Assembly (NCBI RefSeq): GCF_002854065.1 | Contig: NZ_CP024147.1 | Strand: one strand, 5' to 3' | DNA length: 64,000 nucleotides | Source: Escherichia coli | GTDB taxonomy: Bacteria; Pseudomonadota; Gammaproteobacteria; Enterobacterales; Enterobacteriaceae | In this document: one piece after another, positions 1 through 64,000 of the stretch | Layout: the number at the start of each line of letters is the position of its first letter | Numbering within the stretch: the first letter of the stretch is position 1 | Notes under the pieces: model-generated | Told to the model about the DNA's origin: nothing | Databases searched by the model: none | The model's input: the letters and a program-made list of their open reading frames with translations, nothing else | Program-made: the position numbers and the translations under genes

Positions 1-1766
1 TGCAGAGAAAGATGCAGTTCTTCGGTCGCTTCACCAATCACCGCGTAGGGTGCGCGCTCACGCTTACACAGTTCGTCAAACAGCGGTAATTGATCGGCAG
101 CAACCGCCAGCACGTAGCGTTCCTGGGATTCGTTACACCAGATTTCCAGCGGGCTCATGCCCGGTTCGTCGCTTAGAATATCGCGCAGTTCAAATTTACC
201 GCCGCGCCCGCCGTCGCTCACCAGTTCCGGCATCGCGTTAGAAAGACCGCCAGCGCCGACGTCGTGGATAAACAGGATTGGGTTGGCATCACCAAGCTGC
301 CAGCAACGGTCGATCACTTCCTGGCAGCGACGCTCCATCTCCGGGTTGTCGCGCTGTACGGAAGCAAAGTCGAGGTCGGCATCAGACTGACCTGACGCCA
401 TGGAAGACGCCGCTCCGCCACCAAGACCGATGTTCATTGCCGGGCCGCCGAGAACGACCAGTTTCGCACCGACGTTGATCTCGCCTTTTTGTACGTGATC
501 GGCGCGAATGTTGCCGATCCCGCCCGCCAGCATGATCGGTTTGTGATAACCGCGCAGCTCTTCGCCGTTGTGACTGTTCACTTTTTCTTCATAAGTCCGG
601 AAGTAGCCATTCAGTGCCGGACGACCAAATTCGTTGTTAAACGCCGCGCCGCCCAGCGGGCCTTCGGTCATGATGTCCAGCGCGGTGACAATGCGCTCAG
701 GCTTACCGAAATCTTCTTCCCACGGCTGTTCGAAGCCAGGAATTCGCAGGTTGGAAACGGAGAAACCAACCAAACCCGCTTTCGGCTTCGCGCCGCGCCC
801 GGTGGCACCTTCATCGCGGATTTCACCGCCAGAACCGGTCGCCGCGCCCGGCCACGGAGAAATCGCCGTCGGGTGGTTGTGAGTTTCGACTTTCATCAGA
901 ATATGCGCCGGTTCCTGATGGAAATCGTAGCGGCCCGTTTCGTGGTCAGCAAAGTAGCGGCCCACTTCAGAACCTTCCATTACGGCGGCGTTATCTTTAT
1001 AAGCAGAGAGAACGTGATCTGGCGTGGTTTCGAAAGTATTTTTGATCATCCTGAACAGCGATTTCGGCTGCTGTTCACCGTCGATAATCCAGTCGGCATT
1101 AAAAATTTTGTGGCGGCAGTGCTCAGAGTTCGCCTGAGCGAACATATACAGCTCGATGTCGTTCGGGTTACGACCAAGCTTTGTGAAAGCATCCTGCAGA
1201 TAGTCAATTTCATCTTCCGCCAGAGCCAGGCCAAGACGCAGGTTAGCGTCGATCAGCGCCTGACGGCCCTGCCCCAGCAAATCAACGCTGGTAACCGGAG
1301 TCGGTTGATGGTGGGCAAACAACTGCTCTGCATCATCTAAAGCAAAAAAGACCGTTTCCATCATGCGGTCGTGCAGTTCAGCGGTAACCTGCTGCCATTG
1401 TTCATTGGTCAGCGTACCGGCTTCTATATAGTAAGCAACGCCGCGCTCAAGGCGGTTTACCTGTTGTAGCCCGCAGTTATGGGCAATATCGGTCGCTTTC
1501 GAAGACCAGGGAGAGATGGTGCCAGGACGCGGGGTCACCAGCAGGAGTTTGCCTTGCGGGGCGTGGCTGGCGAGTGCCGGGCCATATTTCAGCAGGCGTT
1601 CAAGTTGTGCGTGCTCATCATCGTTTAACGGCGCATTGAGGTCAGCAAAATGGACATACTCGGCGTAAATATTGTGAACCGGGAGCCTGGCAGCCTGAAA
1701 ACGTGCCAGCAGTTTGTTGATTCGGAATGCCGACAGTGCAGGCGAACCACGCAGAATTTCCATCAT
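1..1766 (-). CDS. purL: Phosphoribosylformylglycinamidine synthase, N-terminal ~588 codons (partial; 3' end lies beyond window start)
   Basis: Minus-strand translation from the ATG at 1764-1766 reads [20 protein letters not shown]... and the window start reads ...[31 protein letters not shown], matching PurL as I recall it. Not in ORF track because it is truncated by the window edge. Confidence 0.93.
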
Positions 1767-2023
1767 AAGTCTCTCGTCTTCTAAGCTTTCGGTGTACCCA
1801 AGGGGGGGAAACGGGCGTCATTATAAAGAATCTGATGCGCTGACGAAACCGTTTGCGTGGAAATAAAATCACCATCGTGAATTAGCAACGCGTGCCGCCA
1901 ATGGCTGTAATAAGTTGCCATCTGGCGCAGGTTTACGCAAAATGCCGCTCATTTATGAGTAAACCTTTCACTATTATTACGTTTTTTCAAGCTGGGACGC
2001 GCACGACACAGAGAATTAACTAA

Positions 2024-4125
<2,102 letters not shown>

Positions 4126-4137
4126 CTATGCTTTACT

Positions 4138-4773
4138 CTATTCCAGTTGCTGGAGTTCACCGCGCGGGGTTACTCGCCAGCGATGCTGGCAAAAGTAAAG
4201 CAGCGGGTTGTCCTGATTACTGTCGCTATAGCCACTGTACAGCCGCAGCGGCGTGCCGATTTTGCGCTCCAGTTGCGCGACCTTTTCATGCCCGAGGCAA
4301 CGCATCGTCAATACCCAACCACCATAGCCACGCTGAATTTGGCTGGCGATAAGATTCACCCGCGGCAGCCAGGGTGTATCGAAATAGACCGCTTCAACCA
4401 GCGGCTGTGGAGAACCGGTAATCAACCAGATATCAGCATCGGAACTTAACAGGTAGGTGGTTAATCGCTCCTGAACCAGCGGAAAGGCGGTAACATTGTC
4501 ACGAAACCAGCGTACGAAATCGGCCTGCAACGCCTGTAAACGTGCTTCGCTGTGACCAAAGGTGCATCCCCACAGAAGCAGACTCATCGGCCAGCGTGCC
4601 GCACGACCTTTTATCAATAACGCAATGGCTATAATCGGCAACAACGGCAGGACAAGTAACGCATTCAGCGGTTGGCGACGCAGTAAATAGCGCAGAAAAC
4701 TGCCGAACATATCCTGCTGATGCAATGTTCCATCTAAGTCAAAAAACACCACACGACACTCGTGAGTTGCCAA
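4138..4773 (-). CDS. pgpC: Phosphatidylglycerophosphatase C (HAD-like)
   Basis: 211-aa ORF MATHECRVVFFDLDGTLHQQD... with HAD DxDGT motif and a hydrophobic segment. Confidence 0.9.
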   Translation of the reverse strand: MATHECRVVFFDLDGTLHQQDMFGSFLRYLLRRQPLNALLVLPLLPIIAIALLIKGRAARWPMSLLLWGCTFGHSEARLQALQADFVRWFRDNVTAFPLVQERLTTYLLSSDADIWLITGSPQPLVEAVYFDTPWLPRVNLIASQIQRGYGGWVLTMRCLGHEKVAQLERKIGTPLRLYSGYSDSNQDNPLLYFCQHRWRVTPRGELQQLE

Positions 4774-4981
4774 ACCATACTCCTCTGGACTGAAACATCC
4801 TGATTAATTTTCGCTACTACATAGCCTAACAGATAGATCATCACTTTTCCGGCAACAATCGACCGCATCATGGCTAACTGGAATTTTTAATTCATGGCAA
4901 TTAGCGGCAATGGAATATAAAATTCACTCGCGTGTGTCTCATATTGCCTGTTGTCGCCACTATTTCATCGCGAGGAAAGAT

Positions 4982-5830
4982 ATGAACGGCTTACTTCGTA
5001 TCCGTCAGCGTTACCAGGGGCTTGCCCAGAGTGATAAAAAACTGGCGGATTATCTGCTGCTACAACCTGATACGGCGCGCCATTTAAGCTCTCAGCAACT
5101 GGCCAACGAAGCCGGAGTCAGTCAGTCCAGCGTCGTGAAGTTCGCGCAAAAACTCGGCTATAAAGGTTTTCCGGCGCTTAAGTTGGCGTTGAGTGAAGCG
5201 CTGGCAAGCCAGCCGGAATCGCCCTCAGTGCCCATTCATAACCAAATCCGCGGTGATGATCCGTTACGGCTGGTCGGCGAAAAACTGATTAAAGAAAATA
5301 CTGCCGCTATGTACGCAACGCTAAACGTTAATAGTGAAGAGAAACTGCATGAATGCGTAACAATGTTGCGCTCTGCGCGGCGGATAATTCTGACCGGTAT
5401 TGGCGCTTCGGGTCTGGTGGCGCAAAACTTTGCCTGGAAGCTGATGAAGATTGGCTTCAATGCTGCCGCAGTGCGCGATATGCATGCGCTACTCGCTACC
5501 GTACAGGCGTCGTCCCCTGACGATCTGTTATTAGCCATTTCTTACACCGGTGTACGACGCGAGTTAAACCTGGCGGCAGATGAGATGCTGCGAGTGGGCG
5601 GAAAAGTGCTGGCGATTACCGGCTTTACTCCCAATGCCCTGCAACAGCGTGCTTCTCATTGCCTGTATACCATTGCCGAAGAACAAGCGACAAACAGTGC
5701 TTCAATCTCTGCTTGTCACGCGCAGGGAATGTTAACGGATTTGCTGTTCATTGCGCTGATTCAGCAGGATCTGGAACTGGCACCAGAACGTATTCGTCAT
5801 AGTGAAGCGCTGGTGAAAAAACTGGTCTGA
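4982..5830 (+). CDS. yfhH: RpiR-family transcriptional regulator (HTH + SIS domain)
   Basis: ORF 4910..5830 trimmed to internal ATG (MNGLLRIRQRYQGLAQSDKKLADYLL...), 282 aa. HTH_6 N-terminus and SIS domain (ILTGIGASGLVAQ). Confidence 0.85.
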   Translation: MNGLLRIRQRYQGLAQSDKKLADYLLLQPDTARHLSSQQLANEAGVSQSSVVKFAQKLGYKGFPALKLALSEALASQPESPSVPIHNQIRGDDPLRLVGEKLIKENTAAMYATLNVNSEEKLHECVTMLRSARRIILTGIGASGLVAQNFAWKLMKIGFNAAAVRDMHALLATVQASSPDDLLLAISYTGVRRELNLAADEMLRVGGKVLAITGFTPNALQQRASHCLYTIAEEQATNSASISACHAQGMLTDLLFIALIQQDLELAPERIRHSEALVKKLV

Positions 5831-5849
5831 GTAAAGAATGCGCGTATAA

Positions 5850-6146
<297 letters not shown>

Positions 6147-6339
6147 TATTCTACTCTGGAAGTAGAGTATTAATTATTTTACTGGGAAGCCTTAACGCCA
6201 TTATATTTATTTAATTGATGACATTAGCATAATCATTCACTAAGTTAATTTATATAGTATCTGCCCAGACACTTATTTATAGTTATTAAAGGCGCGTCCG
6301 ATTGGTTCACCGGACGCACCTTAAGTACGTTTCCTTGTG

Positions 6340-6420
6340 TTATAAGAACAGAAGGATCAGCTGTAAAACAGCAATGATGATTTTGATGACCCGTTTAATC
6401 AGGTATCGGCAATCAGTCAT
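6340..6420 (-). CDS. shoB: Type I toxin small membrane peptide ShoB (26 aa)
   Basis: Minus-strand translation from ATG at 6418-6420: MTDCRYLIKRVIKIIIAVLQLILLFL*. Not in ORF track (below 60 aa). Matches ShoB as I recall it. Confidence 0.75.
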   Translation of the reverse strand: MTDCRYLIKRVIKIIIAVLQLILLFL

Positions 6421-6744
6421 TCGTTTTTCCTTAAACAAGGAATGCAGCCGTTCAGATTAGCCCTTACATCTCCCCAAAACTGAACGTGCGAGTTATTGGA
6501 ATCGAGTGCTGCACTCCACACCAGAGCTTTGACGACACCACTCGTTTCAATGGGGGAATTCAGTGGCATGGTGTAAAGCACAGCAAAATTGCCAATAACG
6601 AAACCGATTTTAATGTACTTATCAAAAAGCGGTCACGTTAATCTTTTCATCAATGTCGATTTCTTCGTAAAGGCTCGCGTTTTTTATGTCAGAGATTGCA
6701 AGTTGCTTGTACAGGTCAACGAAATTGATCCATAATCATTTTCG

Positions 6745-6818
6745 TTGGAATCGTGTGCTGCACAAAATTAAAGTTAAAAAGTAAAACCCCCGTTCCTTAC
6801 CAGTTCGGGGGTTTTACT
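6745..6818 (+). ncRNA. ohsC: Candidate OhsC antisense sRNA (antitoxin of shoB); boundaries approximate
   Basis: Putative promoter (-35 TTGTAC 6707-6712, 18-nt spacer, -10 CATAAT 6731-6736), a 19-nt segment (6745-6763) that directly repeats 6496-6514 in the shoB 5' region with one mismatch, and a rho-independent terminator hairpin (AAAACCCCCG...CGGGGGTTTT, 6784-6815). Boundaries inferred, not measured. Confidence 0.45.
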
Positions 6819-6841
6819 TTATAAAGAGAACGGTATTATTT

Positions 6842-7222
6842 TTAACTTTCAATAATTACCGTGGCACAAGCATAGTGGCGCTCATCGGCAAGCGTTACAT
6901 GCATATTTATAACGCCGAGCTTTTCCGCCAGTTTTAATGCCTCACCCCATAGCCGTAGCCGTGGTTTGCCGAGCTCATCATTGAATACTTCAAACTGATT
7001 AAACGCCAGACCATTGCGGATCCCGGTGCCAAACGCTTTTGCCGCCGCTTCTTTCACAGCAAAACGCTTCGCCAGAAAACGCACCGGCTGGTGGTGCGTT
7101 TTCCAGATAGCCCATTCGTTATCGCTTAATACGCGGCGTGCCAGGCGATCACCGGATCGGGCGATCACCGCTTCTATGCGAGCGATCTCCACAATATCCG
7201 TGCCTAAACCTAATATTGCCAT
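6842..7222 (-). CDS. acpS: Holo-[acyl-carrier-protein] synthase
   Basis: 126-aa [35 protein letters not shown]...; 4'-phosphopantetheinyl transferase family. Confidence 0.95.
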
Positions 7223-7953
7223 TAGCCACGCGCTTCCAGCATCAGACGCTTCATTTCTGCCACCGCATCTTTCAGTCCGGTCATCACTGCACGACCAATA
7301 ATGGCATGACCGATATTCAGTTCATGCATCTCAGGGATGGCGGCAATGGCTTTCACGTTGTGATAGGTCAGACCGTGTCCGGCGTTAACTTTCAGACCGA
7401 GACTTGCGGCAAAGGTCGCGGCTTTGGCGATACGCGCCAGCTCTTGCGCCTGTTCGGCGTCAGTTTTGGCATCAGCATAGCAACCGGTGTGGATCTCGAT
7501 AAACGGTGCGCCAACCTCTGCCGCAGCTTTGATCTGCTCTTCATCGGCGTCGATAAACAGAGAAACCTGGATCCCGGCATCTGCCAGACGTTTGCAGGCA
7601 TCGCGCATTTTTTCACGCTGCCCTGCGACGTCCAGGCCGCCTTCGGTTGTTACTTCCTGACGCTTTTCCGGTACCAGGCAGCAAAAATGTGGCTTCGTCT
7701 CAACGGCGATCGCCAGCATCTCTTCGGTCACTGCCATCTCCAGATTCATGCGGGTATCCAGCGTCTGACGCAAGATGCGCACATCGCGGTCAGTAATGTG
7801 GCGGCGATCTTCACGTAAATGCACGGTAATGCCGTCTGCTCCCGCCTGCTCAGCAATAAACGCCGCCTGCACCGGATCCGGGTAAGCAGTACCGCGTGCG
7901 TTACGCAGCGTTGCAATATGGTCAATGTTGACGCCTAACAGTAATTCAGCCAT
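7222..7953 (-). CDS. pdxJ: Pyridoxine 5'-phosphate synthase
   Basis: ORF 7222..7968 trimmed to [21 protein letters not shown]..., 243 aa; 1-nt overlap with acpS start. Confidence 0.95.
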
Positions 7954-7964
7954 GACAATCCTCA

Positions 7965-8693
7965 TCATTCATAATATGTTTTCACCGTTCGCTTAGGCAT
8001 AAACTGCCGGAACAGTTCCCTGCTCTTTAATGGTTTACCGCCAAGATACGGCTTAAGCGCCATGCGGGTAAAGCGTTTCGCGGCGCGCAGTGTGTCTGCG
8101 TCAGGAAATTCCCGCGCGTTTAACGCTTTTAACTGCCTTCCGGTGAACGTTTTATTGTCGATAACGACGCTTGCGATAAACCCTTTTTCTTCGCGATAAC
8201 GATACGTCATGGTGTCATCTACCGGCTCGCCGCTACCCGCGCAATGGGTAAAATTGACGCCATAGCCCAGATGCCCGAGCAGTGCCAGTTCAAAGCGGCG
8301 CAGCGCGGGTTCTGGCGTACCAGTGGCACCTGCAAGAGACTGAATGCAGTGCAAGTAATCGAAAAAGAGTTCAGAGAAGCGCGTCTCGTATTCCAGTACG
8401 CGGGAGAGAAGTTCGTTGATGTACAGACCGCTGTAAAGCGTGATACCGCTTAATGGCAGCGCCAGCGAGACAGCTTCAGCACTGCGCAGCGTTTTGACTT
8501 CGCCACGCCCGCCGAAACGTAGCAAGAGAGGGGTGAAAGGCTGTAATGCACCTTTCAGGGTAGAGCGTTTAGAGCGTGCGCCTTTCGCAACCAGACGCAC
8601 GCGACCCGATTCCTCCGTGAAGACGTCCAGCATCAGGCTGGTTTCGCTCCACGGGCGACTATGCAGGACAAATGCGCGCTGCCAGCCTTCCAT
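7965..8693 (-). CDS. recO: DNA repair protein RecO
   Basis: 242-aa [37 protein letters not shown]... Confidence 0.95.
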
Positions 8694-8704
8694 CGGAGTT
8701 ACTC

Positions 8705-10317
<1,613 letters not shown>

Positions 10318-10559
10318 TCAGCACACGAAACAGACCTGATATACATGGCTCTGCTAACTGCTTCGCTGCAGTTTCAGTTTAGCGGTATATGGGGACCAAC
10401 GCTGTTTCGTGTGCCGTGGCAACCTGGAGGTGCCAACCTTAAACTTCGGGGGAATATTCTATACACAACGACGGGGGATGTCGTTAGCCACGGGAGATTT
10501 ATCTCATAAATAATTCACGTTGTCGCCATAACGGCGACAACGTGAACGAAGATGAGCTA

Positions 10560-11534
10560 TTAATGGATGCCGCCAATGCGACTTAAGCGCACACCAGTCG
10601 GCCATTCGCCTTCTTGCTTATCGAAGCTCATCCAGATAGCCTTTGCCCGACCGACCAGATTCGCTTCAGGCACAAAACCCCAGTAACGGCTGTCCGCGCT
10701 GTTGTCGCGGTTGTCGCCCATCATGAAGTATTGTCCCGGAGGAACAATCCAGGTTGCCAGTTGTTGCCCTGGCTGCTGGTAATACATCCCCACCTGATCC
10801 TGCGCAATCGGCACTGTCAGAATGCGGTGCGTCACATCACCCAGTGTCTCTTTACGCTCGGAAAGACGAATTCCATTTTCTTTGGTTTCGTTTTTCGGCA
10901 CTTCAAAGAATCCGCTGGTCGCTTCCCCACCATTACGGCGTGAGAAGGTCTGAACGAAATCGCTCGGTTCCACGTTTGAGTAGGTGACCGGCAGCGCGTT
11001 TTCACACGCCTGGCCGGAACTGCATCCCGGTTGAATCGTCAGCTCTTTTGAGACCGGATCGTAAGTGACTTTATCGCCCGGTAAACCCACCGCGCGCTTG
11101 ATGTAATCAAGCTTTGGATCTTCCGGATATTTAAAGACCACGATATCGCCGCGTTTCGGATGACCGGTTTCGATCAGCGTTTTCTGGTAGATAGGATCTT
11201 TAATGCCATAAGCAAACTTCTCTACCAGAATAAAATCACCGATTAACAGAGTCGGCATCATCGAACCTGACGGGATCTGGAACGGTTCATAAATAAACGA
11301 ACGCACAATCAATACGATAGCCAGTACCGGAAAAACAGAAGCACCGGTTTCCAGCCAGCCAGGCTTCGGCGCAACCTTTTTCAACGTTGCTTTATCCAGT
11401 GAGTCACCGGCAGCCGCCTGCGCCGCTGCCTGACGTTCCCGCCGTTTAGGTGCGAAAAAGAATTTATCCACGCACCATAAAATGCCCGTCACCAGTGTGG
11501 CAATCACCAGAATCAGGGCAAACATATTCGCCAT
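10560..11534 (-). CDS. lepB: Signal peptidase I
   Basis: 324-aa ORF MANMFALILVIATLVTGILW... with SGSMMPTL catalytic-serine box. A 12-bp perfect palindrome (CACGTTGTCGCC-ATAA-CGGCGACAACGTG, 10516-10543) lies just downstream. Confidence 0.97.
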   Translation of the reverse strand: MANMFALILVIATLVTGILWCVDKFFFAPKRRERQAAAQAAAGDSLDKATLKKVAPKPGWLETGASVFPVLAIVLIVRSFIYEPFQIPSGSMMPTLLIGDFILVEKFAYGIKDPIYQKTLIETGHPKRGDIVVFKYPEDPKLDYIKRAVGLPGDKVTYDPVSKELTIQPGCSSGQACENALPVTYSNVEPSDFVQTFSRRNGGEATSGFFEVPKNETKENGIRLSERKETLGDVTHRILTVPIAQDQVGMYYQQPGQQLATWIVPPGQYFMMGDNRDNSADSRYWGFVPEANLVGRAKAIWMSFDKQEGEWPTGVRLSRIGGIH

Positions 11535-11549
11535 GCCAACTCCTAAGGG

Positions 11550-13349
<1,800 letters not shown>

Positions 13350-13546
13350 AAAGTATGATTATTGTGCCTTAATGCCCGGTTAACCAGGCTTTTAGAAGTC
13401 GCTGTTCTGAGCTTAACGTCTGTATTAATAGAAACGCCGCATTCTACACTACAACATTGAGGCGAGGAAATGTTCATACCGTATGGATTGTGGTATCTGG
13501 AAACGTCCTCGCATTTGTTATGCAAAATGCAACAAAGCCAGTGAAA

Positions 13547-14026
13547 TCACTGGCTCGCGTCTTCCGAAGATGTTTCAAATCGCACAAGGCCAGGCGGCAA
13601 TGCCACGCTTAAGATGATCGGTTGCCATTCTGCCCGGGCAGCAAACTTACGCGAGTAGCCACGCGCAATCAGGAACCCGCCAATACCGCCGAGGACCGCA
13701 CCACATAATGCTGCGACGTCAGAAGCAAAGAGTAGCTGAAATAGCGAAGCGATGAGGAATAATCCCACCAGCGGCGACATATAAACCAGTAATGCGGAGC
13801 TAAGCAGGCTGCCTTCGGCGATCCCCAATTCCACTTTTTGCCCCGGCACTAACGGCTCATCACAGGGTACGACAATGGTATGCGTGGTTTGCGGGCCAAG
13901 TTTATTCAACACGCGGCTACCGCAACCGGCGCGTGAAGCGCAGCTGCTGCATGAGGCTTTAACATCACAACTGACCAGCGCCTGCCCGTTTTGCCAGGAG
14001 ACGACGGTAGCCCACTCTTTGATCAT
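13547..14026 (-). CDS. rseC: Sigma-E regulatory protein RseC
   Basis: 159-aa ORF MIKEWATVVSWQNGQALVSCDVKASCSSCASRAGCGSR... Confidence 0.93.
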   Translation of the reverse strand: MIKEWATVVSWQNGQALVSCDVKASCSSCASRAGCGSRVLNKLGPQTTHTIVVPCDEPLVPGQKVELGIAEGSLLSSALLVYMSPLVGLFLIASLFQLLFASDVAALCGAVLGGIGGFLIARGYSRKFAARAEWQPIILSVALPPGLVRFETSSEDASQ

Positions 14027-14979
14027 TGCGCTGCCCCGAACTTAATATTCTCGGCAATGCGTTTCGCCGTTTGCGGCGGCAGTTCACCGACAATGGTGAT
14101 TTCGGCGTTATCACGTACGCTTGTACTGACGGTTCTGCGTCCGGTGCGCAACATCTGATCGGTGCTCGATGGCGTAGCGCGGTTAACGTTTACCGAGAAG
14201 CTGAATAATCCGTCGGAATAGAGACGTGATTCGATAGGCATGTTGTCCATCGTCGGTAGCGGACGTCGACTACTGGAAACTTCGCTAAAACCCTGTGGCA
14301 ACCAGGTTGGCGTCCAGCTGAATTTAGCTTTTTCACCTACAGGAACAGAAAGCAACGGCGGCAAATTTGCCTTCGCCAGCGTCTGCATACTGCTGCTGAT
14401 ATCCTGATTGACGTTAAAAGCAATCACGCGAAATTGTTCCAGCGTTTCACCATCGCGATCAAGAAGATCAACCCGCATCGGTAATTTCGATTCGGTGTCC
14501 ATCCACACGATGTAGCTGTAGCGTGTACCATCTCGGGCAACCACGCGAATGACTTCGCAAAGACGATCAGCAATACGCGTGCGCCCGACGGAGATAAAGT
14601 CGTAGTAAGGAGAAAGGCGTTTGAAATCGGTATAGATGAGCGATGGCAGAGAATCAACAATGTAATCGCCATTAAGCGTGAACGGTTCAAGTCCCGGTTC
14701 AAAATAGCTGATTTCATTGCCGCGCTGTACCACTTCCCGGCGCGGGCCATCCATTTGCAACAATTGTGCAAGAGGACGGTTATCGAGGCGTGCATGTCGA
14801 TAACGCAGAGACTCAACACCCTGTTTATTGATGCTGATGAATGACAGCTCGTAATTCAGTGACTGACTGGCCAGGTTCATCTGCTGTAATAACGCCCCGG
14901 ACGCGGGAGTGGCCGAGGCGTTAGCAGAGAATAACAGGCTACCTGTCACTAATGACATGGCAAACCAAAGTTGCTTCAT
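14023..14979 (-). CDS. rseB: Sigma-E regulatory protein RseB (periplasmic)
   Basis: 318-aa ORF with signal peptide MKQLWFAMSLVTGSLLFSANASA; 4-nt overlap with rseC. Confidence 0.95.
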   Translation of the reverse strand: MKQLWFAMSLVTGSLLFSANASATPASGALLQQMNLASQSLNYELSFISINKQGVESLRYRHARLDNRPLAQLLQMDGPRREVVQRGNEISYFEPGLEPFTLNGDYIVDSLPSLIYTDFKRLSPYYDFISVGRTRIADRLCEVIRVVARDGTRYSYIVWMDTESKLPMRVDLLDRDGETLEQFRVIAFNVNQDISSSMQTLAKANLPPLLSVPVGEKAKFSWTPTWLPQGFSEVSSSRRPLPTMDNMPIESRLYSDGLFSFSVNVNRATPSSTDQMLRTGRRTVSTSVRDNAEITIVGELPPQTAKRIAENIKFGAAQ

Positions 14980-15629
14980 TACTGCGATTGCGTTCCTAAA
15001 GTTTGAATTCCTGGCACCTGTACAGCGGCTTGCTGGGTTTGCGCCTGCTCAAACTGAAGCTGTTCAGAGTGGAGTCGGCGTTGCAGTTCGTAATCCTGCA
15101 ACATTGCATTAATGCGACGACGCTGCTCCTGTACCTGCTGCTGTTGACCATTATTTGCGGTCGCTTCAGAAGGTACTCCCAGGCTAACCGGGCTGGCTTT
15201 ACCCATCATCGGCAGTGTATTAAATACCGGCGTTTCGGGCTGCTGGGACGTTTCAGATTGTCCATTATAGTGCTGGACGCCAACGATAACTGCAAGCGAT
15301 ACGCATGCGGCTACGCCCATTTGGGTAAGCTGTGCCGCCCACGGACGTACTTTCTGCCAGAATGGCATTTTCTGCCATTGATGCGGCGCAGGCTGGGCTT
15401 CCGGGATCAATGTCGCCGGTTGACGTACTGGCTCTTCTTCAATGGCGGCCATCACGCGTGAAGAGATATCGAAATGGAGCACCTCGGGAGTATCACCCCG
15501 CATTGAGTCACGGATTAAGTGATAGCTTTCCCAGGTTTTCTGCATTTCTGGGTTATGAGCCAGTTCGTTAAGCAGCTCACTATCCAGCGTTTCGCCATCC
15601 ATTAAAGCGGAAAGTTGTTCTTTCTGCAT
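14979..15629 (-). CDS. rseA: Anti-sigma-E factor RseA
   Basis: ORF 14979..15665 trimmed to MQKEQLSALMDGETLDSELL..., 216 aa; single TM segment. Confidence 0.93.
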   Translation of the reverse strand: MQKEQLSALMDGETLDSELLNELAHNPEMQKTWESYHLIRDSMRGDTPEVLHFDISSRVMAAIEEEPVRQPATLIPEAQPAPHQWQKMPFWQKVRPWAAQLTQMGVAACVSLAVIVGVQHYNGQSETSQQPETPVFNTLPMMGKASPVSLGVPSEATANNGQQQQVQEQRRRINAMLQDYELQRRLHSEQLQFEQAQTQQAAVQVPGIQTLGTQSQ

Positions 15630-15661
15630 GCCTAATACCCTTATCCAGTATCCCGCTATCG

Positions 15662-16237
15662 TCAACGCCTGATAAGCGGTTGAACTTTGTTATCAATAGC
15701 TTCCCTCGCTCGGAAGATACGTGAACGCACCGTACCTACCGGACAATCCATGATAGCGGCTATCTCTTCATAGCTCAGGCCATCCAGCTCCCGCAAGGTT
15801 ATTGCCATGCGTAAATCTTCCGGGAGGGACTCAATAGTTCGGAAAACTATCTGTCTCAGTTCTTCTGACAACATTAAGTTCTCAGGGTTCGAAATTTCTT
15901 TCAACGCGCCGCCACTTTCGAAGTTTTCAGCTTCAATGGCATCCACATCACTGGAAGGTGGACGACGCCCCTGAGCAACCAGGTAATTTTTCGCTGTATT
16001 TACAGCAATCCGATACAGCCATGTATAAAAAGCGCTATCTCCCCGGAACGAATCCAGCGCACGATAGGCTTTAATAAAAGCTTCTTGTACCACATCGGGA
16101 ACATCACCCGACGGCACATAGCGGGAAACCAGACTCGCCACTTTATGCTGATAGCGCACTACCAGTAAGTTAAAGGCTTTCTGATCTCCCTTCTGGACCC
16201 GTTCAACCAGGACCTGGTCCGTTAACTGCTCGCTCAT
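15662..16237 (-). CDS. rpoE: ECF RNA polymerase sigma factor sigma-E
   Basis: ORF 15662..16270 trimmed to MSEQLTDQVLVERVQKGDQKAFNLLV..., 191 aa. Confidence 0.95.
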   Translation of the reverse strand: MSEQLTDQVLVERVQKGDQKAFNLLVVRYQHKVASLVSRYVPSGDVPDVVQEAFIKAYRALDSFRGDSAFYTWLYRIAVNTAKNYLVAQGRRPPSSDVDAIEAENFESGGALKEISNPENLMLSEELRQIVFRTIESLPEDLRMAITLRELDGLSYEEIAAIMDCPVGTVRSRIFRAREAIDNKVQPLIRR

Positions 16238-16319
16238 CCGAGGTAAAGTCTCCCCAAACCAAATTTCCACGCGCTATCGAAACGCCACTCCATTAGCTGC
16301 AATTTGAGCAAGCAAAGGG

Positions 16320-16347
16320 TTAGAGTGTCTCGTTTTTGTAAAGTTCC
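16320..16347 (-). promoter_or_regulatory. Sigma-E-type promoter upstream of rpoE (GGAACTT-N16-TCTAA on minus strand)
   Basis: Minus-strand sequence GGAACTTtacaaaaacgagacacTCTAA matches the sigma-E consensus with 16-nt spacing. Confidence 0.5.
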
Positions 16348-16620
16348 GTAACGCATCTGTTTTTGTTTGTCATGCTGTAGACGGATCATTATCTATCATT
16401 ATAAGTCTACAGAATCTGAACATCGCATTATCTGTGTAGAAATGCCCATTTAACTGCCTGAAGAGTAACCCAACGGCCTTTTTATTTCACCACCTAATCC
16501 TCCACCAGCCAGTAACTTCTCTTTTTCTCGCCGCCCTGCGTCAGCGTGTTTAGCCACTGTAACAAATATTAAAATAGCAGGTGTTTATTCGCACAACATG
16601 ATGCTATGCTGACCAAACCG

Positions 16621-18989
<2,369 letters not shown>

Positions 18990-19120
18990 GAAAATAAAAC
19001 CTTGCAGGAAAAACGGCGATAGCACCGGGTGAGAACAATACCCGAGAAGCGATATCCATACAAACAGATGAAGATTGCAGCCGTAACGTCTATAATCAGC
19101 GCCCCACACAGAGGTAGAAC

Positions 19121-20455
19121 ATGACTGTAACGACTTTTTCCGAACTTGAACTCGACGAAAGCCTGCTGGAAGCCCTCCAGGATAAAGGTTTCACTCGCCC
19201 GACCGCCATTCAGGCTGCCGCCATTCCGCCTGCGCTCGATGGCCGTGATGTACTCGGTTCTGCGCCGACAGGCACCGGTAAAACGGCGGCGTATCTGCTG
19301 CCAGCGTTGCAGCACCTGCTCGATTTCCCGCGTAAGAAATCCGGTCCGCCGCGTATTTTGATCCTCACCCCAACTCGCGAGCTGGCGATGCAGGTGGCCG
19401 ATCATGCCCGCGAACTGGCGAAACATACGCATCTGGATATCGCCACCATCACCGGCGGCGTAGCCTATATGAACCACGCGGAAGTGTTCAGCGAAAATCA
19501 GGACATCGTGGTCGCCACGACCGGACGTCTGCTGCAATACATAAAAGAAGAGAACTTCGATTGCCGCGCGGTTGAAACGCTGATCCTCGACGAAGCAGAC
19601 CGTATGCTGGATATGGGCTTCGCTCAGGATATCGAACATATTGCTGGCGAAACGCGCTGGCGTAAACAGACCCTGCTCTTTTCGGCAACTCTGGAAGGCG
19701 ATGCGATTCAGGACTTTGCCGAGCGTCTGCTGGAAGATCCGGTGGAGGTTTCTGCCAATCCGTCCACCCGTGAGCGCAAAAAAATTCATCAGTGGTATTA
19801 CCGCGCCGATGACCTGGAACATAAAACCGCATTGCTGGTGCATCTGTTAAAACAGCCGGAAGCGACCCGCTCAATTGTGTTTGTGCGTAAGCGTGAGCGT
19901 GTGCATGAGCTGGCAAACTGGCTGCGCGAAGCGGGCATCAACAACTGCTATCTCGAAGGTGAGATGGTACAAGGCAAGCGTAACGAAGCGATCAAGCGTT
20001 TGACCGAAGGTCGCGTAAACGTACTGGTTGCAACCGATGTTGCCGCGCGCGGTATCGACATTCCTGACGTCAGCCACGTCTTTAACTTCGATATGCCGCG
20101 CAGTGGCGATACTTATTTGCACCGTATCGGACGTACCGCGCGCGCCGGTCGTAAAGGCACCGCAATTTCGCTGGTAGAAGCCCATGACCATCTGCTGCTG
20201 GGCAAAGTTGGTCGCTATATTGAAGAGCCAATTAAAGCTCGCGTGATTGATGAGTTACGCCCGAAAACGCGTGCGCCAAGCGAGAAGCAGACCGGCAAGC
20301 CATCGAAGAAAGTACTGGCAAAACGCGCCGAGAAGAAAAAAGCTAAAGAGAAAGAGAAGCCGCGGGTGAAAAAACGCCATCGCGATACCAAAAATATTGG
20401 TAAGCGCCGTAAACCGAGCGGAACGGGCGTGCCACCGCAAACGACAGAAGAGTAA
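19121..20455 (+). CDS. srmB: ATP-dependent RNA helicase SrmB (DEAD-box)
   Basis: 444-aa ORF with [15 protein letters not shown] and HRIGRTAR motifs; lysine-rich C-terminal tail. Confidence 0.96.
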
Positions 20456-20460
20456 TCTCA

Positions 20461-20490
20461 ATGCCGGGTTTAAGCCCGGCATTATTTTTA
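20461..20490 (+). terminator. Rho-independent terminator after srmB
   Basis: Hairpin ATGCCGGG-TTTAAG-CCCGGCAT followed by a T-rich run; the yfiE stop codon lies in the T-run. Confidence 0.6.
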
Positions 20491-21369
20491 TCCCGGCAAA
20501 AAACAATCTTCAACACACTGAATAAAAGTGTGCATCGCCGGGCTAACTGCTTTTCCGGCATGGTGAGCGCACATTGCCGTAATGGTCTGCGAGTGTTCGC
20601 CAAAAGGCAATTCAATTAATTCTCCGCTCTCAAGCTCTTTTTCCACCGCAAAGCGGGGCAAGTAACTGACACCGATATTCGCCGCGACACAACGTTTGAT
20701 ACTTTCAATGCTTAACAGCTCAATGGTGTTTTCCACCGTGATCCGCCGCTGGCGCAGCGTGCTCTCAAATATCTGCCGGAATACACATTGCGGTTCGTTG
20801 ATAATAAAGCTACAGGCGTTATGTCTTCCCGGCTCAGTAAAATCGACATCTGCAATTTGCGGTGAAGCTACCAGCACCAGCGATTGCTCACCCAATTCTC
20901 GTCGGTTCAGGGCATCATCATTCCCTACGCGATAAAAAACCCCGACATCGGCCTCATCATTCAGTAGCGCATCACGGATCACGTAACAGTTCAGAGACTG
21001 CAACGATAAACGCACTTTTGGGGCGCGTTGCCGAAAACGCTGCAACACCTGCGGCATTCGGTAAGAGAGCAACGTTTCGCCCGAAACAACGCGTAGTTCC
21101 CCGTCCGGATCCGACTCCTTTTTGGCAGCCTCACGAAGGGTATCCATCACTCTGGTGAGTTCATAAATGTGCGGCAGCAGCTTTTTACCTTCGCGAGTGA
21201 GGCACATCCGTCGGCCAATTTTCTCAAATAACTGTACCGAGAACTCCTGCTCAAGCTGCTGAATATGAAAAGTCACCGTCGATTGTGTACAGCACAATTT
21301 TTGCGAAGCTCGCAAAAAGGAACCCTCTTCCACCACGGTTTTAAGCGTAATAAAACGGCGCAGATCCAT
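20488..21369 (-). CDS. yfiE: LysR-family transcriptional regulator
   Basis: ORF 20488..21414 trimmed to MDLRRFITLKTVVEEGSFLRASQKL..., 293 aa; LysR HTH and substrate-binding domain. Confidence 0.85.
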   Translation of the reverse strand: MDLRRFITLKTVVEEGSFLRASQKLCCTQSTVTFHIQQLEQEFSVQLFEKIGRRMCLTREGKKLLPHIYELTRVMDTLREAAKKESDPDGELRVVSGETLLSYRMPQVLQRFRQRAPKVRLSLQSLNCYVIRDALLNDEADVGVFYRVGNDDALNRRELGEQSLVLVASPQIADVDFTEPGRHNACSFIINEPQCVFRQIFESTLRQRRITVENTIELLSIESIKRCVAANIGVSYLPRFAVEKELESGELIELPFGEHSQTITAMCAHHAGKAVSPAMHTFIQCVEDCFLPG

Positions 21370-21471
21370 AACCCCAAACCTATCGAAAATATCGAATTTA
21401 GAATGTAAAAACATTCATTTTTTAAAATGTTCCGTGTCGGGTACTGTCTACCAAAACAGAGGAGATAACAA

Positions 21472-22059
21472 GTGACACCGACCCTTTTAAGTGCTTTTTG
21501 GACTTACACCCTGATTACCGCCATGACGCCAGGACCGAACAATATTCTCGCCCTTAGCTCAGCCACAACGCACGGATTTCGTCAGAGTACCCGCGTGCTG
21601 GCAGGGATGAGTCTGGGATTTTTAATCGTCATGTTGCTGTGTGCGGGCATTTCGTTTTCACTGACTGTTATCGACCCGGCAGCAGTGCATCTGTTGAGTT
21701 GGGCAGGAGCGGCATATATTGTCTGGCTGGCGTGGAAAATCGCTACCAGTCCAACAAAGGAAGACGGGCTTCAGACAAAACCAATCAGTTTTTGGGCCAG
21801 CTTTGCTTTGCAGTTTGTGAACGTCAAAATCATTTTGTACGGTGTTACGGCACTGTCGACATTTGTTCTGCCGCAAACACAGGCGTTAAGCTGGATAGTT
21901 GGCGTCAGCGTTTTGCTGGCAATGATTGGGACGTTTGGCAATGTGTGCTGGGCGCTGGCGGGGCATCTATTTCAGCGATTGTTTCGCCAGTATGGTCGCC
22001 AGTTAAATATCGTGCTGGCGCTGCTGCTGATCTATTGCGCGGTACGCATTTTCTATTAA
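21472..22059 (+). CDS. eamB: Cysteine/O-acetylserine efflux protein (LysE/RhtB family)
   Basis: 195-aa ORF, GTG start, multi-TM protein MTPTLLSAFWTYTLITAMTPGPNN... Confidence 0.9.
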   Translation: MTPTLLSAFWTYTLITAMTPGPNNILALSSATTHGFRQSTRVLAGMSLGFLIVMLLCAGISFSLTVIDPAAVHLLSWAGAAYIVWLAWKIATSPTKEDGLQTKPISFWASFALQFVNVKIILYGVTALSTFVLPQTQALSWIVGVSVLLAMIGTFGNVCWALAGHLFQRLFRQYGRQLNIVLALLLIYCAVRIFY

Positions 22060-22061
22060 TG

Positions 22062-22092
22062 AAAAAAAGCGGAAGAGGTCGCCCTCTTCCGC
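22062..22092 (-). terminator. Terminator hairpin between eamB and grcA (functional mainly for grcA)
   Basis: GCGGAAGAGG-TCGC-CCTCTTCCGC 10-bp stem; the A7 run on the plus strand gives a U-tract on the minus-strand transcript. Confidence 0.6.
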
Positions 22093-22114
22093 TTAGTAAC
22101 TTGCTACTTAAGCC

Positions 22115-22498
22115 TTACAGGCTTTCAGTAAAGGTACGAGCGATAACGTCGCGCTGCTGTTCCGGAGTCAGAGAGTTAAAGCGAACTGCATAACCGGATA
22201 CACGGATGGTCAGCTGCGGATATTTTTCCGGATGCTTAACTGCATCTTCCAGAGTTTCACGACGCAGAACGTTAACGTTCAGGTGCTGACCACCTTCAAC
22301 GCGAACTTCTGGTTTCACTTCTACTGGAACTTCACGGTACTCAATGTCACCCAGTTTGCTTACTGCAACCACTTCGTCTTCTGCAAAACCTGCTTTCGCA
22401 ACGATGCAACGTGCTTCGCCTTTTTCGCTGTCCAGCAGCCAGAAAGAGTTCAGCAGATCGTCGTTAGCGGCTTTAGTAATCTGGATACCTGTAATCAT
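22115..22498 (-). CDS. grcA: Autonomous glycyl radical cofactor (stress-induced PFL spare part)
   Basis: ORF 22115..22516 trimmed to [22 protein letters not shown]..., 127 aa; C-terminal glycyl-radical motif RVSGYAV. Confidence 0.93.
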
Positions 22499-22605
22499 GT
22501 GATGCCTCCCCGGCAAAATTATTTGATTTGTTCAGCCTGTCGCGGCCAATTGGTAAAACCATTGTTGCTTGAGTGTATATATACTCCTCAAACACCCTTG
22601 ATTCT

Positions 22606-22619
22606 TTGATTTAAATCAA
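22606..22619 (+). promoter_or_regulatory. FNR box (TTGAT-N4-ATCAA) in grcA promoter; second weaker site at 22659-22672
   Basis: Perfect consensus TTGATttaaATCAA; a second site TTGTTttacATCAA lies 53 bp further upstream, consistent with the tandem FNR-site architecture described for yfiD/grcA. Confidence 0.6.
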
Positions 22620-22802
22620 TAAAAACCACACATCAATTGTGGTCGCAAATGGATTTTATTGTTTTACATCAACTTATGCGGGTGTGAAATTTTACCAATT
22701 TACATTTTTTTGCACTCGTTTAAGTCTAAAAAATGAGCATGATTTTGTTCTGTAGAAAGAAGCAGTTAAGCTAGGCGGATTGAAGATTCGCAGGAGAGCG
22801 AG

Positions 22803-23492
22803 ATGGCTAACGAATTAACCTGGCATGACGTGCTGGCTGAAGAGAAGCAGCAACCCTATTTTCTTAATACCCTTCAGACCGTCGCCAGCGAGCGGCAGTC
22901 CGGCGTCACTATCTATCCACCACAAAAAGATGTCTTTAACGCGTTCCGCTTTACCGAGTTGGGTGACGTTAAAGTGGTGATTCTCGGCCAGGATCCTTAT
23001 CACGGACCGGGACAGGCGCATGGGCTGGCATTTTCCGTTCGCCCCGGAATCGCCACTCCTCCGTCACTGCTGAATATGTATAAAGAGCTGGAAAATACTA
23101 TTCCGGGCTTCACCCGCCCTAATCATGGTTATCTTGAAAGCTGGGCGCGTCAGGGCGTTCTGCTACTCAATACTGTGTTGACGGTACGCGCAGGTCAGGC
23201 GCATTCCCACGCCAGCCTCGGCTGGGAAACCTTCACCGATAAAGTGATCAGCCTGATTAACCAGCATCGCGAAGGCGTGGTGTTTTTGTTGTGGGGATCG
23301 CATGCGCAAAAGAAAGGGGCGATTATAGATAAGCAACGCCATCACGTACTGAAAGCACCGCATCCGTCACCGCTTTCTGCGCATCGTGGATTCTTTGGCT
23401 GTAACCATTTTGTGCTGGCAAATCAGTGGCTGGAACAACATGGCGAGACGCCGATTGACTGGATGCCAGTATTACCGGCAGAGAGTGAGTAA
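22803..23492 (+). CDS. ung: Uracil-DNA glycosylase
   Basis: 229-aa ORF with GQDPYH active-site motif. Confidence 0.97.
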
Positions 23493-23539
23493 ATTTGCGG
23501 GAAAATGCCGGATGGCAGAGTTGCCACCCGGCTGATTTA

Positions 23540-24577
23540 TCAGGCTTTATTCTGACGCCACCATTCACCAAGCAAAACGCCTGTTGCAACAGAGATATTC
23601 AGCCCGGCAACGTTGCCCGTACCGTCAATCTTCACGCGCAGATCGTTCGGATCGCGTGCGGCATCCGGTAACCCTTCATATTCCTGACCCAGCACCAGTA
23701 CCATTTTCGCTGGCAGGCTGGTTTTGAACAGCGGTTTCCCCTGCTCGCTGGAAGTTGTCACTACGGTGTAACCCGCCTGACGGAAATCATCCAGCACGTT
23801 AACAATGTTGTCGCCAGTAATCGGCTGAACGTGCTCTGCGCCGCCTTCTGCGGTACGGATAGCCGCACCCGACTCCAGCAGTGCCGCATCCTGCACCACA
23901 ACGCCTTTCACGCCGAAGTGCGCGCAGCTGCGCATCATGCCACCCAGGTTATGCGGGTTAGATTCGTTTTCCAGTGCCAGAACGCAATCCTGCGCACCTG
24001 CCTGGCTTACCCACTGCTGCACGGTTGTGCCATTACGCTTTTTGATCAGGAAGCAAACGCCGCCGTGATGTTCCGTGCCTGACGCTTTTGTCAATTCCGC
24101 TTCATCCACCACATGGTACGCTTTGCGGTTTGCCGCCATCCAGCGCAAGGCTTCTTTAAAACGTGGCGTTACGCTCTGGATAAACCAGGCGCGAACAATC
24201 GCTTCCGGACGGCTCTGGAACAGTGCCTGACATGCATTTTCGCCGTAGACGCGGGTTTCTTCCGCACGCTGACGACGCAAAACTTCTGGATCAATAAAAC
24301 TTTTACCACTGATGCCACCGTGATCGGCCTTTTCCGGCGTCTCATCACCCGGCGCGCGGGAAACCGTGCGCCACGGCGAATCTTCCCACTTGCGGTCACG
24401 GGGCTGACTCTGTTTGTCATCGCGGGCGGGGCGACGGCCACCGTCAGCACGAGATTTTCCTGGACGCCCGCCCCCTTTCCCGGTACGCGGGTTGTGGGTA
24501 CGTTTATCAGAATCATCATCACTGCGGACATACATCACTTTGACCTTGCCGCTTTTACCTTTCATTTCATCGTTCAT
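23540..24577 (-). CDS. yfiF: SpoU/TrmH-family RNA methyltransferase with Arg/Gly-rich N-terminal region
   Basis: ORF 23540..24652 trimmed to [24 protein letters not shown]..., 345 aa; C-terminal SPOUT domain. Confidence 0.85.
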
Positions 24578-24783
24578 GCTTTTCTCCACCAGCGCTGCGC
24601 GAAGCGCGCAGATTACCCGAAGTCCGCGCGGTTCGCCATGATTTCGTACCAAAGCCTGCGACTATCATACCTATTGAATAAAACAGATTGTTGTCTAGAA
24701 CAATGTCCCCGATAATATGTAACATATTAGAAACATACCGGCGTCGTTGCCGATAAGTCTCCTTACTCATCCCGAGGTTAGTT

Positions 24784-25203
24784 ATGAATACCGTTTGTAC
24801 CCATTGTCAGGCCATCAATCGCATTCCCGACGATCGGATCGAAGATGCGGCAAAATGCGGACGCTGCGGTCACGACTTGTTTGACGGAGAGGTGATTAAT
24901 GCGACCGGTGAAACGCTCGACAAATTGCTGAAAGATGATCTACCTGTGGTGATCGACTTCTGGGCACCGTGGTGCGGCCCCTGCCGTAATTTCGCACCAA
25001 TTTTTGAAGATGTCGCGCAAGAGCGTAGCGGTAAAGTGCGCTTTGTGAAAGTGAATACCGAAGCTGAACGTGAATTGAGCAGTCGCTTTGGAATTCGTAG
25101 TATACCGACGATCATGATTTTCAAAAACGGTCAGGTTGTCGACATGCTTAATGGCGCAGTACCGAAAGCGCCGTTCGATAGCTGGCTGAACGAATCTCTT
25201 TAA
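24784..25203 (+). CDS. trxC: Thioredoxin 2 (N-terminal zinc-finger, WCGPC active site)
   Basis: 139-aa ORF with CxxC...CxxC zinc finger followed by WAPWCGPC. Confidence 0.95.
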
Positions 25204-25271
25204 TCTTACCGGGGCGCATCTTGTGCCCCGTTTTCTCCTCTGCGACAATGGCGTTTTTTCGACGCTCTCTT

Positions 25272-25970
25272 ATGACCGAAAACGCTGTTCTCCAGTTACG
25301 CGCCGAGCGTATTGCGCGCGCAACACGTCCTTTTCTTGCCCGCGGTAATCGCGTTCGTCGCTGCCAGCGCTGTCTTTTGCCAGAGAAATTATGTCTCTGT
25401 TCGACAATTACCCCAGCACAAGCAAAAAGTCGCTTCTGTTTGCTGATGTTCGACACCGAGCCAATGAAGCCCAGTAATACCGGGCGTCTGATTGCTGATA
25501 TTTTGCCTGATACCGTTGCGTTTCAATGGTCGCGTACCGAACCCTCGCAGGATTTGCTGGATCTGGTACAAAACCCGGATTATCAGCCAATGGTGGTCTT
25601 TCCCGCCTCGTATGCTGATGAGCAACGGGAAGTGATCTTCACACCACCTGCCAGTAAGCCACCGCTGTTTATCATGCTCGATGGTACCTGGCCGGAAGCT
25701 CGCAAGATGTTTCGTAAAAGTCCGTATCTGGATAATCTTCCCGTCATTTCCGTCGATCTTTCCCGGCTTTCTGCCTATCGCCTGCGTGAAGCCCAGGCTG
25801 AAGGCCAATATTGTACTGCCGAGGTAGCCATCGCACTGTTAGATATGGCCGGCGATACCGGGGCGGCAGCAGGGTTAGGCGAGCATTTTACCCGCTTTAA
25901 AACACGCTATCTGGCAGGAAAAACGCAACATCTGGGTAGCATCACAGCAGAACAGTTAGAAAGCGTTTAA
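25272..25970 (+). CDS. yfiP: DTW-domain tRNA-uridine aminocarboxypropyltransferase
   Basis: ORF 25221..25970 trimmed to MTENAVLQLRAERIARATRPF..., 232 aa; DTW motif (LDGTWPEA). Confidence 0.85.
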   Translation: MTENAVLQLRAERIARATRPFLARGNRVRRCQRCLLPEKLCLCSTITPAQAKSRFCLLMFDTEPMKPSNTGRLIADILPDTVAFQWSRTEPSQDLLDLVQNPDYQPMVVFPASYADEQREVIFTPPASKPPLFIMLDGTWPEARKMFRKSPYLDNLPVISVDLSRLSAYRLREAQAEGQYCTAEVAIALLDMAGDTGAAAGLGEHFTRFKTRYLAGKTQHLGSITAEQLESV

Positions 25971-26001
25971 AATCATTCGGTCACTTCTGCGGGAGGCCGG
26001 T

Positions 26002-28662
26002 ATGAGTCAGCGAGGACTGGAAGCACTACTGCGACCAAAATCGATAGCGGTAATTGGCGCGTCGATGAAACCCAATCGCGCAGGTTACCTGATGATGCGT
26101 AACCTGCTGGCGGGAGGCTTTAACGGACCGGTACTCCCGGTGACGCCAGCCTGGAAAGCGGTGTTGGGTGTGTTGGCCTGGCCGGATATTGCCAGCTTGC
26201 CCTTTACACCCGACCTTGCGGTTTTATGTACCAATGCCAGCCGTAATCTTGCTCTTCTGGAAGAGCTCGGCGAGAAAGGCTGTAAAACCTGCATTATTCT
26301 TTCCGCCCCGGCATCGCAACACGAAGATCTCCGCGCCTGCGCCCTGCGCCATAACATGCGCCTGCTTGGACCAAACAGTCTGGGTTTACTGGCTCCCTGG
26401 CAAGGTCTGAATGCCAGCTTTTCGCCGGTACCTATTAAACGCGGCAAGCTGGCGTTTATTTCACAATCGGCTGCCGTCTCCAACACCATCCTCGACTGGG
26501 CGCAACAGCGTGAGATGGGCTTTTCCTACTTTATTGCGCTCGGCGACAGCCTGGATATCGACGTTGATGAATTGCTTGACTATCTGGCACGCGACAGTAA
26601 AACCAGCGCCATCCTGCTCTATCTCGAACAGTTAAGCGACGCGCGACGCTTTGTTTCGGCGGCCCGTAGTGCCTCGCGTAATAAACCGATTCTGGTGATT
26701 AAAAGCGGACGTAGCCCGGCGGCACAGCGACTGCTCAACACGACGGCAGGAATGGACCCGGCATGGGATGCGGCTATTCAGCGTGCCGGTTTGTTGCGGG
26801 TACAGGACACCCACGAACTGTTTTCGGCGGTAGAAACCCTTAGCCATATGCGCCCGCTGCGTGGCGACCGGTTGATGATTATCAGCAACGGTGCTGCGCC
26901 TGCCGCGCTGGCGCTGGATGCCTTATGGTCACGCAATGGCAAGCTGGCAACACTAAGCGAAGAAACCTGCCAGAAACTGCGCGATGCACTGCCAGGACAT
27001 GTGGCAATATCTAACCCGCTCGATCTGCGCGATGACGCCAGCAGCGAGCATTATGTCAAAACGCTGGACATTCTGCTCCACAGCCAGGATTTTGATGCGC
27101 TGATGGTTATTCATTCGCCCAGCGCCGCTGCTCCCGCAACAGAAAGTGCGCAAGCATTAATTGAAGCGGTAAAGCATCATCCCCGCAGCAAGTATGTTTC
27201 TCTGCTGACGAACTGGTGCGGCGAGCACTCCTCGCAAGAGGCACGACGTTTATTCAGCGAAGCCGGGCTGCCGACCTACCGTACCCCGGAAGGAACCATC
27301 ACTGCTTTTATGCATATGGTGGAGTACCGGCGTAATCAGAAGCAACTACGCGAAACGCCGGCGTTGCCCAGCAATCTGACTTCCAATACCGCAAAAGCGC
27401 ATCTTCTGTTGCAACAGGCGATTGCCGAAGGGGCTACGTCGCTCGATACCCATGAAGTTCAGCCCATCCTGCAAGCGTATGGCATGAACACGCTCCCTAC
27501 CTGGATTGCCAGTGATAGCACCGAAGCGGTGCATATTGCCGAACAGATTGGTTATCCGGTGGCGCTGAAATTGCGTTCGCCGGATATTCCACATAAATCG
27601 GAAGTTCAGGGCGTCATGCTGTACCTGCGTACAGCCAATGAAGTCCAGCAAGCGGCAAACGCTATTTTCGATCGCGTAAAAATGACCTGGCCGCAGGCGC
27701 GGGTCCACGGCCTGTTGGTGCAAAGTATGGCTAACCGTGCTGGCGCTCAGGAGTTGCGGGTTGTGGTTGAGCACGATCCGGTTTTTGGGCCGTTGATCAT
27801 GCTGGGTGAAGGCGGTGTGGAGTGGCGTCCTGAAGATCAAGCCGTCGTCGCACTGCCGCCGCTGAATATGAACCTGGCCCGCTATCTGGTTATTCAGGGG
27901 ATCAAAAGTAAAAAGATTCGTGCGCGCAGTGCGCTACGCCCATTGGATGTTGCAGGCTTGAGCCAGCTTCTGGTGCAGGTTTCCAACTTGATTGTCGATT
28001 GCCCGGAAATTCAGCGTCTGGATATTCATCCTTTGCTGGCTTCTGGCAGTGAATTTACCGCGCTGGATGTCACGCTGGATATCGCGCCGTTTGAAGGCGA
28101 TAACGAGAGTCGGCTGGCAGTGCGCCCTTATCCGCATCAGCTGGAAGAATGGGTAGAATTGAAAAACGGTGAACGCTGCTTGTTCCGCCCGATTTTGCCA
28201 GAAGATGAGCCACAACTTCAGCAATTCATTTCGCGAGTCACCAAAGAAGATCTTTATTACCGCTACTTTAGCGAGATCAACGAATTTACCCATGAAGATT
28301 TAGCCAACATGACGCAGATCGACTACGATCGGGAAATGGCGTTTGTAGCGGTACGACGTATTGATCAAACGGAAGAGATCCTCGGCGTCACGCGTGCGAT
28401 CTCCGACCCTGATAACATCGATGCCGAATTTGCCGTGCTGGTTCGCTCGGATCTCAAAGGGTTAGGCTTAGGTCGACGCTTAATGGAAAAGTTGATTACC
28501 TATACGCGAGATCACGGACTACAACGTCTGAATGGTATTACGATGCCAAATAATCGTGGCATGGTGGCGCTGGCCCGCAAGCTCGGGTTTAACGTTGATA
28601 TCCAGCTCGAAGAGGGGATCGTTGGGCTTACGCTAAATCTTGCCCAACGCGAGGAATCATGA
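26002..28662 (+). CDS. patZ: Protein lysine acetyltransferase (acyl-CoA synthetase-like + GNAT domain)
   Basis: 886-aa ORF; CoA-binding N-terminus and C-terminal GNAT domain. Confidence 0.93.
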   Translation: MSQRGLEALLRPKSIAVIGASMKPNRAGYLMMRNLLAGGFNGPVLPVTPAWKAVLGVLAWPDIASLPFTPDLAVLCTNASRNLALLEELGEKGCKTCIILSAPASQHEDLRACALRHNMRLLGPNSLGLLAPWQGLNASFSPVPIKRGKLAFISQSAAVSNTILDWAQQREMGFSYFIALGDSLDIDVDELLDYLARDSKTSAILLYLEQLSDARRFVSAARSASRNKPILVIKSGRSPAAQRLLNTTAGMDPAWDAAIQRAGLLRVQDTHELFSAVETLSHMRPLRGDRLMIISNGAAPAALALDALWSRNGKLATLSEETCQKLRDALPGHVAISNPLDLRDDASSEHYVKTLDILLHSQDFDALMVIHSPSAAAPATESAQALIEAVKHHPRSKYVSLLTNWCGEHSSQEARRLFSEAGLPTYRTPEGTITAFMHMVEYRRNQKQLRETPALPSNLTSNTAKAHLLLQQAIAEGATSLDTHEVQPILQAYGMNTLPTWIASDSTEAVHIAEQIGYPVALKLRSPDIPHKSEVQGVMLYLRTANEVQQAANAIFDRVKMTWPQARVHGLLVQSMANRAGAQELRVVVEHDPVFGPLIMLGEGGVEWRPEDQAVVALPPLNMNLARYLVIQGIKSKKIRARSALRPLDVAGLSQLLVQVSNLIVDCPEIQRLDIHPLLASGSEFTALDVTLDIAPFEGDNESRLAVRPYPHQLEEWVELKNGERCLFRPILPEDEPQLQQFISRVTKEDLYYRYFSEINEFTHEDLANMTQIDYDREMAFVAVRRIDQTEEILGVTRAISDPDNIDAEFAVLVRSDLKGLGLGRRLMEKLITYTRDHGLQRLNGITMPNNRGMVALARKLGFNVDIQLEEGIVGLTLNLAQREES

Positions 28663-28775
28663 GTAAGGTACTGGAAATGTTGACCACTTAATCGGGACTG
28701 GTGTTATTATTGCCCGCTTATGTCGTCTGCATTGCACAGAGGACCCTTCAATGAACAGAGAAGAAATGCACTGTG

Positions 28776-30131
28776 ATGTTGTCAAAATTTAAGCGTAATA
28801 AACATCAACAACACCTTGCCCAACTACCCAAGATTTCTCAATCAGTTGATGATGTCGATTTCTTTTACGCTCCCGCCGACTTCCGGGAGACGCTGCTGGA
28901 AAAAATAGCCAGCGCGAAGCAGCGCATTTGCATTGTCGCCCTGTATCTCGAACAGGATGACGGTGGCAAAGGCATTCTGAACGCGTTGTATGAAGCTAAA
29001 AGGCAGCGTCCGGAACTGGATGTGCGGGTGCTGGTCGACTGGCATCGTGCACAACGTGGACGCATTGGCGCTGCGGCATCTAACACTAACGCTGACTGGT
29101 ACTGCCGCATGGCGCAGGAAAATCCGGGCGTAGATGTTCCGGTTTATGGCGTTCCAATCAATACCCGTGAAGCCCTTGGTGTTCTGCACTTTAAAGGCTT
29201 TATCATCGACGATAGCGTACTTTATAGCGGTGCCAGCCTGAACGATGTTTACCTGCATCAGCACGATAAATATCGCTACGACCGTTATCATCTTATCCGT
29301 AACCGTAAGATGTCAGACATTATGTTTGAATGGGTTACACAGAATATTATGAATGGCCGCGGCGTTAATCGTCTGGATGATGTTAATCGGCCAAAAAGCC
29401 CGGAAATCAAGAATGATATTCGTCTGTTCCGCCAGGAGCTGCGTGATGCCGCTTATCATTTCCAGGGCGATGCCGACAACGATCAGCTTTCCGTAACGCC
29501 GCTAGTGGGGCTGGGGAAATCGAGTCTGTTGAACAAGACCATTTTCCATCTTATGCCTTGTGCCGAGCAGAAACTAACCATCTGTACGCCATACTTCAAC
29601 CTGCCAGCAATCCTTGTGCGCAATATTATCCAGTTGCTGCGCGAAGGGAAAAAGGTCGAAATTATTGTTGGTGATAAAACCGCGAACGACTTCTACATTC
29701 CGGAAGATGAACCTTTCAAGATAATTGGCGCATTGCCTTATCTCTATGAGATCAATCTGCGTCGTTTCCTGAGCCGTTTGCAGTATTACGTCAATACTGA
29801 CCAGCTAGTGGTTCGGTTATGGAAAGATGACGACAACACCTATCACCTAAAAGGGATGTGGGTTGATGATAAGTGGATGTTGATCACTGGTAATAACCTG
29901 AACCCGCGCGCCTGGCGTCTGGATCTGGAAAACGCCATTTTGATCCACGATCCACAACTGGAGCTTGCGCCGCAGCGAGAGAAAGAACTGGAGCTGATCC
30001 GCGAGCATACCACCATCGTTAAGCACTATCGCGATCTGCAAAGTATTGCCGATTATCCGGTGAAGGTTCGTAAACTCATCCGCCGTTTGCGCCGTATCCG
30101 CATCGACCGATTAATTAGCCGCATCCTGTAA
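28776..30131 (+). CDS. pssA: CDP-diacylglycerol--serine O-phosphatidyltransferase (PLD-type)
   Basis: ORF 28773..30131; started at the ATG at 28776 (MLSKFKRNKHQQHLAQLPK...), 451 aa; two HKD-like motifs. Confidence 0.93.
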   Translation: MLSKFKRNKHQQHLAQLPKISQSVDDVDFFYAPADFRETLLEKIASAKQRICIVALYLEQDDGGKGILNALYEAKRQRPELDVRVLVDWHRAQRGRIGAAASNTNADWYCRMAQENPGVDVPVYGVPINTREALGVLHFKGFIIDDSVLYSGASLNDVYLHQHDKYRYDRYHLIRNRKMSDIMFEWVTQNIMNGRGVNRLDDVNRPKSPEIKNDIRLFRQELRDAAYHFQGDADNDQLSVTPLVGLGKSSLLNKTIFHLMPCAEQKLTICTPYFNLPAILVRNIIQLLREGKKVEIIVGDKTANDFYIPEDEPFKIIGALPYLYEINLRRFLSRLQYYVNTDQLVVRLWKDDDNTYHLKGMWVDDKWMLITGNNLNPRAWRLDLENAILIHDPQLELAPQREKELELIREHTTIVKHYRDLQSIADYPVKVRKLIRRLRRIRIDRLISRIL

Positions 30132-30135
30132 TCAC

Positions 30136-30164
30136 AACCCCGTCCTGTACGGGGTTTGTTTTTT
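30136..30164 (+). terminator. Rho-independent terminator after pssA
   Basis: AACCCCGT-CCTGT-ACGGGGTT hairpin followed by TGTTTTTT. Confidence 0.7.
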
Positions 30165-30176
30165 GGAGGCCATGTT

Positions 30177-30500
30177 TTGCGTATTCTTTTTGTCTGTTCG
30201 CTATTGTTACTTTCTGGATGCAGCCATATGGCTAACGATAGCTGGAGCGGGCAGGATAAAGCTCAACACTTTATCGCCTCGGCGATGCTTTCCGCCGCCG
30301 GAAATGAATATTCACAGCATCAGGGGATGAGCCGGGATCGCAGTGCCATGTTTGGATTGATGTTCTCTGTCAGTTTGGGGGCGTCAAAAGAGCTTTGGGA
30401 TAGCCGCCCCGAAGGGAGCGGCTGGAGCTGGAAGGATTTGGCCTGGGATGTCGCCGGTGCAAGCACCGGCTATACCGTCTGGCAACTGACCCGTCACTAA
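30177..30500 (+). CDS. yfiM: Lipoprotein YfiM
   Basis: ORF 30156..30500 trimmed to the TTG at 30177 ([18 protein letters not shown]..., lipobox LLSGC), 107 aa; GGAGG 7 nt upstream. Confidence 0.8.
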
Positions 30501-31795
30501 AGACGCATCCCCTTCCCTTTGCGATGTAGCATCAAAGAAACCAGAAACGCCACCACGGCCATCAAGGTCACATACCAGAAGAAGGCTGTTTCCATTCCTA
30601 TTGATTTCAGCGACAACGCTACGTACTCCGCCGAACCACCAAATATAGCATTAGCGACCGCATATGACAGACCAACGCCTAATGCGCGAACCTGTGCCGG
30701 GAACATCTCAGCCTTCAGTATTCCACTGATTGATGTATAAAAACTCACTATCAGCAGGGCACACATCACCAGACCAAAAGCGGCATAAGGCGAGGAAACG
30801 TTTTGCAATGCTGAGAGAATAGGAACGGTAAAAATGGCTGCCAGCGAACCGAAACATAACATTGAGGTACGGCGACCAATCTTATCCGACAGCGCGCCAA
30901 TGAGTGGTTGAATAAGCATGAATACAAACAATGCGGCAGTCATAATGCCACTCGCCACGTTGGCATGCATTCCCGCAGTATTTACCAGATACTTCTGCAT
31001 ATAAGTGGTGAAGGTATAGAAACAAAGGGAGCCCGCAGCGGTAAAACCGAGAACCATGATGAATGCACGGCGATTGCGCCATAATCCTTTCAGAGATCCA
31101 GCTTCTTTTAAAGCGCGCGTTTCTTGTTGCGAAGTTTCATCTAACTGACGACGTAACCACAACGCCACAACAGCTAACACAGCTCCTAACGCGAAAGGAA
31201 TACGCCATCCCCACTCTCTGAGTGCAGCGTCTTCCATGGTGTGTTGTAAAACCACGACAACCAGTAGGGCTAGCAGTTGTCCGCCGATCAACGTCACATA
31301 CTGAAATGATGCGTAAAAACCTTTGCGCCCTTCAACGGCAACTTCACTCATATAGGTGGCGCTGGTGCCATATTCTCCGCCAACGGATAATCCCTGAAAT
31401 AAACGCGCGAGAAGCAATAATGCCGGAGCCCACGTACCGATTGTTTCATAACCAGGCAAACAGGCGATTACCAGTGAGCCGAAACACATCATACACACCG
31501 ATAGCAGCATCGATTTTTTGCGACCATGTTTATCGGCTATGCGGCCAAATAGCCAACCGCCTATTGGGCGCATCAGGAATCCCGCAGCAAAAACACCTGC
31601 TGTTTGTAGTAGTTGAGTCGTCGTGTTCCCGGAAGGGAAGAAGATGTGGGCAAAGTAGAGTGAACAGAACGAGTAGACATAGAAATCGAACCACTCGACC
31701 AGATTACCTGAAGAGGCCCCCACAATCGCCCAAATGCGGCGACGAGTATCACTACTTGTCAGTTTGCTGTCTGCCGTTACAGTACTTTCAGCCAT
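30497..31795 (-). CDS. kgtP: Alpha-ketoglutarate permease (MFS transporter)
   Basis: ORF 30497..31897 trimmed to [26 protein letters not shown]..., 432 aa; MFS signatures. Confidence 0.93.
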
Positions 31796-31983
31796 GCCAT
31801 TATGTCTCCTGCCGTAATCCGATGCTTTTGTCGGTCGCTTTTGTTTATTTTTTTTGGTAAAGGAAATGTTATACATTTGTTGCACATCATTATGCAACCT
31901 TAACCATGAATTTAGTTAGCAGGAAAATGGTTATTGAGAAGCTTAAGGATAAATTTCTGGTAAGGAGAACACGTATGGAAGTA

Positions 31984-32065
31984 GGCAAGTTGGGGAAACC
32001 GTATCCGTTGCTGAATCTGGCATATGTGGGAGTATAAGACGCGCAGCGTCGCATCAGGCATTTTT
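31984..32065 (-). repeat. REP/BIME-like repetitive extragenic palindromic sequence (degenerate)
   Basis: Minus strand reads GCCTGATGCGACGCTGCGCGTCTTATAC...CTTGCCTAC, resembling the REP consensus; sits between the rrn terminator region and kgtP. Confidence 0.35.
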
Positions 32066-32118
32066 TTCTGCGCCAACGCAAAAAGACCATCCGTCAGGAT
32101 GGCCTTTCGCTTTATTTG

Positions 32119-32238
32119 ATGCCTGGCAGTTCCCTACTCTCGCATGGGGAGACCCCACACTACCATCGGCGCTACGGCGTTTCACTTCTGAGTTCGGCAT
32201 GGGGTCAGGTGGGACCACCGCGCTACGGCCGCCAGGCA
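32119..32238 (-). rRNA. rrfG: 5S ribosomal RNA
   Basis: 120-nt reverse-complement match to E. coli 5S rRNA (TGCCTGGCGGC...GGAACTGCCAGGCAT). Confidence 0.95.
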
Positions 32239-32330
32239 AATTCTGTTTTATCAGACCGCTTCTGCGTTCTGATTTAATCTGTATCAGGCTGAAAATCTTC
32301 TCTCATCCGCCAAAACAGCTTCGGCGTTGT

Positions 32331-35233
<2,903 letters not shown>

Positions 35234-35426
35234 TCACAACCCGAAGATGTTTCTTGCGACTCATCATCGTGTTGCGAAAATTTGAGAGACTCACGAACAA
35301 CTTTCGTTGTTCAGTGTTTCAATTTTCAGCTTGATCCAGATTTTTAAAGAGCAAATATCTCAAACATCACCCGAAGATGAGTTTTGAGATATTAAGGTCG
35401 GCGACTTTCACTCACAAACCAGCAAG

Positions 35427-35502
35427 TGGCGTCCCCTAGGGGATTCGAACCCCTGTTACCGCCGTGAAAGGGCGGTGTCCTGGGCCTCTAGACGAAGGGG
35501 AC
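35427..35502 (-). tRNA. gltW: tRNA-Glu (spacer tRNA of the rrn operon)
   Basis: 76-nt reverse-complement match to GTCCCCTTCGTCTAGAGGCCCAGGACACCGCCCTTTCACGGCGGTAACAGGGGTTCGAATCCCCTAGGGGACGCCA. Confidence 0.95.
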
Positions 35503-35587
35503 GTATCAGTCTGCTTCGCAAGACGCCTTGCTTTTCACTTTCTATCAGACAATCTGTGTGAGCACTGCAAAGAACGCTTCTTTAAGG

Positions 35588-37129
<1,542 letters not shown>

Positions 37130-37310
37130 AAAAGTTTGATGCTCAAAGAATTAAACTTCGTAATGAATTACGTGTTCACTCTTGAGACTTGGTATTCATT
37201 TTTCGTCTTGCGACGTTAAGAATCCGTATCTTCGAGTGCCCACACAGATTGTCTGATAAATTGTTAAAGAGCAGTGCCGCTTCGCTTTTTCTCAGCGGCG
37301 CGGGGTATGC

Positions 37311-37338
37311 ATAATACGCTTTCCCGCCACAGAGTCAA
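37311..37338 (-). promoter_or_regulatory. rrn P2 promoter (-35 TTGACT, 16-nt spacer, -10 TATTAT)
   Basis: Minus-strand GCTTGACTctgtggcgggaaagcgTATTATgcatacccc with GC-rich discriminator. Confidence 0.55.
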
Positions 37339-37429
37339 GCATTTATTTTTGCTTTCTCTACCGGAATTCTCAGGAGAACCCCGCTGACCCGGCGGCGTGT
37401 TTGCCGTTGTTCCGTGTCAGTGGTGGCGC

Positions 37430-37457
37430 ATTATAGGGAGTTATTCCGGCCTGACAA
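37430..37457 (-). promoter_or_regulatory. rrn P1 promoter (-35 TTGTCA, 16-nt spacer, -10 TATAAT, GCGCCACC discriminator) with AT-rich UP/Fis region upstream
   Basis: Minus-strand CTTGTCAGGCCGGAATAACTCCCTATAATGCGCCACCACTGA is the classic rrn P1 core; AT-rich tract 37460-37540 upstream. Confidence 0.65.
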
Positions 37458-37544
37458 GCGAAAAATATAAAAACTTTATCGTTCGCTCACTTTTCAGGCA
37501 AAACATCTTAAATATAGTCTTTTCCGTCTAACTTATAGACAAAA

Positions 37545-37570
37545 ACGAGCCCCGAAGGGCTCGTTTTATC
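37545..37570 (-). terminator. Rho-independent terminator of clpB
   Basis: GAGCCC-TTCG-GGGCTC hairpin followed by TTTTTGTC on the minus strand. Confidence 0.7.
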
Positions 37571-37572
37571 AT

Positions 37573-40146
37573 TTACTGGACGGCGACAATCCGGTCTTCA
37601 TTAACTTCCAGGCGAATCACTTTACCCGGAACCAATTCACCAGACAGTATTTGCTGTGCCAACGGGTTTTCGATCTGCTGCTGGATAGCACGTTTCAAAG
37701 GACGTGCACCATAGACTGGATCGTAACCGTTCTCGCTCAGCAGTTTCAGCGCCTCGTCAGAAATGTGGATTTCATAACCACGTTCTTCCAGACGTTTGTA
37801 CAGACGTTTCAACTGAATCTGCGCAATCGAGGCAATGTGCTGTTCGCCCAGCGGATGGAAGACCACCACTTCATCGATACGGTTAATGAACTCCGGACGG
37901 AAGTTATGGCTTACCACACCGAGCACCAGTTCTTTCATATGCGCATAATCCAGTTCACCGAAGCGTTCCTGAATCAAATCGGAACCGAGGTTAGAGGTCA
38001 TAATGACAACCGTATTACGGAAGTCGACCGTTCTCCCCTGCCCGTCAGTCAGACGCCCATCATCCAGTACCTGCAACAGAATGTTGAAGACATCCGGATG
38101 CGCTTTTTCCACTTCATCCAGCAGGATAACGGAATACGGACGACGACGCACAGCTTCGGTCAGGTAGCCACCTTCTTCATAACCAACATATCCCGGAGGC
38201 GCACCAACCAGACGAGACACCGAGTGTTTCTCCATAAACTCGGACATATCGATACGGACCATCGCCTCGTCGCTATCAAACATAAAGTTCGCCAGCGCCT
38301 TACAAAGCTCAGTTTTCCCCACACCAGTTGGGCCGAGGAACAGGAATGAACCAATCGGGCGATTTGGATCCGCCAGCCCCGCACGGCTACGACGAATAGC
38401 GTTAGATACCGCATCAACCGCTTCGTTCTGACCAATAACGCGATGGTGCAGTTCTTGCTCCATACGCAGCAGTTTTTCGCGCTCGCTTTCCATCATGCGA
38501 GAAACCGGAATCCCCGTCCAACGCGCCAGCACTTCAGCAATTTCGGCGTCGGTCACTTTATTACGCAACAGACGCATAGTTTTGCCTTCGAGCTGCGTTG
38601 CGGCTTCCAGTTGCTTTTCCAGCTCCGGGATTTTGCCGTATTGCAGTTCAGACATCCGCGCCAGGTCACCCACACGGCGAGCCTGTTCAATAGCGATTTT
38701 CGCCTGTTCCAGTTCCGCTTTAATGGTCTGCGTACCAGAAAGCGATGCTTTCTCTGCTTTCCACTCTTCTTCTAACTCGGAGTACTGACGTTCTTTGTCG
38801 CTCAGTTCTTCGTTGAGCATATCCAGACGTTTTTTACTGGCTTCATCAGACTCTTTCATTAACGCCTGTTGTTCCAGTTTGAGCTGGATGATACGGCGAT
38901 CGAGTCGGTCGAGTTCTTCTGGTTTTGAGTCAATCTGCATACGAATGCTGGATGCTGCTTCATCGATCAGGTCGATGGCTTTATCCGGCAGCTGACGGTC
39001 AGCAATGTAGCGATGAGACAACGTCGCCGCTGCAACAATTGCCGGGTCAGTAATTTGCACATGGTGGTGCAATTCGTAACGTTCTTTCAGGCCACGTAGA
39101 ATCGCAATGGTATCTTCAACAGAAGGCTCGGCAACAAACACTTTCTGGAAACGACGTTCCAGCGCAGCATCTTTTTCGATGTACTGGCGATATTCGTCAA
39201 GCGTCGTGGCACCTACGCAGTGCAATTCACCACGCGCCAGCGCCGGTTTCAGCATGTTTCCGGCGTCCATTGCGCCATCGGCTTTACCCGCGCCGACCAT
39301 GGTATGTAATTCGTCGATAAACAGGATGACGTTGCCTTCCTGTTTGGCAAGATCGTTAAGCACGCCTTTTAAACGTTCTTCAAACTCACCGCGATATTTC
39401 GCCCCAGCCACCAGCGCGCCCATATCCAGCGCCAGTACGCGGCGGCCTTTCAACCCTTCCGGCACTTCGCCGTTGATAATACGCTGCGCCAGACCTTCAA
39501 CGATGGCAGTTTTACCGACGCCGGGTTCACCAATCAGTACCGGATTATTTTTAGTACGACGTTGCAGCACCTGAATGGTACGGCGAATTTCTTCATCACG
39601 ACCAATCACCGGATCGAGTTTGCCCTGTTCGGCTCGTTCGGTAAGGTCGATGGTATATTTTTTCAAAGCCTGACGTTGGTCTTCAGCACCTTGATCGTTC
39701 ACGCTTTCACCTCCACGCATTTGTTCAATCGCTTGAGTAATGTTGGCGGTGGTCGCCCCTGCTGCTTTCAGGATGTCGGCCAGCGTGCCGCGAGACTCAA
39801 GTGCCGCCAGAACGAACAGTTCTGACGAGATAAAGTTATCACCACGTTTTTGCGCCAGCTTGTCGCAAAGATTAAGAACGCGCACCAGATCCTGTGATGG
39901 CTGGACATCACCACCAGTACCTTCAACCTGCGGTAAACGATTTAATGCCTGATTGATATCTGTGCGCAACTGGCCAGCATTTATGCCAGCTGATGTTAAC
40001 AAAGGACTAACCGAACCCCCTTCCTGATTCAGCAGGGCGCTCATTAAATGAAGTGGTTCGATGAATTGGTTGTCGTGCCCGAGTGCAAGTGATTGGGCAT
40101 CGGCAAGAGCAAGCTGGAATTTATTAGTAAGACGATCCAGACGCAT
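37573..40146 (-). CDS. clpB: Chaperone ClpB (AAA+ disaggregase)
   Basis: ORF 37573..40158 trimmed to [27 protein letters not shown]..., 857 aa; two Walker A sites ([16 protein letters not shown]). In-frame GTG at 39700-39702 (Val149) corresponds to the known internal start for the short ClpB isoform. Confidence 0.96.
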
Positions 40147-40182
40147 AACTCCTCCCATAACGGATCAAAGTTGCTACTGGAG

Positions 40183-40214
40183 ATTAAATGAGGTCATCCC
40201 TCAATTATTCAAGG
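40183..40214 (-). promoter_or_regulatory. Sigma-32 heat-shock promoter of clpB (CTTGAA ... CCTCATTTA)
   Basis: Minus-strand CCTTGAATaattgagggatgaCCTCATTTA approximates the sigma-32 consensus (CTTGAAA / CCCCATnT). Confidence 0.5.
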
Positions 40215-40275
40215 TTATTGACCAGATTAATGTGAAAAGAAAATCACACGTACCGGATCGTCTTGATTCTTTAGG

Positions 40276-41007
40276 TTATATCAGCCAAATGAAACTTGCC
40301 ATACGCCCGGTGGTCTTGTCGCGACGATAAGAGAAGAAAGTCTCATTTTCCGTATATGTACAACGGTCGCCGCCGAAAATTTGTTCAACACCAACGCTCC
40401 CCAGACGCTGCCGGGCAAGCAGATAAATATCCGCCAGATACTTATCACCATGCTGAATGAAAGCTGTACTCGCTTTGGCGTCTGCTGCCATAAACGCCTC
40501 GCGAACCTCCGCCCCCACTTCGAACGCGCGTGGACCAATTGCCGGCCCTAACCAGGCGAGAATATTTTCCGGATTATCAGCAAAACAGGAAACTGTCTCT
40601 TCCAGCACGCCTGCGCGCAGTCCACGCCAGCCAGCATGAGCGGCGGCGACTTCCGTTCCCGCTCGATTGCAAAACAGCACAGGGAGGCAGTCGGCAGTCA
40701 TCACTGCGCAAACCGTGCCAGGCGTATTGCTATAAGAGGCATCTGCTCGTTTTGAGGCATAAGGTTCGCCAGTAAGCTTAAGCACATCTTTGCCGTGTAC
40801 CTGCTCAAGCCAGACCGGTTTAGAAGGCAAATTGCCCGCAGCAAAAAGTCGCTTGCGATTCTCCTCAACGTGATCCGGGTTATCGCCACAATGGGCACCG
40901 AGGTTGAGCGAGTCATACGGGGGCAAGCTCACGCCGCCGATACGAGTAGAGCTACAAGCCGCAACACCTTTTGGCAGCGGCCACTGCGGGACAATCAGCT
41001 TACTCAT
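40276..41007 (-). CDS. pgeF: Purine nucleoside phosphorylase / peptidoglycan editing factor (DUF152, laccase-like)
   Basis: 243-aa ORF MSKLIVPQWPLPKGVAACSSTRIGGVS... (YfiH family). Confidence 0.93.
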   Translation of the reverse strand: MSKLIVPQWPLPKGVAACSSTRIGGVSLPPYDSLNLGAHCGDNPDHVEENRKRLFAAGNLPSKPVWLEQVHGKDVLKLTGEPYASKRADASYSNTPGTVCAVMTADCLPVLFCNRAGTEVAAAHAGWRGLRAGVLEETVSCFADNPENILAWLGPAIGPRAFEVGAEVREAFMAADAKASTAFIQHGDKYLADIYLLARQRLGSVGVEQIFGGDRCTYTENETFFSYRRDKTTGRMASFIWLI

Positions 41008-41984
41008 AACCAGTCCACTTCATCCTTATGTTCTTCGAAATCGGCACGCATCGCCTCAATCAGCTCCACCATATCTTGTGGAATAGGCGCATGCCATTCC
41101 ATTTCGATGCCGGAGATCGGGTGATAAAGACGCAGCATGGTTGCATGAAGCGCCTGGCGGTCAAACTTACGCAGCGTGGAGATAAACGCTTCCGAAGCAC
41201 CTTTTGGCGGACGCGGACGGCCACCATAAACCGGATCGCCCACCAGCGGATGAGTGATATGGGCCATATGCACGCGGATCTGGTGCGTACGTCCAGTTTC
41301 CAGACGCAACCGCAGACGCGTGTGCACACGGAAGTGTTCCATGATGCGATAGTGAGTCACCGCTGGTTTGCCCATCGGATGCACCGCCATGTGAGTACGT
41401 TTGGTCGGGTGGCGACTGATTGGCTCATCCACCGTACCGCCAGCGGTCATATGACCAATCGCCACCGCTTCGTACTCACGAGTAATTTCACGCCTTTGCA
41501 AAGATTCGACTAAACGCGTCTGAGCCGGAACGGTTTTTGCCACAACCATCAGGCCAGTGGTGTCTTTATCCAGACGATGGACGATGCCCGCACGCGGTAC
41601 ATCGGCAATAGGCGGATAATAATGAAGCAACGCATTCAGTACCGTGCCATCCGGGTTACCCGCGCCAGGATGAACCACCAGGTCGCGCGGTTTATTAATG
41701 ACGATGATGTCTTCATCTTCATAGACGATATCCAGCGGGATATCCTGCGGTTCAAAACGCGCTTCTTCTTCAATCTCTGCGTTGATGGCAACCTGCTCGC
41801 CACCCAATACTTTTTCTTTCGGCTTATCACAAAGTTTGCCGTTAACCAGCACGCGCTGGTCGAGGATCCATTCTTTTATTCGCGAACGTGAATAATCCGG
41901 GAACATTTCGGCCAAAGCCTGATCTAAGCGTTGACCGAGTTGGTTTTCGGACACCGTTGCAGTGAGCTGTACTCGTTGTGCCAT
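41004..41984 (-). CDS. rluD: 23S rRNA pseudouridine(1911/1915/1917) synthase
   Basis: 326-aa ORF with S4 domain and RluA-family catalytic motif (HRLDKDTTGLMVVAK). Confidence 0.95.
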   Translation of the reverse strand: MAQRVQLTATVSENQLGQRLDQALAEMFPDYSRSRIKEWILDQRVLVNGKLCDKPKEKVLGGEQVAINAEIEEEARFEPQDIPLDIVYEDEDIIVINKPRDLVVHPGAGNPDGTVLNALLHYYPPIADVPRAGIVHRLDKDTTGLMVVAKTVPAQTRLVESLQRREITREYEAVAIGHMTAGGTVDEPISRHPTKRTHMAVHPMGKPAVTHYRIMEHFRVHTRLRLRLETGRTHQIRVHMAHITHPLVGDPVYGGRPRPPKGASEAFISTLRKFDRQALHATMLRLYHPISGIEMEWHAPIPQDMVELIEAMRADFEEHKDEVDWL

Positions 41985-42118
41985 ATATACTGCTTCTTCG
42001 TTTATCGTTGGGGTTTTACGGCTTTGCCGTTTAATATAGTGTGCTATTGTAGCTGGTCTTAACCGGGAGCAGGAACAGAGAATCTCCCGTATTACATTTT
42101 GAGGAAAGTCAAAACGTC

Positions 42119-42856
42119 ATGACGCGCATGAAATATCTGGTGGCAGCCGCCACACTAAGCCTGTTTTTGGCGGGTTGCTCGGGGTCAAAGGAAGAAGTAC
42201 CTGATAATCCGCCAAATGAAATTTACGCGACTGCACAACAAAAGCTGCAGGACGGTAACTGGAGACAGGCAATAACGCAACTGGAAGCGTTAGATAATCG
42301 CTATCCGTTTGGTCCGTATTCGCAGCAGGTGCAGCTGGATCTCATCTATGCCTACTATAAAAACGCCGATTTGCCGTTAGCGCAGGCTGCCATCGATCGT
42401 TTTATTCGCCTTAACCCGACCCATCCGAATATCGATTATGTCATGTACATGCGTGGCCTGACCAATATGGCGCTGGATGACAGTGCGCTGCAAGGGTTCT
42501 TTGGCGTTGACCGTAGCGATCGCGATCCTCAACATGCACGAGCTGCGTTTAGTGACTTTTCCAAACTGGTGCGCGGCTATCCAAACAGTCAGTACACCAC
42601 CGATGCCACCAAACGTCTGGTATTCCTGAAAGATCGTCTGGCGAAATATGAATACTCCGTGGCCGAGTACTATACAGAACGTGGCGCATGGGTTGCCGTC
42701 GTTAACCGCGTAGAAGGCATGTTGCGCGACTACCCGGATACCCAGGCTACGCGTGATGCGCTGCCGCTGATGGAAAATGCATACCGTCAGATGCAGATGA
42801 ATGCGCAAGCTGAAAAAGTAGCGAAAATCATCGCCGCAAACAGCAGCAATACATAA
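42119..42856 (+). CDS. bamD: Outer membrane protein assembly factor BamD (TPR lipoprotein)
   Basis: 245-aa ORF with lipoprotein signal [22 protein letters not shown]. Confidence 0.95.
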
Positions 42857-42872
42857 CAGAAACCTGAAACAC

Positions 42873-42905
42873 AAAACGGCAGCCCTTGAGCTGCCGTTTT
42901 TTTAT
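42873..42905 (+). terminator. Rho-independent terminator after bamD
   Basis: CGGCAGC-CCTTGA-GCTGCCG hairpin followed by T8. Confidence 0.7.
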
Positions 42906-43072
42906 TCTGTTAGTTGTGAAACTGAAGCGATTTAGTCACTATCGATCTCATCAAATATGGCTCGCTTTGAGATATTCCTCAAGTAAAAAAACACCTCTTC
43001 CTGCGATTTCTCACAAAAAAGATTCGTTGACAAAAAGTGACAAAATTATGAGATTTCCATCACACATTTTGA

Positions 43073-43468
<396 letters not shown>

Positions 43469-43488
43469 TCCTTTATATTGAGTGTATC

Positions 43489-43516
43489 GCCAACGCGCCT
43501 TCGGGCGCGTTTTTTG
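43489..43516 (+). terminator. Rho-independent terminator of raiA (abuts pheA promoter -35 TTGACA at 43517-43522)
   Basis: AACGCGCC-TTCG-GGCGCGTT hairpin followed by TTTTGTT. Confidence 0.7.
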
Positions 43517-43571
43517 TTGACAGCGTGAAAACAGTACGGGTACTGTACTAAAGTCACTTAAGGAAACAAAC

Positions 43572-43619
43572 ATGAAACACACACCGTTTTTCTTCGCATT
43601 CTTTTTTACCTTCCCCTGA
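43572..43619 (+). CDS. pheL: pheA leader peptide (Phe-rich attenuation peptide)
   Basis: ATG AAA CAC ACA CCG TTT TTC TTC GCA TTC TTT TTT ACC TTC CCC TGA = MKHTPFFFAFFFTFP*, 7 Phe in 15 codons. Confidence 0.85.
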   Translation: MKHTPFFFAFFFTFP

Positions 43620-43665
43620 ATGGGAGGCGTTTCGTCGTGTGAAACAGAATGCGAAGACGAACAAT

Positions 43666-43698
43666 AAGGCCTCCCAAATCGGGGGGCCTTTTTTATTG
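43666..43698 (+). terminator. pheA attenuator terminator
   Basis: AAGGCCTCCC-AAATC-GGGGGGCCTT hairpin followed by T-run, 20 nt upstream of the pheA start. Confidence 0.8.
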
Positions 43699-43717
43699 AT
43701 AACAAAAAGGCAACACT

Positions 43718-44878
43718 ATGACATCGGAAAACCCGTTACTGGCGCTGCGAGAGAAAATCAGCGCGCTGGATGAAAAATTATTAGCATTACTCGCAGAGCG
43801 GCGCGAACTGGCCGTCGAGGTGGGAAAAGCCAAACTGCTCTCGCATCGCCCGGTACGTGATATTGATCGTGAACGCGATTTACTGGAAAGATTAATTACG
43901 CTCGGTAAAGCGCACCATCTGGACGCCCATTACATTACTCGCCTGTTCCAGCTCATCATTGAAGATTCCGTATTAACTCAGCAGGCTTTGCTCCAGCAAC
44001 ATCTCAATAAAATTAATCCGCACTCAGCACGCATCGCTTTTCTCGGCCCCAAAGGTTCTTATTCCCATCTTGCGGCGCGCCAGTATGCTGCCCGTCACTT
44101 TGAGCAATTCATTGAAAGTGGCTGCGCCAAATTTGCCGATATTTTTAATCAGGTGGAAACCGGCCAGGCCGACTATGCCGTCGTACCGATTGAAAATACC
44201 AGCTCCGGTGCCATAAACGACGTTTACGATCTGCTGCAACATACCAGCTTGTCGATTGTTGGCGAGATGACGTTAACTATCGACCATTGTTTGTTAGTCT
44301 CCGGCACGACTGATTTATCCACCATCAATACGGTCTACAGCCATCCGCAGCCATTCCAGCAATGCAGCAAATTCCTTAATCGTTATCCGCACTGGAAGAT
44401 TGAATATACCGAAAGTACGTCTGCGGCAATGGAAAAGGTTGCACAGGCAAAATCACCGCATGTTGCTGCGTTGGGAAGCGAAGCTGGCGGCACTTTGTAC
44501 GGTTTGCAGGTACTGGAGCGGATTGAAGCGAATCAGCGACAAAACTTCACCCGATTTGTGGTGTTGGCGCGTAAAGCCATTAACGTGTCTGATCAGGTTC
44601 CGGCGAAAACGACGTTGTTAATGGCGACCGGGCAACAAGCCGGTGCGCTGGTTGAAGCGTTGCTGGTACTGCGCAACCACAATCTGATTATGACCCGTCT
44701 GGAATCACGCCCGATTCACGGTAATCCATGGGAAGAGATGTTTTATCTGGATATTCAGGCCAATCTTGAATCAGCGGAAATGCAAAAAGCATTGAAAGAG
44801 TTAGGGGAAATCACCCGTTCAATGAAGGTATTGGGCTGTTACCCAAGTGAGAACGTAGTGCCTGTTGATCCAACCTGA
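43718..44878 (+). CDS. pheA: Bifunctional chorismate mutase / prephenate dehydratase
   Basis: 386-aa [35 protein letters not shown]... Confidence 0.97.
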
Positions 44879-44885
44879 TGAAAAG

Positions 44886-44913
44886 GTGCCGGATGATGTG
44901 AATCATCCGGCAC
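44886..44913. terminator. Bidirectional terminator hairpin between convergent pheA and tyrA
   Basis: GTGCCGGATGA-TGTGAA-TCATCCGGCAC inverted repeat between the two stop codons. Confidence 0.6.
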
Positions 44914-44920
44914 TGGATTA

Positions 44921-46042
44921 TTACTGGCGATTGTCATTCGCCTGACGCAATAACACGCGGCTTTCACTCTGAAAACGCTGTGCGTAATCGCCGAACCAGT
45001 GCTCCACCTTGCGGAAACTGTCAATAAACGCCTGCTTATCGCCCTGCTCCAGCAACTCAATCGCCTCGCCGAAACGCTTATAGTAACGTTTGATTAACGC
45101 CAGATTACGCTCTGACGACATAATGATGTCGGCATAAAGCTGCGGATCCTGAGCAAACAGTCGCCCGACCATCGCCAGCTCAAGGCGGTAAATCGGCGAA
45201 GAGAGCGCCAGAAGTTGCTCAAGCTGAACATTTTCTTCTGCCAGGTGCAGCCCGTAAGCAAAAGTAGCAAAGTGGCGCAGAGCCTGAATAAACGCCATAT
45301 TCTGATCGTGCTCGACAGCGCTAATACGATGCAACCGAGCGCCCCAGACCTGAATTTGCTCCAGAAACCATTGGTATGCTTCCGGCTTACGTCCATCACA
45401 CCAGACCACAACTTGCTTTGCCAGGCTACCGCTGTCCGGGCCGAACATCGGGTGCAACCCCAGTACCGGGCCATCGTGCGCCGCCAGCATGGCCTGTAAC
45501 GGTCCATTTTTCACTGATGCCAGATCAACCAGAATACAATCTTTCGGTAAAGGCGGTAATTTGCCGATAACTTGCTCAGTAACGTGGATTGGCACACTAA
45601 CAATCACCATTCCGGCATCGGCAACAATATCAGCCGCTCGATCCCAGTCATGTTGCTCCAGAATCCGCACCTGATAACCCGAGAGTGTCAGCATCTTCTC
45701 GAACAGACGTCCCATCTGACCGCCGCCGCCAACGATAACTACCGGGCGTAACGCAGGACAAAGCGTTTTAAATCCTTTGTCGTTTTCACTGGAGTAAGAT
45801 TCACGCATCACCCGACGCAAAACATCCTCAATCAGATCTGGCGGTACACCCAGAGCTTCCGCCTCTGCACGACGCGAGGCCAACATAGATGCCTCTCGCT
45901 CCGGAACATAAATAGGCAGTCCAAAGCGGCTTTTCACCTCTCCCACTTCAGCAACCAGTTCCAGACGCTTCGCTAATAAATTCAGCAGCGCTTTATCGAC
46001 TTCATCAATTTGATCGCGTAATGCGGTCAATTCAGCAACCAT
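44921..46042 (-). CDS. tyrA: Bifunctional chorismate mutase / prephenate dehydrogenase
   Basis: 373-aa [37 protein letters not shown]... Confidence 0.97.
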
Positions 46043-46052
46043 AATAAACCTC

Positions 46053-47123
46053 TTAAGCCACGCGAGCCGTCAGCTGCCCGTTCAGATCCTGATGAATTTC
46101 ACGCAGCAAGGCATCGGTCATTTCCCAGCTAATGCAGGCATCGGTTACGGATACACCGTATTTCATTTCACTGCGCGGTTGCTCGGAAGACTGATTGCCC
46201 TCGTGGATATTACTTTCGATCATCAGACCAATAATTGAGCGATTGCCATCTTTGATTTGAGCAACCACGGATTCTGCCACCGCAGGCTGACGGCGATAAT
46301 CTTTATTGGAATTACCGTGGCTGCAATCTACCATCAGAGACGGGCGCAGTCCCGCCTGTTCCATCTCTTTTTCACATTGCGCAACATCCGCAGGGCTATA
46401 GTTCGGCGCTTTACCACCGCGCAGGATGACATGCCCGTCCGGATTCCCCTGAGTTTGTAGCAACGCAACCTGCCCTGCCTGGTTAATGCCAACAAAACGG
46501 TGCGGCTGGGCGGCGGCGCGCATAGCGTTAATTGCTGTTGCCAGACTGCCGTCGGTGCCGTTTTTAAAACCAACCGGCATGGAAAGCCCGGAGGCCATTT
46601 CACGGTGAGTTTGCGATTCCGTTGTACGAGCACCAATTGCTGACCAGCTAAACAGATCGCCCAGGTATTGCGGGCTATTCGGATCTAACGCTTCCGTCGC
46701 CAGTGGCAGTCCCATATTCACCAGCTCAAGCAGCAATTTACGCGCGATCTGCAGACCGGCTTCTACATCAAAAGAGCCATCCATATGGGGATCGTTAATT
46801 AACCCTTTCCAGCCGACAGTGGTACGGGGTTTTTCAAAATAGACGCGCATTACCAGATAGAGGCTATCGCTGACCTCTGCGGCAAGGGCTTTAAATCGAC
46901 GAGCATATTCCAGAGCAGTTTCCGGATCATGAATGGAACAAGGACCACATACTACCAGCAGACGAGGATCGCGCCCGGCGATAATATCTGAAATGGTTTT
47001 ACGCGAGTCAGCAATCTGGGCTTCTTGTTGCAGGCTTAATGGAAAAGCGGCCTTCAGTTGTGCCGGAGTCATTAAAACCTGTTCGTCGGTAATATGTACG
47101 TTATTCAGCGCGTCTTTTTGCAT
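46053..47123 (-). CDS. aroF: DAHP synthase, Tyr-sensitive
   Basis: ORF 46053..47192 trimmed to [28 protein letters not shown]..., 356 aa. Confidence 0.95.
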
Positions 47124-47217
47124 GATGGCGATCCTGTTTATGCTCGTTTGCGATAGTTGATCCTCAGTGAGGATGACGTAACGATAACACATAAAGTAAA
47201 GTTTTCAATCCATATTT

Positions 47218-47287
47218 CGTACATTTTTCTTTACATAATCAATTTATTCGCGCTTTCAACCCTTGATTCTGTATAGATAAATTTACA
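47218..47287 (-). promoter_or_regulatory. TyrR boxes in aroF promoter region
   Basis: Minus strand contains TGTAAAgaaaaaTGTACG (47218-47235) and TGTAAAtttatcTATACA (47270-47287), matching the TyrR box consensus TGTAAA-N6-TTTACA. Confidence 0.45.
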
Positions 47288-47332
47288 CCACCTTTGAAAA
47301 CAATCCGCTATGCTTTGAAAAAGGAGAAAGAA

Positions 47333-47698
47333 ATGATGAAAAAGTTTATCGCCCCCTTGTTGGCTTTACTGGTTAGCGGATGCCAGATTGATCCTTATAC
47401 TCACGCGCCAACCTTGACCAGCACCGACTGGTATGATGTTGGTATGGAAGATGCGATATCGGGCAGCGCCATAAAAGATGACGATGCATTTAGCGATTCA
47501 CAGGCGGATCGCGGTCTATACCTTAAAGGATATGCCGAAGGACAAAAGAAAACTTGCCAGACCGATTTTACTTATGCCCGAGGACTTTCCGGTAAAAGCT
47601 TTCCTGCCAGCTGCAACAATGTTGAAAATGCCAGCCAACTGCATGAAGTATGGCAAAAAGGGGCTGATGAAAATGCCAGCACAATACGATTAAATTAA
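47333..47698 (+). CDS. yfiL: Lipoprotein YfiL
   Basis: ORF 47294..47698 trimmed to MMKKFIAPLLALLVSGCQ... (lipobox), 121 aa. Confidence 0.8.
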   Translation: MMKKFIAPLLALLVSGCQIDPYTHAPTLTSTDWYDVGMEDAISGSAIKDDDAFSDSQADRGLYLKGYAEGQKKTCQTDFTYARGLSGKSFPASCNNVENASQLHEVWQKGADENASTIRLN

Positions 47699-47847
47699 TT
47701 AAAATCCCACAAATAAATTAAACATAAGATTTTACTCATTATGTTTTATTTCTCACAATGATGACGACCGCATGAAATAATGATATTTTAATGAGCATTC
47801 TGAAAAAATATCGATGCATTTCGAGCGAAGATGGTGGGGATCCCTGA

Positions 47848-48366
47848 ATGCGTTTTTCTCACCGACTGTTCTTACTTCTGATTCTCCTGCTGACGGGAGC
47901 ACCAATACTCGCTCAGGAGCCTTCTGACGTTGCGAAAAACGTGCGTATGATGGTTTCCGGTATTGTCAGTTACACCCGCTGGCCTGCGCTATCAGGGCCA
48001 CCAAAGTTATGTATCTTTTCATCTTCACGTTTTAGTACCGCCCTACAAGAGAATGCCGCGACATCTTTGCCTTATCTGCCTGTCATCATTCACACTCAAC
48101 AAGAGGCGATGATTTCAGGCTGCAATGGTTTTTATTTTGGCAACGAGTCACCGACATTCCAGATGGAATTAACCGAACAATATCCGTCAAAGGCGTTATT
48201 ATTAATTGCCGAACAAAATACCGAGTGCATTATTGGTAGCGCCTTTTGTCTGATCATCCACAATAATGACGTCAGATTTGCCGTAAACCTGGATGCCTTA
48301 TCGCGTAGCGGTGTAAAGGTCAACCCGGATGTCTTGATGCTCGCACGGAAGAAAAATGATGGATAA
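47848..48366 (+). CDS. yfiR: Periplasmic repressor of DgcN (YfiR)
   Basis: 172-aa ORF with signal peptide [25 protein letters not shown]. Confidence 0.9.
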
Positions 48367-49582
48367 CGATAATTCTCTTAATAAGCGCCCCACGTTTAAA
48401 AGAGCATTACGCAACATCAGTATGACCAGCATATTTATCACTATGATGCTGATCTGGTTGCTGCTTTCCGTGACCTCGGTGCTGACCCTGAAACAGTACG
48501 CGCAAAAAAACCTGGCACTGACAGCAGCAACAATGACTTACAGTCTGGAAGCAGCTGTCGTTTTTGCCGATGGCCCTGCAGCAACTGAAACACTGGCAGC
48601 GCTGGGCCAGCAAGGGCAATTTTCAACTGCAGAAGTACGTGATAAGCAGCAAAATATTCTGGCATCCTGGCATTACACCCGTAAGGATCCAGGCGATACT
48701 TTCAGCAATTTCATAAGCCACTGGCTCTTCCCTGCCCCCATCATTCAGCCGATTCGTCACAATGGCGAAACCATTGGCGAAGTACGCTTAACCGCTCGCG
48801 ACAGTTCAATCAGCCATTTTATCTGGTTTTCGCTCGCCGTACTGACCGGTTGTATTCTGCTGGCATCAGGAATCGCAATTACCCTCACCCGCCATTTGCA
48901 CAATGGCCTGGTGGAAGCACTGAAAAATATCACCGATGTCGTACATGATGTGCGTTCCAACCGCAATTTTTCCCGACGAGTTTCGGAAGAACGTATCGCT
49001 GAGTTTCACCGCTTCGCTCTCGACTTCAACAGTCTGCTGGATGAAATGGAAGAGTGGCAGCTTCGTTTACAGGCCAAAAATGCGCAGCTTCTGCGTACCG
49101 CGCTACATGACCCATTAACCGGGCTGGCTAACCGCGCAGCGTTTCGTAGCGGCATCAATACGTTGATGAACAATTCCGATGCCCGAAAAACGTCGGCGTT
49201 ACTATTTCTTGATGGCGATAATTTCAAATATATCAATGATACCTGGGGTCATGCGACGGGCGATAGAGTCTTGATTGAAATCGCAAAACGGTTAGCTGAA
49301 TTTGGCGGGCTGCGACATAAAGCATACCGCCTGGGCGGCGATGAATTCGCTATGGTGCTCTATGATGTACAGTCGGAATCTGAAGTGCAGCAGATATGCT
49401 CAGCACTGACACAAATCTTTAATCTCCCGTTTGATCTTCATAATGGCCATCAGACCACCATGACATTAAGCATTGGTTACGCGATGACCATTGAGCACGC
49501 CTCTGCGGAAAAATTACAAGAGCTTGCCGATCACAATATGTATCAGGCCAAACACCAGCGTGCCGAAAAGCTGGTGAGATAA
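48356..49582 (+). CDS. dgcN: Diguanylate cyclase (2 TM, HAMP, GGDEF)
   Basis: 408-aa ORF with RLGGDEF active-site motif; start overlaps yfiR 3' end by 11 nt. Confidence 0.93.
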
Positions 49583-49597
49583 CAAGGATATATCGAT

Positions 49598-50080
49598 ATG
49601 ATAAAGCACCTGGTAGCACCCCTGATTTTCACCTCACTAATACTGACTGGCTGCCAGTCCCCTCAGGGAAAGTTTACTCCTGAGCAAGTCGCCGCTATGC
49701 AATCTTATGGATTTACTGAATCCGCCGGCGACTGGTCGCTGGGCTTATCAGATGCCATTCTGTTCGCAAAAAATGACTACAAATTGCTCCCGGAAAGCCA
49801 GCAACAGATCCAAACCATGGCAGCCAAATTGGCCTCGACAGGGCTAACACATGCCCGTATGGATGGACACACCGATAACTATGGTGAAGACAGTTACAAC
49901 GAAGGCTTATCATTGAAACGGGCGAATGTCGTGGCCGATGCATGGGCTATGGGTGGACAAATTCCACGCGGCAATCTCACCACACAGGGTTTAGGAAAAA
50001 AATATCCCATAGCCAGTAACAAGACCGCCCAGGGCCGCGCCGAGAACCGCCGCGTCGCAGTGGTGATTACTACCCCTTAA
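49598..50080 (+). CDS. yfiB: OmpA-family outer-membrane lipoprotein YfiB
   Basis: 160-aa ORF with lipobox LILTGCQ and OmpA-like C-terminal domain. Confidence 0.93.
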   Translation: MIKHLVAPLIFTSLILTGCQSPQGKFTPEQVAAMQSYGFTESAGDWSLGLSDAILFAKNDYKLLPESQQQIQTMAAKLASTGLTHARMDGHTDNYGEDSYNEGLSLKRANVVADAWAMGGQIPRGNLTTQGLGKKYPIASNKTAQGRAENRRVAVVITTP

Positions 50081-50156
50081 AACACGAGCAAACAGATAAA
50101 AAAAGGGCCAGCCAATTGGCCAGCCCTTCTTAACAGGATGTCGCTTAAGCGAAATC

Positions 50157-50507
<351 letters not shown>

Positions 50508-50545
50508 TTAATCTCTTATCCTGGGTAAACTGATATCTCGGGGGC

Positions 50546-51313
50546 TTACGCCATCCCATCATGTTTATGTTGCTGTTGTGCGTGTTCCGTTTTGAACTCC
50601 GCCAGCAACCTTGCTTGCTCTTCAGTCAGAGCCAGGTTTTCCAGAAGTTCAGGTCTTCTAAGCCAGGTACGGCCCAGCGACTGTTTCAAACGCCAGCGAC
50701 GTATCTCGGCATGGTTGCCCGACAGTAACACTGGCGGAACTTCCATCCCTTCTAACACCTCAGGCCGCGTATAGTGCGGGCAATCCAGCAATCCTTCAGC
50801 AAAGGAATCTTCCGTTGCCGAGGCTTCATGTCCCAGTACTCCCGGAATAAACCGGGAAACGGAGTCAATCAGCGTCATTGCTGGTAACTCACCACCACTG
50901 AGAACGTAATCGCCGATTGACCATTCTTCGTCAATTTCGGTTTGGATCACGCGCTCATCTATACCTTCGTAGCGACCGCACACCAGAATCAATTTTTGAT
51001 TCGTTGCCAGTTCGCTGACGCCCGCTTGATCAAGCTTGCGTCCCTGTGGTGACAGATAAATCACCTTTGCGCCTTCACCCGCCGCGGCTTTTGCTGCATG
51101 AATGGCGTCCCGTAAGGGTTGCACCATCATTAACATCCCCGGTCCGCCGCCGTAAGGACGATCGTCCACGGTACGGTGCCGGTCATGCGTGAAGTCGCGA
51201 GGACTCCAGCTCTGGATGCTCAGCAGGCCATTTTTAACTGCCCGGCCAGTTACCCCGTAATCGGTAATTGCGCGGAACATTTCAGGAAACAGGCTAATTA
51301 TGCCAATCCACAT
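50546..51313 (-). CDS. trmD: tRNA (guanine37-N1)-methyltransferase
   Basis: 255-aa [34 protein letters not shown]... Confidence 0.97.
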
Positions 51314-51343
51314 AGCGCCGTCTTTTACCGTTTATCCGGTGGT

Positions 51344-51892
51344 TTAAAAACCAGGATCCCAATCTACTTCGATTGAACGAGTAGTGAGATCGACTTTCTT
51401 GATAACCTGCCCATCGAGGAACGGTACGAGACGTTCCTTGATACCAAACGCATCTTTCAGGTTTGCCTTAATGACGAGAACGTCATTAGATCCGGTTTCC
51501 ATCATATCGACGACTTTACCGAGATCGTAGCCTTCAGTGGTTACTACCTGGCAGCCCATCAGGTCTTTCCAGTAGTAGTCACCCTCTTCAAGCTGAGGCA
51601 GCTGCGATGAATCCACGACAATTTCACAATTCGTCAGCAGGTTCGCCGCATCACGATCGTCAACGCCTTTCAGCTTGATGATCATGTCCTGATTGTGGTG
51701 CTTCCAGCTTTCCAGCTGGACTTGCTGCCACTGACCCGCCTTCTGGATAAACCAGGGCTGATAGTCAAAAATGCTTTCGGCGTCTTCGGTGGAAGAAAAC
51801 ACTCTGAGCCACCCACGAATACCGTAAGACGAACCCATTTTTCCCAAAACGATGGGATCAACAGGTGCTTGCGCGGTGAGTTGTTTGCTCAT
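51344..51892 (-). CDS. rimM: Ribosome maturation factor RimM
   Basis: ORF 51344..51901 trimmed to [28 protein letters not shown]..., 182 aa. Confidence 0.93.
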
Positions 51893-51910
51893 CATGACCA
51901 CCGTGACAGA

Positions 51911-52237
<327 letters not shown>

Positions 52238-52295
52238 TTACTGATTTCTGGAGAAAATGCAATCAGCAGTTAATAACTCTGTCGCATAAGGTCAT

Positions 52296-53657
52296 TTAGC
52301 GACCAGGAAATCCCGGCGGCATCATCCCCTTCATGCTTCTCATCATCTTCGCCATTCCGCCCTTCTTCATTTTCTTCATCATGCGCTGCATGTCGTCGAA
52401 CTGTTTCAGAAGACGGTTAACGTCCTGCACCTGCATACCGCAACCGGCAGCAATACGGCGTTTACGCGAACCTTTGATGATTTCTGGCTTAGCGCGCTCT
52501 TTCATCGTCATCGAGTTGATGATGGCTTCCATACGCACCAGCACTTTATCGTCCATCTGTGACTTGACGTTATCCGGGATCTGCCCCATGCCCGGCAGTT
52601 TGCCCATCAGGCTGGCCATGCCGCCCATATTTTTCATCTGGCGCAGTTGCTCAAGGAAGTCGTTGAGATCGAAGCCGTCACCTTTTTTCAGCTTGCTGGC
52701 TAATTTCTCTGCCTGCGCGCGGTCAACTTTGCTTTCGATATCTTCGATCAGCGACAGTACGTCGCCCATGCCGAGAATACGCGACGCGATGCGGTCCGGA
52801 TGGAACGGCTCCAGCGCCTCAGTTTTCTCGCCAACACCGAGGAACTTGATCGGTTTGCCAGTGATGTGACGAATAGAGAGCGCCGCACCGCCGCGGGCAT
52901 CGCCGTCCACTTTGGTCAACACTACGCCGGTAAGCGGTAACGCTTCATTGAATGCTTTTGCCGTATTGGCCGCATCCTGACCGGTCATGGCGTCAACCAC
53001 AAACAGGGTTTCAACCGGGTTAATCGACGCATGGACTTGTTTGATCTCGTCCATCATCGCTTCGTCAACGTGCAGACGACCAGCGGTATCCACCAGCAGC
53101 ACGTCGTAGAATTTCAGTTTGGCTTCTTTCAGCGCCGCGTTAACGATATCTACCGGCTTCTGACCAACATCAGAAGGGAAGAAATCAACGCCCACCTGCT
53201 CAGCCAGCGTCTCAAGCTGTTTGATTGCCGCCGGGCGATAGACGTCGGCAGAAACCACCAGCACTTTCTTCTTGTGCTTCTCGCGCAGGAACTTACCGAG
53301 TTTACCAACGCTGGTTGTTTTACCGGCACCTTGCAGGCCCGCCATCAGTACGACCGCAGGCGGTTGCGCAGCCAGGTTCAGGGTCTGGTTCTCTTCGCCC
53401 ATCGCCGCAACCAGTTCGTTACGGACGATTTTGACGAACTCCTGCCCCGGCGTCAGGCTCTTATTAACTTCATGACCAACCGCTTTCTCTTTTACGCGAT
53501 TGATAAACTCACGCACTACCGGCAGAGCGACGTCCGCCTCCAGCAGCGCCATGCGCACTTCGCGCAGCGTATCTTTTACGTTGTCTTCAGTGAGGCGTCC
53601 ACGGCCACTGATATTGCGCAGCGTGCGCGACAAACGATCGGTTAAATTATCAAACAT
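52296..53657 (-). CDS. ffh: Signal recognition particle protein Ffh
   Basis: 453-aa ORF with NG domain GTPase motifs and Met-rich M domain. Confidence 0.97.
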   Translation of the reverse strand: MFDNLTDRLSRTLRNISGRGRLTEDNVKDTLREVRMALLEADVALPVVREFINRVKEKAVGHEVNKSLTPGQEFVKIVRNELVAAMGEENQTLNLAAQPPAVVLMAGLQGAGKTTSVGKLGKFLREKHKKKVLVVSADVYRPAAIKQLETLAEQVGVDFFPSDVGQKPVDIVNAALKEAKLKFYDVLLVDTAGRLHVDEAMMDEIKQVHASINPVETLFVVDAMTGQDAANTAKAFNEALPLTGVVLTKVDGDARGGAALSIRHITGKPIKFLGVGEKTEALEPFHPDRIASRILGMGDVLSLIEDIESKVDRAQAEKLASKLKKGDGFDLNDFLEQLRQMKNMGGMASLMGKLPGMGQIPDNVKSQMDDKVLVRMEAIINSMTMKERAKPEIIKGSRKRRIAAGCGMQVQDVNRLLKQFDDMQRMMKKMKKGGMAKMMRSMKGMMPPGFPGR

Positions 53658-53823
53658 TGTCTCTCGCCTGGGGTGGAAACGGTTGGCCGCAATCGCGACA
53701 CATCATCAGTATTTTGCCGCAGTATAACATGAAGGCGTCTTTGTTGTTATGCAACGGTTGGAGCAGCGTTCACCTGACGCTATACTGCTTCTCTTTCTTA
53801 TTGCTCAAACTGTCGACATTACT

Positions 53824-54615
53824 ATGCCCGTTTTTGCTCTGCTCGCGCTTGTCGCCTACTCCGTCAGTCTTGCGCTGATTGTTCCCGGTCTGCTGCAAAA
53901 AAACGGCGGCTGGCGGCGCATGGCTATTATTTCTGCGGTCATTGCGCTGGTCTGCCACGCAATCGCTCTGGAAGCCCGCATCCTGCCCGACGGTGATAGC
54001 GGACAAAACCTCAGCCTGCTGAACGTTGGTTCATTGGTCAGTTTGATGATCTGTACGGTAATGACCATTGTGGCTTCTCGCAATCGTGGCTGGTTGCTGC
54101 TACCCATTGTCTATGCCTTTGCGCTTATCAACCTGGCGCTGGCGACCTTCATGCCCAATGAATACATCACCCATCTGGAAGCTACGCCTGGGATGCTGGT
54201 GCACATTGGCTTATCGCTCTTTTCCTATGCCACGCTAATTATCGCCGCCCTGTACGCGCTGCAACTGGCGTGGATTGATTACCAACTGAAGAACAAGAAG
54301 CTGGCGTTTAACCAGGAAATGCCGCCATTGATGAGTATCGAGCGTAAAATGTTCCACATCACGCAGATTGGCGTGGTGCTGCTAACGCTCACGCTTTGCA
54401 CTGGCCTGTTCTACATGCACAACTTATTTAGCATGGAAAATATCGACAAGGCTGTGCTCTCTATCGTGGCGTGGTTTGTCTATATTGTGCTGCTGTGGGG
54501 ACATTATCATGAAGGATGGCGTGGACGCCGCGTCGTCTGGTTTAACGTTGCGGGTGCAGTCATTCTGACACTGGCCTACTTCGGCAGCCGAATTGTCCAG
54601 CAGTTAATCAGCTAA
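53824..54615 (+). CDS. ypjD: Inner-membrane protein, cytochrome c assembly (CcsA/ResC-like) family
   Basis: ORF 53749..54615 trimmed to MPVFALLALVAYSVSLALIVPGLLQK..., 263 aa; multi-TM. Confidence 0.85.
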   Translation: MPVFALLALVAYSVSLALIVPGLLQKNGGWRRMAIISAVIALVCHAIALEARILPDGDSGQNLSLLNVGSLVSLMICTVMTIVASRNRGWLLLPIVYAFALINLALATFMPNEYITHLEATPGMLVHIGLSLFSYATLIIAALYALQLAWIDYQLKNKKLAFNQEMPPLMSIERKMFHITQIGVVLLTLTLCTGLFYMHNLFSMENIDKAVLSIVAWFVYIVLLWGHYHEGWRGRRVVWFNVAGAVILTLAYFGSRIVQQLIS

Positions 54616-54635
54616 ACCCAGAAAAGGAGTTTCCC

Positions 54636-55922
54636 CTGGAACACATTTCTACTACTACGTTGATCATTATTCTGATCATCATGGTGGTCATTTCAGCCTA
54701 TTTTTCCGGGTCCGAAACCGGAATGATGACCCTGAACCGCTATCGTCTGCGACATATGGCGAAACAGGGTAATCGCTCGGCCAAACGCGTCGAAAAATTG
54801 CTGCGTAAGCCAGACCGCCTGATAAGCCTGGTGTTAATCGGCAATAACCTGGTCAATATTCTTGCCTCCGCGCTCGGCACTATTGTTGGGATGCGTTTGT
54901 ACGGCGATGCGGGCGTGGCAATTGCGACTGGTGTGCTGACCTTTGTGGTGCTGGTTTTTGCCGAGGTGTTGCCGAAAACTATCGCTGCGCTATACCCGGA
55001 AAAAGTCGCTTATCCGAGTAGTATTCTGTTAGCACCGCTGCAAATTTTGATGATGCCGCTGGTCTGGTTGCTGAACGCTATCACCCGCATGTTAATGCGC
55101 ATGATGGGCATCAAAACCGATATCGTGGTCAGCGGCTCTTTGAGCAAAGAAGAGTTGCGCACTATCGTGCATGAATCGCGCTCACAAATTTCCCGTCGCA
55201 ATCAGGATATGCTGCTGTCGGTGCTCGATCTGGAAAAAATGACCGTTGATGACATCATGGTGCCGCGCAGTGAAATTATCGGTATTGATATCAACGATGA
55301 CTGGAAATCGATTCTGCGCCAACTCTCCCACTCACCTCACGGGCGCATCGTGCTCTACCGTGATTCGCTGGACGACGCCATCAGTATGCTGCGAGTACGT
55401 GAAGCCTGGCGGTTGATGTCGGAGAAAAAAGAGTTCACCAAAGAAACCATGCTGCGCGCCGCGGACGAGATCTATTTTGTGCCGGAAGGTACGCCGCTCA
55501 GCACGCAGTTGGTAAAGTTTCAGCGCAACAAAAAGAAAGTCGGCCTGGTCGTCAACGAGTATGGAGACATTCAGGGGCTGGTGACGGTTGAAGATATTCT
55601 GGAAGAGATTGTCGGCGATTTCACTACATCGATGTCGCCAACACTTGCCGAAGAGGTCACGCCGCAAAACGACGGTTCGGTGATTATCGATGGCACCGCC
55701 AACGTGCGGGAAATCAACAAAGCCTTTAACTGGCATCTACCGGAAGATGATGCCCGCACGGTTAATGGCGTCATTCTTGAGGCACTGGAAGAGATCCCTG
55801 TCGCAGGCACCCGCGTGCGTATTGGCGAGTACGATATAGATATTCTCGACGTACAGGACAATATGATTAAGCAGGTAAAAGTTTTTCCTGTGAAACCGCT
55901 GCGCGAGAGTGTGGCGGAGTAA
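54636..55922 (+). CDS. yfjD: CNNM/CorB-family membrane protein (DUF21 + CBS pair + CorC_HlyC)
   Basis: ORF track gives 54660..55922 (TTG start). I extend 8 codons to 54636 (MEHISTTTLIIILII...) because AAGGAG at 54624-54629 is optimally spaced for that position and it gives the 428-aa product I recall; the codon there is CTG, so the start is uncertain. Confidence 0.8.
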   Translation: MEHISTTTLIIILIIMVVISAYFSGSETGMMTLNRYRLRHMAKQGNRSAKRVEKLLRKPDRLISLVLIGNNLVNILASALGTIVGMRLYGDAGVAIATGVLTFVVLVFAEVLPKTIAALYPEKVAYPSSILLAPLQILMMPLVWLLNAITRMLMRMMGIKTDIVVSGSLSKEELRTIVHESRSQISRRNQDMLLSVLDLEKMTVDDIMVPRSEIIGIDINDDWKSILRQLSHSPHGRIVLYRDSLDDAISMLRVREAWRLMSEKKEFTKETMLRAADEIYFVPEGTPLSTQLVKFQRNKKKVGLVVNEYGDIQGLVTVEDILEEIVGDFTTSMSPTLAEEVTPQNDGSVIIDGTANVREINKAFNWHLPEDDARTVNGVILEALEEIPVAGTRVRIGEYDIDILDVQDNMIKQVKVFPVKPLRESVAE

Positions 55923-55976
55923 CGAAAACGGCCCTGCATTCGCATGCAGGGCCGTGAATTATTACGAAAACAGAAA

Positions 55977-56603
<627 letters not shown>

Positions 56604-56615
56604 CTAACTTCGCTT

Positions 56616-56646
56616 ATTATGGGGATCAGTTTCAGGGTTTCAAGGG
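56616..56646 (-). promoter_or_regulatory. Sigma-32 heat-shock promoter of grpE
   Basis: Minus-strand CCCTTGAAAccctgaaactgatCCCCATAAT, near-consensus sigma-32 -35/-10. Confidence 0.6.
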
Positions 56647-56692
56647 AAGCACTCACATTGTCATCAATCTTCGCAACAAGGACCTCGGAAAA

Positions 56693-57571
56693 ATGAATAA
56701 TCATTTCAAGTGTATTGGCATTGTGGGACACCCACGGCACCCTACTGCACTGACAACACATGAAATGCTCTACCGCTGGCTGTGCACAAAAGGTTACGAG
56801 GTCATCGTTGAGCAACAAATCGCTCACGAACTGCAACTGAAGAATGTGAAAACTGGCACGCTCGCGGAGATTGGGCAACTGGCTGATCTCGCGGTAGTCG
56901 TTGGTGGCGACGGTAATATGCTGGGCGCGGCGCGCACGCTCGCCCGTTACGATATTAAAGTTATTGGAATCAACCGTGGCAACCTGGGTTTCCTGACTGA
57001 CCTTGACCCCGATAACGCCCAGCAACAATTAGCCGATGTGCTGGAAGGTCACTACATCAGCGAGAAACGTTTTTTGCTGGAAGCGCAAGTCTGTCAGCAA
57101 GATTGCCAAAAGCGCATCAGCACCGCGATAAATGAAGTGGTACTTCATCCAGGCAAAGTGGCGCATATGATAGAGTTCGAAGTGTATATCGACGAGATCT
57201 TTGCGTTTTCTCAGCGATCTGATGGGCTAATTATTTCGACGCCAACAGGCTCCACCGCCTATTCCCTCTCTGCGGGCGGTCCTATTCTGACCCCCTCTCT
57301 GGATGCGATTACCCTGGTGCCCATGTTCCCGCATACGTTGTCAGCACGACCACTGGTCATAAACAACAGCAGCACGATCCGTCTGCGTTTTTCGCATCGC
57401 CGTAACGACCTGGAAATCAGTTGCGACAGCCAGATAGCACTGCCGATTCAGGAAGGTGAAGATGTCCTGATTCGTCGCTGTGATTACCATCTGAATCTGA
57501 TTCATCCGAAAGATTACAGTTATTTCAATACATTAAGCACCAAGCTCGGCTGGTCAAAAAAATTATTCTAA
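56693..57571 (+). CDS. nadK: NAD kinase
   Basis: 292-aa ORF with GGDGN motif ([14 protein letters not shown]). Confidence 0.95.
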
Positions 57572-57578
57572 TTTTACG

Positions 57579-57630
57579 CCAGCCTCTTTACTGTATATAA
57601 AACCAGTTTATACTGTACACAATAACAGTA
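57579..57630 (+). promoter_or_regulatory. Tandem LexA (SOS) boxes in recN promoter
   Basis: TACTGTATATAAAACCAGTT (57579-57598) and TACTGTACACAATAACAGTA (57611-57630), both CTGT-N8-ACAG; a weaker third half-site follows (...CATACAG at 57641-57647). Confidence 0.7.
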
Positions 57631-57656
57631 ATGGTTTTTCATACAGGAAAACGACT

Positions 57657-59318
57657 ATGTTGGCACAACTGACCATCAGCAACTTTGCTATCGTTCGTGA
57701 GCTTGAGATTGATTTTCATAGCGGCATGACCGTAATAACTGGCGAAACCGGTGCGGGTAAATCTATTGCAATAGATGCCCTCGGTCTTTGTCTCGGTGGT
57801 CGCGCTGAAGCCGACATGGTGCGTACCGGCGCTGCTCGCGCTGACCTGTGCGCCCGTTTTTCTCTGAAAGATACGCCAGCGGCCCTGCGCTGGCTGGAAG
57901 AAAACCAGCTTGAAGACGGGCATGAATGTTTGCTTCGTCGCGTAATCAGCAGCGATGGTCGCTCTCGTGGTTTCATCAACGGTACAGCTGTTCCTCTGTC
58001 ACAACTGCGCGAACTGGGTCAGTTGCTCATTCAGATCCATGGTCAGCACGCTCATCAGTTACTCACCAAACCCGAGCACCAAAAATTCCTGCTTGATGGC
58101 TACGCTAATGAAACCTCTCTGCTCCAGGAAATGACCGCACGTTATCAGTTGTGGCACCAAAGCTGCCGTGACCTCGCGCATCATCAACAGTTAAGTCAGG
58201 AACGCGCTGCCCGTGCGGAACTGCTGCAATACCAATTAAAAGAACTTAACGAATTTAATCCGCAGCCCGGAGAGTTTGAGCAAATCGACGAAGAGTACAA
58301 ACGTCTGGCGAACAGCGGTCAATTGCTGACCACCAGCCAGAATGCATTGGCATTAATGGCCGACGGTGAAGACGCAAACCTGCAAAGTCAGCTTTACACG
58401 GCTAAACAACTGGTGAGCGAATTGATTGGCATGGACAGCAAACTGTCCGGCGTACTTGATATGCTGGAAGAAGCTACCATCCAGATTGTTGAAGCCAGCG
58501 ACGAACTGCGCCACTACTGCGATCGTCTGGATCTCGATCCCAACCGACTGTTTGAACTTGAACAGCGCATCTCAAAACAGATTTCGCTGGCACGTAAACA
58601 TCACGTCAGCCCTGAGACATTGCCACAGTATTACCAGTCGCTACTGGAAGAACAGCAGCAACTGGACGATCAGGCCGACTCACAAGAAACGCTCGCGCTG
58701 GCGGTAACGAAACATCATCAGCAGGCACTGGAAACGGCGCGCGCATTACACCAGCAACGCCAGCATTATGCAGAAGAACTTGAACAGCTGATCACCGACA
58801 GCATGCATGCGCTCTCAATGCCGCATGGGCAGTTTACGATTGATGTCAAATTTGACGAGCATCACCTGGGCGCTGACGGCGCCGATCGTATTGAGTTTCG
58901 GGTAACCACCAACCCAGGTCAGCCAATGCAGCCTATTGCCAAAGTCGCATCCGGTGGTGAATTGTCCCGCATCGCATTGGCAATTCAGGTCATCACGGCG
59001 CGTAAAATGGAAACCCCGGCACTGATTTTTGATGAAGTGGATGTAGGGATTAGCGGTCCAACAGCGGCAGTTGTCGGCAAACTGCTGCGTCAACTCGGCG
59101 AATCAACTCAGGTGATGTGTGTTACCCACCTGCCACAAGTCGCGGGATGTGGTCATCAACACTATTTTGTCAGCAAAGAAACCGATGGTGCGATGACAGA
59201 AACGCATATGCAATCTCTGGATAAAAAAGCGCGGTTACAAGAGCTGGCGCGCCTGCTTGGTGGCAGTGAAGTCACACGTAACACACTGGCGAATGCGAAA
59301 GAACTGCTTGCGGCGTAA
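57657..59318 (+). CDS. recN: DNA repair protein RecN (SMC-like ATPase)
   Basis: 553-aa ORF with Walker A GETGAGKS and long coiled-coil region. Confidence 0.97.
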
Positions 59319-59466
59319 ACTTTTTTCCTGCTTCACGGTCAGAGTAAACAGCAAAACGCCGTAAGACCGGAAAGCAAAAGGTTTTAAAGTGATGAAAGGT
59401 CTATTATCATCGGCATATTACAGATGAGCCACGTACTGCTCGGGCCCGAAAAGGAATCAAATCACT

Positions 59467-59808
59467 ATGCGCTGTAAAACGCTGACTGCTGCAGCAGCAG
59501 TACTATTGATGTTGACCGCAGGCTGTTCCACTCTGGAGCGAGTGGTTTACCGTCCTGACATCAACCAGGGGAACTATCTGACCGCTAACGACGTATCCAA
59601 AATACGTGTTGGCATGACGCAACAACAAGTTGCGTACGCATTGGGTACACCGCTGATGTCCGATCCATTTGGTACGAATACCTGGTTCTATGTCTTCCGC
59701 CAGCAACCAGGTCATGAAGGTGTAACGCAGCAAACGCTGACGCTAACCTTTAACAGTAGCGGTGTGTTGACCAATATTGATAACAAACCTGCGCTGAGTG
59801 GTAACTAA
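59467..59808 (+). CDS. bamE: Outer membrane protein assembly factor BamE (lipoprotein)
   Basis: 113-aa ORF with lipobox LTAGCS. Confidence 0.95.
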
Positions 59809-59869
59809 TAATAAAGTTGCTCTCAAAGACGTTAAAAAAGGTGCTCAATGAGCACCTTTTTTCTGTCCG

Positions 59870-60160
59870 TTATTTATTCGCTGATTTTTCTGCTCGTTGC
59901 CTGCGAAGCTCTTTCGGATCGGCAATGAGAGGGCGATAAATCTCCACCCGATCACCATCATGCACACTATCGCTTAGTTTTGCCGGACGGCTGTAAATGC
60001 CGACTTTGTTTTTAGTTAAATCGATATCGGTCCGCAATTCCAGCAAGCCACTGGCGCGAATAGCTTCTTCAACCGTCGCGCCCTCCTGCAGCGTCACGCG
60101 CTGCAGGTACTGCTTCTCAGGTAGCGCATAAGCCACCTCAACGGCAATTTTACCTGGCAC
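59870..60160 (-). CDS. ratB: UPF0125 small protein RatB (YfjF)
   Basis: ORF 59870..60244 trimmed to in-frame GTG at 60158-60160 ([20 protein letters not shown]...), 96 aa; overlaps ratA 3' end by 11 nt. Start uncertain. Confidence 0.75.
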
Positions 60161-60626
60161 TGTAAACCTCTTTCGCACGAACCGTAAAAGCCTGGACCAT
60201 ATTAGACGCCAGCTCTTTAAACACGCGACCAAAGGCGAGCTCAATCAACTTATTGGTAAACTCAAAGTCGAGATGAAACTCGATACGACACGCCTCCTGG
60301 CTCAGCGGCGTAAACTTCCATCCACCAATCAATTTCTTGAACGGCCCATCCACCAGATTCATAAGAATACTTTGGTTACTGGTCAACTGGTTGCGGGTAG
60401 TAAACGTTTTGCTGATCCCAGCCTTAGAGACATCTACCGCCGCAGTCATCTGCCCAGGAGTGGACTCCAGAATCCGACTTCCGGTACAACCCGGCAAAAA
60501 CTGAGGATAAGACTGAACGTCATTCACTAACTGATACATTTGCTCCGCGCTGTAGGGTACCAGTGCGGTCCGGCTAATCTGAGGCATAACAATTTCCATC
60601 AACAAAAATCCAACAAATAATATCAT
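60150..60626 (-). CDS. ratA: Ribosome association toxin RatA (SRPBCC/polyketide cyclase-like fold)
   Basis: 158-aa [40 protein letters not shown]... Confidence 0.88.
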
Positions 60627-60757
60627 TTATCCTGCTGTAAAAAAAACGCTATCCCGGCGCTGGGTAACATCGGGTTCATGCTAAGATAGAGCCTTGTCCC
60701 CCGCAGGATTGATATGGGGTGTTTTCGATTTCAGATTACCGATGATTCACGACGCTT

Positions 60758-61240
60758 ATGACGAAGAAAAAAGCACATAAACCTGGTTCAGCGACCATCG
60801 CGCTTAACAAGCGCGCCCGTCACGAATACTTTATCGAAGAAGAGTTCGAAGCGGGACTTGCCCTGCAAGGCTGGGAAGTTAAATCCCTGCGCGCAGGAAA
60901 AGCCAATATCAGCGACAGCTACGTCCTTCTGCGTGACGGAGAGGCATTTCTGTTTGGCGCTAACATCACGCCAATGGCCGTGGCCTCCACGCATGTGGTG
61001 TGCGATCCTACCCGTACCCGCAAGTTACTTCTCAACCAGCGCGAACTGGACTCATTGTACGGTCGCGTCAATCGAGAAGGCTATACCGTAGTGGCGCTCT
61101 CCCTGTACTGGAAAAATGCCTGGTGCAAAGTGAAAATCGGCGTCGCCAAAGGTAAGAAACAGCACGATAAACGTTCAGATATCAAAGAGCGCGAATGGCA
61201 GGTGGATAAAGCGCGTATCATGAAAAATGCCCACCGTTAA
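60758..61240 (+). CDS. smpB: SsrA-binding protein SmpB
   Basis: 160-aa [48 protein letters not shown]... Confidence 0.97.
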
Positions 61241-61454
61241 ACCTGCACTCCAATTATTGACCAGTTCCTCACCGCGCCTCCCTCTCCGGCGGCGCGAATG
61301 AACATCTTATTGGTTATCACATCCGACACAAATGTTGCCATTCCATTGCTTAATCGAATAAAAATCAGGCTACATGGGTGCTAAATCTTTAACGATAACG
61401 CCATTGAGGCTGGTCATGGCGCTCATAAATCTGGTATACTTACCTTTACACATT

Positions 61455-61817
61455 GGGGCTGATTCTGGATTCGACGGGATTTGCGAAACCCAAGGTGCAT
61501 GCCGAGGGGCGGTTGGCCTCGTAAAAAGCCGCAAAAAATAGTCGCAAACGACGAAAACTACGCTTTAGCAGCTTAATAACCTGCTTAGAGCCCTCTCTCC
61601 CTAGCCTCCGCTCTTAGGACGGGGATCAAGAGAGGTCAAACCCAAAAGAGATCGCGTGGAAGCCCTGCCTGGGGTTGAAGCGTTAAAACTTAATCAGGCT
61701 AGTTTGTTAGTGGCGTGTCCGTCCGCAGCTGGCAAGCGAATGTAAAGACTGACTAAGCATGTAGTACCGAGGATGTAGGAATTTCGGACGCGGGTTCAAC
61801 TCCCGCCAGCTCCACCA
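61455..61817 (+). ncRNA. ssrA: tmRNA (SsrA), 363 nt
   Basis: Starts GGGGCTGATTCTGGATTCGACGGG, contains tag reading frame GCAAACGACGAAAACTACGCTTTAGCAGCTTAA (ANDENYALAA*), ends with tRNA-like ...GGTTCAACTCCCGCCAGCTCCACCA. Confidence 0.97.
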
Positions 61818-61862
61818 AAATTCTCCATCGGTGATTACCAGAGTCATCCGATGAAGTCCTAA

Positions 61863-61897
61863 GAGCCCGCACGGCGCAAGCCCTGCGGGCTTTTTTG
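61863..61897 (+). terminator. Rho-independent terminator after ssrA
   Basis: GC-rich hairpin (GCCCGCACGGCGCAAGCCCTGCGGGC) followed by TTTTTTGTG. Confidence 0.65.
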
Positions 61898-62020
61898 TGC
61901 CCTGAATTTGTCCCGCGAAGTCCGAAGAGAACTAATTAAATCCGAACCTTTTAGGCCCATTGATAGGCCCAACGAAAAGCTCTATTGTTTTCGTTGGGCC
62001 TAAACGCATGGAGACTCCCC

Positions 62021-63262
62021 ATGGCAAGAAAAACCAAGCCGTTAACCGATACGGAAATCAAAGCCGCCAAACCTAAAGATGCCGATTACCAGCTGTATGA
62101 TGGTGACGGGCTTACTCTGCTAATCAAGTCCAGCGGTAGTAAGCTCTGGCAGTTCCGTTACTATCGACCTCTGACCAAGCAGCGAACCAAGCAGAGCTTC
62201 GGAGCCTATCCAGCCGTCTCCCTTTCTGATGCGCGTAAACTCAGAGCTGAATCTCGAGCTTTGTTGGCGAAAGACATTGATCCTCAGGAACATCAGAAAG
62301 AACAGGTGAGAAATTCTCAAGAGGCCAAAACCAACACTTTCCGGTTAGTTGCCGAGCGTTGGTGGAATGTGAAGAAAGCCAGCGTAACAGAGGACTATGC
62401 CGACGATATCTGGCGCTCGCTTGAGAGGGATGTTCTCCCGGCAATCGGTGATATCAGTGTCACTGAGATTAAGGCTCATACTTTGGTTAAAGCAGTTCAT
62501 CCGGTTCAGGCCAGAGGTGCATTAGAGACAGTCCGCCGCCTTTGTCAGCGTATTAACGAAGTCATGATTTATGCGCAGAACACAGGCCTGATTGATGCGG
62601 TTCCCAGCGTAAACATCGGGAAAGCATTCGAGAAACCGCAAAAGAAAAACATGCCAAGCATCCACCCAGGTCAACTTCCACAGCTAATGCAGACTATGCG
62701 TACGGCAAGTATCAGCCTGTCCACACGATGCCTGTTCATGTGGCAGCTTCTCACCATCACCCGCCCTGCCGAAGCTGCTGAGGCTCGATGGGATGAGATC
62801 GATTTCGATGCTAGCGAATGGAAAATTCCAGCTGCTCGAATGAAGATGAATCGGGAGCATACGGTTCCATTATCTGATGGAGCTCTCGCTATTCTGGAAA
62901 TAATGAAGTCTCTCAGCGGTGGTCGAGAATTTATCTTTCCCAGTCGCATTAAGCCTACCCAGCCGATGAACAGCCAGACAGTAAATGCAGCCCTTAAGCG
63001 TGCTGGTTTAGGAGGCGTACTCGTTTCACACGGCTTACGTTCTATTGCCAGTACGGCACTCAATGAGGAAGGATTTCCGCCTGATGTTATTGAGGCTGCA
63101 CTTGCTCATGTAGATAAGAATGAGGTACGTCGCGCTTACAATCGAAGTGACTATCTTGAGCAACGACGACCGATGATGCAGTGGTGGGCTGATTTTGTTA
63201 AAGCAGCAGATAGCGGCAGTATCGTGAATAGTGGGGTTAGGGGAATACGTCTTGTAGGATGA
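62021..63262 (+). CDS. intA: P4-type tyrosine integrase (prophage integrase at ssrA)
   Basis: ORF 61985..63262 (TTG start) trimmed to the ATG at 62021 (MARKTKPLTDTEIKAAKPKDADYQLYDGDGLTLLIKSSGSKLWQFRYY...), 413 aa; C-terminal catalytic region with HGLRSIAST...LAH...Y. Position directly downstream of ssrA is typical of CP4-57-like islands. Confidence 0.9.
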   Translation: MARKTKPLTDTEIKAAKPKDADYQLYDGDGLTLLIKSSGSKLWQFRYYRPLTKQRTKQSFGAYPAVSLSDARKLRAESRALLAKDIDPQEHQKEQVRNSQEAKTNTFRLVAERWWNVKKASVTEDYADDIWRSLERDVLPAIGDISVTEIKAHTLVKAVHPVQARGALETVRRLCQRINEVMIYAQNTGLIDAVPSVNIGKAFEKPQKKNMPSIHPGQLPQLMQTMRTASISLSTRCLFMWQLLTITRPAEAAEARWDEIDFDASEWKIPAARMKMNREHTVPLSDGALAILEIMKSLSGGREFIFPSRIKPTQPMNSQTVNAALKRAGLGGVLVSHGLRSIASTALNEEGFPPDVIEAALAHVDKNEVRRAYNRSDYLEQRRPMMQWWADFVKAADSGSIVNSGVRGIRLVG

Positions 63263-63536
63263 ATCCTTTATCAGCACCCATTATGGGTGCTGATAACTCA
63301 CCTATAGGTAATACGGAATTTTACCCTTTGGTTTTCTTTTTTCTAGTAACCGTATTATCGAAAGCCAATTTGATACTCTCAATATTTCTTGACCAGTTTT
63401 TTATAATGGTATCTGCCAATGCATCAGGGCTCATTGTTGATATCCGATATTTTTTACTTTGATTATTAATTTCAAAATTTGGGTGATGCTGCCAACTTAC
63501 TGATTTAGTGTATGATGGTGTTTTTGAGGTGCTCCA

Positions 63537-63812
63537 GTGGCTTCTGTTTCTATCAGCTGTCCCTCCTGTTCAGCTACTGACGGGGTGGTGCGTAACGGCA
63601 AAAGCACTGCCGGACATCAGCGCTATCTCTGCTCTCACTGCCGTAAAACATGGCAACTGCAGTTCACTTACACCGCTTCTCAACCCGGTACGCACCAGAA
63701 AATCATTGATATGGCCATGAATGGCGTTGGATGCCGGGCAACCGCCCGCATTATGGGCGTTGGCCTCAACACGATTTTCCGCCATTTAAAAAACTCAGGC
63801 CGCAGTCGGTAA
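63537..63812 (+). CDS. insA: IS1 transposition regulator InsA
   Basis: 91-aa [46 protein letters not shown]... (zinc-finger + HTH); A6C slippery run TTAAAAAACTC near its 3' end. Confidence 0.93.
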
Positions 63813-64000
63813 CCTCGCGCATACAGCCGGGCAGTGACGTCATCGTCTGCGCGGAAATGGACGAACAGTGGGGATACGTCGGGGCTAAATCGCGCCAGCG
63901 CTGGCTGTTTTACGCGTATGACAGGCTCCGGAAGACGGTTGTTGCGCACGTATTCGGTGAACGCACTATGGCGACGCTGGGGCGTCTTATGAGCCTGCTG
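63731..64000 (+). CDS. insB: IS1 transposase InsB (partial, 5' part; -1 frame relative to insA)
   Basis: From ATG at 63731: [90 protein letters not shown]... open to window end. Confidence 0.8.

What the first reader, a model, noticed from the sequence alone, without database searches (positions are those of the whole stretch)
57579..57650. Two to three SOS boxes stacked over the recN promoter
TACTGTATATAAAACCAGTT and TACTGTACACAATAACAGTA are both CTGT-N8-ACAG LexA operators within 52 bp, with a weaker third element before the recN ATG. This explains the tight SOS control of recN. Known biology, clearly visible in the sequence.
Basis: partly seen in the sequence, partly recalled or inferred. 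Interest (0 to 1): 0.15.

Follow-up and report, generated by a model that had tools for sequence, protein, structure and literature searches.

The report
Three LexA operators on recN promoter
The short gap before the E. coli DNA-repair gene recN carries three adjacent binding sites for the SOS repressor LexA laid over the promoter; this is a textbook arrangement, correctly spotted and already known.

Summary
The window is E. coli chromosome, and the finding lies in the 85-nt nadK-recN gap. Three LexA (SOS) boxes are present:
- Box 1, 57589-57608, TACTGTATATAAAACCAGTT.
- Box 2, 57611-57630, TACTGTACACAATAACAGTA.
- Box 3, 57629-57648, TAATGGTTTTTCATACAGGA, a weaker match ending 8 nt before the recN ATG (57657).

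A matrix built from 16 other E. coli SOS boxes ranks these three sites 1st, 2nd and 3rd of 63,981 positions in the window. The -35 (TTTACT) and -10 (TATACT) hexamers each end in the TACT that opens boxes 1 and 2, so bound LexA covers both RNA-polymerase contact points. Box 3 lies in the transcribed leader, next to the ribosome-binding site.

The 48/26/8-nt geometry equals that published for Salmonella recN. It is kept in most Enterobacterales, Vibrio and Aeromonas loci sampled. The 62-nt promoter-operator block is identical in 5357 of 5425 E. coli records.

Verdict: real, correctly interpreted, already known, low interest. Box 3's own contribution, and a possible roadblock to nadK read-through, remain untested.

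The parts
56693..57571 (+). nadK coding sequence. It is the upstream neighbour on the same strand, and its stop codon ends 15 nt before the recN -35 hexamer.
   Evidence: ORF of 292 aa; annotated nadK, NAD(+) kinase, in E. coli records.
57587..57592 (+). recN promoter -35 hexamer TTTACT. Its last four bases are the first four of box 1.
   Evidence: Consensus scan. C-TTTACTG is invariant across 27 genera while the DNA just upstream is not conserved.
57589..57608 (.). LexA box 1, TACTGTATATAAAACCAGTT (core CTGT-N8-CCAG). It covers the -35 hexamer and the spacer.
   Evidence: 24.4 bits, rank 1 of 63,981 positions. Listed as the recN SOS box in PMC3009722 Table 4. Conserved in all 42 Enterobacterales loci.
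57609..57614 (+). recN promoter -10 hexamer TATACT. Its last four bases are the first four of box 2.
   Evidence: Consensus scan. TATACTG is kept in nearly all aligned loci.
57611..57630 (.). LexA box 2, TACTGTACACAATAACAGTA (exact CTGT-N8-ACAG). It covers the -10 hexamer and the inferred transcription start near 57621.
   Evidence: 17.7 bits, rank 2. Exact pattern match. It starts 22 bp after box 1, as in 38 of 42 Enterobacterales and 11 of 11 Vibrionales loci.
57629..57648 (.). LexA box 3, TAATGGTTTTTCATACAGGA. The left half is weak (ATGG instead of CTGT). It lies in the transcribed leader, and its right half runs into the Shine-Dalgarno AGGA.
   Evidence: 14.2 bits, rank 3. It sits 8 nt from the ATG, like the published third box of Salmonella recN. 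A site of at least 9 bits at the same offset is present in 27 of 37 Enterobacterales, 8 of 11 Vibrionales and 2 of 2 Aeromonas unique sequences, against a null of 0.0001 per position.
57645..57648 (+). Probable Shine-Dalgarno sequence AGGA, 8 nt before the ATG. It overlaps the right end of box 3.
   Evidence: Read from the sequence; inference.
57657..59318 (+). recN coding sequence (553 aa), ending in ...ELLAA.
   Evidence: ORF; annotation. C-terminal signals for ClpXP degradation are described in PMC10714372.

Best explanation
This is the LexA-repressed promoter of the E. coli SOS gene recN. In undamaged cells LexA dimers occupy box 1 (over the -35 hexamer and spacer) and box 2 (over the -10 hexamer and the start site), so RNA polymerase cannot bind. 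A third, weaker dimer site (box 3) lies about +9 to +28 in the leader. It adds a further block or stabilises the array. After DNA damage, RecA filaments trigger LexA self-cleavage, the boxes empty and a fairly good promoter fires, giving one of the largest inductions in the regulon.

Shown here: the sequences, their statistical strength, their exact overlap with the promoter hexamers, and their conservation. Taken from papers: three boxes in E. coli and Salmonella, LexA-dependent footprints in vivo, and strong induction. Inferred: the start site near 57621, the individual contribution of box 3, and any cooperativity between dimers.
For: - The PWM trained without recN ranks the three boxes 1, 2 and 3 in 64 kb, and shuffles rarely or never reach boxes 1-2.
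- The only promoter-like site has its hexamers embedded in boxes 1 and 2.
- The distances of 48/26/8 nt to the ATG are identical to published Salmonella recN, which is induced 39-fold and has heterology indices of 8.82/7.72/12.97, all below the usual cut-off of 15.
- Three SOS boxes are stated for E. coli recN.
- Repressor footprints on the recN promoter disappear on H2O2.
- After ciprofloxacin, recN mRNA rises to log2 4.63 and RecN protein to 6.79, above recA (3.78) and lexA (3.48).
- Of 120 loci fetched by a RecN N-terminus pattern, all 42 Enterobacterales and all 11 Vibrionales have a strong box. Successive strong boxes are 22 bp apart in 56 of 84 cases.
- Column information in 27 genera is 2.0 bits for -35, 1.78 for box 1, 1.38 for box 2 and 1.10 for box 3, against 0.32 just upstream.
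- The 62-nt block is identical in 5357 of 5425 E. coli records, whereas the 88-nt gap is identical in only 3529 of 5426. In the three genomes sampled the common variant lies outside the boxes.
Against: - No physical LexA binding was measured here, and the original mapping paper (Rostas et al. 1987) could not be read.
- Box 3 is weak. It lacks the C of CTG in its left half, is at chance level on a whole-window basis, and was missed by FIMO in Salmonella.
- Box 3 falls below 9 bits in 10 of 37 Enterobacterales sequences and in all Shewanella.
- Its right half overlaps the ribosome-binding site, which could explain part of its conservation.
- Species counts are inflated by shared ancestry.
Confidence: 0.9

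Rival explanations
1. Only boxes 1 and 2 are working operators. Box 3 is a non-functional resemblance produced by an AT-rich leader plus the Shine-Dalgarno sequence (ACAGGA).
For: - Box 3 scores 14.2 bits, and such sites occur 0.21 times per shuffled 64 kb.
- Its left half is ATGG, not CTGT.
- FIMO missed it in Salmonella and it was added by hand.
- It falls below 9 bits in Klebsiella sp. BIGb0407, Enterobacter sp. Ag1, Hafnia, Edwardsiella, Budvicia and Pectobacterium.
Against: - It is still the third-best site in the window and lies next to the two best.
- The left-half TG(G/T) stays at the same offset in most of the Enterobacterales, Vibrio and Aeromonas sequences aligned, while the base before it varies A/T/G/C. 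In Erwinia, Pantoea, Mangrovibacter and Rahnella it is a full CTGT, up to 18.0 bits.
- It reaches at least 9 bits in 37 of 50 sequences, against a null of 1e-4 per position.
- The leader shows no RNA structure that could explain the conservation (z = -0.57).
- It is listed as a third box in the literature.
Confidence: 0.22
2. Besides blocking initiation, the row of LexA dimers acts as a roadblock. It would stop transcripts reading through from nadK from expressing recN in undamaged cells.
For: - nadK is co-oriented and ends 15 nt before the recN -35 hexamer.
- No terminator-like site lies in 57400-57800.
- The same-strand nadK-recN order is kept in 79 of 104 loci with enough upstream DNA.
- Box 3 lies downstream of the start site, where it cannot compete with polymerase binding.
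Against: - There are no expression data across the junction.
- The terminator scan is a simple consensus scan, and Rho-dependent termination is not covered.
- LexA has not been shown here to block elongating polymerase.
- nadK may simply be weakly transcribed.
Confidence: 0.15
3. The palindromes are chance features of an AT-rich promoter and are not LexA sites.
For: The region has 33% G+C, which favours TA-rich matches.
Against: In sequence of the same composition, a score as high as box 2's has a per-position chance of 3.7e-6, and box 1's score was never reached in 1e7 positions. The sites are also conserved and the published evidence agrees.
Confidence: 0.01

Closest known systems
E. coli recN promoter as published (Rostas et al. 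1987; Fernandez de Henestrosa et al. 2000; cited in PMC10714372 and PMC8072944)
   Same: It is the same locus. Three SOS boxes are stated for E. coli recN, and box 1 is printed in PMC3009722. From my own memory, not verified here, the 2000 paper lists exactly these three 20-mers with heterology indices of about 5.2, 9.4 and 11.5.
   Different: Nothing differs. This window is 100% identical to many sequenced E. coli strains.
Salmonella enterica recN promoter (PMC8072944, Table 1)
   Same: Three boxes at 8, 26 and 48 bp from the ATG, exactly as here. The proximal box is the weakest (HI 12.97), and the gene is strongly induced (39-fold).
   Different: Different species. The Salmonella box sequences were not read here.
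The lexA gene's own tandem operators
   Same: Two adjacent SOS boxes over one promoter, about two helical turns apart (21 bp start to start, from my memory of the sequence).
   Different: lexA has two boxes rather than three. In recN both promoter hexamers are built into the left arms of the boxes, which fixes the 22-bp spacing.
Overlapping double SOS boxes of colicin promoters (for example cea, caa)
   Same: More than one LexA dimer site per promoter gives very low basal expression (established knowledge, not tested here). Boxes 2 and 3 of recN also share 2 bp as 20-mers.
   Different: Colicin boxes overlap more (about 16 bp centre to centre, from memory) and lie downstream of the -10. recN boxes 2 and 3 are 18 bp apart.
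Single-operator SOS promoters (sulA, umuDC, recA)
   Same: The same repressor, the same CTGT-N8-ACAG motif, and a position on or next to the promoter.
   Different: One box against three.

Membership tests
LexA operator (SOS box) of the E. coli / gammaproteobacterial type | A 16-bp dyad CTGT-N8-ACAG within the 20-mer TACTG(TA)5CAGTA. | tested here: met
   Box 2 is exact. Box 1 has one departure (CCAG) but keeps CTG-N10-CAG. Box 3 departs twice in the left half (ATGG) and keeps ACAG on the right.
LexA operator (SOS box) of the E. coli / gammaproteobacterial type | A matrix or heterology score within the range of proven sites (heterology index below about 15). | tested here: met
   Scores are 24.4, 17.7 and 14.2 bits, against a training range of 13.9-27.5 bits. 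My own heterology indices from 16 sites are 2.1 and 5.9 for boxes 1 and 2, and 8.8-14.4 for box 3 depending on strand. The cut-off of 15 is quoted. Box 3 is at the weak end of the range.
LexA operator (SOS box) of the E. coli / gammaproteobacterial type | Placed on or just beside the promoter of the regulated gene. | tested here: met
   The -35 at 57587-57592 and the -10 at 57609-57614 overlap boxes 1 and 2. Box 3 lies between the inferred start site and the ATG.
LexA operator (SOS box) of the E. coli / gammaproteobacterial type | Physical binding by LexA (footprint, gel shift or ChIP). | not testable with these tools
   From papers only. Repressor footprints on the recN promoter are lost after H2O2. 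The original footprint paper is not held. No per-box data were seen for box 3.
LexA operator (SOS box) of the E. coli / gammaproteobacterial type | The downstream gene is induced by DNA damage in a LexA-dependent way. | not testable with these tools
   From papers only. recN is UV-induced, induced 39-fold by nalidixic acid in Salmonella, and rises to log2 4.63 after ciprofloxacin.
LexA operator (SOS box) of the E. coli / gammaproteobacterial type | Conserved at the orthologous promoter in relatives that use the same LexA motif, and absent where that motif is not used. | tested here: met
   A strong box lies upstream of recN in 42 of 42 Enterobacterales, 11 of 11 Vibrionales and 37 of 37 Alteromonadales loci. 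None is found in 5 Legionellales or 5 non-proteobacterial loci.

The most novel reading that the evidence does not exclude
The three-dimer LexA array may do more than occlude the recN promoter. nadK is co-oriented, ends 15 nt before the -35 hexamer, has no detectable terminator, and keeps this order in 79 of 104 loci sampled (mostly Gammaproteobacteria). The array, box 3 in particular, may therefore serve as a damage-releasable roadblock that insulates recN from nadK read-through. In Legionellales loci, which have no LexA-type box, the two genes abut with a gap of 6 nt or less (a 4-nt overlap in one), like an operon.
Probability: 0.15. Interest if true: 0.35.

Novelty: already known. Interest (0 to 1): 0.1.

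Why it matters
It matters little as a discovery. The recN promoter with its multiple SOS boxes has been described since the 1980s and is widely used as an SOS reporter. Its value here is as a positive control, because reading raw sequence recovered a real and correctly interpreted regulatory element.

Three small additions came out of this check:
- The exact embedding of both promoter hexamers in the operator arms explains the fixed 22-bp spacing.
- The weak third box is conserved in position across most sampled members of three orders.
- The gap between nadK and recN has no detectable terminator.

Tried and rejected
- **Papers not held.** I tried to read the primary mapping paper (Rostas et al. 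1987, PMID 3037486 / PMC305946), Courcelle et al. 2001 (PMC1461638) and Charpentier et al. 2011 (PMC3067580). None is held, so operator mapping rests on secondary citations.
- **Full-text search for the three 20-mers.** It found only box 1, in one paper.
- **RNA structure in the leader as another reason for box 3 conservation.** Rejected: the fold of 57621-57690 is ordinary (-11.2 kcal/mol, z = -0.57).
- **Known RNA family in the region.** None; Rfam hits lie elsewhere in the window.
- **Intrinsic terminator between nadK and recN.** None was found by the consensus scan.
- **Other exact CTGT-N8-ACAG matches in the window (21444, 27619, 31767).** Their scores are 12.9 bits or less, at the level of the best site in shuffled sequence, so they were not pursued as LexA sites.
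- **Two reviews searched for statements on multiple recN boxes.** Nothing specific was found.
- **Two papers searched for a statement that Legionella lacks LexA.** No such statement was found, so that point rests on my own knowledge.

Full report
**What is there.** The window is E. coli chromosome. A 401-nt query around the finding matches 5425 of 5426 complete E. coli genomes, several at 100%, and the features under the match are annotated nadK and recN. nadK (56693-57571, +) is followed after 85 nt by recN (57657-59318, +, 553 aa). Three 20-mers lie in that gap:
- Box 1, TACTGTATATAAAACCAGTT, at 57589-57608.
- Box 2, TACTGTACACAATAACAGTA, at 57611-57630.
- Box 3, TAATGGTTTTTCATACAGGA, at 57629-57648.

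They end 48, 26 and 8 nt before the ATG. Two details need correcting. Box 1 has the core CTGT-N8-CCAG, not ACAG: the exact pattern finds only box 2, while the looser CTG-N10-CAG finds both. The two strong boxes span 42 bp, not 52.

**Is it more than chance?**
- I built a position weight matrix from 16 E. coli SOS boxes printed in Table 4 of PMC3009722, leaving recN out.
- Scanning both strands of the window, the three recN sites score 24.4, 17.7 and 14.2 bits. They rank first, second and third of 63,981 positions; the next best site has 12.9 bits.
- In 300 dinucleotide-preserving shuffles the best score averaged 12.3 +/- 1.9 bits. One shuffle reached 17.67 bits and none came near 24.
- Box 3 would not stand out alone, since 0.21 such sites occur per shuffled window. 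In sequence with the local 33% G+C the per-position chance is 3e-5, so one falling between box 2 and the ATG is about a 1-in-1000 event.

**Relation to the promoter.**
- The only sigma-70-like promoter in 57400-57800 is TTTACT (57587-57592), 16 bp, TATACT (57609-57614).
- Each hexamer ends in TACT, which is also the first four bases of box 1 and box 2 respectively.
- The 22-bp distance between the boxes therefore equals the hexamer-to-hexamer distance. A LexA dimer on box 1 covers the -35 and the spacer, and one on box 2 covers the -10 and the start point.
- I infer the start point near 57621 from the -10; no mapped start site was available to me.
- Box 3 then lies at about +9 to +28. Its right half, ACAGGA, runs into the probable Shine-Dalgarno AGGA (57645-57648).
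- Centre-to-centre distances are 22 bp (about two helical turns, roughly the same face) and 18 bp (about 1.7 turns). Whether the dimers cooperate is not known from this work.

[quoted passage not shown] The protein in the window ends ...ELLAA.
- PMC8072944 lists Salmonella recN with three boxes at 8, 26 and 48 bp from the ATG, the same geometry. Their heterology indices are 12.97, 7.72 and 8.82, and induction by nalidixic acid is 39-fold. The paper also notes that FIMO missed the third box.
- PMC3009722 lists box 1 among motifs upstream of UV-induced genes.
- PMC12133099 (mutational footprinting) reports that the repressor sites on the recN promoter are seen in glucose medium and disappear after H2O2.
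- PMC11002266 shows recN mRNA rising to log2 4.63 and RecN protein to 6.79 after ciprofloxacin, more than recA or lexA, and quotes the usual cut-off of a heterology index below 15.
- The original paper by Rostas et al. (1987) is not held. From memory only, it and Fernandez de Henestrosa et al. (2000) describe these same boxes.

**Conservation within E. coli.**
- The 62-nt block from the -35 to the end of box 3 is identical in 5357 of 5425 records.
- The whole 88-nt gap is identical in only 3529 of 5426 records.
- In the three genomes I aligned, the common difference is G-to-A at 57653, between the ribosome-binding site and the ATG. One divergent strain (MLI114) also has TAATGG changed to TAATAG in box 3.

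**Conservation across genera.**
- A degenerate DNA pattern for the RecN N-terminus (M-L-x-x-L-x-[IV]-x-N-F-A-I-V), which does not depend on the operators, brought in 120 loci from one-genome-per-species contigs. All of them encode RecN-like N-termini with the Walker A motif.
- Scanning 250 nt upstream with the same matrix, all 42 Enterobacterales, all 11 Vibrionales and all 37 Alteromonadales loci have at least one box of 14 bits or more.
- A pair exactly 22 bp apart is present in 38 of 42 Enterobacterales and 11 of 11 Vibrionales loci.
- Among successive strong boxes, 22 bp is the spacing in 56 of 84 cases.
- The five Legionellales and five non-proteobacterial loci have none.
- Aligned on box 1, C-TTTACTG is invariant and TATACTG nearly so, while the 11 nt upstream carry 0.32 bits per column. 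The other values are 2.0 bits for the -35, 1.78 for box 1, 1.38 for box 2 and 1.10 for the part of box 3 not shared with box 2 (27 genera).

**Box 3 across genera.**
- At the box 3 offset, a site of at least 9 bits is present in 27 of 37 unique Enterobacterales, 8 of 11 Vibrionales and 2 of 2 Aeromonas sequences. The frequency is 0.0001 per position in far-upstream DNA of the same loci.
- The left half keeps TG(G/T) while the preceding base varies: A in Escherichia, Citrobacter and Enterobacter; T in many Vibrio; G in Photorhabdus, Serratia and Providencia; C in Erwinia, Pantoea, Rahnella and Mangrovibacter. In the last group the site becomes a good box, up to 18.0 bits.
- These counts are inflated by shared descent.
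- The site is lost in Shewanella, some Vibrio, Pectobacterium, Budvicia, Hafnia and Edwardsiella.
- Box 3 is therefore probably real but dispensable.
- The leader RNA has no unusual structure that could explain the conservation instead (z = -0.57).

**Mechanism.** LexA dimers on boxes 1 and 2 exclude RNA polymerase from both hexamers. Box 3 adds a weaker downstream block or helps hold LexA locally. RecA-stimulated self-cleavage of LexA empties the sites and a reasonably good promoter (9 of 12 consensus matches) fires. Together with ClpXP removal of RecN, this gives very low basal expression and a sharp pulse. The sequence anatomy, statistics and conservation are shown here. Binding and induction come from the cited papers. 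The start site, the role of box 3 and any cooperativity are inferred.

**Rivals.**
- **Only two working operators (confidence about 0.2).** This is supported by the weakness and patchy retention of box 3. It is opposed by the box's positional conservation and its inclusion in published lists.
- **An added roadblock function against nadK read-through (about 0.15).** This is suggested by the co-oriented nadK ending 15 nt before the -35, the lack of a terminator-like site and the conserved gene order (79 of 104 loci). No expression evidence supports it.
- **Chance palindromes (about 0.01).** This is excluded by the statistics and the conservation.

**Verdict.** The feature is already known and its interest is low.

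Noticed in passing
window 56693-57656; loci L004-L123: nadK and recN are co-oriented neighbours in 79 of 104 loci with at least 1 kb upstream. The gap is about 85 nt in Enterobacterales. No terminator-like site lies between them in the window, so nadK transcripts would run into the LexA array.
   Followed up: partly
L025, L036, L047, L073, L090 (Legionellales): These loci have no LexA-type box upstream of recN, and nadK and recN almost abut (gap 5-6 nt, or a 4-nt overlap), like an operon. From my own knowledge, not verified here, Legionella lacks LexA.
   Followed up: partly
window 57587-57614; alignment: Both promoter hexamers (TTTACT, TATACT) end in the TACT that opens an SOS box. This fixes the 22-bp box spacing, and C-TTTACTG is invariant across the 27 genera compared, from Escherichia to Vibrio and Aeromonas; in the wider alignment several Shewanella have A instead of C before TTTACTG. 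The adjacent upstream DNA is unconserved.
   Followed up: yes
window 21442-21461: An exact CTGT-N8-ACAG (TACTGTCTACCAAAACAGAG) lies in the divergent yfiE-eamB intergenic region. It is the fourth-best LexA-matrix score in the window (12.9 bits) but at the level expected by chance. It might be a site for the LysR-type regulator YfiE instead.
   Followed up: partly
window 59298-59318 (end of recN): RecN ends in ...ELLAA, resembling the ssrA-tag ending. PMC10714372 says ClpXP degrades RecN via C-terminal signals. The tmRNA gene itself lies 2 kb downstream at 61455-61817.
   Followed up: no
L002 (E. coli MLI114), equivalent to window 57633: A natural G-to-A change turns the left half of box 3 from TAATGG to TAATAG. 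This is a ready-made test of whether box 3 matters.
   Followed up: no
L010 and L068 (Shewanella); L004, L014, L054, L061, L064, L089, L105, L118 (Pseudoalteromonas): Other multi-box layouts occur. Two Shewanella species have three strong boxes (63/41/21 nt from the ATG). Pseudoalteromonas has two boxes 23-24 bp apart, the second overlapping the recN start codon.
   Followed up: no
window 6744-6820, 10233-10447, 13231-14062, 32121-37129, 40127-40265, 43571-43696: Rfam hits elsewhere in the window are ohsC, rncO, AsrC, an rRNA operon with a tRNA and StyR-44, RyfD and the Phe leader. All are expected for this part of the E. coli chromosome.
   Followed up: no
E. coli genome search: One E. coli record classed as a plasmid also carries a copy of the nadK-recN junction (1 of 5427 places). 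It was not found with the 62-nt query and was not examined.
   Followed up: no

What the first reader, a model, noticed from the sequence alone, without database searches (positions are those of the whole stretch)
61818..63262. ssrA 3' end followed by an intact P4-family integrase: boundary of a genomic island
The tmRNA 3' end is a classic phage and island attachment site, and a full-length 413-aa integrase with conserved catalytic residues sits 200 bp downstream. Everything to the left is core genome; everything to the right (integrase, AT-rich DNA, IS1) is accessory. The island itself is mostly outside the window, so its cargo cannot be assessed from this sequence.
Basis: partly seen in the sequence, partly recalled or inferred. 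Interest (0 to 1): 0.4.

Follow-up and report, generated by a model that had tools for sequence, protein, structure and literature searches.

The report
ssrA island stump: integrase cut by IS1
This is the well-known spot in E. coli where a CP4-57-type mobile island sits at the end of the tmRNA gene, but only its left edge and an intact integrase gene are visible before an IS1 element cuts it off, so it is ordinary and probably a dead remnant.

Summary
The tmRNA gene ssrA ends at 61817. A 413-aa tyrosine integrase runs from 62021 to 63262, 203 bp downstream. IS1 starts at 63482.

The integrase is 94% identical to E. coli K-12 IntA (CP4-57) and 36% identical to phage P4 Int. It has all three P4-type domains and the catalytic residues R248, K, H337, R340, H363 and Y373. 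Upstream of it lie two direct and one inverted 12-bp repeat, laid out as in P4 attP.

The region is the left junction (attL) of a CP4-57-family island. The island DNA supplies the ssrA 3' end and its terminator.

However, IS1 cuts the island 220 bp after the integrase, inside a convergent yfjH-position gene. The excision activator gene alpA, expected about 1 kb further on, is not reached. No attR-like sequence lies in the window.

Intact islands with the identical integrase are about 18.25 kb and carry a type III restriction-modification-like module. In the only complete genome of the same clone with this allele (CUWW06), IS1 is fused to a truncated core gene, ygaQ. The island, attR and about 9 kb of flanking chromosome are gone.

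The window most likely holds an immobilised integrase-only stump. This is inferred, not shown, because the window ends inside IS1. It is known biology of low interest.

The parts
61455..61817 (+). ssrA (tmRNA) gene, the integration target
   Evidence: ARAGORN. Rfam RF00023, 295.8 bits. 363/363 identical to K-12 ssrA.
61799..61817 (+). attL core ACTCCCGCCAGCTCCACCA, the last 19 nt of ssrA. It is shared imperfectly with attR of related islands.
   Evidence: attL was compared with attR in K-12 and in six intact islands that carry the identical integrase. attR reads ACTCCGCCAGCC(CACC)A followed by ATCATGATTGGACGG.
61818..61897 (+). ssrA 3' trailer and rho-independent terminator (hairpin 61861-61894, T run 61891-61896). 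This is carried on island DNA.
   Evidence: Inverted repeat I3 and terminator scan. In strain 100416 a P2-like prophage supplies a different trailer and terminator after the same CCA.
61952..62002 (+). Putative arm-type integrase binding sites (P' arm). Direct repeats TAGGCCCATTGA (61952-61963) and TAGGCCCAACGA (61964-61975), and an inverted copy at 61991-62002. They overlap a promoter-like site (-35 at 61960-61965, -10 at 61983-61988).
   Evidence: Repeats D4 and I1 and promoter scan. The 2-direct-plus-1-inverted layout just before the int start matches the annotated P4 attP. It is conserved in K-12. Function is inferred by analogy.
62021..63262 (+). intA-type integrase, 413 aa, intact
   Evidence: Pfam, three domains. 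NCBIfam PRK09692. 94% identity to K-12 IntA without gaps. 36% identity over 402 aa, E 2e-85, to P4 Int. R248/K/H337/R340/H363/Y373. pN/pS about 0.08 against K-12 intA.
63268..63296 (.). Perfect 14-bp-arm hairpin between the convergent genes. It is a likely bidirectional terminator.
   Evidence: Inverted repeat I2.
63321..63481 (-). 3' fragment (last 52 codons plus stop) of a 292-aa hypothetical gene at the position of K-12 yfjH, truncated by IS1. This is the 'AT-rich DNA'.
   Evidence: The translation matches the C-terminus of the 292-aa product in intact islands. Window and L003 are identical up to offset +219, then diverge. G+C is 32%.
63482..64000 (+). IS1, first 519 of 768 bp, cut by the window end. 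The left inverted repeat faces the integrase. InsA is at 63537-63812.
   Evidence: IRL GGTGATGCTGCC at 63482. Pfam InsA domains. 519/519 identical to the IS1 next to intA in CUWW06. The junction was seen independently in metagenome contig L023.

Best explanation
This is the left junction (attL) of a CP4-57-family integrative island in E. coli.

Shown by sequence and comparison:
- A P4-type tyrosine integrase recombined the element's attP with the last ~19 nt of ssrA.
- The island therefore supplies the functional ssrA 3' end, its trailer and its terminator.
- The integrase's P'-arm binding repeats overlap the int promoter, and an intact intA follows.
- IS1 cuts the island 220 bp beyond int, inside the next gene.
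- The window therefore lacks alpA (the activator of intA-dependent excision), all cargo and attR.

Inferred:
- The IS1 marks an IS1-associated deletion that removed the rest of the ~18-kb island.
- That deletion probably also removed attR and flanking chromosome.
- What remains is an immobile integrase-only stump that permanently fixes ssrA in its functional form.
For: Identity of the parts:
- tmRNA.
- Integrase domains, family and catalytic residues.
- 94% identity to K-12 IntA at the same locus.

att logic:
- attL and attR cores were defined in K-12 and in six intact ~18.25-kb islands with the identical Int.
- The right flank ATCATGATTGGACGG leads to ypjA.
- Arm repeats have the P4 attP layout.

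Truncation:
- The window equals the intact island up to +219 after int, then IS1 follows.
- There is no attR-like core or native right flank in 61818-64000 at up to 2 errors.

Deletion inference:
- Core sequence 40000-61800 is 100% identical to CUWW06 and 100416 only.
- CUWW06 has the same int and the same IS1 sequence, with no target duplication (left GCCAATTTG, right CACAATCCA).
- In CUWW06 the IS1 right end is fused to truncated ygaQ just before glaH.
- 100416 keeps ypjA-ileY-ygaQ, so about 9 kb of core was lost in CUWW06.
- MS 115-1 (99.8% identical over ssrA 3' end-int-flank) also ends at an IS1 without attR.
- The same IS1 isoform, in the same orientation, sits at +111, +220, +523 and +5521 from int in near-identical backgrounds. 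This is the pattern of nested IS1-adjacent deletions.

Literature:
- CP4-57 excision is induced by AlpA and deletes T357 of ssrA, inactivating tmRNA (PMC10107115).
- Islands restore the split t(m)RNA gene (PMC4383910).
Against: - The window ends 519 bp into IS1, so what follows IS1 in this genome is unknown.
- The source genome was not found in 5426 complete E. coli genomes, GTDB representative genomes or JGI metagenome contigs.
- The CUWW06 IS1 junction is 109 bp closer to int than in the window, so the two loci are not the same state.
- Constant IS1 orientation at four junctions is only weak statistical support (about 1/8 by chance).
- The MS 115-1 IS1 is a different isoform, that is, an independent event.
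- Integrase activity and arm-site binding were not tested.
Confidence: 0.68

Rival explanations
1. The island is complete and carries a simple IS1 insertion. IS1 merely interrupts the yfjH-position gene. The remaining ~18 kb (alpA, yfjI, yfjJ-like, cargo, toxin-antitoxin, attR) continues beyond the window, and the island could still excise.
For: - Intact ~18.25-kb islands with the identical integrase exist next to ssrA in several draft genomes.
- L009 differs from the window by 1 base in 11.4 kb and has no IS1 up to +646.
- IS1 prefers AT-rich targets such as this 32% G+C stretch (established knowledge).
Against: - No complete genome among 5426 shows this allele with an IS1 and a continuing island.
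- Both complete genomes that have an IS1 next to this allele (CUWW06, MS 115-1) lack attR.
- CUWW06, the clone-mate, shows no target duplication.
- The same IS1 isoform, in one orientation, sits at four different junctions.
Confidence: 0.27
2. The integrase belongs to a true prophage or P4-like phage satellite rather than to a non-phage island.
For: - 36% identity to P4 Int and a P4-like attP arm layout.
- An 85.5% identical integrase is found in a record deposited as Klebsiella phage Kp4865-2.
Against: - Intact relatives carry no capsid, tail, P4 alpha/sid/psu/delta or lysis genes.
- They carry alpA, DUF3987/yfjI, yfjJ-like, type III RM-like genes, antirestriction, radC and a CbtA/CbeA toxin-antitoxin pair, as CP4-57 does.
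- The prophages seen at this site in relatives use their own integrases and longer ssrA cores.
Confidence: 0.03
3. The int/IS1 junction is an assembly artefact caused by a repeat-induced misjoin.
For: IS1 is multicopy, and the window ends inside it.
Against: An independent metagenome contig (ERZ27255804, L023) is identical to window 61763-63621, including 140 nt of IS1 across the same junction.
Confidence: 0.02

Closest known systems
CP4-57 cryptic prophage/island of E. coli K-12 (intA-ypjF, at ssrA)
   Same: - Same chromosomal site and same attL core.
- The ssrA trailer, terminator and arm-repeat region are nearly identical.
- IntA is 94% identical, of equal length and without gaps.
- Intact relatives share the backbone yfjH-position gene, alpA, yfjI, yfjJ ... 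yfjP/Q/R/S/T, antirestriction, radC and ypjF/yfjZ.
   Different: - Here only attL, int and 220 bp survive before IS1.
- Intact relatives with this int allele carry a type III RM-like module (708-aa Mod, 856-aa ResIII/YagJ, 512-aa protein) where K-12 has abpAB/rnlAB.
- The convergent gene after int is 292 aa, against the 318-aa YfjH.
Satellite phage P4 integrase and attP
   Same: - Int is 36% identical over 402 aa, with the same three domains.
- The core lies at the 3' CCA end of a t(m)RNA gene.
- Two tandem 12-bp arm repeats plus one inverted copy lie immediately upstream of the int start. Two tandem repeats lie on the other arm.
   Different: - The target is different: ssrA rather than a leucine tRNA gene (the P4 target is from established knowledge, not tested here).
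- The arm repeat sequence is different: TAGGCCCA rather than TTGGGGGCA.
- No P4 replication or helper-exploitation genes are present.
Integrase-only island stumps made by IS-mediated deletion (example: E. coli CUWW06, same locus)
   Same: - Identical int allele and an identical IS1 sequence in the same orientation, in the same clone.
   Different: - The CUWW06 junction is at +111, not +220.
- CUWW06 has a P2-like prophage inserted between ssrA and int.
- Its IS1 right side (ygaQ') is known, whereas the window's is not.

Membership tests
Tyrosine recombinase, P4-type integrase (IntA / PRK09692) | Catalytic residues R...K...HxxR...H...Y in the C-terminal domain | tested here: met
   R248, K in MKMNREH, H337, R340, H363 and Y373 align with the corresponding residues of P4 Int. 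Pfam PF00589 matches at E 3.6e-36.
Tyrosine recombinase, P4-type integrase (IntA / PRK09692) | N-terminal arm-binding domain (Arm-DNA-bind_3/DUF4102) plus a central core-binding domain | tested here: met
   PF13356 covers residues 8-95 and PF22022 covers 107-198. The solved N-terminal and central domains of CP4-like and CPS-53 integrases match.
Tyrosine recombinase, P4-type integrase (IntA / PRK09692) | Full-length sequence similarity to P4 Int and K-12 IntA | tested here: met
   36% identity over 402 aa, E 2e-85, to P4 Int. 94% identity over 413 aa to IntA. NCBIfam NF007246 scores 904 bits against a cut-off of 434.
Tyrosine recombinase, P4-type integrase (IntA / PRK09692) | Catalytic activity (integration or excision) | not testable with these tools
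   Only sequence integrity and purifying selection between alleles can be shown (pN/pS about 0.08).
CP4-57-family integrative island at ssrA | attL: island joined to the ssrA 3' end, with int adjacent and reading away from ssrA | tested here: met
CP4-57-family integrative island at ssrA | attR: an imperfect direct repeat of the ssrA 3' core, followed by the native flank ATCATGATTGGACGG | tested here: not met
   Absent from 61818-64000 at up to 2 errors. Only 2.2 kb is visible, so its absence from the genome is not proven. It is absent within 20 kb downstream in CUWW06 and MS 115-1.
CP4-57-family integrative island at ssrA | alpA (excision activator, Phage_AlpA) about 1 kb after int | tested here: not met
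   In intact relatives alpA starts at +1063. In the window IS1 begins at +220.
CP4-57-family integrative island at ssrA | Backbone and cargo genes (yfjI, yfjJ, defence module, antirestriction/radC, toxin-antitoxin) | not testable with these tools
   These lie outside the window. The source genome was not found.
IS1 | Terminal inverted repeat GGTGATGCTGCC... followed by insA | tested here: met
   IRL at 63482. InsA matches PF03811 and PF12759. 519/519 identical to an annotated IS1B.
IS1 | 9-bp target site duplication (simple insertion) as opposed to none (deletion or recombination) | not testable with these tools
   The right end lies beyond the window. The clone-mate CUWW06 has no duplication.

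The most novel reading that the evidence does not exclude
The stump may be retained by selection rather than left as debris.

CP4-57-type excision puts a defective core back into ssrA. In K-12 this loses T357. In relatives with this int allele the attR variants GCCAGCCA and GCCAGCCCCCA would be worse still. IS1-mediated loss of alpA and attR would then be an adaptive lock that protects tmRNA from the excision switch.

Nested deletions would stop short of int because one of two things is needed. Either the island-borne ssrA trailer and terminator are required, or the orphan IntA with its attL arm sites acts as a landing pad or trans-acting recombinase for incoming CP4-57-family islands.
Probability: 0.1. 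Interest if true: 0.4.

Novelty: already known. Interest (0 to 1): 0.12.

Why it matters
It matters little beyond correct annotation.

For annotation:
- The core/accessory boundary lies inside ssrA (about the last 19 nt), not after it.
- The ssrA terminator here is island-borne.
- An 'intact integrase next to a tRNA/tmRNA gene' does not imply a mobile island. Island-prediction pipelines would over-call this locus.

For biology:
- CP4-57 excision inactivates tmRNA and switches ribosome rescue to ArfA (PMC10107115).
- A strain that has lost alpA, and probably attR, has lost that switch.

The series of IS1 junctions at +111, +220, +523 and +5521 is a tidy natural example of IS1-driven erosion of an island. 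It is not a new phenomenon.

Tried and rejected
1. Source genome. I searched 5426 complete E. coli genomes with 61400-64000 and with the int/IS1 junction. No record has ssrA-int-IS1 contiguous at more than 95% identity, and none has the +220 junction.

2. Exact 40-nt junction scans of GTDB representative genomes and of JGI metagenome contigs gave 0 hits each.

3. An exact-protein look-up of the 37-aa residual ORF found one 1.9-kb metagenome contig. It is identical to the window across the junction but ends in IS1, so it says nothing about the right side.

4. I looked for a complete genome with the full island of this allele. None exists in the collection; MS 115-1 has only the first 5.2 kb before another IS1. 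The intact island had to be reconstructed from draft contigs.

5. I tested whether an IS1 sits at the CUWW06 ygaQ site with an intact left flank in other genomes, which would identify the ancestral IS1. No such genome was found.

6. An exact 11-mer search for attR failed even in K-12, because attR is imperfect. I replaced it with a search anchored on the native right flank.

7. Prophage and satellite readings were rejected on gene content.

8. I expected from memory that the ssrA sequence would differ from K-12. It is identical.

Full report
**Observation**

The finding's coordinates are accurate.
- ARAGORN calls a tmRNA gene at 61455-61817 with tag ANDENYALAA.
- Rfam RF00023 scores 295.8 bits, E 7e-122.
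- The gene is 363/363 identical to K-12 ssrA.
- smpB lies just upstream, at 60758-61240.

The integrase is also as described.
- An ORF with ATG at 62021 (GGAG 7 nt upstream) and stop ending at 63262 encodes 413 aa. It starts 203 bp after the CCA end.
- Pfam finds Arm-DNA-bind_3, Phage_int_M and Phage_integrase.
- NCBIfam PRK09692 matches end to end at 904 bits against a cut-off of 434.
- The protein is 94% identical, without gaps, to K-12 IntA of CP4-57.
- It is 36% identical over 402 aa (E 2e-85) to phage P4 Int.
- R248, the K of MKMNREH, H337, R340, H363 and Y373 align with the P4 catalytic residues.
- Against K-12 intA there are 83 synonymous and 24 non-synonymous codon differences, giving pN/pS of about 0.08.

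- Sequence 63263-63481 is 32% G+C.
- The IS1 left inverted repeat starts at 63482, with InsA at 63537-63812.
- The left side is core genome: 5336 of 5426 complete E. coli genomes hold at least 80% of 40000-61800.

**Anatomy of the junction**

I compared attL with attR in K-12 and in six intact islands that encode the identical integrase.
- attL reads ...TTCAACTCCCGCCAGCTCCACCA|AAATTC.
- attR reads ...CAATTCAGACTCCGCCAGCC(CACC)A|ATCATGATTGGACGG, and this leads into ypjA.
- The core is therefore about the last 19 nt of ssrA (61799-61817), and attR is an imperfect copy.

Everything from 61818 on is island DNA. This includes the ssrA trailer and its terminator (hairpin 61861-61894 plus a T run). 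Strain 100416 confirms it: its core is 100% identical, and a P2-like prophage supplies a different trailer and terminator after the same CCA. This is the general rule for islands in t(m)RNA genes (PMC4383910).

Just upstream of int lie repeats with the P4 attP layout.
- Two tandem 12-bp repeats: TAGGCCCATTGA at 61952 and TAGGCCCAACGA at 61964.
- One inverted copy at 61991-62002.
- They overlap a promoter-like site, with -35 at 61960 and -10 at 61983.
- The annotated P4 attP has the same layout. Two tandem 12-bp arm repeats plus one inverted copy abut the int start about 135 bp from a core that ends in CCA. Two tandem repeats lie on the other arm.
- The matching other-arm pair (TAGGACCAACAA, TGGGACCAAAAT) sits about 95 nt left of the attR core end in K-12 and in the intact relatives.

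I read these as arm-type Int sites. That is an inference by analogy and was not tested.

**The island is cut**

- Downstream of int, the window is identical to the intact island up to offset +219. Then IS1 begins.
- A perfect hairpin at 63268-63296 separates int from the last 52 codons of a convergent 292-aa hypothetical gene. This gene occupies the position of K-12 yfjH, and IS1 truncates it.
- In intact relatives the order after int is: the 292-aa gene, alpA at +1063, yfjI (DUF3987), a yfjJ-like gene, a 512-aa protein, an 856-aa ResIII/YagJ protein and a 708-aa type III methyltransferase.
- It continues with yfjP/Q/R/S/T-like genes, antirestriction, radC, DUF987 and a CbeA/CbtA pair, then attR. 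The total is about 18.25 kb.
- None of that is in the window.
- No attR-like core and no native right flank occur in 61818-64000, allowing up to 2 errors.

**What probably lies beyond the window**

The source genome could not be found. It is absent from the complete E. coli genomes, the GTDB representatives and the JGI metagenome contigs. One metagenome contig is identical to 61763-63621. It confirms that the junction is real but ends in IS1.

Only two complete genomes are 100% identical over 21.8 kb of adjacent core, and the next best are 99.4%.
- CUWW06 carries the same int allele and an identical IS1 (519/519). Its IS1 has no target duplication, and its right end is fused to a 5'-truncated ygaQ just before glaH.
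- 100416 has no island and keeps ypjA, pinH', ypjCB, ileY and ygaQ.
- CUWW06 has therefore lost the island, attR and about 9 kb of flanking chromosome.

MS 115-1, whose ssrA 3' end-int-flank segment is 99.8% identical to the window, likewise ends at an IS1 of a different isoform, at +5246. That IS1 lies next to ileY, and no attR is present.

Among loci with the identical Int, the same IS1 isoform in the same orientation sits at:
- +111 (CUWW06, L011, L012);
- +220 (the window, L023);
- +523 (L010);
- +5521 (L005-L007).

L007, L009 and L012 differ from the window by only 1-4 bases in 11.4 kb. This pattern fits nested IS1-adjacent deletions eroding the island towards int. The statistical support is weak. 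The +111 state could also arise from the +220 state by slippage between two AATTTG repeats.

I put the probability that the window's island is a stump at about two-thirds, and a simple IS1 insertion in an otherwise complete island at about one-quarter.

**Mechanism and consequence**

In K-12, AlpA overexpression induces CP4-57 excision. Excision deletes T357 of ssrA, inactivates tmRNA and switches ribosome rescue to ArfA (PMC10107115). The attR cores seen here explain this:
- GCCAGCCCACCA lacks the T;
- GCCAGCCA and GCCAGCCCCCA are more damaged still.

alpA is missing from its expected place in the window, and attR is probably missing too. The remnant therefore cannot excise by the normal route, and ssrA is fixed in its functional, island-completed form.

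**Comparison and verdict**

This is the known ssrA/CP4-57 arrangement. RefSeq already names this protein intA (WP_032282315.1). The expectation of a large island beyond the window is unsupported and probably wrong.

Novelty: already known. Interest: low.

Noticed in passing
L001 20001-20045; L013 18642-18668; L006 9771-9797; L008 9754-9797 (displaced ssrA 3' fragments just upstream of int): In many relatives another prophage sits between ssrA and this integrase. P2-like prophages duplicate the last 44-45 nt of ssrA. Lambdoid prophages duplicate the last 27 nt. IntA islands use about 19 nt. Three integrase types therefore use nested sublocations of the same gene end and stack in tandem.
   Followed up: partly
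L015 (strain 100416), around locus position 8057 (reverse strand): The displaced ssrA fragment at the far end of the P2-like prophage reads ...TTCAACTCCCGCCAGCCA|ATCATGATTGG. That is the left half of attL joined to the 'GCCAGCCA' right half of attR, the product expected from a past excision of an IntA island. The prophage now supplies the only functional ssrA 3' end.
   Followed up: partly
L016-L021, attR: Islands with the identical integrase carry three attR core variants: GCCAGCCCACCA, GCCAGCCA and GCCAGCCCCCA. Excision would leave a tmRNA with a damaged acceptor or CCA end in each case, and more severely than the K-12 T357 deletion.
   Followed up: no
L015 around locus position 2576 (between the pinH fragment and ypjCB): There is a second degenerate att-like site, ...CAATTCAGTCACTGCCAGCCCACCA. 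It is followed by sequence resembling the P2-like prophage end and terminator. This looks like a relic of older tandem integrations to the right of ssrA.
   Followed up: no
L018 7878-14229 (intact relative of the island): The variable cargo slot holds a type III RM-like trio. The 708-aa Mod matches PADLOC MTase_III at E 7e-294. The 856-aa ResIII/YagJ protein matches REase_III only weakly. The 512-aa protein has a faint SIR2-like hit. K-12 CP4-57 carries abpAB and rnlAB in the same slot.
   Followed up: partly
window 63367-63372 and 63476-63481: AATTTG occurs immediately before the IS1 end both in the window (+220) and at the CUWW06 junction site (+111). The +523 junction ends in ATTTTG. This reflects either an IS1 target preference or microhomology that could convert the +220 state into the +111 state.
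   Followed up: partly
window 32121-37129 (minus strand): A complete rRNA operon (16S, spacer tRNA, 23S, 5S) is present. Elsewhere in the window Rfam finds the rncO, Phe leader, RyfD and ohsC elements. This is ordinary E. coli core content.
   Followed up: no

What the first reader, a model, noticed from the sequence alone, without database searches (positions are those of the whole stretch)
61952..62002. 15-bp perfect inverted repeat directly upstream of the integrase start
TAGGCCCAACGAAAA (61964-61978) and TTTTCGTTGGGCCTA (61988-62002) form a perfect 15-bp stem around a 9-nt loop, with an extra half-copy TAGGCCCA at 61952-61959. It lies about 20 bp before the intA ATG and has no U-tract on either strand, so it is more likely a protein-binding operator, an integrase/excisionase arm site or an mRNA structure controlling intA translation than an intrinsic terminator.
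Basis: seen in the sequence. Interest (0 to 1): 0.35.

Follow-up and report, generated by a model that had tools for sequence, protein, structure and literature searches.

The report
Integrase arm-type binding sites at attL
The palindrome in front of the integrase gene is two of three copies of a short integrase docking site, of the kind long known from phage P4; these sites help assemble the recombination complex and probably let the integrase repress its own gene, so the feature is real but ordinary.

Summary
A perfect 15-bp inverted repeat lies at 61964-61978/61988-62002, with a third copy of TAGGCCCA at 61952-61959. The window holds no other copies.

The functional unit is the 8-bp site, not the hairpin. 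About 80 related integrase loci keep the same layout: two direct copies 12 bp apart, then one inverted copy 23-24 nt on, 14-31 nt before the start codon. The site sequence switches in all copies at once (TAGGCCCA, TAGGCACC, TAGGTACC, TAGGCATA).

Two further direct copies of the matching class lie about 60 nt before the attR core at the far end of the islands. This 2 + core + 2 + 1-inverted layout is the one annotated as "attP arm sequence repeat" in the phage P4 record.

All 19 residues that distinguish class A from class B integrases lie in aa 4-100, the Arm-DNA-bind_3 domain and linker. AlpA variants do not track site class.

The apparent RNA covariation is equally strong for a mutually exclusive helix. 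A predicted σ70 promoter (TTGATA-17-TATTGT) sits inside the palindrome.

Best reading: these are the P'-arm Int-binding sites of a P4-family attL. Negative autoregulation of intA, as in P4 and KplE1, is inferred. A new member of a known kind; low interest.

The parts
61455..61817 (+). ssrA (tmRNA) gene, the integration target
   Evidence: ARAGORN; Rfam tmRNA, 295.8 bits
61799..61817 (+). attL core region (ACTCCCGCCAGCTCCACCA), repeated imperfectly at attR of intact relatives
   Evidence: K-12 annotation places the CP4-57 left end at the equivalent of 61803 and a 14-bp pseudo-ssrA at attR. The motif ACTCC(C)GCCAGC lies 60 nt after every attR-type site pair.
61861..61899 (+). island-borne ssrA terminator hairpin plus T-run
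   Evidence: (I3); 100% identical between site classes
61845..61948 (+). conserved P'-arm spacer with repeats GAAGTCCTAAGAG (61853), GAAGTCCGAAGAG (61917) and AAATCCGAA (61938); candidate accessory-protein sites (RDF AlpA/Vis or IHF), function not established
   Evidence: D1, D2; aligns with blocks in P4 attP. No IHF consensus with one mismatch or fewer in 61800-62025.
61952..61959 (+). arm-type site P'1 (TAGGCCCA)
   Evidence: corresponds to P4 repeat 3965-3954
61964..61978 (+). arm-type site P'2 (TAGGCCCA plus A-rich flank ACGAAAA); left arm of the palindrome
   Evidence: corresponds to P4 repeat 3953-3942
61988..62002 (-). arm-type site P'3, inverted (TAGGCCCA at 62002-61995 plus flank); right arm of the palindrome
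   Evidence: corresponds to the inverted P4 repeat 3926-3915
61960..61988 (+). predicted sigma-70 promoter of intA: -35 TTGATA (61960-61965), 17-bp spacer, -10 TATTGT (61983-61988); start site expected near 61995
   Evidence: 9 of 12 matches. The same geometry is kept in class A variants and class B (TTGTTA-17-TATTGT, TTGATA-17-TATAGT; read). Prediction only.
62010..62013 (+). Shine-Dalgarno GGAG, 7 nt before the ATG
   Evidence: sequence
62021..63262 (+). intA, P4-family tyrosine integrase (413 aa); the arm-binding domain aa 8-95 is encoded by 62042-62305
   Evidence: Arm-DNA-bind_3, Phage_int_M, Phage_integrase; PDB 3JU0/3JTZ arm-type binding domains; AF2 model
63482..64000 (+). IS1 left end, 220 bp after the intA stop, running to the window end; probably truncates the island
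   Evidence: sequence; intA-IS1 junction with deleted flank in strain CUWW06

Best explanation
The palindrome and its 'half-copy' are the three P'-arm arm-type binding sites (P'1 and P'2 direct, P'3 inverted) of the attL of a CP4-57-type, P4-family island integrated in ssrA. IntA is heterobivalent. Its C-terminal domains act at the core in the ssrA 3' end, and its N-terminal Arm-DNA-bind_3 domain docks on TAGGCCCA sites. In the excised attP, two more direct sites lie about 60 nt on the other side of the core, so Int molecules can bridge arms and core to build the intasome. The predicted intA promoter has its -35 at the P'1/P'2 junction, its -10 between P'2 and P'3, and its +1 at P'3. Int bound there should therefore shut off its own transcription. 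Shown here: site number, orientation and spacing; their presence on both arms; identity of layout with P4's annotated arm repeats; and co-variation of site sequence with the Int arm domain only. Inferred: physical binding, use of the promoter, and repression.
For: (1) 33 distinct configurations from about 80 loci keep the 12-bp period, the 23-24-nt gap to the inverted copy (9 nt in two class C variants), and 14-31 nt to the ATG. The site switches in concert among four classes.
(2) Class-matched site pairs lie 60 nt before the attR core. Class A: L010, L105, L192, L233, and a degenerate pair in K-12. Class B: L032, L088, L127, L132. All five elements with both ends visible are class-matched.
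(3) The phage P4 record annotates 'attP arm sequence repeat' units in the same 2-core-2-1(inverted)-int layout, and the P4 P' arm aligns with this attL.
(4) IntA has an Arm-DNA-bind_3 domain that is homologous to the solved arm-type binding domains 3JU0 and 3JTZ.
(5) The arm domain is 69-73% identical between classes A and B, while the CB and CAT domains stay at 85-92%. All 19 class-diagnostic residues lie in aa 4-100 and none in aa 101-400; eight of them fall on or at the edge of the predicted beta-sheet.
(6) A promoter-like site lies inside the palindrome.
(7) Panis et al. 2010 (PMC2951348) show negative autoregulation where int promoters overlap attL arm sites. They also report the same for P4 Int, citing Piazzolla 2006.
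Against: There is no binding, start-site or reporter data for this locus. The promoter is only a 9-of-12 consensus match, and no comparable match is evident by eye in classes C and D. The P' sites sit next to the codons of the arm domain, so co-segregation there could be physical linkage; the distant attR sites argue against that, but only five elements show both ends. The 15-bp symmetry in class A is longer than an 8-bp site needs. It is partly explained by an A-rich flank shared by P2, P'2 and P'3. In this window the island appears cut by IS1 just after intA, so the recombination role may be vestigial here.
Confidence: 0.85

Rival explanations
1. An RNA hairpin in the intA 5' UTR controls translation or mRNA stability, possibly as a target for the AlpA/Vis-type protein.
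For: The RNA fold is strong (MFE -37.3 kcal/mol over 121 nt, z = -4.0). The stem shows compensatory changes across loci. For P4, Vis has been suggested to bind int mRNA (Panis et al. 2010, citing Piazzolla 2006).
Against: The mutually exclusive helix P'1:P'3 covaries just as well (score 0.257 against 0.293; 92% against 82% paired). So do direct copies 20 kb away at attR, which an RNA stem cannot explain. Only 8-9 bp of the stem survive in class D, with a 23-24-nt loop. The predicted start site (about 61995) lies inside the right arm, so the hairpin would not be transcribed from that promoter. The stem ends 8 nt before the SD and does not occlude it. There is no Rfam match.
Confidence: 0.06
2. 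The palindrome is the operator of AlpA (the island's small HTH regulator/RDF) or of another dimeric island regulator that switches intA on or off.
For: AlpA is reported to cause CP4-57 excision by inducing intA (bioRxiv 10.1101/2021.04.10.439273; PMC10107115). The palindrome overlaps the predicted promoter.
Against: AlpA variants do not track site class. L021 (class A) and L035 (class B) carry about 97% identical AlpA, while within class A AlpA ranges from 47 to 100% identity with invariant sites. Half-sites 31 bp apart centre to centre, plus direct copies on both arms around the core, do not fit a simple dimer operator. This window shows no alpA before IS1 interrupts the island. Binding of AlpA to the invariant TTTAGG part is not excluded.
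Confidence: 0.07
3. It is a terminator or insulator that stops read-through from ssrA into intA.
For: A GC-rich outer stem lies downstream of a highly transcribed gene.
Against: There is no T-run on either strand, and the scan does not call it. A canonical terminator already lies at 61861-61899.
Confidence: 0.02

Closest known systems
Phage P4 attP arm sequence repeats (NC_001609 annotation; Int-binding repeats flanking the core)
   Same: Five sites in the same order and orientation: two direct at a 12-bp period, core, two direct at a 12-bp period, one inverted, then int. The site shape is similar (P4 TGGGGGCA, here TAGGCCCA). The whole P' arm aligns. The integrases share the Arm-DNA-bind_3 domain (40% identity over aa 1-105).
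   Different: The site sequence differs. The gap from P'2 to P'3 is 23 nt here and 15 nt in P4. P'3 lies 18 nt before the ATG here but abuts or overlaps the start codon in P4. The target is ssrA rather than a tRNA-Leu gene (the latter from my own knowledge). P4 has a further repeat inside int (3621-3632) that has no exact counterpart here.
KplE1 (CPS-53) attL/PintS: IntS arm-type P' sites overlapping the int promoter, with negative autoregulation (Panis et al. 2010, PMC2951348)
   Same: The RNA gene and int point the same way, and the int promoter is embedded in attL. Arm-type sites lie at the -10 and start-site region. That paper predicts this arrangement to be autoregulated for most tRNA-linked integrases and verified it for intS, intC, intL and intF.
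   Different: It is a different integrase subfamily with a different site motif, and its RDF (TorI) sites were mapped. intA/ssrA was not among the promoters tested.
Lambda attP arm-type sites P1, P2, P'1-P'3 (own knowledge)
   Same: A heterobivalent Int with five arm-type sites split 2 + 3 around the core. The sites are read by an N-terminal beta-sheet domain.
   Different: In lambda, int is transcribed from distant promoters (pI, pL) rather than from within attL. The arm-domain family and the site orientations differ.
Arm-type binding domains of the HPI and HAI7 integrases (PDB 3JTZ, 3JU0)
   Same: The N-terminal domain of IntA matches both by sequence (E 2e-15 and 6e-18). The AF2 model has the four-strand sheet plus helices described for DUF4102 domains (PMC8138268).
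   Different: Those islands target asn tRNA genes (own knowledge), and their arm sites were not compared here.

Membership tests
Arm-type Int-binding sites of a P4-family attP/attL | Short repeats present in several copies on both sides of the recombination core | tested here: met
   Three copies in attL. Class-matched pairs lie 60 nt before attR cores in K-12, L010, L032, L088, L105, L127, L132, L192 and L233.
Arm-type Int-binding sites of a P4-family attP/attL | Number, orientation and spacing match the annotated P4 arm repeats | tested here: met
   P4 record: 4174-4151 (two direct), core 4097-4078, 3965-3942 (two direct), 3926-3915 (inverted), then int. Alignment.
Arm-type Int-binding sites of a P4-family attP/attL | The adjacent integrase carries an N-terminal arm-binding domain | tested here: met
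   Pfam PF13356 at aa 8-95, E 4e-25. PDB 3JU0/3JTZ.
Arm-type Int-binding sites of a P4-family attP/attL | Site sequence co-varies with the arm-binding domain and not with other domains or proteins | tested here: met
   All 19 class-diagnostic residues lie in aa 4-100. Domain identities. AlpA is unlinked to site class.
Arm-type Int-binding sites of a P4-family attP/attL | Direct binding by the Int N-terminal domain, and requirement for recombination | not testable with these tools
   Needs EMSA or footprinting, and excision/integration assays.
Negatively autoregulated int promoter embedded in attL (Panis et al. 2010) | The int promoter overlaps Int arm-type sites in attL | tested here: inconclusive
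   The consensus scan places TTGATA-17-TATTGT at 61960-61988, between and over P'2 and P'3. The geometry is conserved in classes A and B. No start-site data are available.
Negatively autoregulated int promoter embedded in attL (Panis et al. 2010) | Int supplied in trans represses the promoter | not testable with these tools
   Needs a reporter fusion.
Intrinsic (Rho-independent) terminator | GC-rich stem-loop followed by a T-run | tested here: not met
   Not called by the scan, and no T-run. The true ssrA terminator lies at 61861-61899.
Cis-regulatory RNA structure in a 5' UTR | A conserved helix supported by covariation specific to that helix, and present in the transcript | tested here: not met
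   Covariation is equal for a mutually exclusive helix. The inner stem is not conserved. The predicted start site lies inside the 3' arm. No Rfam hit.

The most novel reading that the evidence does not exclude
The arm sites and the arm-binding domain form an exchangeable specificity cassette. Integrases with near-identical core-binding and catalytic domains, using the same ssrA target, carry alternative arm domains (19 diagnostic residues, aa 4-100). These are matched to alternative sites that differ only in the last four bases: TAGGCCCA, TAGGCACC, TAGGTACC, TAGGCATA. That would give orthogonal intasome assembly and autoregulation, so islands competing for, or stacked in tandem at, one attB would not cross-excise or cross-repress. 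It would also provide a natural recognition code for DUF4102/Arm-DNA-bind_3 domains that could be used to re-programme integrases.
Probability: 0.4. Interest if true: 0.45.

Novelty: new member of a known kind. Interest (0 to 1): 0.25.

Why it matters
The result gives a concrete map of the recombination and regulatory sites of CP4-57-type islands at ssrA. I found no such map in the papers I could search; the original CP4-57 papers were not held. These islands are widespread in Enterobacterales, and their excision inactivates tmRNA. The analysis also shows how a protein-site palindrome can mimic RNA covariation. Finally, the four site classes paired with arm-domain alleles are a ready-made natural experiment on arm-site recognition. 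None of this changes the established picture of heterobivalent integrases.

Tried and rejected
- **RNA structure.** The fold is strong and the stem covaries. I rejected it because the competing helix P'1:P'3 covaries equally, the attR copies covary too, the long stem is class-specific, and Rfam gives nothing.
- **AlpA operator.** tblastn of AlpA in 20 loci showed no link between AlpA variant and site class.
- **GAAGTCC/AAATCCG repeats as AlpA sites.** L021 and L035 share both an AlpA variant and a repeat variant, but L047 and L048 break the pattern, so this stays inconclusive.
- **attR of the HUSEC2011 class B island.** It has been lost to an IS3-associated deletion.
- **Klebsiella phage Kp4865-2.** This is an unverified record with no P-arm sites visible upstream of the core, probably a prophage plus a neighbouring island. 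I did not use it.
- **IHF consensus.** No match with one mismatch or fewer in 61800-62025.
- **Papers not held.** Piazzolla 2006 and Szwagierczak 2009 could not be read. They are cited only through PMC2951348 and PMC8138268.
- **Papers on CP4-57 or CP4So excision.** These gave no data on the intA regulatory region.

Full report
**Observation.** The feature is exactly as described. Arms 61964-61978 (TAGGCCCAACGAAAA) and 61988-62002 (TTTTCGTTGGGCCTA) are 100% complementary and 9 nt apart. A third TAGGCCCA lies at 61952-61959, starting 12 bp before the second copy. The 8-mer occurs three times in the 64-kb window, all here. None of 30 Markov-1 simulated windows held a perfect inverted repeat with arms of 15 bp or more. 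The scan calls no terminator at this spot.

**Context.** ssrA (tmRNA) ends at 61817. An island-borne copy of its terminator follows at 61861-61899. intA starts at 62021, with GGAG at 62010-62013. IntA has Arm-DNA-bind_3 (aa 8-95), Phage_int_M and Phage_integrase domains. The region is 98% identical to K-12 CP4-57, where the right arm carries one mismatch (TTTACG). IS1 begins at 63482, 220 bp after the intA stop. A related strain has intA-IS1 followed by a truncated chromosomal gene. The island in this window is therefore probably a solo-integrase remnant.

**The unit is an 8-bp site in a fixed layout.** I fetched 80 loci encoding IntA relatives (56-96% identity) from Enterobacterales genomes and compared their upstream regions.
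- Across 33 distinct configurations the layout holds: two direct copies with a 12-bp period, then an inverted copy 23-24 nt later (9 nt in two class C variants), 14-31 nt before the start codon.
- The site sequence changes in all copies together, giving four classes: TAGGCCCA (A; window, K-12), TAGGCACC (B; for example HUSEC2011), TAGGTACC (C) and TAGGCATA (D).
- The long palindrome is a class A peculiarity. Class B has a mismatch at position 12, one class A subgroup has CTTTGTTGGGCCTA, and class D shares only 8-9 bp between the arms.
- An A-rich flank of the form A(A/C)NGAAAA follows P2, P'2 and P'3 but not P1 or P'1. This accounts for much of the extended symmetry in class A.

**The same sites occur on the other arm.**
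- In K-12, TAGGACCAacaaTGGGACCA lies about 65 nt before the attR core.
- Intact pairs with the 12-bp period lie 60 nt before an ACTCC(C)GCCAGC core in L010, L105, L192 and L233 (class A) and in L032, L088, L127 and L132 (class B).
- Every element with both ends visible is class-matched: K-12, L032, L132, L088/L089 and L186/L105.
- The reconstructed attP is therefore: two direct sites, about 60 nt, core, about 135 nt, two direct sites, 23 nt, one inverted site, then int.

**This is the P4 layout.** The phage P4 record annotates 12-bp "attP arm sequence repeat" units at 4174-4151 (two direct), a core at 4097-4078, repeats at 3965-3942 (two direct) and 3926-3915 (inverted), followed by int. The P4 site is TGGGGGCA. 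The P4 P' arm aligns with this attL, including the blocks CATCCGA.GAAGTCC, GTCC.GCG and AAATCCG.

**Which protein reads the sites.**
- Within class A the arm domain is the best-conserved part of Int: 90-98% identical, against 84-95% for the other domains.
- Between classes A and B the arm domain falls to 69-73%, while the core-binding and catalytic domains stay at 85-92%.
- Comparing 30 class A with 25 class B proteins, all 19 class-diagnostic residues lie in aa 4-100 and none in aa 101-400.
- An AlphaFold model (pLDDT 90.6) places residues 24, 32, 42, 48, 56, 58 and 60 on the four-strand sheet, with residue 54 at its edge.
- The domain matches the solved arm-type binding domains 3JU0 and 3JTZ.
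- AlpA does not track class. L021 (A) and L035 (B) have about 97% identical AlpA, and AlpA varies from 47 to 100% identity within class A.
- Linkage between the P' sites and the arm-domain codons is a caveat. The class-matched attR sites, which in K-12 lie about 22 kb from intA, answer it.

**RNA hairpin.**
- The RNA would fold strongly, and the stem shows compensatory changes (covariation score 0.293).
- The mutually exclusive helix P'1:P'3 scores 0.257 with 92% of cells paired, and the direct copies at attR covary as well. The signal therefore reflects shared site sequence, not base pairing.
- The predicted promoter would start transcription near 61995, inside the right arm.
- There is no Rfam match.

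**Regulation (inferred).** The scan finds TTGATA-17-TATTGT at 61960-61988. The -35 is formed by the P'1/P'2 spacer plus the first two bases of P'2. The -10 lies between P'2 and P'3, and the +1 falls at P'3. Classes A and B keep this geometry (TTGTTA-17-TATTGT, TTGATA-17-TATAGT, TTGATA-17-TAACAT; read). In classes C and D I could not see a comparable match by eye. Panis et al. 2010 showed that int promoters embedded in attL are repressed by their own integrase through arm-type sites near the -10. They report the same for P4 Int, citing Piazzolla 2006 (PMC2951348). I therefore expect IntA to autorepress here. AlpA is reported to induce intA and excision; how it does so remains open.

**Verdict.** The palindrome is two of the three P'-arm Int-binding sites of a P4-family attL, and it probably doubles as the intA operator. 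It is a new member of a well-known kind. The mildly novel point is that the arm sites and the arm domain switch together among integrases that otherwise share their core-binding and catalytic domains. That suggests an exchangeable specificity cassette, which I have not tested.

Noticed in passing
window 63482-64000: The IS1 left end (GGTGATGCTGCC...) starts 220 bp after the intA stop and runs to the window end. Strain CUWW06 has intA-IS1 followed by a truncated amylase gene. The island here is therefore probably reduced to attL plus intA, without alpA or attR.
   Followed up: partly
window 63268-63296: A perfect 13-bp inverted repeat, TTATCAGCACCCA/TGGGTGCTGATAA, with a 3-nt loop, lies 6 nt after the intA stop codon. 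It has no T-run. Function unknown.
   Followed up: no
window 6778-6820: The only other perfect 15-bp inverted repeat in the window: AAAGTAAAACCCCCG / CGGGGGTTTTACTTT, with a 13-nt loop.
   Followed up: no
window 61853-61865, 61917-61929, 61938-61946: Repeats GAAGTCCTAAGAG, GAAGTCCGAAGAG and AAATCCGAA lie between the core and the arm sites and align with blocks in P4 attP. They are candidate AlpA/Vis (RDF) or host-factor sites. Two loci sharing an AlpA variant (L021, L035) share a variant of these repeats, but L047 and L048 do not follow the pattern.
   Followed up: partly
L010 2750-3003; L032 5154-5290; L105 14231-14500: Tandem arrays at ssrA. In L010 and L032 the downstream integrase has lost its P' sites by deletion. 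In L105 a class A attR arm, a core, and a class B attL arm with its int follow one another.
   Followed up: partly
L065, L066, L067, L072 (about 110 bp upstream of int): Class C loci carry TAGGTACC, whose GGTACC core is self-complementary. They have extra copies, including GGTACC over the ribosome-binding site and start codon.
   Followed up: no
L079-L082: Class D integrases sit next to the 3' end of a tRNA gene rather than ssrA. Their core-binding domain is only 43.5% identical to IntA, yet they keep the same arm-site layout.
   Followed up: partly
window 61818-61949 against L002: The island-side attL segment, from the ssrA end to just before P'1, is 94-100% identical between class A and class B islands. 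Identity drops to about 70% exactly at P'1. This suggests a recombination boundary or strong constraint on that segment.
   Followed up: partly
L001 (strain MS 115-1) and L087 (strain CUWW06): In both strains another prophage with its own integrase sits directly upstream of intA: a P2-like one in CUWW06 and one with lambda-family lysis genes in MS 115-1. ssrA was not in the stretch fetched, so these look like tandem occupancy of the ssrA site.
   Followed up: no

Follow-up and report, generated by a model that had tools for sequence, protein, structure and literature searches.

The IS1 copy at the end of the DNA analysed here (a stretch of 64,000 nucleotides from the Escherichia coli contig NZ_CP024147.1, called the window below) is probably the joint of an IS1-associated deletion which removed about 26 kb from a cryptic prophage of the CP4-57 family at ssrA. 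The truncation of the yfjH homologue of this prophage is observed directly, while we infer the loss of the remaining island. The process is an ordinary and well-understood kind of E. coli genome decay, involving a known element, a known process and a known decaying locus.

The identification of the element as IS1 is far beyond chance. Positions 63482-63504 on the plus strand match the 23-bp left inverted repeat (IRL) of IS1, GGTGATGCTGCCAACTTACTGAT, at 23 of 23 positions, and this is the single IS1 end that a pattern search found in the whole window. The terminal inverted repeat of about 23 bp starting with GGTGATGCTGCC, a trait of the IS1 family, is thus present on the left side, and the right one (IRR) lies beyond the window. 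Positions 63482-64000 (plus strand, 519 nt) agree without a single mismatch with nt 1-519 of the complete 768-bp IS1 of strain CUWW06, and the element runs past the window end. In RefSeq the CUWW06 copy is described as 'IS1-like element IS1B family transposase, programmed frameshift', and this copy, identical over the shared nucleotides, carries the Pfam domains Zn_ribbon_InsA, HTH_Tnp_IS1 and DDE_Tnp_IS1. The window contains the complete insA frame (63537-63812, plus strand), whose 91-aa zinc-finger/HTH product forms the N-terminal part of the InsAB' transposase. InsA matches the N-terminal part of the NCBIfam model transpos_IS1 (90 bits, positions 1-81) as well as the IS1/IS1595 zinc-binding domain IS1_IS1595_Zn (41 bits against a cut-off of 28). 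As in other members of the family, insA is followed by the start of insB' in the -1 frame, and an A6C slippery site is present. In IS1 this motif, AAAAAAC at 63788-63794 (plus strand), is where a programmed -1 frameshift fuses InsA with InsB', in agreement with the RefSeq note on the identical copy. Compared with IS1 in general (IS1B-type as labelled by RefSeq), the element itself shows no differences over the 519 visible nt and its site alone is new; the copy looks intact, with its IRL facing ssrA.

The edge of the element was set by alignment to genomes in which the site is empty. These read TTTCAAAATTTG followed by ACTCTTCGAC, whereas the window reads TTTCAAAATTTG followed by GGTGATGC, which places the break exactly between 63481 and 63482. 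The original prediction had put an IS1 inverted repeat at 63482, about 220 bp downstream of an intA gene ending at 63262. Both statements were borne out, as the distance between the intA stop codon (63260-63262) and IS1 amounts to 219 bp.

The island is attached at the 3' end of ssrA. The tmRNA gene itself (61455-61817, plus strand; ARAGORN and Rfam RF00023, 295.8 bits) is intact and encodes the tag ANDENYALAA, and a consensus scan found a terminator-like hairpin with a T-run behind it at 61878-61892 (plus strand). Integration into the ssrA 3' end with an IntA-type tyrosine integrase immediately downstream is a trait of the CP4-57 family, and such a gene is found at 62021-63262 (plus strand) as an open reading frame of full length (413 aa) for a P4-type integrase. 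BLASTP showed 389 of 413 residues (94%) to be identical to K-12 IntA, and the NCBIfam model NF007246 was matched with 904 bits against a cut-off of 434. The identical protein is on record with the Pfam domains Arm-DNA-bind_3, Phage_int_M and Phage_integrase. Behind intA, a perfect 13-bp inverted repeat with a loop of 3 nt (TTATCAGCACCCA tta TGGGTGCTGATAA, 63268-63296) can be read from the sequence. The repeat separates the convergent intA and yfjH-like genes and is likely to serve as a bidirectional terminator shared by both; the consensus terminator scan did not flag it because it has no T-run.

The target of IS1 was a coding sequence and not a spacer. Translation of the window and of the corresponding gene of strain MS 115-1 showed that 63321-63481 (minus strand) is the 3' remnant of a yfjH homologue, of which the last 53 of 292 codons and the stop codon (161 nt) are kept up to the break at 63481/63482. 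The intact gene of 292 codons lies on the minus strand, convergent with intA, in MS 115-1 (L001) and in several other contigs with an identical integrase, and its protein is identical in L001, L003, L005 and L007. It shows 59% amino-acid identity to K-12 YfjH, and searches of Pfam and NCBIfam matched no family. The target region is AT-rich, with 32% GC over 63300-63499. The original prediction that the IS1 signals a truncation of the island was therefore confirmed at the level of this gene.

The prediction had also stated that intA of K-12 is followed by other prophage genes. This is correct, the order there being intA, yfjH (minus strand), alpA, yfjI, yfjJ ... ypjF, ypjA, pinH, ypjBC, ileY, ygaQ and glaH. 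We assign the element of the window to the CP4-57-family cryptic prophages because contigs that encode the identical integrase and whose island is intact share the K-12 backbone, alpA-yfjI-yfjJ...yfjP-ypjF-ypjA. Further likenesses to K-12 CP4-57 are the ssrA site, the IntA similarity mentioned above and the convergent yfjH-type gene. The differences concern the interval between yfjJ and yfjP, in which K-12 holds abpB, abpA, yfjM and rnlAB, whereas the intact relatives carry genes for a 512-aa protein, an 856-aa ResIII/YagJ helicase and a 708-aa N6/N4 methyltransferase (L003:14998-21242; L022/L024:7878-14232). For the 512-aa protein there was neither a family assignment nor an NCBIfam match. 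This interval looks like a cargo slot of the defence type in which the contents have been swapped. The window retains 161 nt of the yfjH homologue before IS1 interrupts the island, and the last 53 codons of this gene are all that can be seen behind intA of a backbone whose rest is present in the relatives with an identical integrase.

The left junction is rare. Megablast with the flank plus IS1 found it in 0 of 5,426 complete RefSeq E. coli genomes, and even the 219-bp stretch between intA and IS1 is present in just 18 of these 5,426. The exact 32-nt junction pattern occurred neither in the species-representative genomes nor in the JGI metagenomes, and an exact-protein look-up with the integrase returned 10 places, none of which carries the IS1 junction of the window. 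Looking up the 67-aa plus-strand frame at 63259-63462 returned one match with an intact island and one contig that stops before the site. An exact-protein look-up with the 37-aa open reading frame of the remnant returned 1 match, on contig k141_15708 of the gut-type metagenome ERZ27255804 (ENA). This contig comes from an independent assembly, and all of its 1859 nt, 140 of them belonging to IS1, are the same as in the window. The RecN allele of the window is too widespread (461 blocks in an exact look-up) to single out its lineage. Genomes of the same lineage with IS1 at this exact position, a target duplication and an intact island would have spoken against the predicted rearrangement; 0 of the 5,426 complete genomes show this combination. 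Being absent from all of these genomes and found on one metagenome contig, the junction could be used as a clone marker.

As the window ends at IS1 nt 519, its right junction was inferred from other samples. In the same metagenome, ERZ27255804, contig k141_36780 begins with 138 nt of the IS1 right end, which continues directly into GAAAAAGGTTACTGG, that is ygaQ nt 790, and then into glaH (junction R2). The 467-aa product of the truncated ygaQ gene, which CUWW06 also encodes, occurs on just 5 contigs of the index, k141_36780 among them, and the 37-aa product of the left side on 1. Their co-occurrence in ERZ27255804 is for this reason unlikely to be chance, and two rare junctions in one sample are most simply the two ends of one IS1. 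The left flank of IS1 in these paired contigs is CAAAATTTG and the right one (L019) GAAAAAGGT, which shows no target-site duplication. The R2 junction is also found in an isolate assembly, GCA_035821435.1, while the link between left and right rests on metagenome ERZ27255804. A contig break at 61763 suggests that more than one E. coli strain may be present in ERZ27255804, which weakens this link.

A single IS between flanks that are normally not adjacent, and without a duplication, is the mark of a deletion joint, and this was seen both in CUWW06 and in the paired ERZ27255804 contigs. IS copies that lack a duplication have been attributed to an adjacent deletion or to recombination between two IS copies (PMC11708052). 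The present case resembles such deletions in that one IS is kept between sequences that normally lie about 26 kb apart and no duplication is found; nested junctions are seen in the sister genome CUWW06, and for the window the deletion is deduced. With regard to the original prediction of an island deletion, the IS1-ygaQ' contig of ERZ27255804, the scar of CUWW06 and the absence of the products of a simple insertion all speak for it, but the deletion is not visible in the window itself.

According to the proposed course of events, the other end of IS1 would be joined to ygaQ nt 790, followed by glaH, without a target-site duplication, and the right junction would be expected to read ...AAGTTGGAGTCATTACC followed by GAAAAAGGTTACTGGTTTCACGC (ygaQ nt 790). 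The DNA lost on the left would include the 5' part of the yfjH homologue (240 codons) as well as alpA, yfjI and yfjJ. The cargo module with the 512-aa protein, the ResIII/YagJ helicase and the N6/N4 methyltransferase would also be gone, as would, on the right, the block from yfjP to ypjF, attR, ypjA, pinH/ypjBC and the tRNA-Ile gene ileY, together with the first 789 nt of ygaQ (its 5' third). The size of about 26 kb was estimated by combining L024 and L016, and on K-12 coordinates the figure is about 29 kb. Such a deletion could have arisen when an IS1 that had inserted in the interval gave rise to an end-anchored 'adjacent' deletion by intramolecular transposition, or else by recombination between two directly oriented IS1 copies. 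Either route would keep one IS1 and destroy the duplication. No intermediate that would favour one route or one order of events, such as an IS1 flanked by a duplication at the site of the window or at ygaQ nt 790, turned up in the complete genomes.

The most obvious alternative is a simple transposition into the yfjH homologue which left a duplication of 8-9 bp and an island that continues intact, from alpA onward, past the window end. The window, showing the left junction alone, would look the same, the AT-rich target suits a de novo IS1 insertion, and precisely such an event has taken place in the same gene in L031 (GCA_900449015.1), in which IS1 is flanked by the duplication GATTTTAAC and the island is intact. 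A simple insertion predicts that the right end of IS1, CATTACC, is followed directly by CAAAATTTG and then by ACTCTTCGAC / ACTCTTCGACAAATTTCC, i.e. by the 9-bp duplication, the rest of the yfjH homologue and alpA. With a duplication of 9 bp the products would be 243 aa (from M1) or 196 aa (from M48) long, and neither is present in an index of 153 billion genes, an absence that another duplication length or other choices in gene calling could also account for. Such truncated N-terminal products are not on record even though small open reading frames had been called in ERZ27255804, and that sample contains the IS1-ygaQ' contig instead. Moreover, the junction is found in no complete genome of the 5,426, and the nearest genome carries the deletion form. 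We consider a simple insertion unlikely for these reasons.

The IS1 could also mark an inversion or translocation via a distant IS1 copy, with unrelated DNA beyond it. The lineage is rich in IS1, since CUWW06 and 100416 have at least 40 IS1-matching places each against a median of 10 per genome, and other IS1 copies of CUWW06 lack a duplication as well, e.g. the one between ychF and a truncated autotransporter gene. There is however no positive evidence for a rearrangement of this kind, and both the right junction of ERZ27255804 and the arrangement in CUWW06 point to a collinear ygaQ-glaH flank, which makes it quite improbable. A mis-joined or collapsed IS1 repeat at the contig end is conceivable in principle, as IS1 is a multicopy element that often breaks or mis-joins assemblies and the window ends inside it. 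However, an independent metagenome assembly shows the junction in identical form and reaches 140 nt into IS1, and the boundary is exact to the base at a canonical IRL, so that an assembly artefact is very improbable indeed. The IS1-associated deletion hence remains the probable explanation.

The closest complete genomes are those of strains CUWW06 and 100416; over 21.4 kb of core DNA the reported identity to the window is 100.0% for each (next best 99.4%). Direct comparison with CUWW06 revealed one SNP at window position 60160. This C/T difference lies near the 3' end of ratA and is the sole mismatch in the 2.2 kb from bamE to ssrA. An origin from Shigella, considered on account of the IS1, would fit less well with this near-identity to two E. 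coli genomes and with a window that has a single IS1 end and no other reported IS. From 61773 rightwards CUWW06 matches the window without mismatch, and a P2-like prophage lies to the left; intA and the following 110 bp show 0 mismatches over 1352 nt. The order in CUWW06 is intA, 110 bp, IS1, ygaQ without its N-terminus, and glaH. The 9-bp flanks of this IS1, GCCAATTTG and CACAATCCA, do not match and hence give no target duplication; intA-IS1-ygaQ' of CUWW06 is a deletion joint.

The left junction of CUWW06 lies at +111 and its right junction at ygaQ nt 841 (R1), compared with +220 and nt 790 (R2) in the type of the window. Both CUWW06 junctions are thus nested with respect to the window type, the left one displaced by 109 bp to the left and the right one by 51 bp to the right. 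We infer that CUWW06 carries the same scar trimmed further, as would be expected if a lineage rich in IS1 keeps losing DNA next to the ends of the element. Since only loss is possible at the scar, the window type is a plausible precursor and CUWW06 a derivative in which these 109 bp and 51 bp have gone. Two AATTTG repeats, at 63367-63372 and 63476-63481, may bound the left step, so that the left junction of CUWW06 is derivable by a 109-bp deletion between them and the transposase is not strictly needed; for the right step no microhomology was found. That both types are successive stages of one scar, produced by stepwise erosion from IS1 after the large deletion, is a possibility which we put forward tentatively. 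If true, it would mean that resident IS1 copies continuously erode their neighbours and that the interval between the ssrA island and ygaQ is a recurrent hot spot across E. coli.

In both strains a P2-like prophage of about 33 kb occupies the ssrA 3' end (CUWW06 L014:2366-34996; 100416 L015:36219 onward), and the window is without it. The prophage of CUWW06 is inserted between ssrA and intA and includes a gene for a TIR-domain protein (WP_023277642.1) that may be a defence cargo. Strain 100416, besides its similar prophage, has an intact ygaQ and no intA island. It also carries a private IS1 in yfiL (DUF2799; L015:20957-21724) with a clean 9-bp duplication, GAAGATGCG, at a site that is uninterrupted in the window, showing that IS1 has transposed recently in a close relative.

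A further IS1 of CUWW06 (L002:6044-6811, in the ychF to dhaR region) has no duplication (flanks GCAAAAATG and GGATTGAGC) and abuts the truncated autotransporter gene, which points to a second deletion associated with IS1 in this strain. A 42-bp match of the flank to IS1 near ychF was considered as a sign of translocation and was rejected, as the alignment showed it to be a chance similarity of AT-rich sequence.

Other strains show IS events in the same interval. IS1 lies at +523 after the intA stop in L010 and at about +640 in L031, the copy with the intact island described above; it is in or adjoining yfjI, in the opposite orientation, in L008 and behind the 512-aa gene in L005, L006 and L007. 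In MS 115-1 an IS1 variant (L001:25609-26376) without a duplication cuts the 512-aa gene beside ileY. Simple IS1 insertions with 9-bp duplications are known from strains sharing the RecN protein sequence of the window (GAAGATGCG in 100416, GATTTTAAC in L031), and IS1 in or beside ygaQ was found in more than 40 complete genomes. Elements of other families act here as well, as the island of ABWA45 is eroded by IS110, IS5 and IS5708 (IS110- and IS5-family elements) between yfjJ' and glaH (L038:30449-34777).

Two further scars resemble that of CUWW06. DX6 has the order integrase-IS1A-ygaQ' and E47 the order truncated integrase-IS1A-glaH, in both cases with no duplication. All three strains share an integrase by ssrA or a prophage, IS1 in the same orientation, ygaQ' or glaH behind it and the lack of a duplication, whereas the junction coordinates differ in every strain. 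The scars of DX6 and E47 are probably independent events, because their copies are of the IS1A type and their integrase allele is more divergent (about 94-95% nucleotide identity). Taken together, these cases suggest that the interval from ssrA to glaH is generally prone to decay driven by IS elements.

The integrase gene of the window is probably an orphan now. If the deletion is real, intA would have neither the excision activator AlpA nor attR at its disposal, the latter being the partial copy of the ssrA 3' end at the far side of the island through which excision takes place, and the remnant would be unable to excise. In K-12, the excision of CP4-57 induced by AlpA deletes T357 of ssrA and thereby inactivates the tmRNA (PMC10107115). 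A remnant that cannot excise would no longer inactivate ssrA in this way, so that the CP4-57-type ssrA switch would be disabled in a strain with the scar. In that case ileY, one tRNA-Ile(CAU) gene, and the helicase/methyltransferase cargo would be gone as well. The case illustrates how CP4-57-like islands decay and, beyond strain typing, matters little.

A minor observation concerns L009 and L010, which come from unrelated assemblies and both end at locus coordinate 11888 inside the yfjH-like gene; in L010 the IS1 extends from 11765, and L009 has no IS1 end.

What the first reader, a model, noticed from the sequence alone, without database searches (positions are those of the whole stretch)
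63263..63481. AT-rich segment with a reading frame that runs into the IS1 boundary
The roughly 220 bp between intA and IS1 is markedly AT-rich. On the minus strand a frame is open from the IS1 junction (63481) down to a stop at 63321-63323, encoding ...NFEINNQSKKYRISTMSPDALADTIIKNWSRNIESIKLAFDNTVTRKKKTKG*. This is what the 3' end of a gene interrupted by IS1 would look like, with its 5' part on the far side of the element. The plus-strand 67-aa ORF in the track (63259..63462) has no SD and is likely spurious.
Basis: seen in the sequence. Interest (0 to 1): 0.4.

Follow-up and report, generated by a model that had tools for sequence, protein, structure and literature searches.

The report
IS1-truncated tail of a yfjH gene
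The AT-rich 219 bases between the integrase gene and IS1 are the dead tail, the last 52 codons, of a prophage-island gene of unknown function (a YfjH homologue) that was cut off by the insertion sequence IS1, which is an ordinary kind of gene decay in E. coli.

Summary
Bases 63263-63481 have 32% G+C against 51% for the window. The minus-strand frame 63481->63321 is real coding sequence. It is 100% identical to the last 161 nt of an intact 292-aa gene that lies convergent to intA in E. coli MS 115-1 and several draft genomes. Homology breaks exactly at 63481/63482, where the IS1 left inverted repeat begins. The intact protein is a homologue of K-12 CP4-57 YfjH (59% identity over 291 aa; phrog_19089). 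It has no Pfam domain and no informative fold match. The plus-strand 67-aa ORF has no support.

The window ends inside IS1, so this cannot be read, and I could not recover the source genome. Genomes with an identical intA show IS1 left-end junctions in the same orientation at +110, +522 and +5520 after intA (the window is at +219). In the one complete genome of this series (CUWW06), the far side of IS1 is a truncated alpha-amylase pseudogene with no target duplication, so the island was deleted. Predicted 5'-remnant proteins are not on record. An IS1-mediated adjacent deletion is therefore more likely (~65%) than a simple insertion (~30%). Interest is low.

The parts
61455..61817 (+). ssrA (tmRNA), the integration site of the CP4-57-like island
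   Evidence: ARAGORN finds a tmRNA with tag ANDENYALAA. The layout matches K-12 and ABWA45.
62021..63262 (+). intA, the island's tyrosine integrase (413 aa), intact
   Evidence: Pfam Arm-DNA-bind_3 + Phage_int_M + Phage_integrase. It is annotated intA in RefSeq relatives. The exact protein is in 158 blocks of the gene-position index.
63268..63296 (.). Perfect 13-bp-stem, 3-nt-loop hairpin between the convergent stops of intA and yfjH. It is probably a shared transcript-end structure, and it is retained.
   Evidence: RNA folds give z -5.4 on the + strand and -6.0 on the - strand, with 0 of 200 shuffles as good. There is no T-run, so the simple terminator scan does not call it. The only difference from MS 115-1 in the 242-bp query (63240-63481) is at 63282, in the loop.
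63321..63481 (-). 3' remnant of a yfjH-family gene: stop codon 63321-63323, codons 241-292 at 63324-63479, and two bases of codon 240 at 63480-63481
   Evidence: 0 mismatches in 161 nt to the intact alleles in L001, L005, L007 and L009. phrog_19089 positions 241-292 at E 3.4e-25. The intact protein is 59% identical to K-12 YfjH, E 1e-127.
63263..63481 (.). The AT-rich segment of the finding: a 58-bp intergenic spacer with the hairpin, plus the yfjH remnant
   Evidence: G+C is 0.324. The intact gene is itself AT-rich (0.361; K-12 yfjH 0.368).
63259..63462 (+). 67-aa ORF antisense to the yfjH remnant, judged spurious
   Evidence: No Pfam or PHROG hit. It is not annotated in RefSeq genomes with the intact allele. 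It was called only in 2 metagenome contigs, of which L016 carries a frameshift in yfjH and L017 ends about 20 bp before the junction site.
63482..64000 (+). IS1, first 519 of 768 bp (IRL 63482-63504; insA 63537-63812). The element should end at 64249, beyond the window.
   Evidence: 100% identical over 519 bp to the complete 768-bp IS1 of CUWW06, which RefSeq annotates as IS1B family. InsA domains are present.

Best explanation
The segment is the remnant of a CP4-57-like (P4-like) genomic island integrated at ssrA. After intA come a 58-bp spacer with a strong hairpin and then, on the opposite strand, the last 52 codons of the island's yfjH homologue. The left end of an IS1 element abuts codon 240. 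The remnant is inert. It has lost its promoter, its start codon and 82% of its coding sequence. The frame running in from IS1 has no start codon, and the only internal ATG (a 37-aa peptide) lacks a ribosome-binding site. Shown: the identity of the fragment, the exact breakpoint and the existence of intact alleles. Inferred: how the junction arose. I think the most likely route is an IS1-mediated adjacent deletion. By established knowledge of IS1 (not tested here), this is an intramolecular transposition of the left end of an IS1 already resident further along the island into the AT-rich yfjH. Such an event would have removed the 5' 80% of yfjH together with alpA, yfjI, yfjJ and the cargo genes, so the far side of this IS1 would not hold the rest of yfjH. 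My confidence that this is an IS1-truncated yfjH remnant is about 0.98. My confidence in the deletion route is about 0.65. The figure below is for the whole statement.
For: Identity and breakpoint. The best match for a 242-bp query ending at the junction (63240-63481) is MS 115-1 at 99.6%, lying under a 'hypothetical protein' convergent to intA. The three-way alignment loses homology exactly at 63481/63482. The coding stub is 100% identical to four intact alleles. YfjH homology is shown and PHROG membership. Of the 18 complete RefSeq E. coli genomes that match the query, 17 match it over at least 80% of its length, and only CUWW06 breaks off.

Deletion route. Among contigs that encode the identical IntA, IS1 left ends face intA at +110 (CUWW06, L013, L014), +522 (L012 plus 6 similar places) and +5520 (L007-L009). 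The window is at +219, and the ENA contig L015 has the same junction. All these IS1 copies are 100% identical to the window's IS1 over the part visible, and island DNA is >=99.9% identical up to each junction. In the complete genome CUWW06, the right end of the IS1 abuts an internal position of the alpha-amylase pseudogene next to glaH. The flanks are GCCAATTTG and CACAATCCA, so there is no target duplication and the island is gone. MS 115-1 likewise has no duplication around its IS1. The proteins predicted for a simple insertion are not on record. These are YfjH 1-242 + G (243 aa), its M48-start form (196 aa) and the 8-bp-duplication form (268 aa) for +219, and the 142-aa and 167-aa forms for the much commoner +522 junction.
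Against: The far side of this IS1 lies outside the window, and I could not recover the source genome. The junction is absent from all complete RefSeq E. coli, from the species-representative genomes, from JGI metagenomes and from IMG/VR. The one other contig with the junction ends 140 nt into IS1. By general knowledge of IS1 (recalled, not tested here), simple insertion into AT-rich DNA is its commonest event, and yfjH is AT-rich. One relative (L010) has an IS1 in the opposite orientation at another site, so independent insertions do occur in this island. The negative look-ups depend on exact-sequence gene calls and have limited power: the 3' remnant in L012 was not called at all. The series was ascertained through an intact IntA, so deletions running into intA could not be seen. 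CUWW06's right flank differs from that of MS 115-1, so the ancestral position of the resident IS1 is not established.
Confidence: 0.63

Rival explanations
1. Simple IS1 insertion into an otherwise intact yfjH. IS1 transposed into the AT-rich gene and duplicated about 9 bp (CAAAATTTG). The 5' 240 codons of yfjH, followed by alpA-yfjI-yfjJ, lie directly beyond the right end of IS1 at about 64250.
For: The left junction looks just as it would after a simple insertion. The target is AT-rich (G+C 0.27 within +-30 bp). This fits the preference of IS1 for AT-rich targets, which I recall from the literature and did not test. An opposite-orientation IS1 in L010 shows that independent insertions occur in this island.
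Against: The predicted reciprocal products (243, 196 and 268 aa) are not on record, although the forward junction is on record in one metagenome. The same is true for the commoner +522 junction. Four junctions share one orientation and an identical IS1. The only complete genome of the series shows a deletion and no target duplication.
Confidence: 0.3
2. A two-step route. First a simple IS1 insertion in yfjH, then homologous recombination with a second IS1 copy elsewhere, giving a deletion if the copies were direct or an inversion if inverted. This leaves one hybrid IS1 whose far side is unrelated DNA.
For: The end product cannot be told apart from an adjacent deletion at the left junction. E. 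coli genomes carry many IS1 copies (median 10 matching places per genome). CUWW06's IS1 lacks a target duplication on both sides, which recombination would also produce.
Against: It needs two events where one suffices. No intermediate (a simple insertion at +110, +219 or +522) was found.
Confidence: 0.06
3. The minus-strand frame is a chance open frame in AT-rich spacer DNA, and the plus-strand 67-aa ORF (63259-63462) is the real gene.
For: The plus-strand ORF has an ATG and is 67 codons long. A gene caller called it in two metagenome contigs.
Against: The minus-strand fragment matches phrog_19089 at E 3.4e-25 and is identical to the end of a 292-aa gene conserved across Enterobacterales. The plus-strand ORF has no family hit and is unannotated where the 292-aa gene is intact.
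Confidence: 0.01

Closest known systems
YfjH (b2623) of the CP4-57 cryptic prophage of E. coli K-12
   Same: It holds the same position and orientation, convergent to intA and immediately before alpA in an island at ssrA. It is 59% identical over 291 aa to the intact allele of the window's gene, including the C-terminal 52 residues.
   Different: K-12 YfjH is intact and annotated 26 aa longer at the N-terminus (318 aa). The window holds only residues 241-292 of a divergent allele. The function of YfjH is unknown. The only functional report I found is that overexpression blocks the RcaT toxin of retron-Sen2 (bioRxiv 10.1101/2020.06.22.160242).
WP_000947284.1, 'hypothetical protein' of E. coli MS 115-1 (the same protein is in L005, L007 and L009)
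   Same: It is the uninterrupted form of this very allele. The 161-nt coding stub is identical, and a 1582-bp query from upstream of intA to the junction (61900-63481) is 99.8% identical.
   Different: It is complete (292 aa) and followed by alpA, yfjI and yfjJ. In the window, IS1 replaces everything from codon 240 upward.
The intA-IS1-ygaQ locus of E. coli CUWW06 (NZ_CP182139.1)
   Same: intA and the downstream DNA are identical up to its own junction (100% over 1473 bp). The IS1 has the same sequence and orientation, and it also truncates yfjH.
   Different: Its junction is 109 bp closer to intA (+110, against +219 in the window), so the event was independent. Its far side is known: a truncated alpha-amylase pseudogene, with the island and ileY deleted. 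The window's far side is unknown.
IS1-promoted adjacent deletions
   Same: One IS1 end is joined to a series of new nearby sites while the element keeps its place and orientation, with no target duplication across the element. This matches the junction series.
   Different: For the window itself the defining feature, a non-contiguous far flank without duplication, could not be read.

Membership tests
YfjH family (phrog_19089; K-12 YfjH) | Significant sequence similarity to family members | tested here: met
   The fragment hits phrog_19089 positions 241-292 at E 3.4e-25. The intact allele hits the full-length model at E 3.7e-201 and K-12 YfjH at 59% identity, E 1e-127.
YfjH family (phrog_19089; K-12 YfjH) | Complete coding sequence (about 290-320 aa) with its own start | tested here: not met
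   Only codons 241-292 remain. There is no start codon upstream in frame. It is therefore a pseudogene remnant of a family member, not a functional member.
YfjH family (phrog_19089; K-12 YfjH) | Synteny: between intA and alpA, convergent to intA, in an ssrA-linked island | tested here: inconclusive
   The intA side is met. The alpA side lies beyond IS1 and outside the window. Relatives with the intact gene have alpA next.
IS1 insertion sequence | Terminal inverted repeat and insA (Zn-ribbon + HTH) reading inward from it | tested here: met
   The IRL is at 63482-63504 and insA at 63537-63812, with Pfam PF03811 + PF12759. The visible part is 100% identical over 519 bp to a complete annotated IS1.
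IS1 insertion sequence | Full 768-bp element with a right inverted repeat and the insAB' frameshift product | not testable with these tools
   The window ends at 64000, 249 bp short of the expected right end, and the source genome was not found.
Simple IS1 insertion | 8-10 bp direct duplication of the target on both sides, with contiguous target DNA beyond | not testable with these tools
   The far side is not in the window. Indirect evidence: the predicted reciprocal gene products are not on record.
IS1-mediated adjacent deletion | No target duplication, and a far flank that is not contiguous with the near flank | not testable with these tools
   It cannot be read for the window. It is met in the relative CUWW06 (flanks GCCAATTTG and CACAATCCA; island absent) and in MS 115-1.
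IS1-mediated adjacent deletion | A series of junctions of one IS end, in one orientation, at different nearby sites in related genomes | tested here: met
   IRL junctions at +110, +219, +522 and +5520 all face intA, with identical IS1 sequence.

The most novel reading that the evidence does not exclude
The repeated cutting of this island inside yfjH by IS1 may not be neutral decay but selected. There are at least three independent junctions within 420 bp, each sparing intA and the hairpin. Removing alpA (annotated in K-12 as a transcriptional activator and, by my recollection, the activator of intA-driven excision), together with yfjH and the defence cargo, would lock the island remnant at ssrA. 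By my recollection, it would also protect tmRNA from the damage caused by CP4-57-type excision. A weaker variant is that the stub still yields a 37-aa peptide (M256-G292) or an IS1-driven antisense transcript that affects intA.
Probability: 0.04. Interest if true: 0.3.

Novelty: already known. Interest (0 to 1): 0.08.

Why it matters
It matters mainly for annotation. The segment should be marked as a yfjH pseudogene remnant bounded by IS1. Neither the 67-aa plus-strand ORF nor a 37-aa minus-strand ORF should be called as a gene. It also says something modest about the strain. Its ssrA island is degraded and, if the deletion reading is right, reduced to intA plus a stub. In that case it has lost alpA, the replication-like genes and the Type III restriction-modification cargo seen in intact relatives, and it can probably no longer excise. 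No open question is touched.

Tried and rejected
1. Finding the source genome or any contig that crosses this IS1. The junction was searched in complete RefSeq E. coli, species-representative genomes, JGI metagenomes and IMG/VR, and none had it. An exact look-up of the 37-aa stub ORF found one ENA contig (L015) with the same junction, but it ends 140 nt into IS1. A look-up of the 67-aa plus-strand ORF found only a contig with a frameshifted yfjH and a short contig that ends before the junction.

2. Testing for a simple insertion by looking up the predicted 5'-remnant proteins. All five were negative: three forms for +219 and two for +522. This is suggestive, not decisive.

4. A second metagenome scan for the reciprocal junction was considered and not run. 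The forward junction is absent from that collection, so a negative result would carry no information.

5. Chance ORF and real plus-strand gene: rejected.

Full report
**What is in the sequence**

The end of the window reads as follows:
- smpB at 60758-61240.
- ssrA (tmRNA) at 61455-61817.
- A tyrosine integrase, intA, at 62021-63262, with Pfam Arm-DNA-bind_3, Phage_int_M and Phage_integrase.
- 219 bp of AT-rich DNA at 63263-63481.
- The left end of IS1 from 63482 (GGTGATGCTGCCAACTTACTGAT), with insA at 63537-63812.

The window stops at 64000, 519 bp into an element that is 768 bp long in relatives.

The 219 bp have G+C 0.324 against 0.509 for the window, and only 0.16% of 219-bp windows are as low.

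It stays open for 30 more codons inside IS1 and is then closed by a stop. It contains no start codon before the ATG at 63434. The one correction is that the authentic fragment is 52 residues, not 49.

**What it is**

A 242-bp query ending at the junction (63240-63481) matches 18 of the 5426 complete RefSeq E. coli genomes. Seventeen of them match over at least 80% of its length. The best is MS 115-1 at 99.6%.

In those genomes the DNA lies under a 292-aa 'hypothetical protein'. The gene is convergent to intA and is followed by alpA, a YfjI-family gene and a gene annotated as inovirus Gp2 family, which occupies the position of yfjJ in K-12.

A three-way alignment shows that homology between the window and the uninterrupted alleles ends exactly at 63481/63482. 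The 161-nt coding stub is identical, with 0 mismatches, to the intact gene in MS 115-1 and in three other assemblies. The stub corresponds to residues 241-292 plus two bases of codon 240.

The intact protein is 59% identical over 291 aa to K-12 YfjH, the gene in the same position of the CP4-57 cryptic prophage. It matches phrog_19089 end to end, and the 52-aa fragment alone matches positions 241-292 of that model at E 3.4e-25.

The fragment is therefore the 3' remnant of a yfjH-family gene, cut at an IS1 end.

The plus-strand 67-aa ORF (63259-63462) is antisense to this remnant. It has no family hit and is unannotated wherever the 292-aa gene is intact.

**What the intact gene does**

This remains unknown.
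- There are no significant Pfam, NCBIfam or PADLOC matches and no PDB sequence relative.
- Only 34 clusters of homologues were found, and those that carry an organism name are Enterobacterales.
- An AlphaFold model built on 20 sequences is confident (pLDDT 81.5) and mostly helical.
- In the literature held here, K-12 yfjH appears as an uncharacterised prophage gene. One screen reports that its overexpression blocks the RcaT toxin of retron-Sen2.

**How the junction arose**

The window cannot show this. I could not find the source genome or any contig that crosses the element:
- The junction is absent from complete RefSeq E. coli, species-representative genomes, JGI metagenomes and IMG/VR.
- One ENA metagenome contig (L015) has the identical junction but stops 140 nt into IS1.

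The relatives are informative. Contigs that encode the identical IntA carry island DNA >=99.9% identical to one another, and they show IS1 junctions at several places. The positions below are bases after the intA stop.

| Position | Carriers | IS1 end and orientation |
|---|---|---|
| +110 | CUWW06 and two drafts | left end facing intA |
| +219 | the window and L015 | left end facing intA |
| +522 | L012 and six similar places | left end facing intA |
| +5520 | L007-L009 | left end facing intA |
| about +2960 | L010 | opposite orientation |
| +5245 | MS 115-1 | left end facing intA, but a divergent IS1 (93% identical) |

The first four share an IS1 sequence identical to the window's over the part visible.

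One island without any of these IS1 copies (L005) continues into a Type III restriction-modification system.

In the one complete genome of the same-orientation series, CUWW06, the right end of IS1 abuts an internal position of the alpha-amylase pseudogene next to glaH. There is no target duplication, and the whole island and ileY are missing. MS 115-1 also has no duplication around its IS1.

By established knowledge of IS1 (not tested here), this is the pattern that IS1-promoted adjacent deletions produce. One end of a resident element is joined to successive nearby targets, while the element keeps its position and orientation.

A simple insertion would leave a 5' fragment with its native start. 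For +219 that would be YfjH 1-242 + G with a 9-bp duplication. I looked up that product, its M48-start form and the 8-bp-duplication form, and also the two corresponding products for the much commoner +522 junction. None is on record. These negatives have limited power, because the look-up needs an exact gene call.

My estimates are about 65% for adjacent deletion, about 30% for simple insertion, and a few per cent for insertion followed by IS1-IS1 recombination.

**Consequence**

In either case the remnant is inert. It has no promoter of its own and no start codon in the frame entering from IS1. Upstream of the internal ATG the sequence is TATCGGATATCAACA, which contains no Shine-Dalgarno motif.

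A perfect 13-bp hairpin (63268-63296) between the two convergent stop codons is retained. It may still serve as the end of the intA transcript, although the simple terminator scan does not call it because there is no T-run.

**Comparison with what is known, and verdict**

This is an IS-truncated pseudogene in a decaying P4-like island at ssrA. It is a well-known kind of feature in E. coli, and the gene involved is a recognised but uncharacterised prophage gene family. Nothing about the anatomy is unusual.

The only mildly notable point is how often IS1 has cut this one AT-rich gene in near-identical islands. Three of the junctions follow (A/T)TTTG. Ascertainment through an intact IntA explains why no deeper deletions were seen.

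Interest is low.

Noticed in passing
window 63268-63296: A perfect 13-bp stem with a 3-nt loop lies between the convergent stops of intA and the yfjH remnant (z about -5.4 and -6.0 on the two strands). There is no T-run on either side. The only difference from MS 115-1 in the 242-bp query (63240-63481) falls in the loop, at 63282.
   Followed up: partly
L004:9473, L012:11764, window 63481, L007:16762, L010:14204, L001:17268: There are six different IS1 junctions within about 5.5 kb of near-identical islands. The three inside yfjH all follow (A/T)TTTG (CCAATTTG, AAAATTTG, TGATTTTG). This suggests a local IS1 target preference in this AT-rich gene.
   Followed up: partly
L005:14998-21242: The IS1-free form of the island carries cargo. 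There is a Type III methyltransferase (PADLOC MTase_III, E 1.6e-274) and an 856-aa ResIII/YagJ protein with weak Type III restriction-enzyme matches. There is also a 512-aa protein with weak SIR2-like similarity in its C-terminal part. In L007-L009, IS1 sits at +5520, about 100 bp from the 3' end of the res-like gene.
   Followed up: partly
L004:9474-11654 (CUWW06) versus L001:17269-21276 (MS 115-1): In CUWW06 the IS1-linked deletion also removed the tRNA-Ile gene (ileY position) and the 5' part of the alpha-amylase pseudogene. The right end of its IS1 joins an internal amylase position.
   Followed up: partly
L001:1-10419, L004/L006:1-9636, L007, L008, L010, L012: Several relatives have a second element, a P2-like or lambdoid prophage with its own integrase, inserted between ssrA and intA. 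This is tandem occupancy of the ssrA site. The window has none, and intA follows ssrA directly.
   Followed up: no
L016:905-918: A metagenome contig has a 1-bp deletion in the A8/T8 run of yfjH, which frameshifts the gene. It could be genuine decay by another route or an assembly error.
   Followed up: partly
L011:11829-11888: Contig L011, from NCBI assembly GCA_025621125.1, stops inside yfjH at +646 with no IS sequence visible. This may mark yet another repeat junction in the gene.
   Followed up: no
window 61985-62020: The mechanical ORF for intA starts at a TTG 36 nt upstream of the ATG at 62021 that RefSeq relatives and gene callers use. The ATG form (413 aa) is the one on record.
   Followed up: no

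What the first reader, a model, noticed from the sequence alone, without database searches (positions are those of the whole stretch)
63268..63296. 13-bp perfect hairpin immediately after the integrase stop codon
TTATCAGCACCCA-TTA-TGGGTGCTGATAA begins 6 nt after the intA TGA. It is a very stable stem-loop with no following U-tract. It could be a 3' stabilising structure, a recombination or binding site, or the edge of a small inserted element. Together with the upstream palindrome, intA is bracketed by strong secondary-structure elements.
Basis: seen in the sequence. Interest (0 to 1): 0.3.

Follow-up and report, generated by a model that had tools for sequence, protein, structure and literature searches.

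The report
Stem-loop ending the intA integrase transcript
The perfect 13-bp hairpin just after the integrase gene is real and conserved, but it is most likely an ordinary stem-loop at the end of the integrase mRNA, not a repeat, recombination site or inserted element.

Summary
A perfect 13-bp stem with a 3-nt loop lies at 63268-63296, five bases after the intA TGA, with no U-tract, and it is far beyond chance.

The window end reads smpB, ssrA (tmRNA), intA, hairpin, then the 3' end of a convergent yfjH-like gene cut by IS1.

The hairpin is single-copy. It occurs in 37 of 5426 complete E. coli genomes, at one locus each and, in 36 of the 37 rows, under an annotated intA. A covariance model finds it nowhere else in the window or in 529 kb of related loci.

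It is conserved at orthologous loci:
- Among close relatives, 25 of 26 stem columns are invariant, against 14 of 24 variable columns just downstream.
- K-12 keeps the outer arms (TATCAGC/GCTGATA) with a compensated inner stem.
- Alleles in Morganella, Providencia, Kosakonia, Erwinia and other genera show changes on both sides at 9 of 14 pairs.
- It follows intA whatever gene comes next.
- Of 79 ssrA-type integrase loci, 37 have a stable hairpin in the first 60 nt after the stop, against 0-4 in controls.

Best reading: a stem-loop without a U-tract that marks and protects the intA mRNA 3' end, the class described for Rho-dependent transcripts. No RNA data were available. Ordinary; low interest.

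The parts
61455..61817 (+). ssrA (tmRNA) gene, the integration target of the island; context only
   Evidence: Rfam RF00023, 295.8 bits, E = 7e-122. A tmRNA gene lies about 200 nt upstream of the integrase in most related loci.
61951..62002 (.). Upstream motif cluster: TTAGGCCCA (61951-59), aTAGGCCCA (61963-71) and inverted TGGGCCTAA (61994-62002). It includes the 15-nt-arm palindrome 61964-62002 and overlaps a promoter-like TTGATA-17-TATTGT.
   Evidence: Spacing is constant in the related loci, while the motif switches with integrase subfamily: TAGGCCCA, TAGGCACC, TAGGTACC, TAGGCATA.
62021..63262 (+). intA, a 413-aa tyrosine integrase of the P4/CP4-57 type; stop TGA at 63260-63262
   Evidence: ORF. 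Pfam Phage_integrase, Arm-DNA-bind_3 and Phage_int_M. About 92% nucleotide identity to K-12 intA. Annotated intA in matching genomes.
63263..63267 (+). 5-nt spacer (ATCCT) between the stop codon and the stem
63268..63280 (+). 5' arm of the hairpin, TTATCAGCACCCA
63281..63283 (+). Loop TTA. The central base is hypervariable among close relatives: TTA, TAA or deleted.
63284..63296 (+). 3' arm of the hairpin, TGGGTGCTGATAA
63297..63320 (.). Variable intergenic stretch between the hairpin and the stop of the convergent gene. No U-tract. In the 100 nt after the hairpin, C = 21 and G = 13.
   Evidence: 14 of 24 columns variable among 10 close relatives
63321..63481 (-). 3' remnant (53 codons plus stop) of a convergent yfjH-like hypothetical gene. 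It is 292 aa in intact loci and is cut here by IS1.
   Evidence: No Pfam family.
63482..64000 (+). IS1 element, left end GGTGATGCTGCC..., with an insA-like ORF at 63537-63812. It runs off the window.
   Evidence: Homology to the intact locus L001 ends at 63481. An IS1 is annotated at a different point after intA in strain CUWW06. Calling the terminal repeat IS1 rests on my own knowledge of that sequence.

Best explanation
The hairpin is the 3'-terminal stem-loop of the intA mRNA. Transcription of intA runs past the stop codon into untranslated, AT-rich sequence antisense to the yfjH-like gene. Because there is no U-tract, release of RNA polymerase is probably not intrinsic. It more likely occurs diffusely downstream, most plausibly through Rho. 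The 3'-to-5' exonucleases PNPase and RNase II would then trim the tail back to the base of the 13-bp stem. The stem defines a precise 3' end and protects the integrase message. Because the element is a perfect palindrome, the same stem also forms in the convergent yfjH-like transcript in this lineage, so it could cap both mRNAs.

Shown here: the structure, its position, its single-copy status, its conservation and covariation, its association with intA rather than with the downstream gene, and the absence of a U-tract.

Inferred: that it acts as RNA, that termination is Rho-dependent, and that it protects against exonucleases.
For: 1. The structure is stable and non-random.

2. It is conserved among close relatives. 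Across 10 alleles from E. coli, Citrobacter, Siccibacter and Mangrovibacter, 1 of 26 stem columns varies, against 14 of 24 in the intergenic DNA just after it (Fisher p = 2.7e-5). The loop centre varies freely.

3. The orthologous K-12 site, L003 2408-2433, is TATCAGCCCAG-CTCT-CTGGGCTGATA. The outer arms match the window and the inner stem is replaced with compensation.

4. Covariation holds across genera. In a 19-allele alignment, 84.8% of cells pair, against 70% in shuffles and 22-44% in slid registers. Nine of 14 pairs change on both sides. The covariation score is 0.45 against 0.20, reached by 0 of 500 shuffles.

5. The hairpin travels with intA. The next gene is convergent in the E. coli group, but co-directional and 140-700 nt away in Morganella, Providencia, Kosakonia, Erwinia, Buttiauxella and Enterobacillus.

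6. The position is generic for this gene family. Of 79 distinct loci encoding intA relatives, 37 have a hairpin of -10 kcal/mol or better in the first 60 nt after the stop. Controls give 4 of 79 (300 nt downstream), 0 of 79 (inside int) and 2 of 79 (shuffles). Unrelated stem sequences occupy the same place, and some are classical terminators with T-tracts, such as L019, L063, L044 and L023.

7. None of the 19 alleles of this hairpin family has 5 or more T in the 8 nt after the stem.

8. Stable stem-loops without U-tracts immediately after genes are the documented 3' ends of Rho-dependent E. coli transcripts. They are protected from PNPase and RNase II and show mild C-over-G enrichment downstream (PMC6061677). 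In the window the next 100 nt have C = 21 and G = 13.
Against: - No RNA 3'-end data for intA were found. The supplements held for two Term-seq papers contain no intA entry, and two other papers have none held as text.
- There is no strand asymmetry. G.U-compatible cells on the intA strand number 13, against 9 A.C cells that would be G.U on the other strand. The RNA level and the sense strand are therefore not demonstrated.
- C over G downstream is not general in the family: 12 of 19 alleles, Wilcoxon p = 0.16.
- A large class of intA alleles has no conserved hairpin after the stop. Two lineages, L009 and L076, keep only the 5' arm. The element is therefore dispensable.
- The stems are almost entirely Watson-Crick perfect. 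DNA-level palindrome correction could produce that without selection on RNA.
- The mid-stem CAGC/GCTG is nearly invariant, which a purely structural role does not require.
Confidence: 0.55

Rival explanations
1. It is a functionless DNA palindrome. It was inherited with the int module and is kept perfect by hairpin-templated (quasi-palindrome) template switching during replication, not by selection on RNA.
For: - The arms are perfectly Watson-Crick in many alleles, with 13, 12 and 19 perfect pairs in the window, L024 and L050.
- G.U cells are no commoner than A.C cells.
- The loop centre flips TTA/TAA, which are reverse complements, or is deleted among near-identical relatives. This is expected if the palindrome extrudes or switches template.
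- The hairpin has been lost or half-lost in some lineages.
- The template-switch mechanism itself is from my own knowledge (Ripley's model; Lovett laboratory work).
Against: - The stem is far more conserved than the adjacent intergenic DNA.
- Unrelated hairpins recur at the same position after the stop in 37 of 79 loci, against 0-4 in controls. That points to a position-specific function rather than drift.
- Template switching explains perfection of the arms, but not persistence or placement.
Confidence: 0.15
2. It is a classical intrinsic terminator, possibly bidirectional, between the convergent intA and yfjH-like genes.
For: - A strong stem-loop sits in a 58-bp spacer between convergent stop codons.
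- Other intA alleles carry true terminators with T-tracts at this position.
- The K-12 allele has a weak TTTCT tail.
Against: - There is no U-tract on either strand. The tails are CTCACCTA on the plus strand and AAGGATTC on the minus strand. The terminator scan does not call it.
- None of the 19 family members has a U-rich tail.
- In most genera the downstream gene is not convergent.
Confidence: 0.1
3. It is a dyad-symmetric DNA site bound by a protein such as IntA, AlpA or a host regulator.
For: - The dyad symmetry is perfect.
- The CAGC/GCTG tetramers are nearly invariant across genera.
- There is no RNA-specific wobble signature.
Against: - The spacing between the conserved tetramers ranges from 8 to 17 nt among homologous alleles.
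- The site is 1.4 kb from attL and lies behind the gene, not at a promoter.
- The true candidate binding sites upstream behave differently: three copies, fixed spacing, and a motif that co-varies with integrase subfamily.
Confidence: 0.07
4. It is a lambda sib-like retroregulator. On read-through transcripts the stem extends downward, pairing the last intA codons and the TGA with 63297-63316. This creates a duplex of about 24 bp, interrupted by an internal loop and a bulge, which RNase III cleaves, destabilising int mRNA.
For: - It lies immediately downstream of an integrase gene.
- In the window and the ABWA45 allele, the extended fold reaches about -34 kcal/mol, against -20 for the hairpin alone.
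Against: - The lower stem is absent in K-12 and Mangrovibacter, and differs in B379.
- Its 5' strand is constrained by coding anyway.
- Unlike sib, the element is not separated from int by integration, because att is upstream.
- The upper 13-bp stem is short for RNase III (my own knowledge).
Confidence: 0.05
5. It is a member of a dispersed palindromic repeat family, or the terminal inverted repeat or edge of a small inserted element.
For: The palindromic shape. IS1 lies 185 bp away.
Against: - There is one locus per genome in 37 E. coli genomes, and one per genome in 364 genomes for the K-12 allele.
- There is no other copy in the window.
- In 529 kb of related loci, every hit with E below 0.01 lies within about 70 nt after an int stop.
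- There are no flanking direct repeats.
- Window and K-12 stay collinear through the outer 5' arm, so there is no element boundary before the hairpin.
Confidence: 0.01

Closest known systems
Protective 3' stem-loops without U-tracts on Rho-dependent E. coli transcripts (Dar & Sorek 2018, PMC6061677)
   Same: An energetically stable stem-loop directly after the gene, with no U-rich tail and no upstream A-tract. In this lineage there is mild C-over-G enrichment downstream. It is not a REP element.
   Different: No mapped RNA 3' end, no test of Rho dependence and no exonuclease data exist for intA. The C-over-G signal is not general across the hairpin family.
Rho-independent (intrinsic) terminator
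   Same: The stem and loop dimensions and the position after a stop codon. Other alleles of the same integrase gene carry real terminators here.
   Different: It lacks the defining U-tract on both strands.
Lambda sib / tI retroregulation of int
   Same: A hairpin downstream of an integrase gene that could influence int mRNA stability.
   Different: The att site is on the other side of int, so integration does not uncouple the element from int. The extended duplex that RNase III would need is not conserved.
REP/BIME and other extragenic palindromic repeats
   Same: An extragenic palindrome that can stop 3' exonucleases.
   Different: It is single-copy and has no sequence relation to a repeat family.

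Membership tests
Intrinsic (Rho-independent) terminator | Stable G+C-containing stem-loop of about 5-14 bp with a short loop | tested here: met
   13 perfect pairs (6 G-C), 3-nt loop, about -20 kcal/mol
Intrinsic (Rho-independent) terminator | U-rich tract immediately after the stem (and an A-tract before it, if bidirectional) | tested here: not met
   The tail CTCACCTA has 2 T in 8 and the preceding TGAATCCT has 2 A in 8. It is not called by the scan on either strand. No family member has 5 or more T in 8.
Protective 3' stem-loop of Rho-dependent transcripts (Dar & Sorek 2018) | Stable stem-loop just downstream of the gene, without a U-rich tail or A-tract | tested here: met
   Criteria taken from PMC6061677.
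Protective 3' stem-loop of Rho-dependent transcripts (Dar & Sorek 2018) | Cytosine-over-guanosine enrichment (rut-like) downstream of the stem | tested here: inconclusive
   Window: C = 21, G = 13 in the next 100 nt. The three other alleles with the same stem that were counted (L017, L027, L004) have C/G of 1.5-2.0. Family-wide, C exceeds G in only 12 of 19 alleles, p = 0.16.
Protective 3' stem-loop of Rho-dependent transcripts (Dar & Sorek 2018) | A precise steady-state RNA 3' end at the base of the stem; read-through on Rho inhibition; a longer tail in pnp or rnb mutants | not testable with these tools
   No intA entries in the supplements that are held
Dispersed extragenic palindromic repeat (REP/BIME-like) or small inserted element | Multiple copies per genome | tested here: not met
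   One locus per genome in 37 and in 364 E. coli genomes. The covariance model finds no other copy in the window or in 529 kb of related loci.
Tyrosine-recombinase core-type site, or operator for a dimeric protein | Inverted half-sites at a fixed distance | tested here: not met
   The CAGC-to-GCTG distance is 8, 10, 12, 13, 16 or 17 nt in homologous alleles.
Tyrosine-recombinase core-type site, or operator for a dimeric protein | Sequence relation to the att core (ssrA 3' end) | tested here: not met
   Local alignment of the hairpin alleles to tmRNA scores no better than shuffles, apart from one allele, L029, at p of about 0.015.
Lambda sib-type retroregulator | A conserved extended duplex formed only on read-through transcripts (an RNase III substrate) | tested here: not met
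   The extended lower stem is present only in window-like alleles and is absent in K-12 and Mangrovibacter.

The most novel reading that the evidence does not exclude
The hairpin family could be a sequence-specific regulatory RNA element in the 3' UTR of ssrA-island integrase mRNAs, not a generic cap. Its near-invariant core, CAGCUC/GRGCUG, matches 6 bp of the tmRNA acceptor stem. In two alleles the match includes the U.G position, and in Erwinia the similarity extends to GGGCUGAU-CUGGA. Such an element might couple integrase mRNA fate to an enzyme or factor that recognises that helix, or act as a sib-like retroregulator. The evidence does not exclude this. However, the similarity was noticed post hoc and is not statistically above shuffles for 11 of the 12 alleles tested.
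Probability: 0.04. Interest if true: 0.6.

Novelty: new member of a known kind. Interest (0 to 1): 0.15.

Why it matters
It matters little beyond annotation. The finding marks the likely 3' end of the intA transcript of CP4-57-type islands integrated at ssrA, and shows that the integrase gene carries its own transcript-end structure as part of the attL-int module.

It is also a clean worked example of how to tell an RNA-type stem-loop from a protein-binding repeat. In the stem-loop, pairing is conserved while sequence, stem length and loop are free. In the motifs upstream of the same gene, spacing is fixed and the motif co-varies with the protein.

If the hairpin does set integrase mRNA stability, it would influence how often the island excises. 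In K-12, excision removes the 3' end of ssrA.

Tried and rejected
- Repeat family or element edge: rejected. There are no other copies in the window at up to 3 mismatches, in E. coli genomes, or by covariance model.
- Known RNA family: an Rfam E-value scan of 60500-64000 finds only tmRNA.
- Canonical terminator: not called by the scan, and there is no U-tract anywhere in the family.
- Strand assignment from G.U against A.C counts: inconclusive, 13 against 9.
- Rut-like C-over-G signal: present in this lineage but not family-wide.
- Extended sib-like lower stem: not conserved.
- Similarity to the tmRNA or att core: not above shuffles except for one allele.
- Published 3'-end maps: no intA entry in the supplements held for PMC7815308 and PMC12207403. 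None are held as text for PMC6061677 and PMC9023263.
- Literature on CP4-57, intA and alpA: no listed title or abstract concerns the 3' flank; the papers were not read.
- Phage records: the closest relatives (85% identity) are unannotated Klebsiella prophage records, so they give no help.
- A consensus structure for the other intA allele class (L007, L008, L086, L087 and others): none predicted.
- Comparison from memory with known operators (LexA, CRP, FNR, Fur, TrpR, LacI-type, DnaA box): no convincing match. No tool was used for this.

Full report
**Observation.** The sequence TTATCAGCACCCA-TTA-TGGGTGCTGATAA occupies 63268-63296 exactly as reported. The intA ORF (62021-63262, 413 aa) ends with TGA at 63260-63262, and five bases (ATCCT) separate the stop from the stem. 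The isolated hairpin folds at about -20 kcal/mol. The 91-nt neighbourhood folds at -35.7 kcal/mol, z = -5.5, and none of 200 shuffles does as well. The tail CTCACCTA has no U-tract, and the consensus scan calls no terminator here on either strand. Only two perfect palindromes with 14-nt arms exist in the 64-kb window. The other, at 59834-59862, has the form of a classical terminator flanked by A6 and T6.

**Context.** The end of the window reads as follows:
- smpB, an ORF at 60758-61240, named from the annotation of the syntenic E. coli loci;
- ssrA (tmRNA) at 61455-61817, Rfam 296 bits;
- intA, a P4/CP4-57-type tyrosine integrase with an arm-binding domain, a central domain and a catalytic domain;
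- the hairpin;
- a 24-nt variable spacer;
- the last 53 codons of a convergent hypothetical gene (stop at 63321-63323);
- IS1 from 63482.

In intact relatives such as E. coli I4 and MS 115-1, the convergent gene is 292 aa and occupies the position of K-12 yfjH. It is followed by alpA, yfjI and yfjJ. It shares about 74% nucleotide identity with yfjH and has no Pfam family.

**Copy number.** The hairpin has no second copy in the window, even at 3 mismatches. A 40-nt query finds it in 37 of 5426 complete E. coli genomes, at one locus each. Each genome is reported as two 'places' because a palindrome matches both strands. In 36 of the 37 rows the match lies under an annotated intA. The K-12 allele is in 364 genomes, once each. 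A covariance model built from 19 alleles finds only this site in the window with filters off; the next best hit is the upstream palindrome at E = 0.24. In 529 kb of related loci, every hit with E below 0.01 lies within about 70 nt after an int stop. The 'repeat family' and 'edge of an inserted element' readings are therefore refuted.

**Conservation at orthologous loci.** The window and K-12 are about 92% identical through intA and into the outer 5' arm. K-12 then carries TATCAGCCCAG-CTCT-CTGGGCTGATA, with the same outer arms (TATCAGC/GCTGATA) and a different but still fully paired inner stem. K-12 also has about 190 extra bases before yfjH.

Ten close alleles were aligned, from E. coli strains, Citrobacter youngae, Siccibacter and Mangrovibacter. 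Across these:
- 1 of 26 stem columns varies;
- 14 of 24 columns vary in the intergenic stretch immediately after (Fisher p = 2.7e-5);
- 12 of 61 columns vary in the end of intA;
- the central loop base is T, A or deleted.

**The wider family.** One scan of species-representative genomes returned 80 loci encoding close IntA relatives across Enterobacterales. Most lie about 200 nt downstream of a tmRNA gene.

Of 79 distinct loci, 37 have a hairpin of -10 kcal/mol or better in the first 60 nt after the stop. Controls give 4 of 79 (300 nt further on), 0 of 79 (inside int) and 2 of 79 (shuffles). The stems fall into several unrelated sequence classes. Some are textbook terminators with T-runs, such as L019, L063, L044 and L023. 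One class shows five consecutive compensated pairs between Pectobacterium (L065) and L066/L067 (Brenneria, Lonsdalea).

The window's hairpin belongs to a class with a CAGC...GCTG core. This class also occurs in K-12, Morganella, Providencia, Moellerella, Kosakonia, Erwinia, Buttiauxella and Enterobacillus. On the 19-allele alignment:
- 84.8% of cells pair, against 70% in shuffles and 22-44% in slid registers;
- 9 of 14 pairs change on both sides;
- the covariation score is 0.45 against 0.20, reached by 0 of 500 shuffles.

In this class the next gene is convergent only in the E. coli group. Elsewhere it is co-directional and starts 140-700 nt away. The hairpin therefore belongs to intA, not to the neighbouring gene.

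**DNA site or RNA structure.**
- Spacing. The distance between the near-invariant CAGC and GCTG is 8, 10, 12, 13, 16 or 17 nt in different alleles. That is incompatible with a rigid dimeric binding site or a recombinase core, and is what a stem of variable length with a variable loop gives.
- Contrast with the upstream element. The palindrome upstream of intA is part of three copies of a 9-bp motif, two direct and one inverted, at constant spacing across the related loci. The motif switches as a set with integrase subfamily: TAGGCCCA, TAGGCACC, TAGGTACC, TAGGCATA. It overlaps a promoter-like TTGATA-17-TATTGT. That is the signature of protein-binding sites. Whether the protein is the Int arm domain or AlpA is my inference. 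The two elements 'bracketing' intA are thus of different kinds.
- What could not be shown. I could not demonstrate the RNA level directly. G.U-compatible cells on the intA strand (13) are not clearly commoner than A.C cells (9). The many perfectly Watson-Crick stems, together with the TTA/TAA loop flip (these are reverse complements), would also fit DNA-level palindrome correction by template switching. That mechanism is from my own knowledge.

**Mechanism.** None of the 19 alleles has a U-rich tail, so this is not a canonical intrinsic terminator. Dar and Sorek mapped hundreds of E. coli 3' ends. They found that Rho-dependent transcripts end precisely just after stable stem-loops that lack U-tracts and upstream A-tracts. 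Those stem-loops show mild C-over-G enrichment downstream, and the transcripts are trimmed back to them by PNPase and RNase II (PMC6061677). A later preprint reports conserved stem-loops at the 3' ends of both terminator classes across bacteria.

The window element fits that description. In the next 100 nt, C = 21 and G = 13, at 34% G+C, in sequence that is untranslated on this strand. The C-over-G signal is not general in the family, however: 12 of 19 alleles, p = 0.16. I therefore assign the hairpin to this class with moderate confidence, about 0.55. The RNA steps are inferred.

**Limits.**
- A large class of intA alleles has no conserved hairpin after the stop, and two lineages retain only the 5' arm. 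The element is useful at most, not essential.
- No 3'-end data for intA were found in the supplements that are held.
- The listed titles and abstracts of papers on CP4-57, intA and alpA do not concern this flank; the papers were not read.

**Leads considered and set aside.**
- An extended lower stem pairs the last intA codons and the TGA with 63297-63316 in the window-like alleles (-34 against -20 kcal/mol). It is absent in K-12 and Mangrovibacter, which weakens a lambda sib-like RNase III model.
- The conserved core CAGCUC/GRGCUG equals 6 bp of the tmRNA acceptor stem, and one Erwinia allele extends the similarity. Alignment scores are above shuffles only for that allele, and the match was noticed post hoc. 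I record it as the most novel reading not excluded, at about 4%.

**Verdict.** The hairpin is real, conserved and single-copy, and it is attached to the 3' end of the integrase gene. It is most likely an ordinary stem-loop without a U-tract at the mRNA 3' end. It is a new, undescribed member of a known kind, and of low interest.

Noticed in passing
window 61951-62002: Three copies of a 9-bp motif sit upstream of intA: TTAGGCCCA, aTAGGCCCA and inverted TGGGCCTAA. They overlap a promoter-like TTGATA-17-TATTGT. Across the related loci the spacing is constant, but the motif switches as a set with integrase subfamily (TAGGCCCA, TAGGCACC, TAGGTACC, TAGGCATA). They look like co-evolving binding sites for Int (arm domain) or AlpA that could autoregulate int.
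   Followed up: partly
window 63281-63283 (loop); alignment A4: The central loop base is hypervariable among near-identical alleles. It is TTA in the window, CUWW06, ABWA45, C. youngae and Mangrovibacter; TAA in MS 115-1, I4, B379 and Siccibacter; and deleted in 0H26. It is the only difference between the window and MS 115-1 across 331 bp. TTA and TAA are reverse complements, so this could be a recurrent minute loop inversion or a transversion hotspot.
   Followed up: partly
window 63268-63296 compared with 61455-61463 and 61805-61817: The conserved hairpin core CAGCUC/GRGCUG matches 6 bp of the tmRNA acceptor stem (5' GGGGCUG, 3' CAGCUCC-ACCA). The Erwinia rhapontici allele (L029) extends this to GGGCTGAT-CTGGA, against tmRNA GGGCTGATTCTGGA. 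Only that allele scores above shuffles (p about 0.015). Probably coincidence.
   Followed up: partly
window 63482-64000: An IS1 copy is inserted in the yfjH-like gene, leaving 53 C-terminal codons; the window ends inside IS1. In strain CUWW06 an IS1 sits at a different point, about 110 bp closer to the hairpin. In MS 115-1 another IS1 lies a few kb further into the island.
   Followed up: partly
L003 2434-2644 (K-12): K-12 has about 190 extra bases between the intA hairpin and yfjH that the window allele lacks. They include a second, imperfect palindrome, ACTGTATGACTGC/GCAGTCATCGAGT.
   Followed up: no
window 59834-59862: A perfect palindrome with 14-nt arms, AAAAAAGGTGCTCA-T-TGAGCACCTTTTTT, with A6/T6 flanks. 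It has the form of a textbook bidirectional intrinsic terminator and lies just upstream of the yfjF (RnfH-family) gene end. It is a useful contrast to the hairpin without a U-tract.
   Followed up: no
L001 16042-20385: The intact island in E. coli I4 carries four adjacent genes annotated as a nucleotidyltransferase-domain protein, a ThiF-family adenylyltransferase, a Mov34/MPN/PAD-1-family protein and a SAVED-domain protein. I read this as a type II CBASS-like defence operon. The related island in MS 115-1 carries a different gene after yfjJ, so cargo behind the conserved int-yfjH-alpA-yfjI-yfjJ module varies.
   Followed up: no
L002 5337-8113; L085 1-3001: In MS 115-1 and CUWW06 a second site-specific integrase gene lies upstream of intA. 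In MS 115-1 it ends a run of hypothetical, S24-peptidase and transcriptional-regulator genes. This indicates tandem integrated elements, presumably at ssrA.
   Followed up: no
L009 3743-3775; L076 3734-3765: Two lineages, Serratia marcescens MSU97 and Xenorhabdus szentirmaii, retain the 5'-arm sequence (CCAGCTCAGA / CTAGCTCAGA) of the hairpin family without a 3' arm. These are decayed copies and show that the hairpin is dispensable.
   Followed up: no
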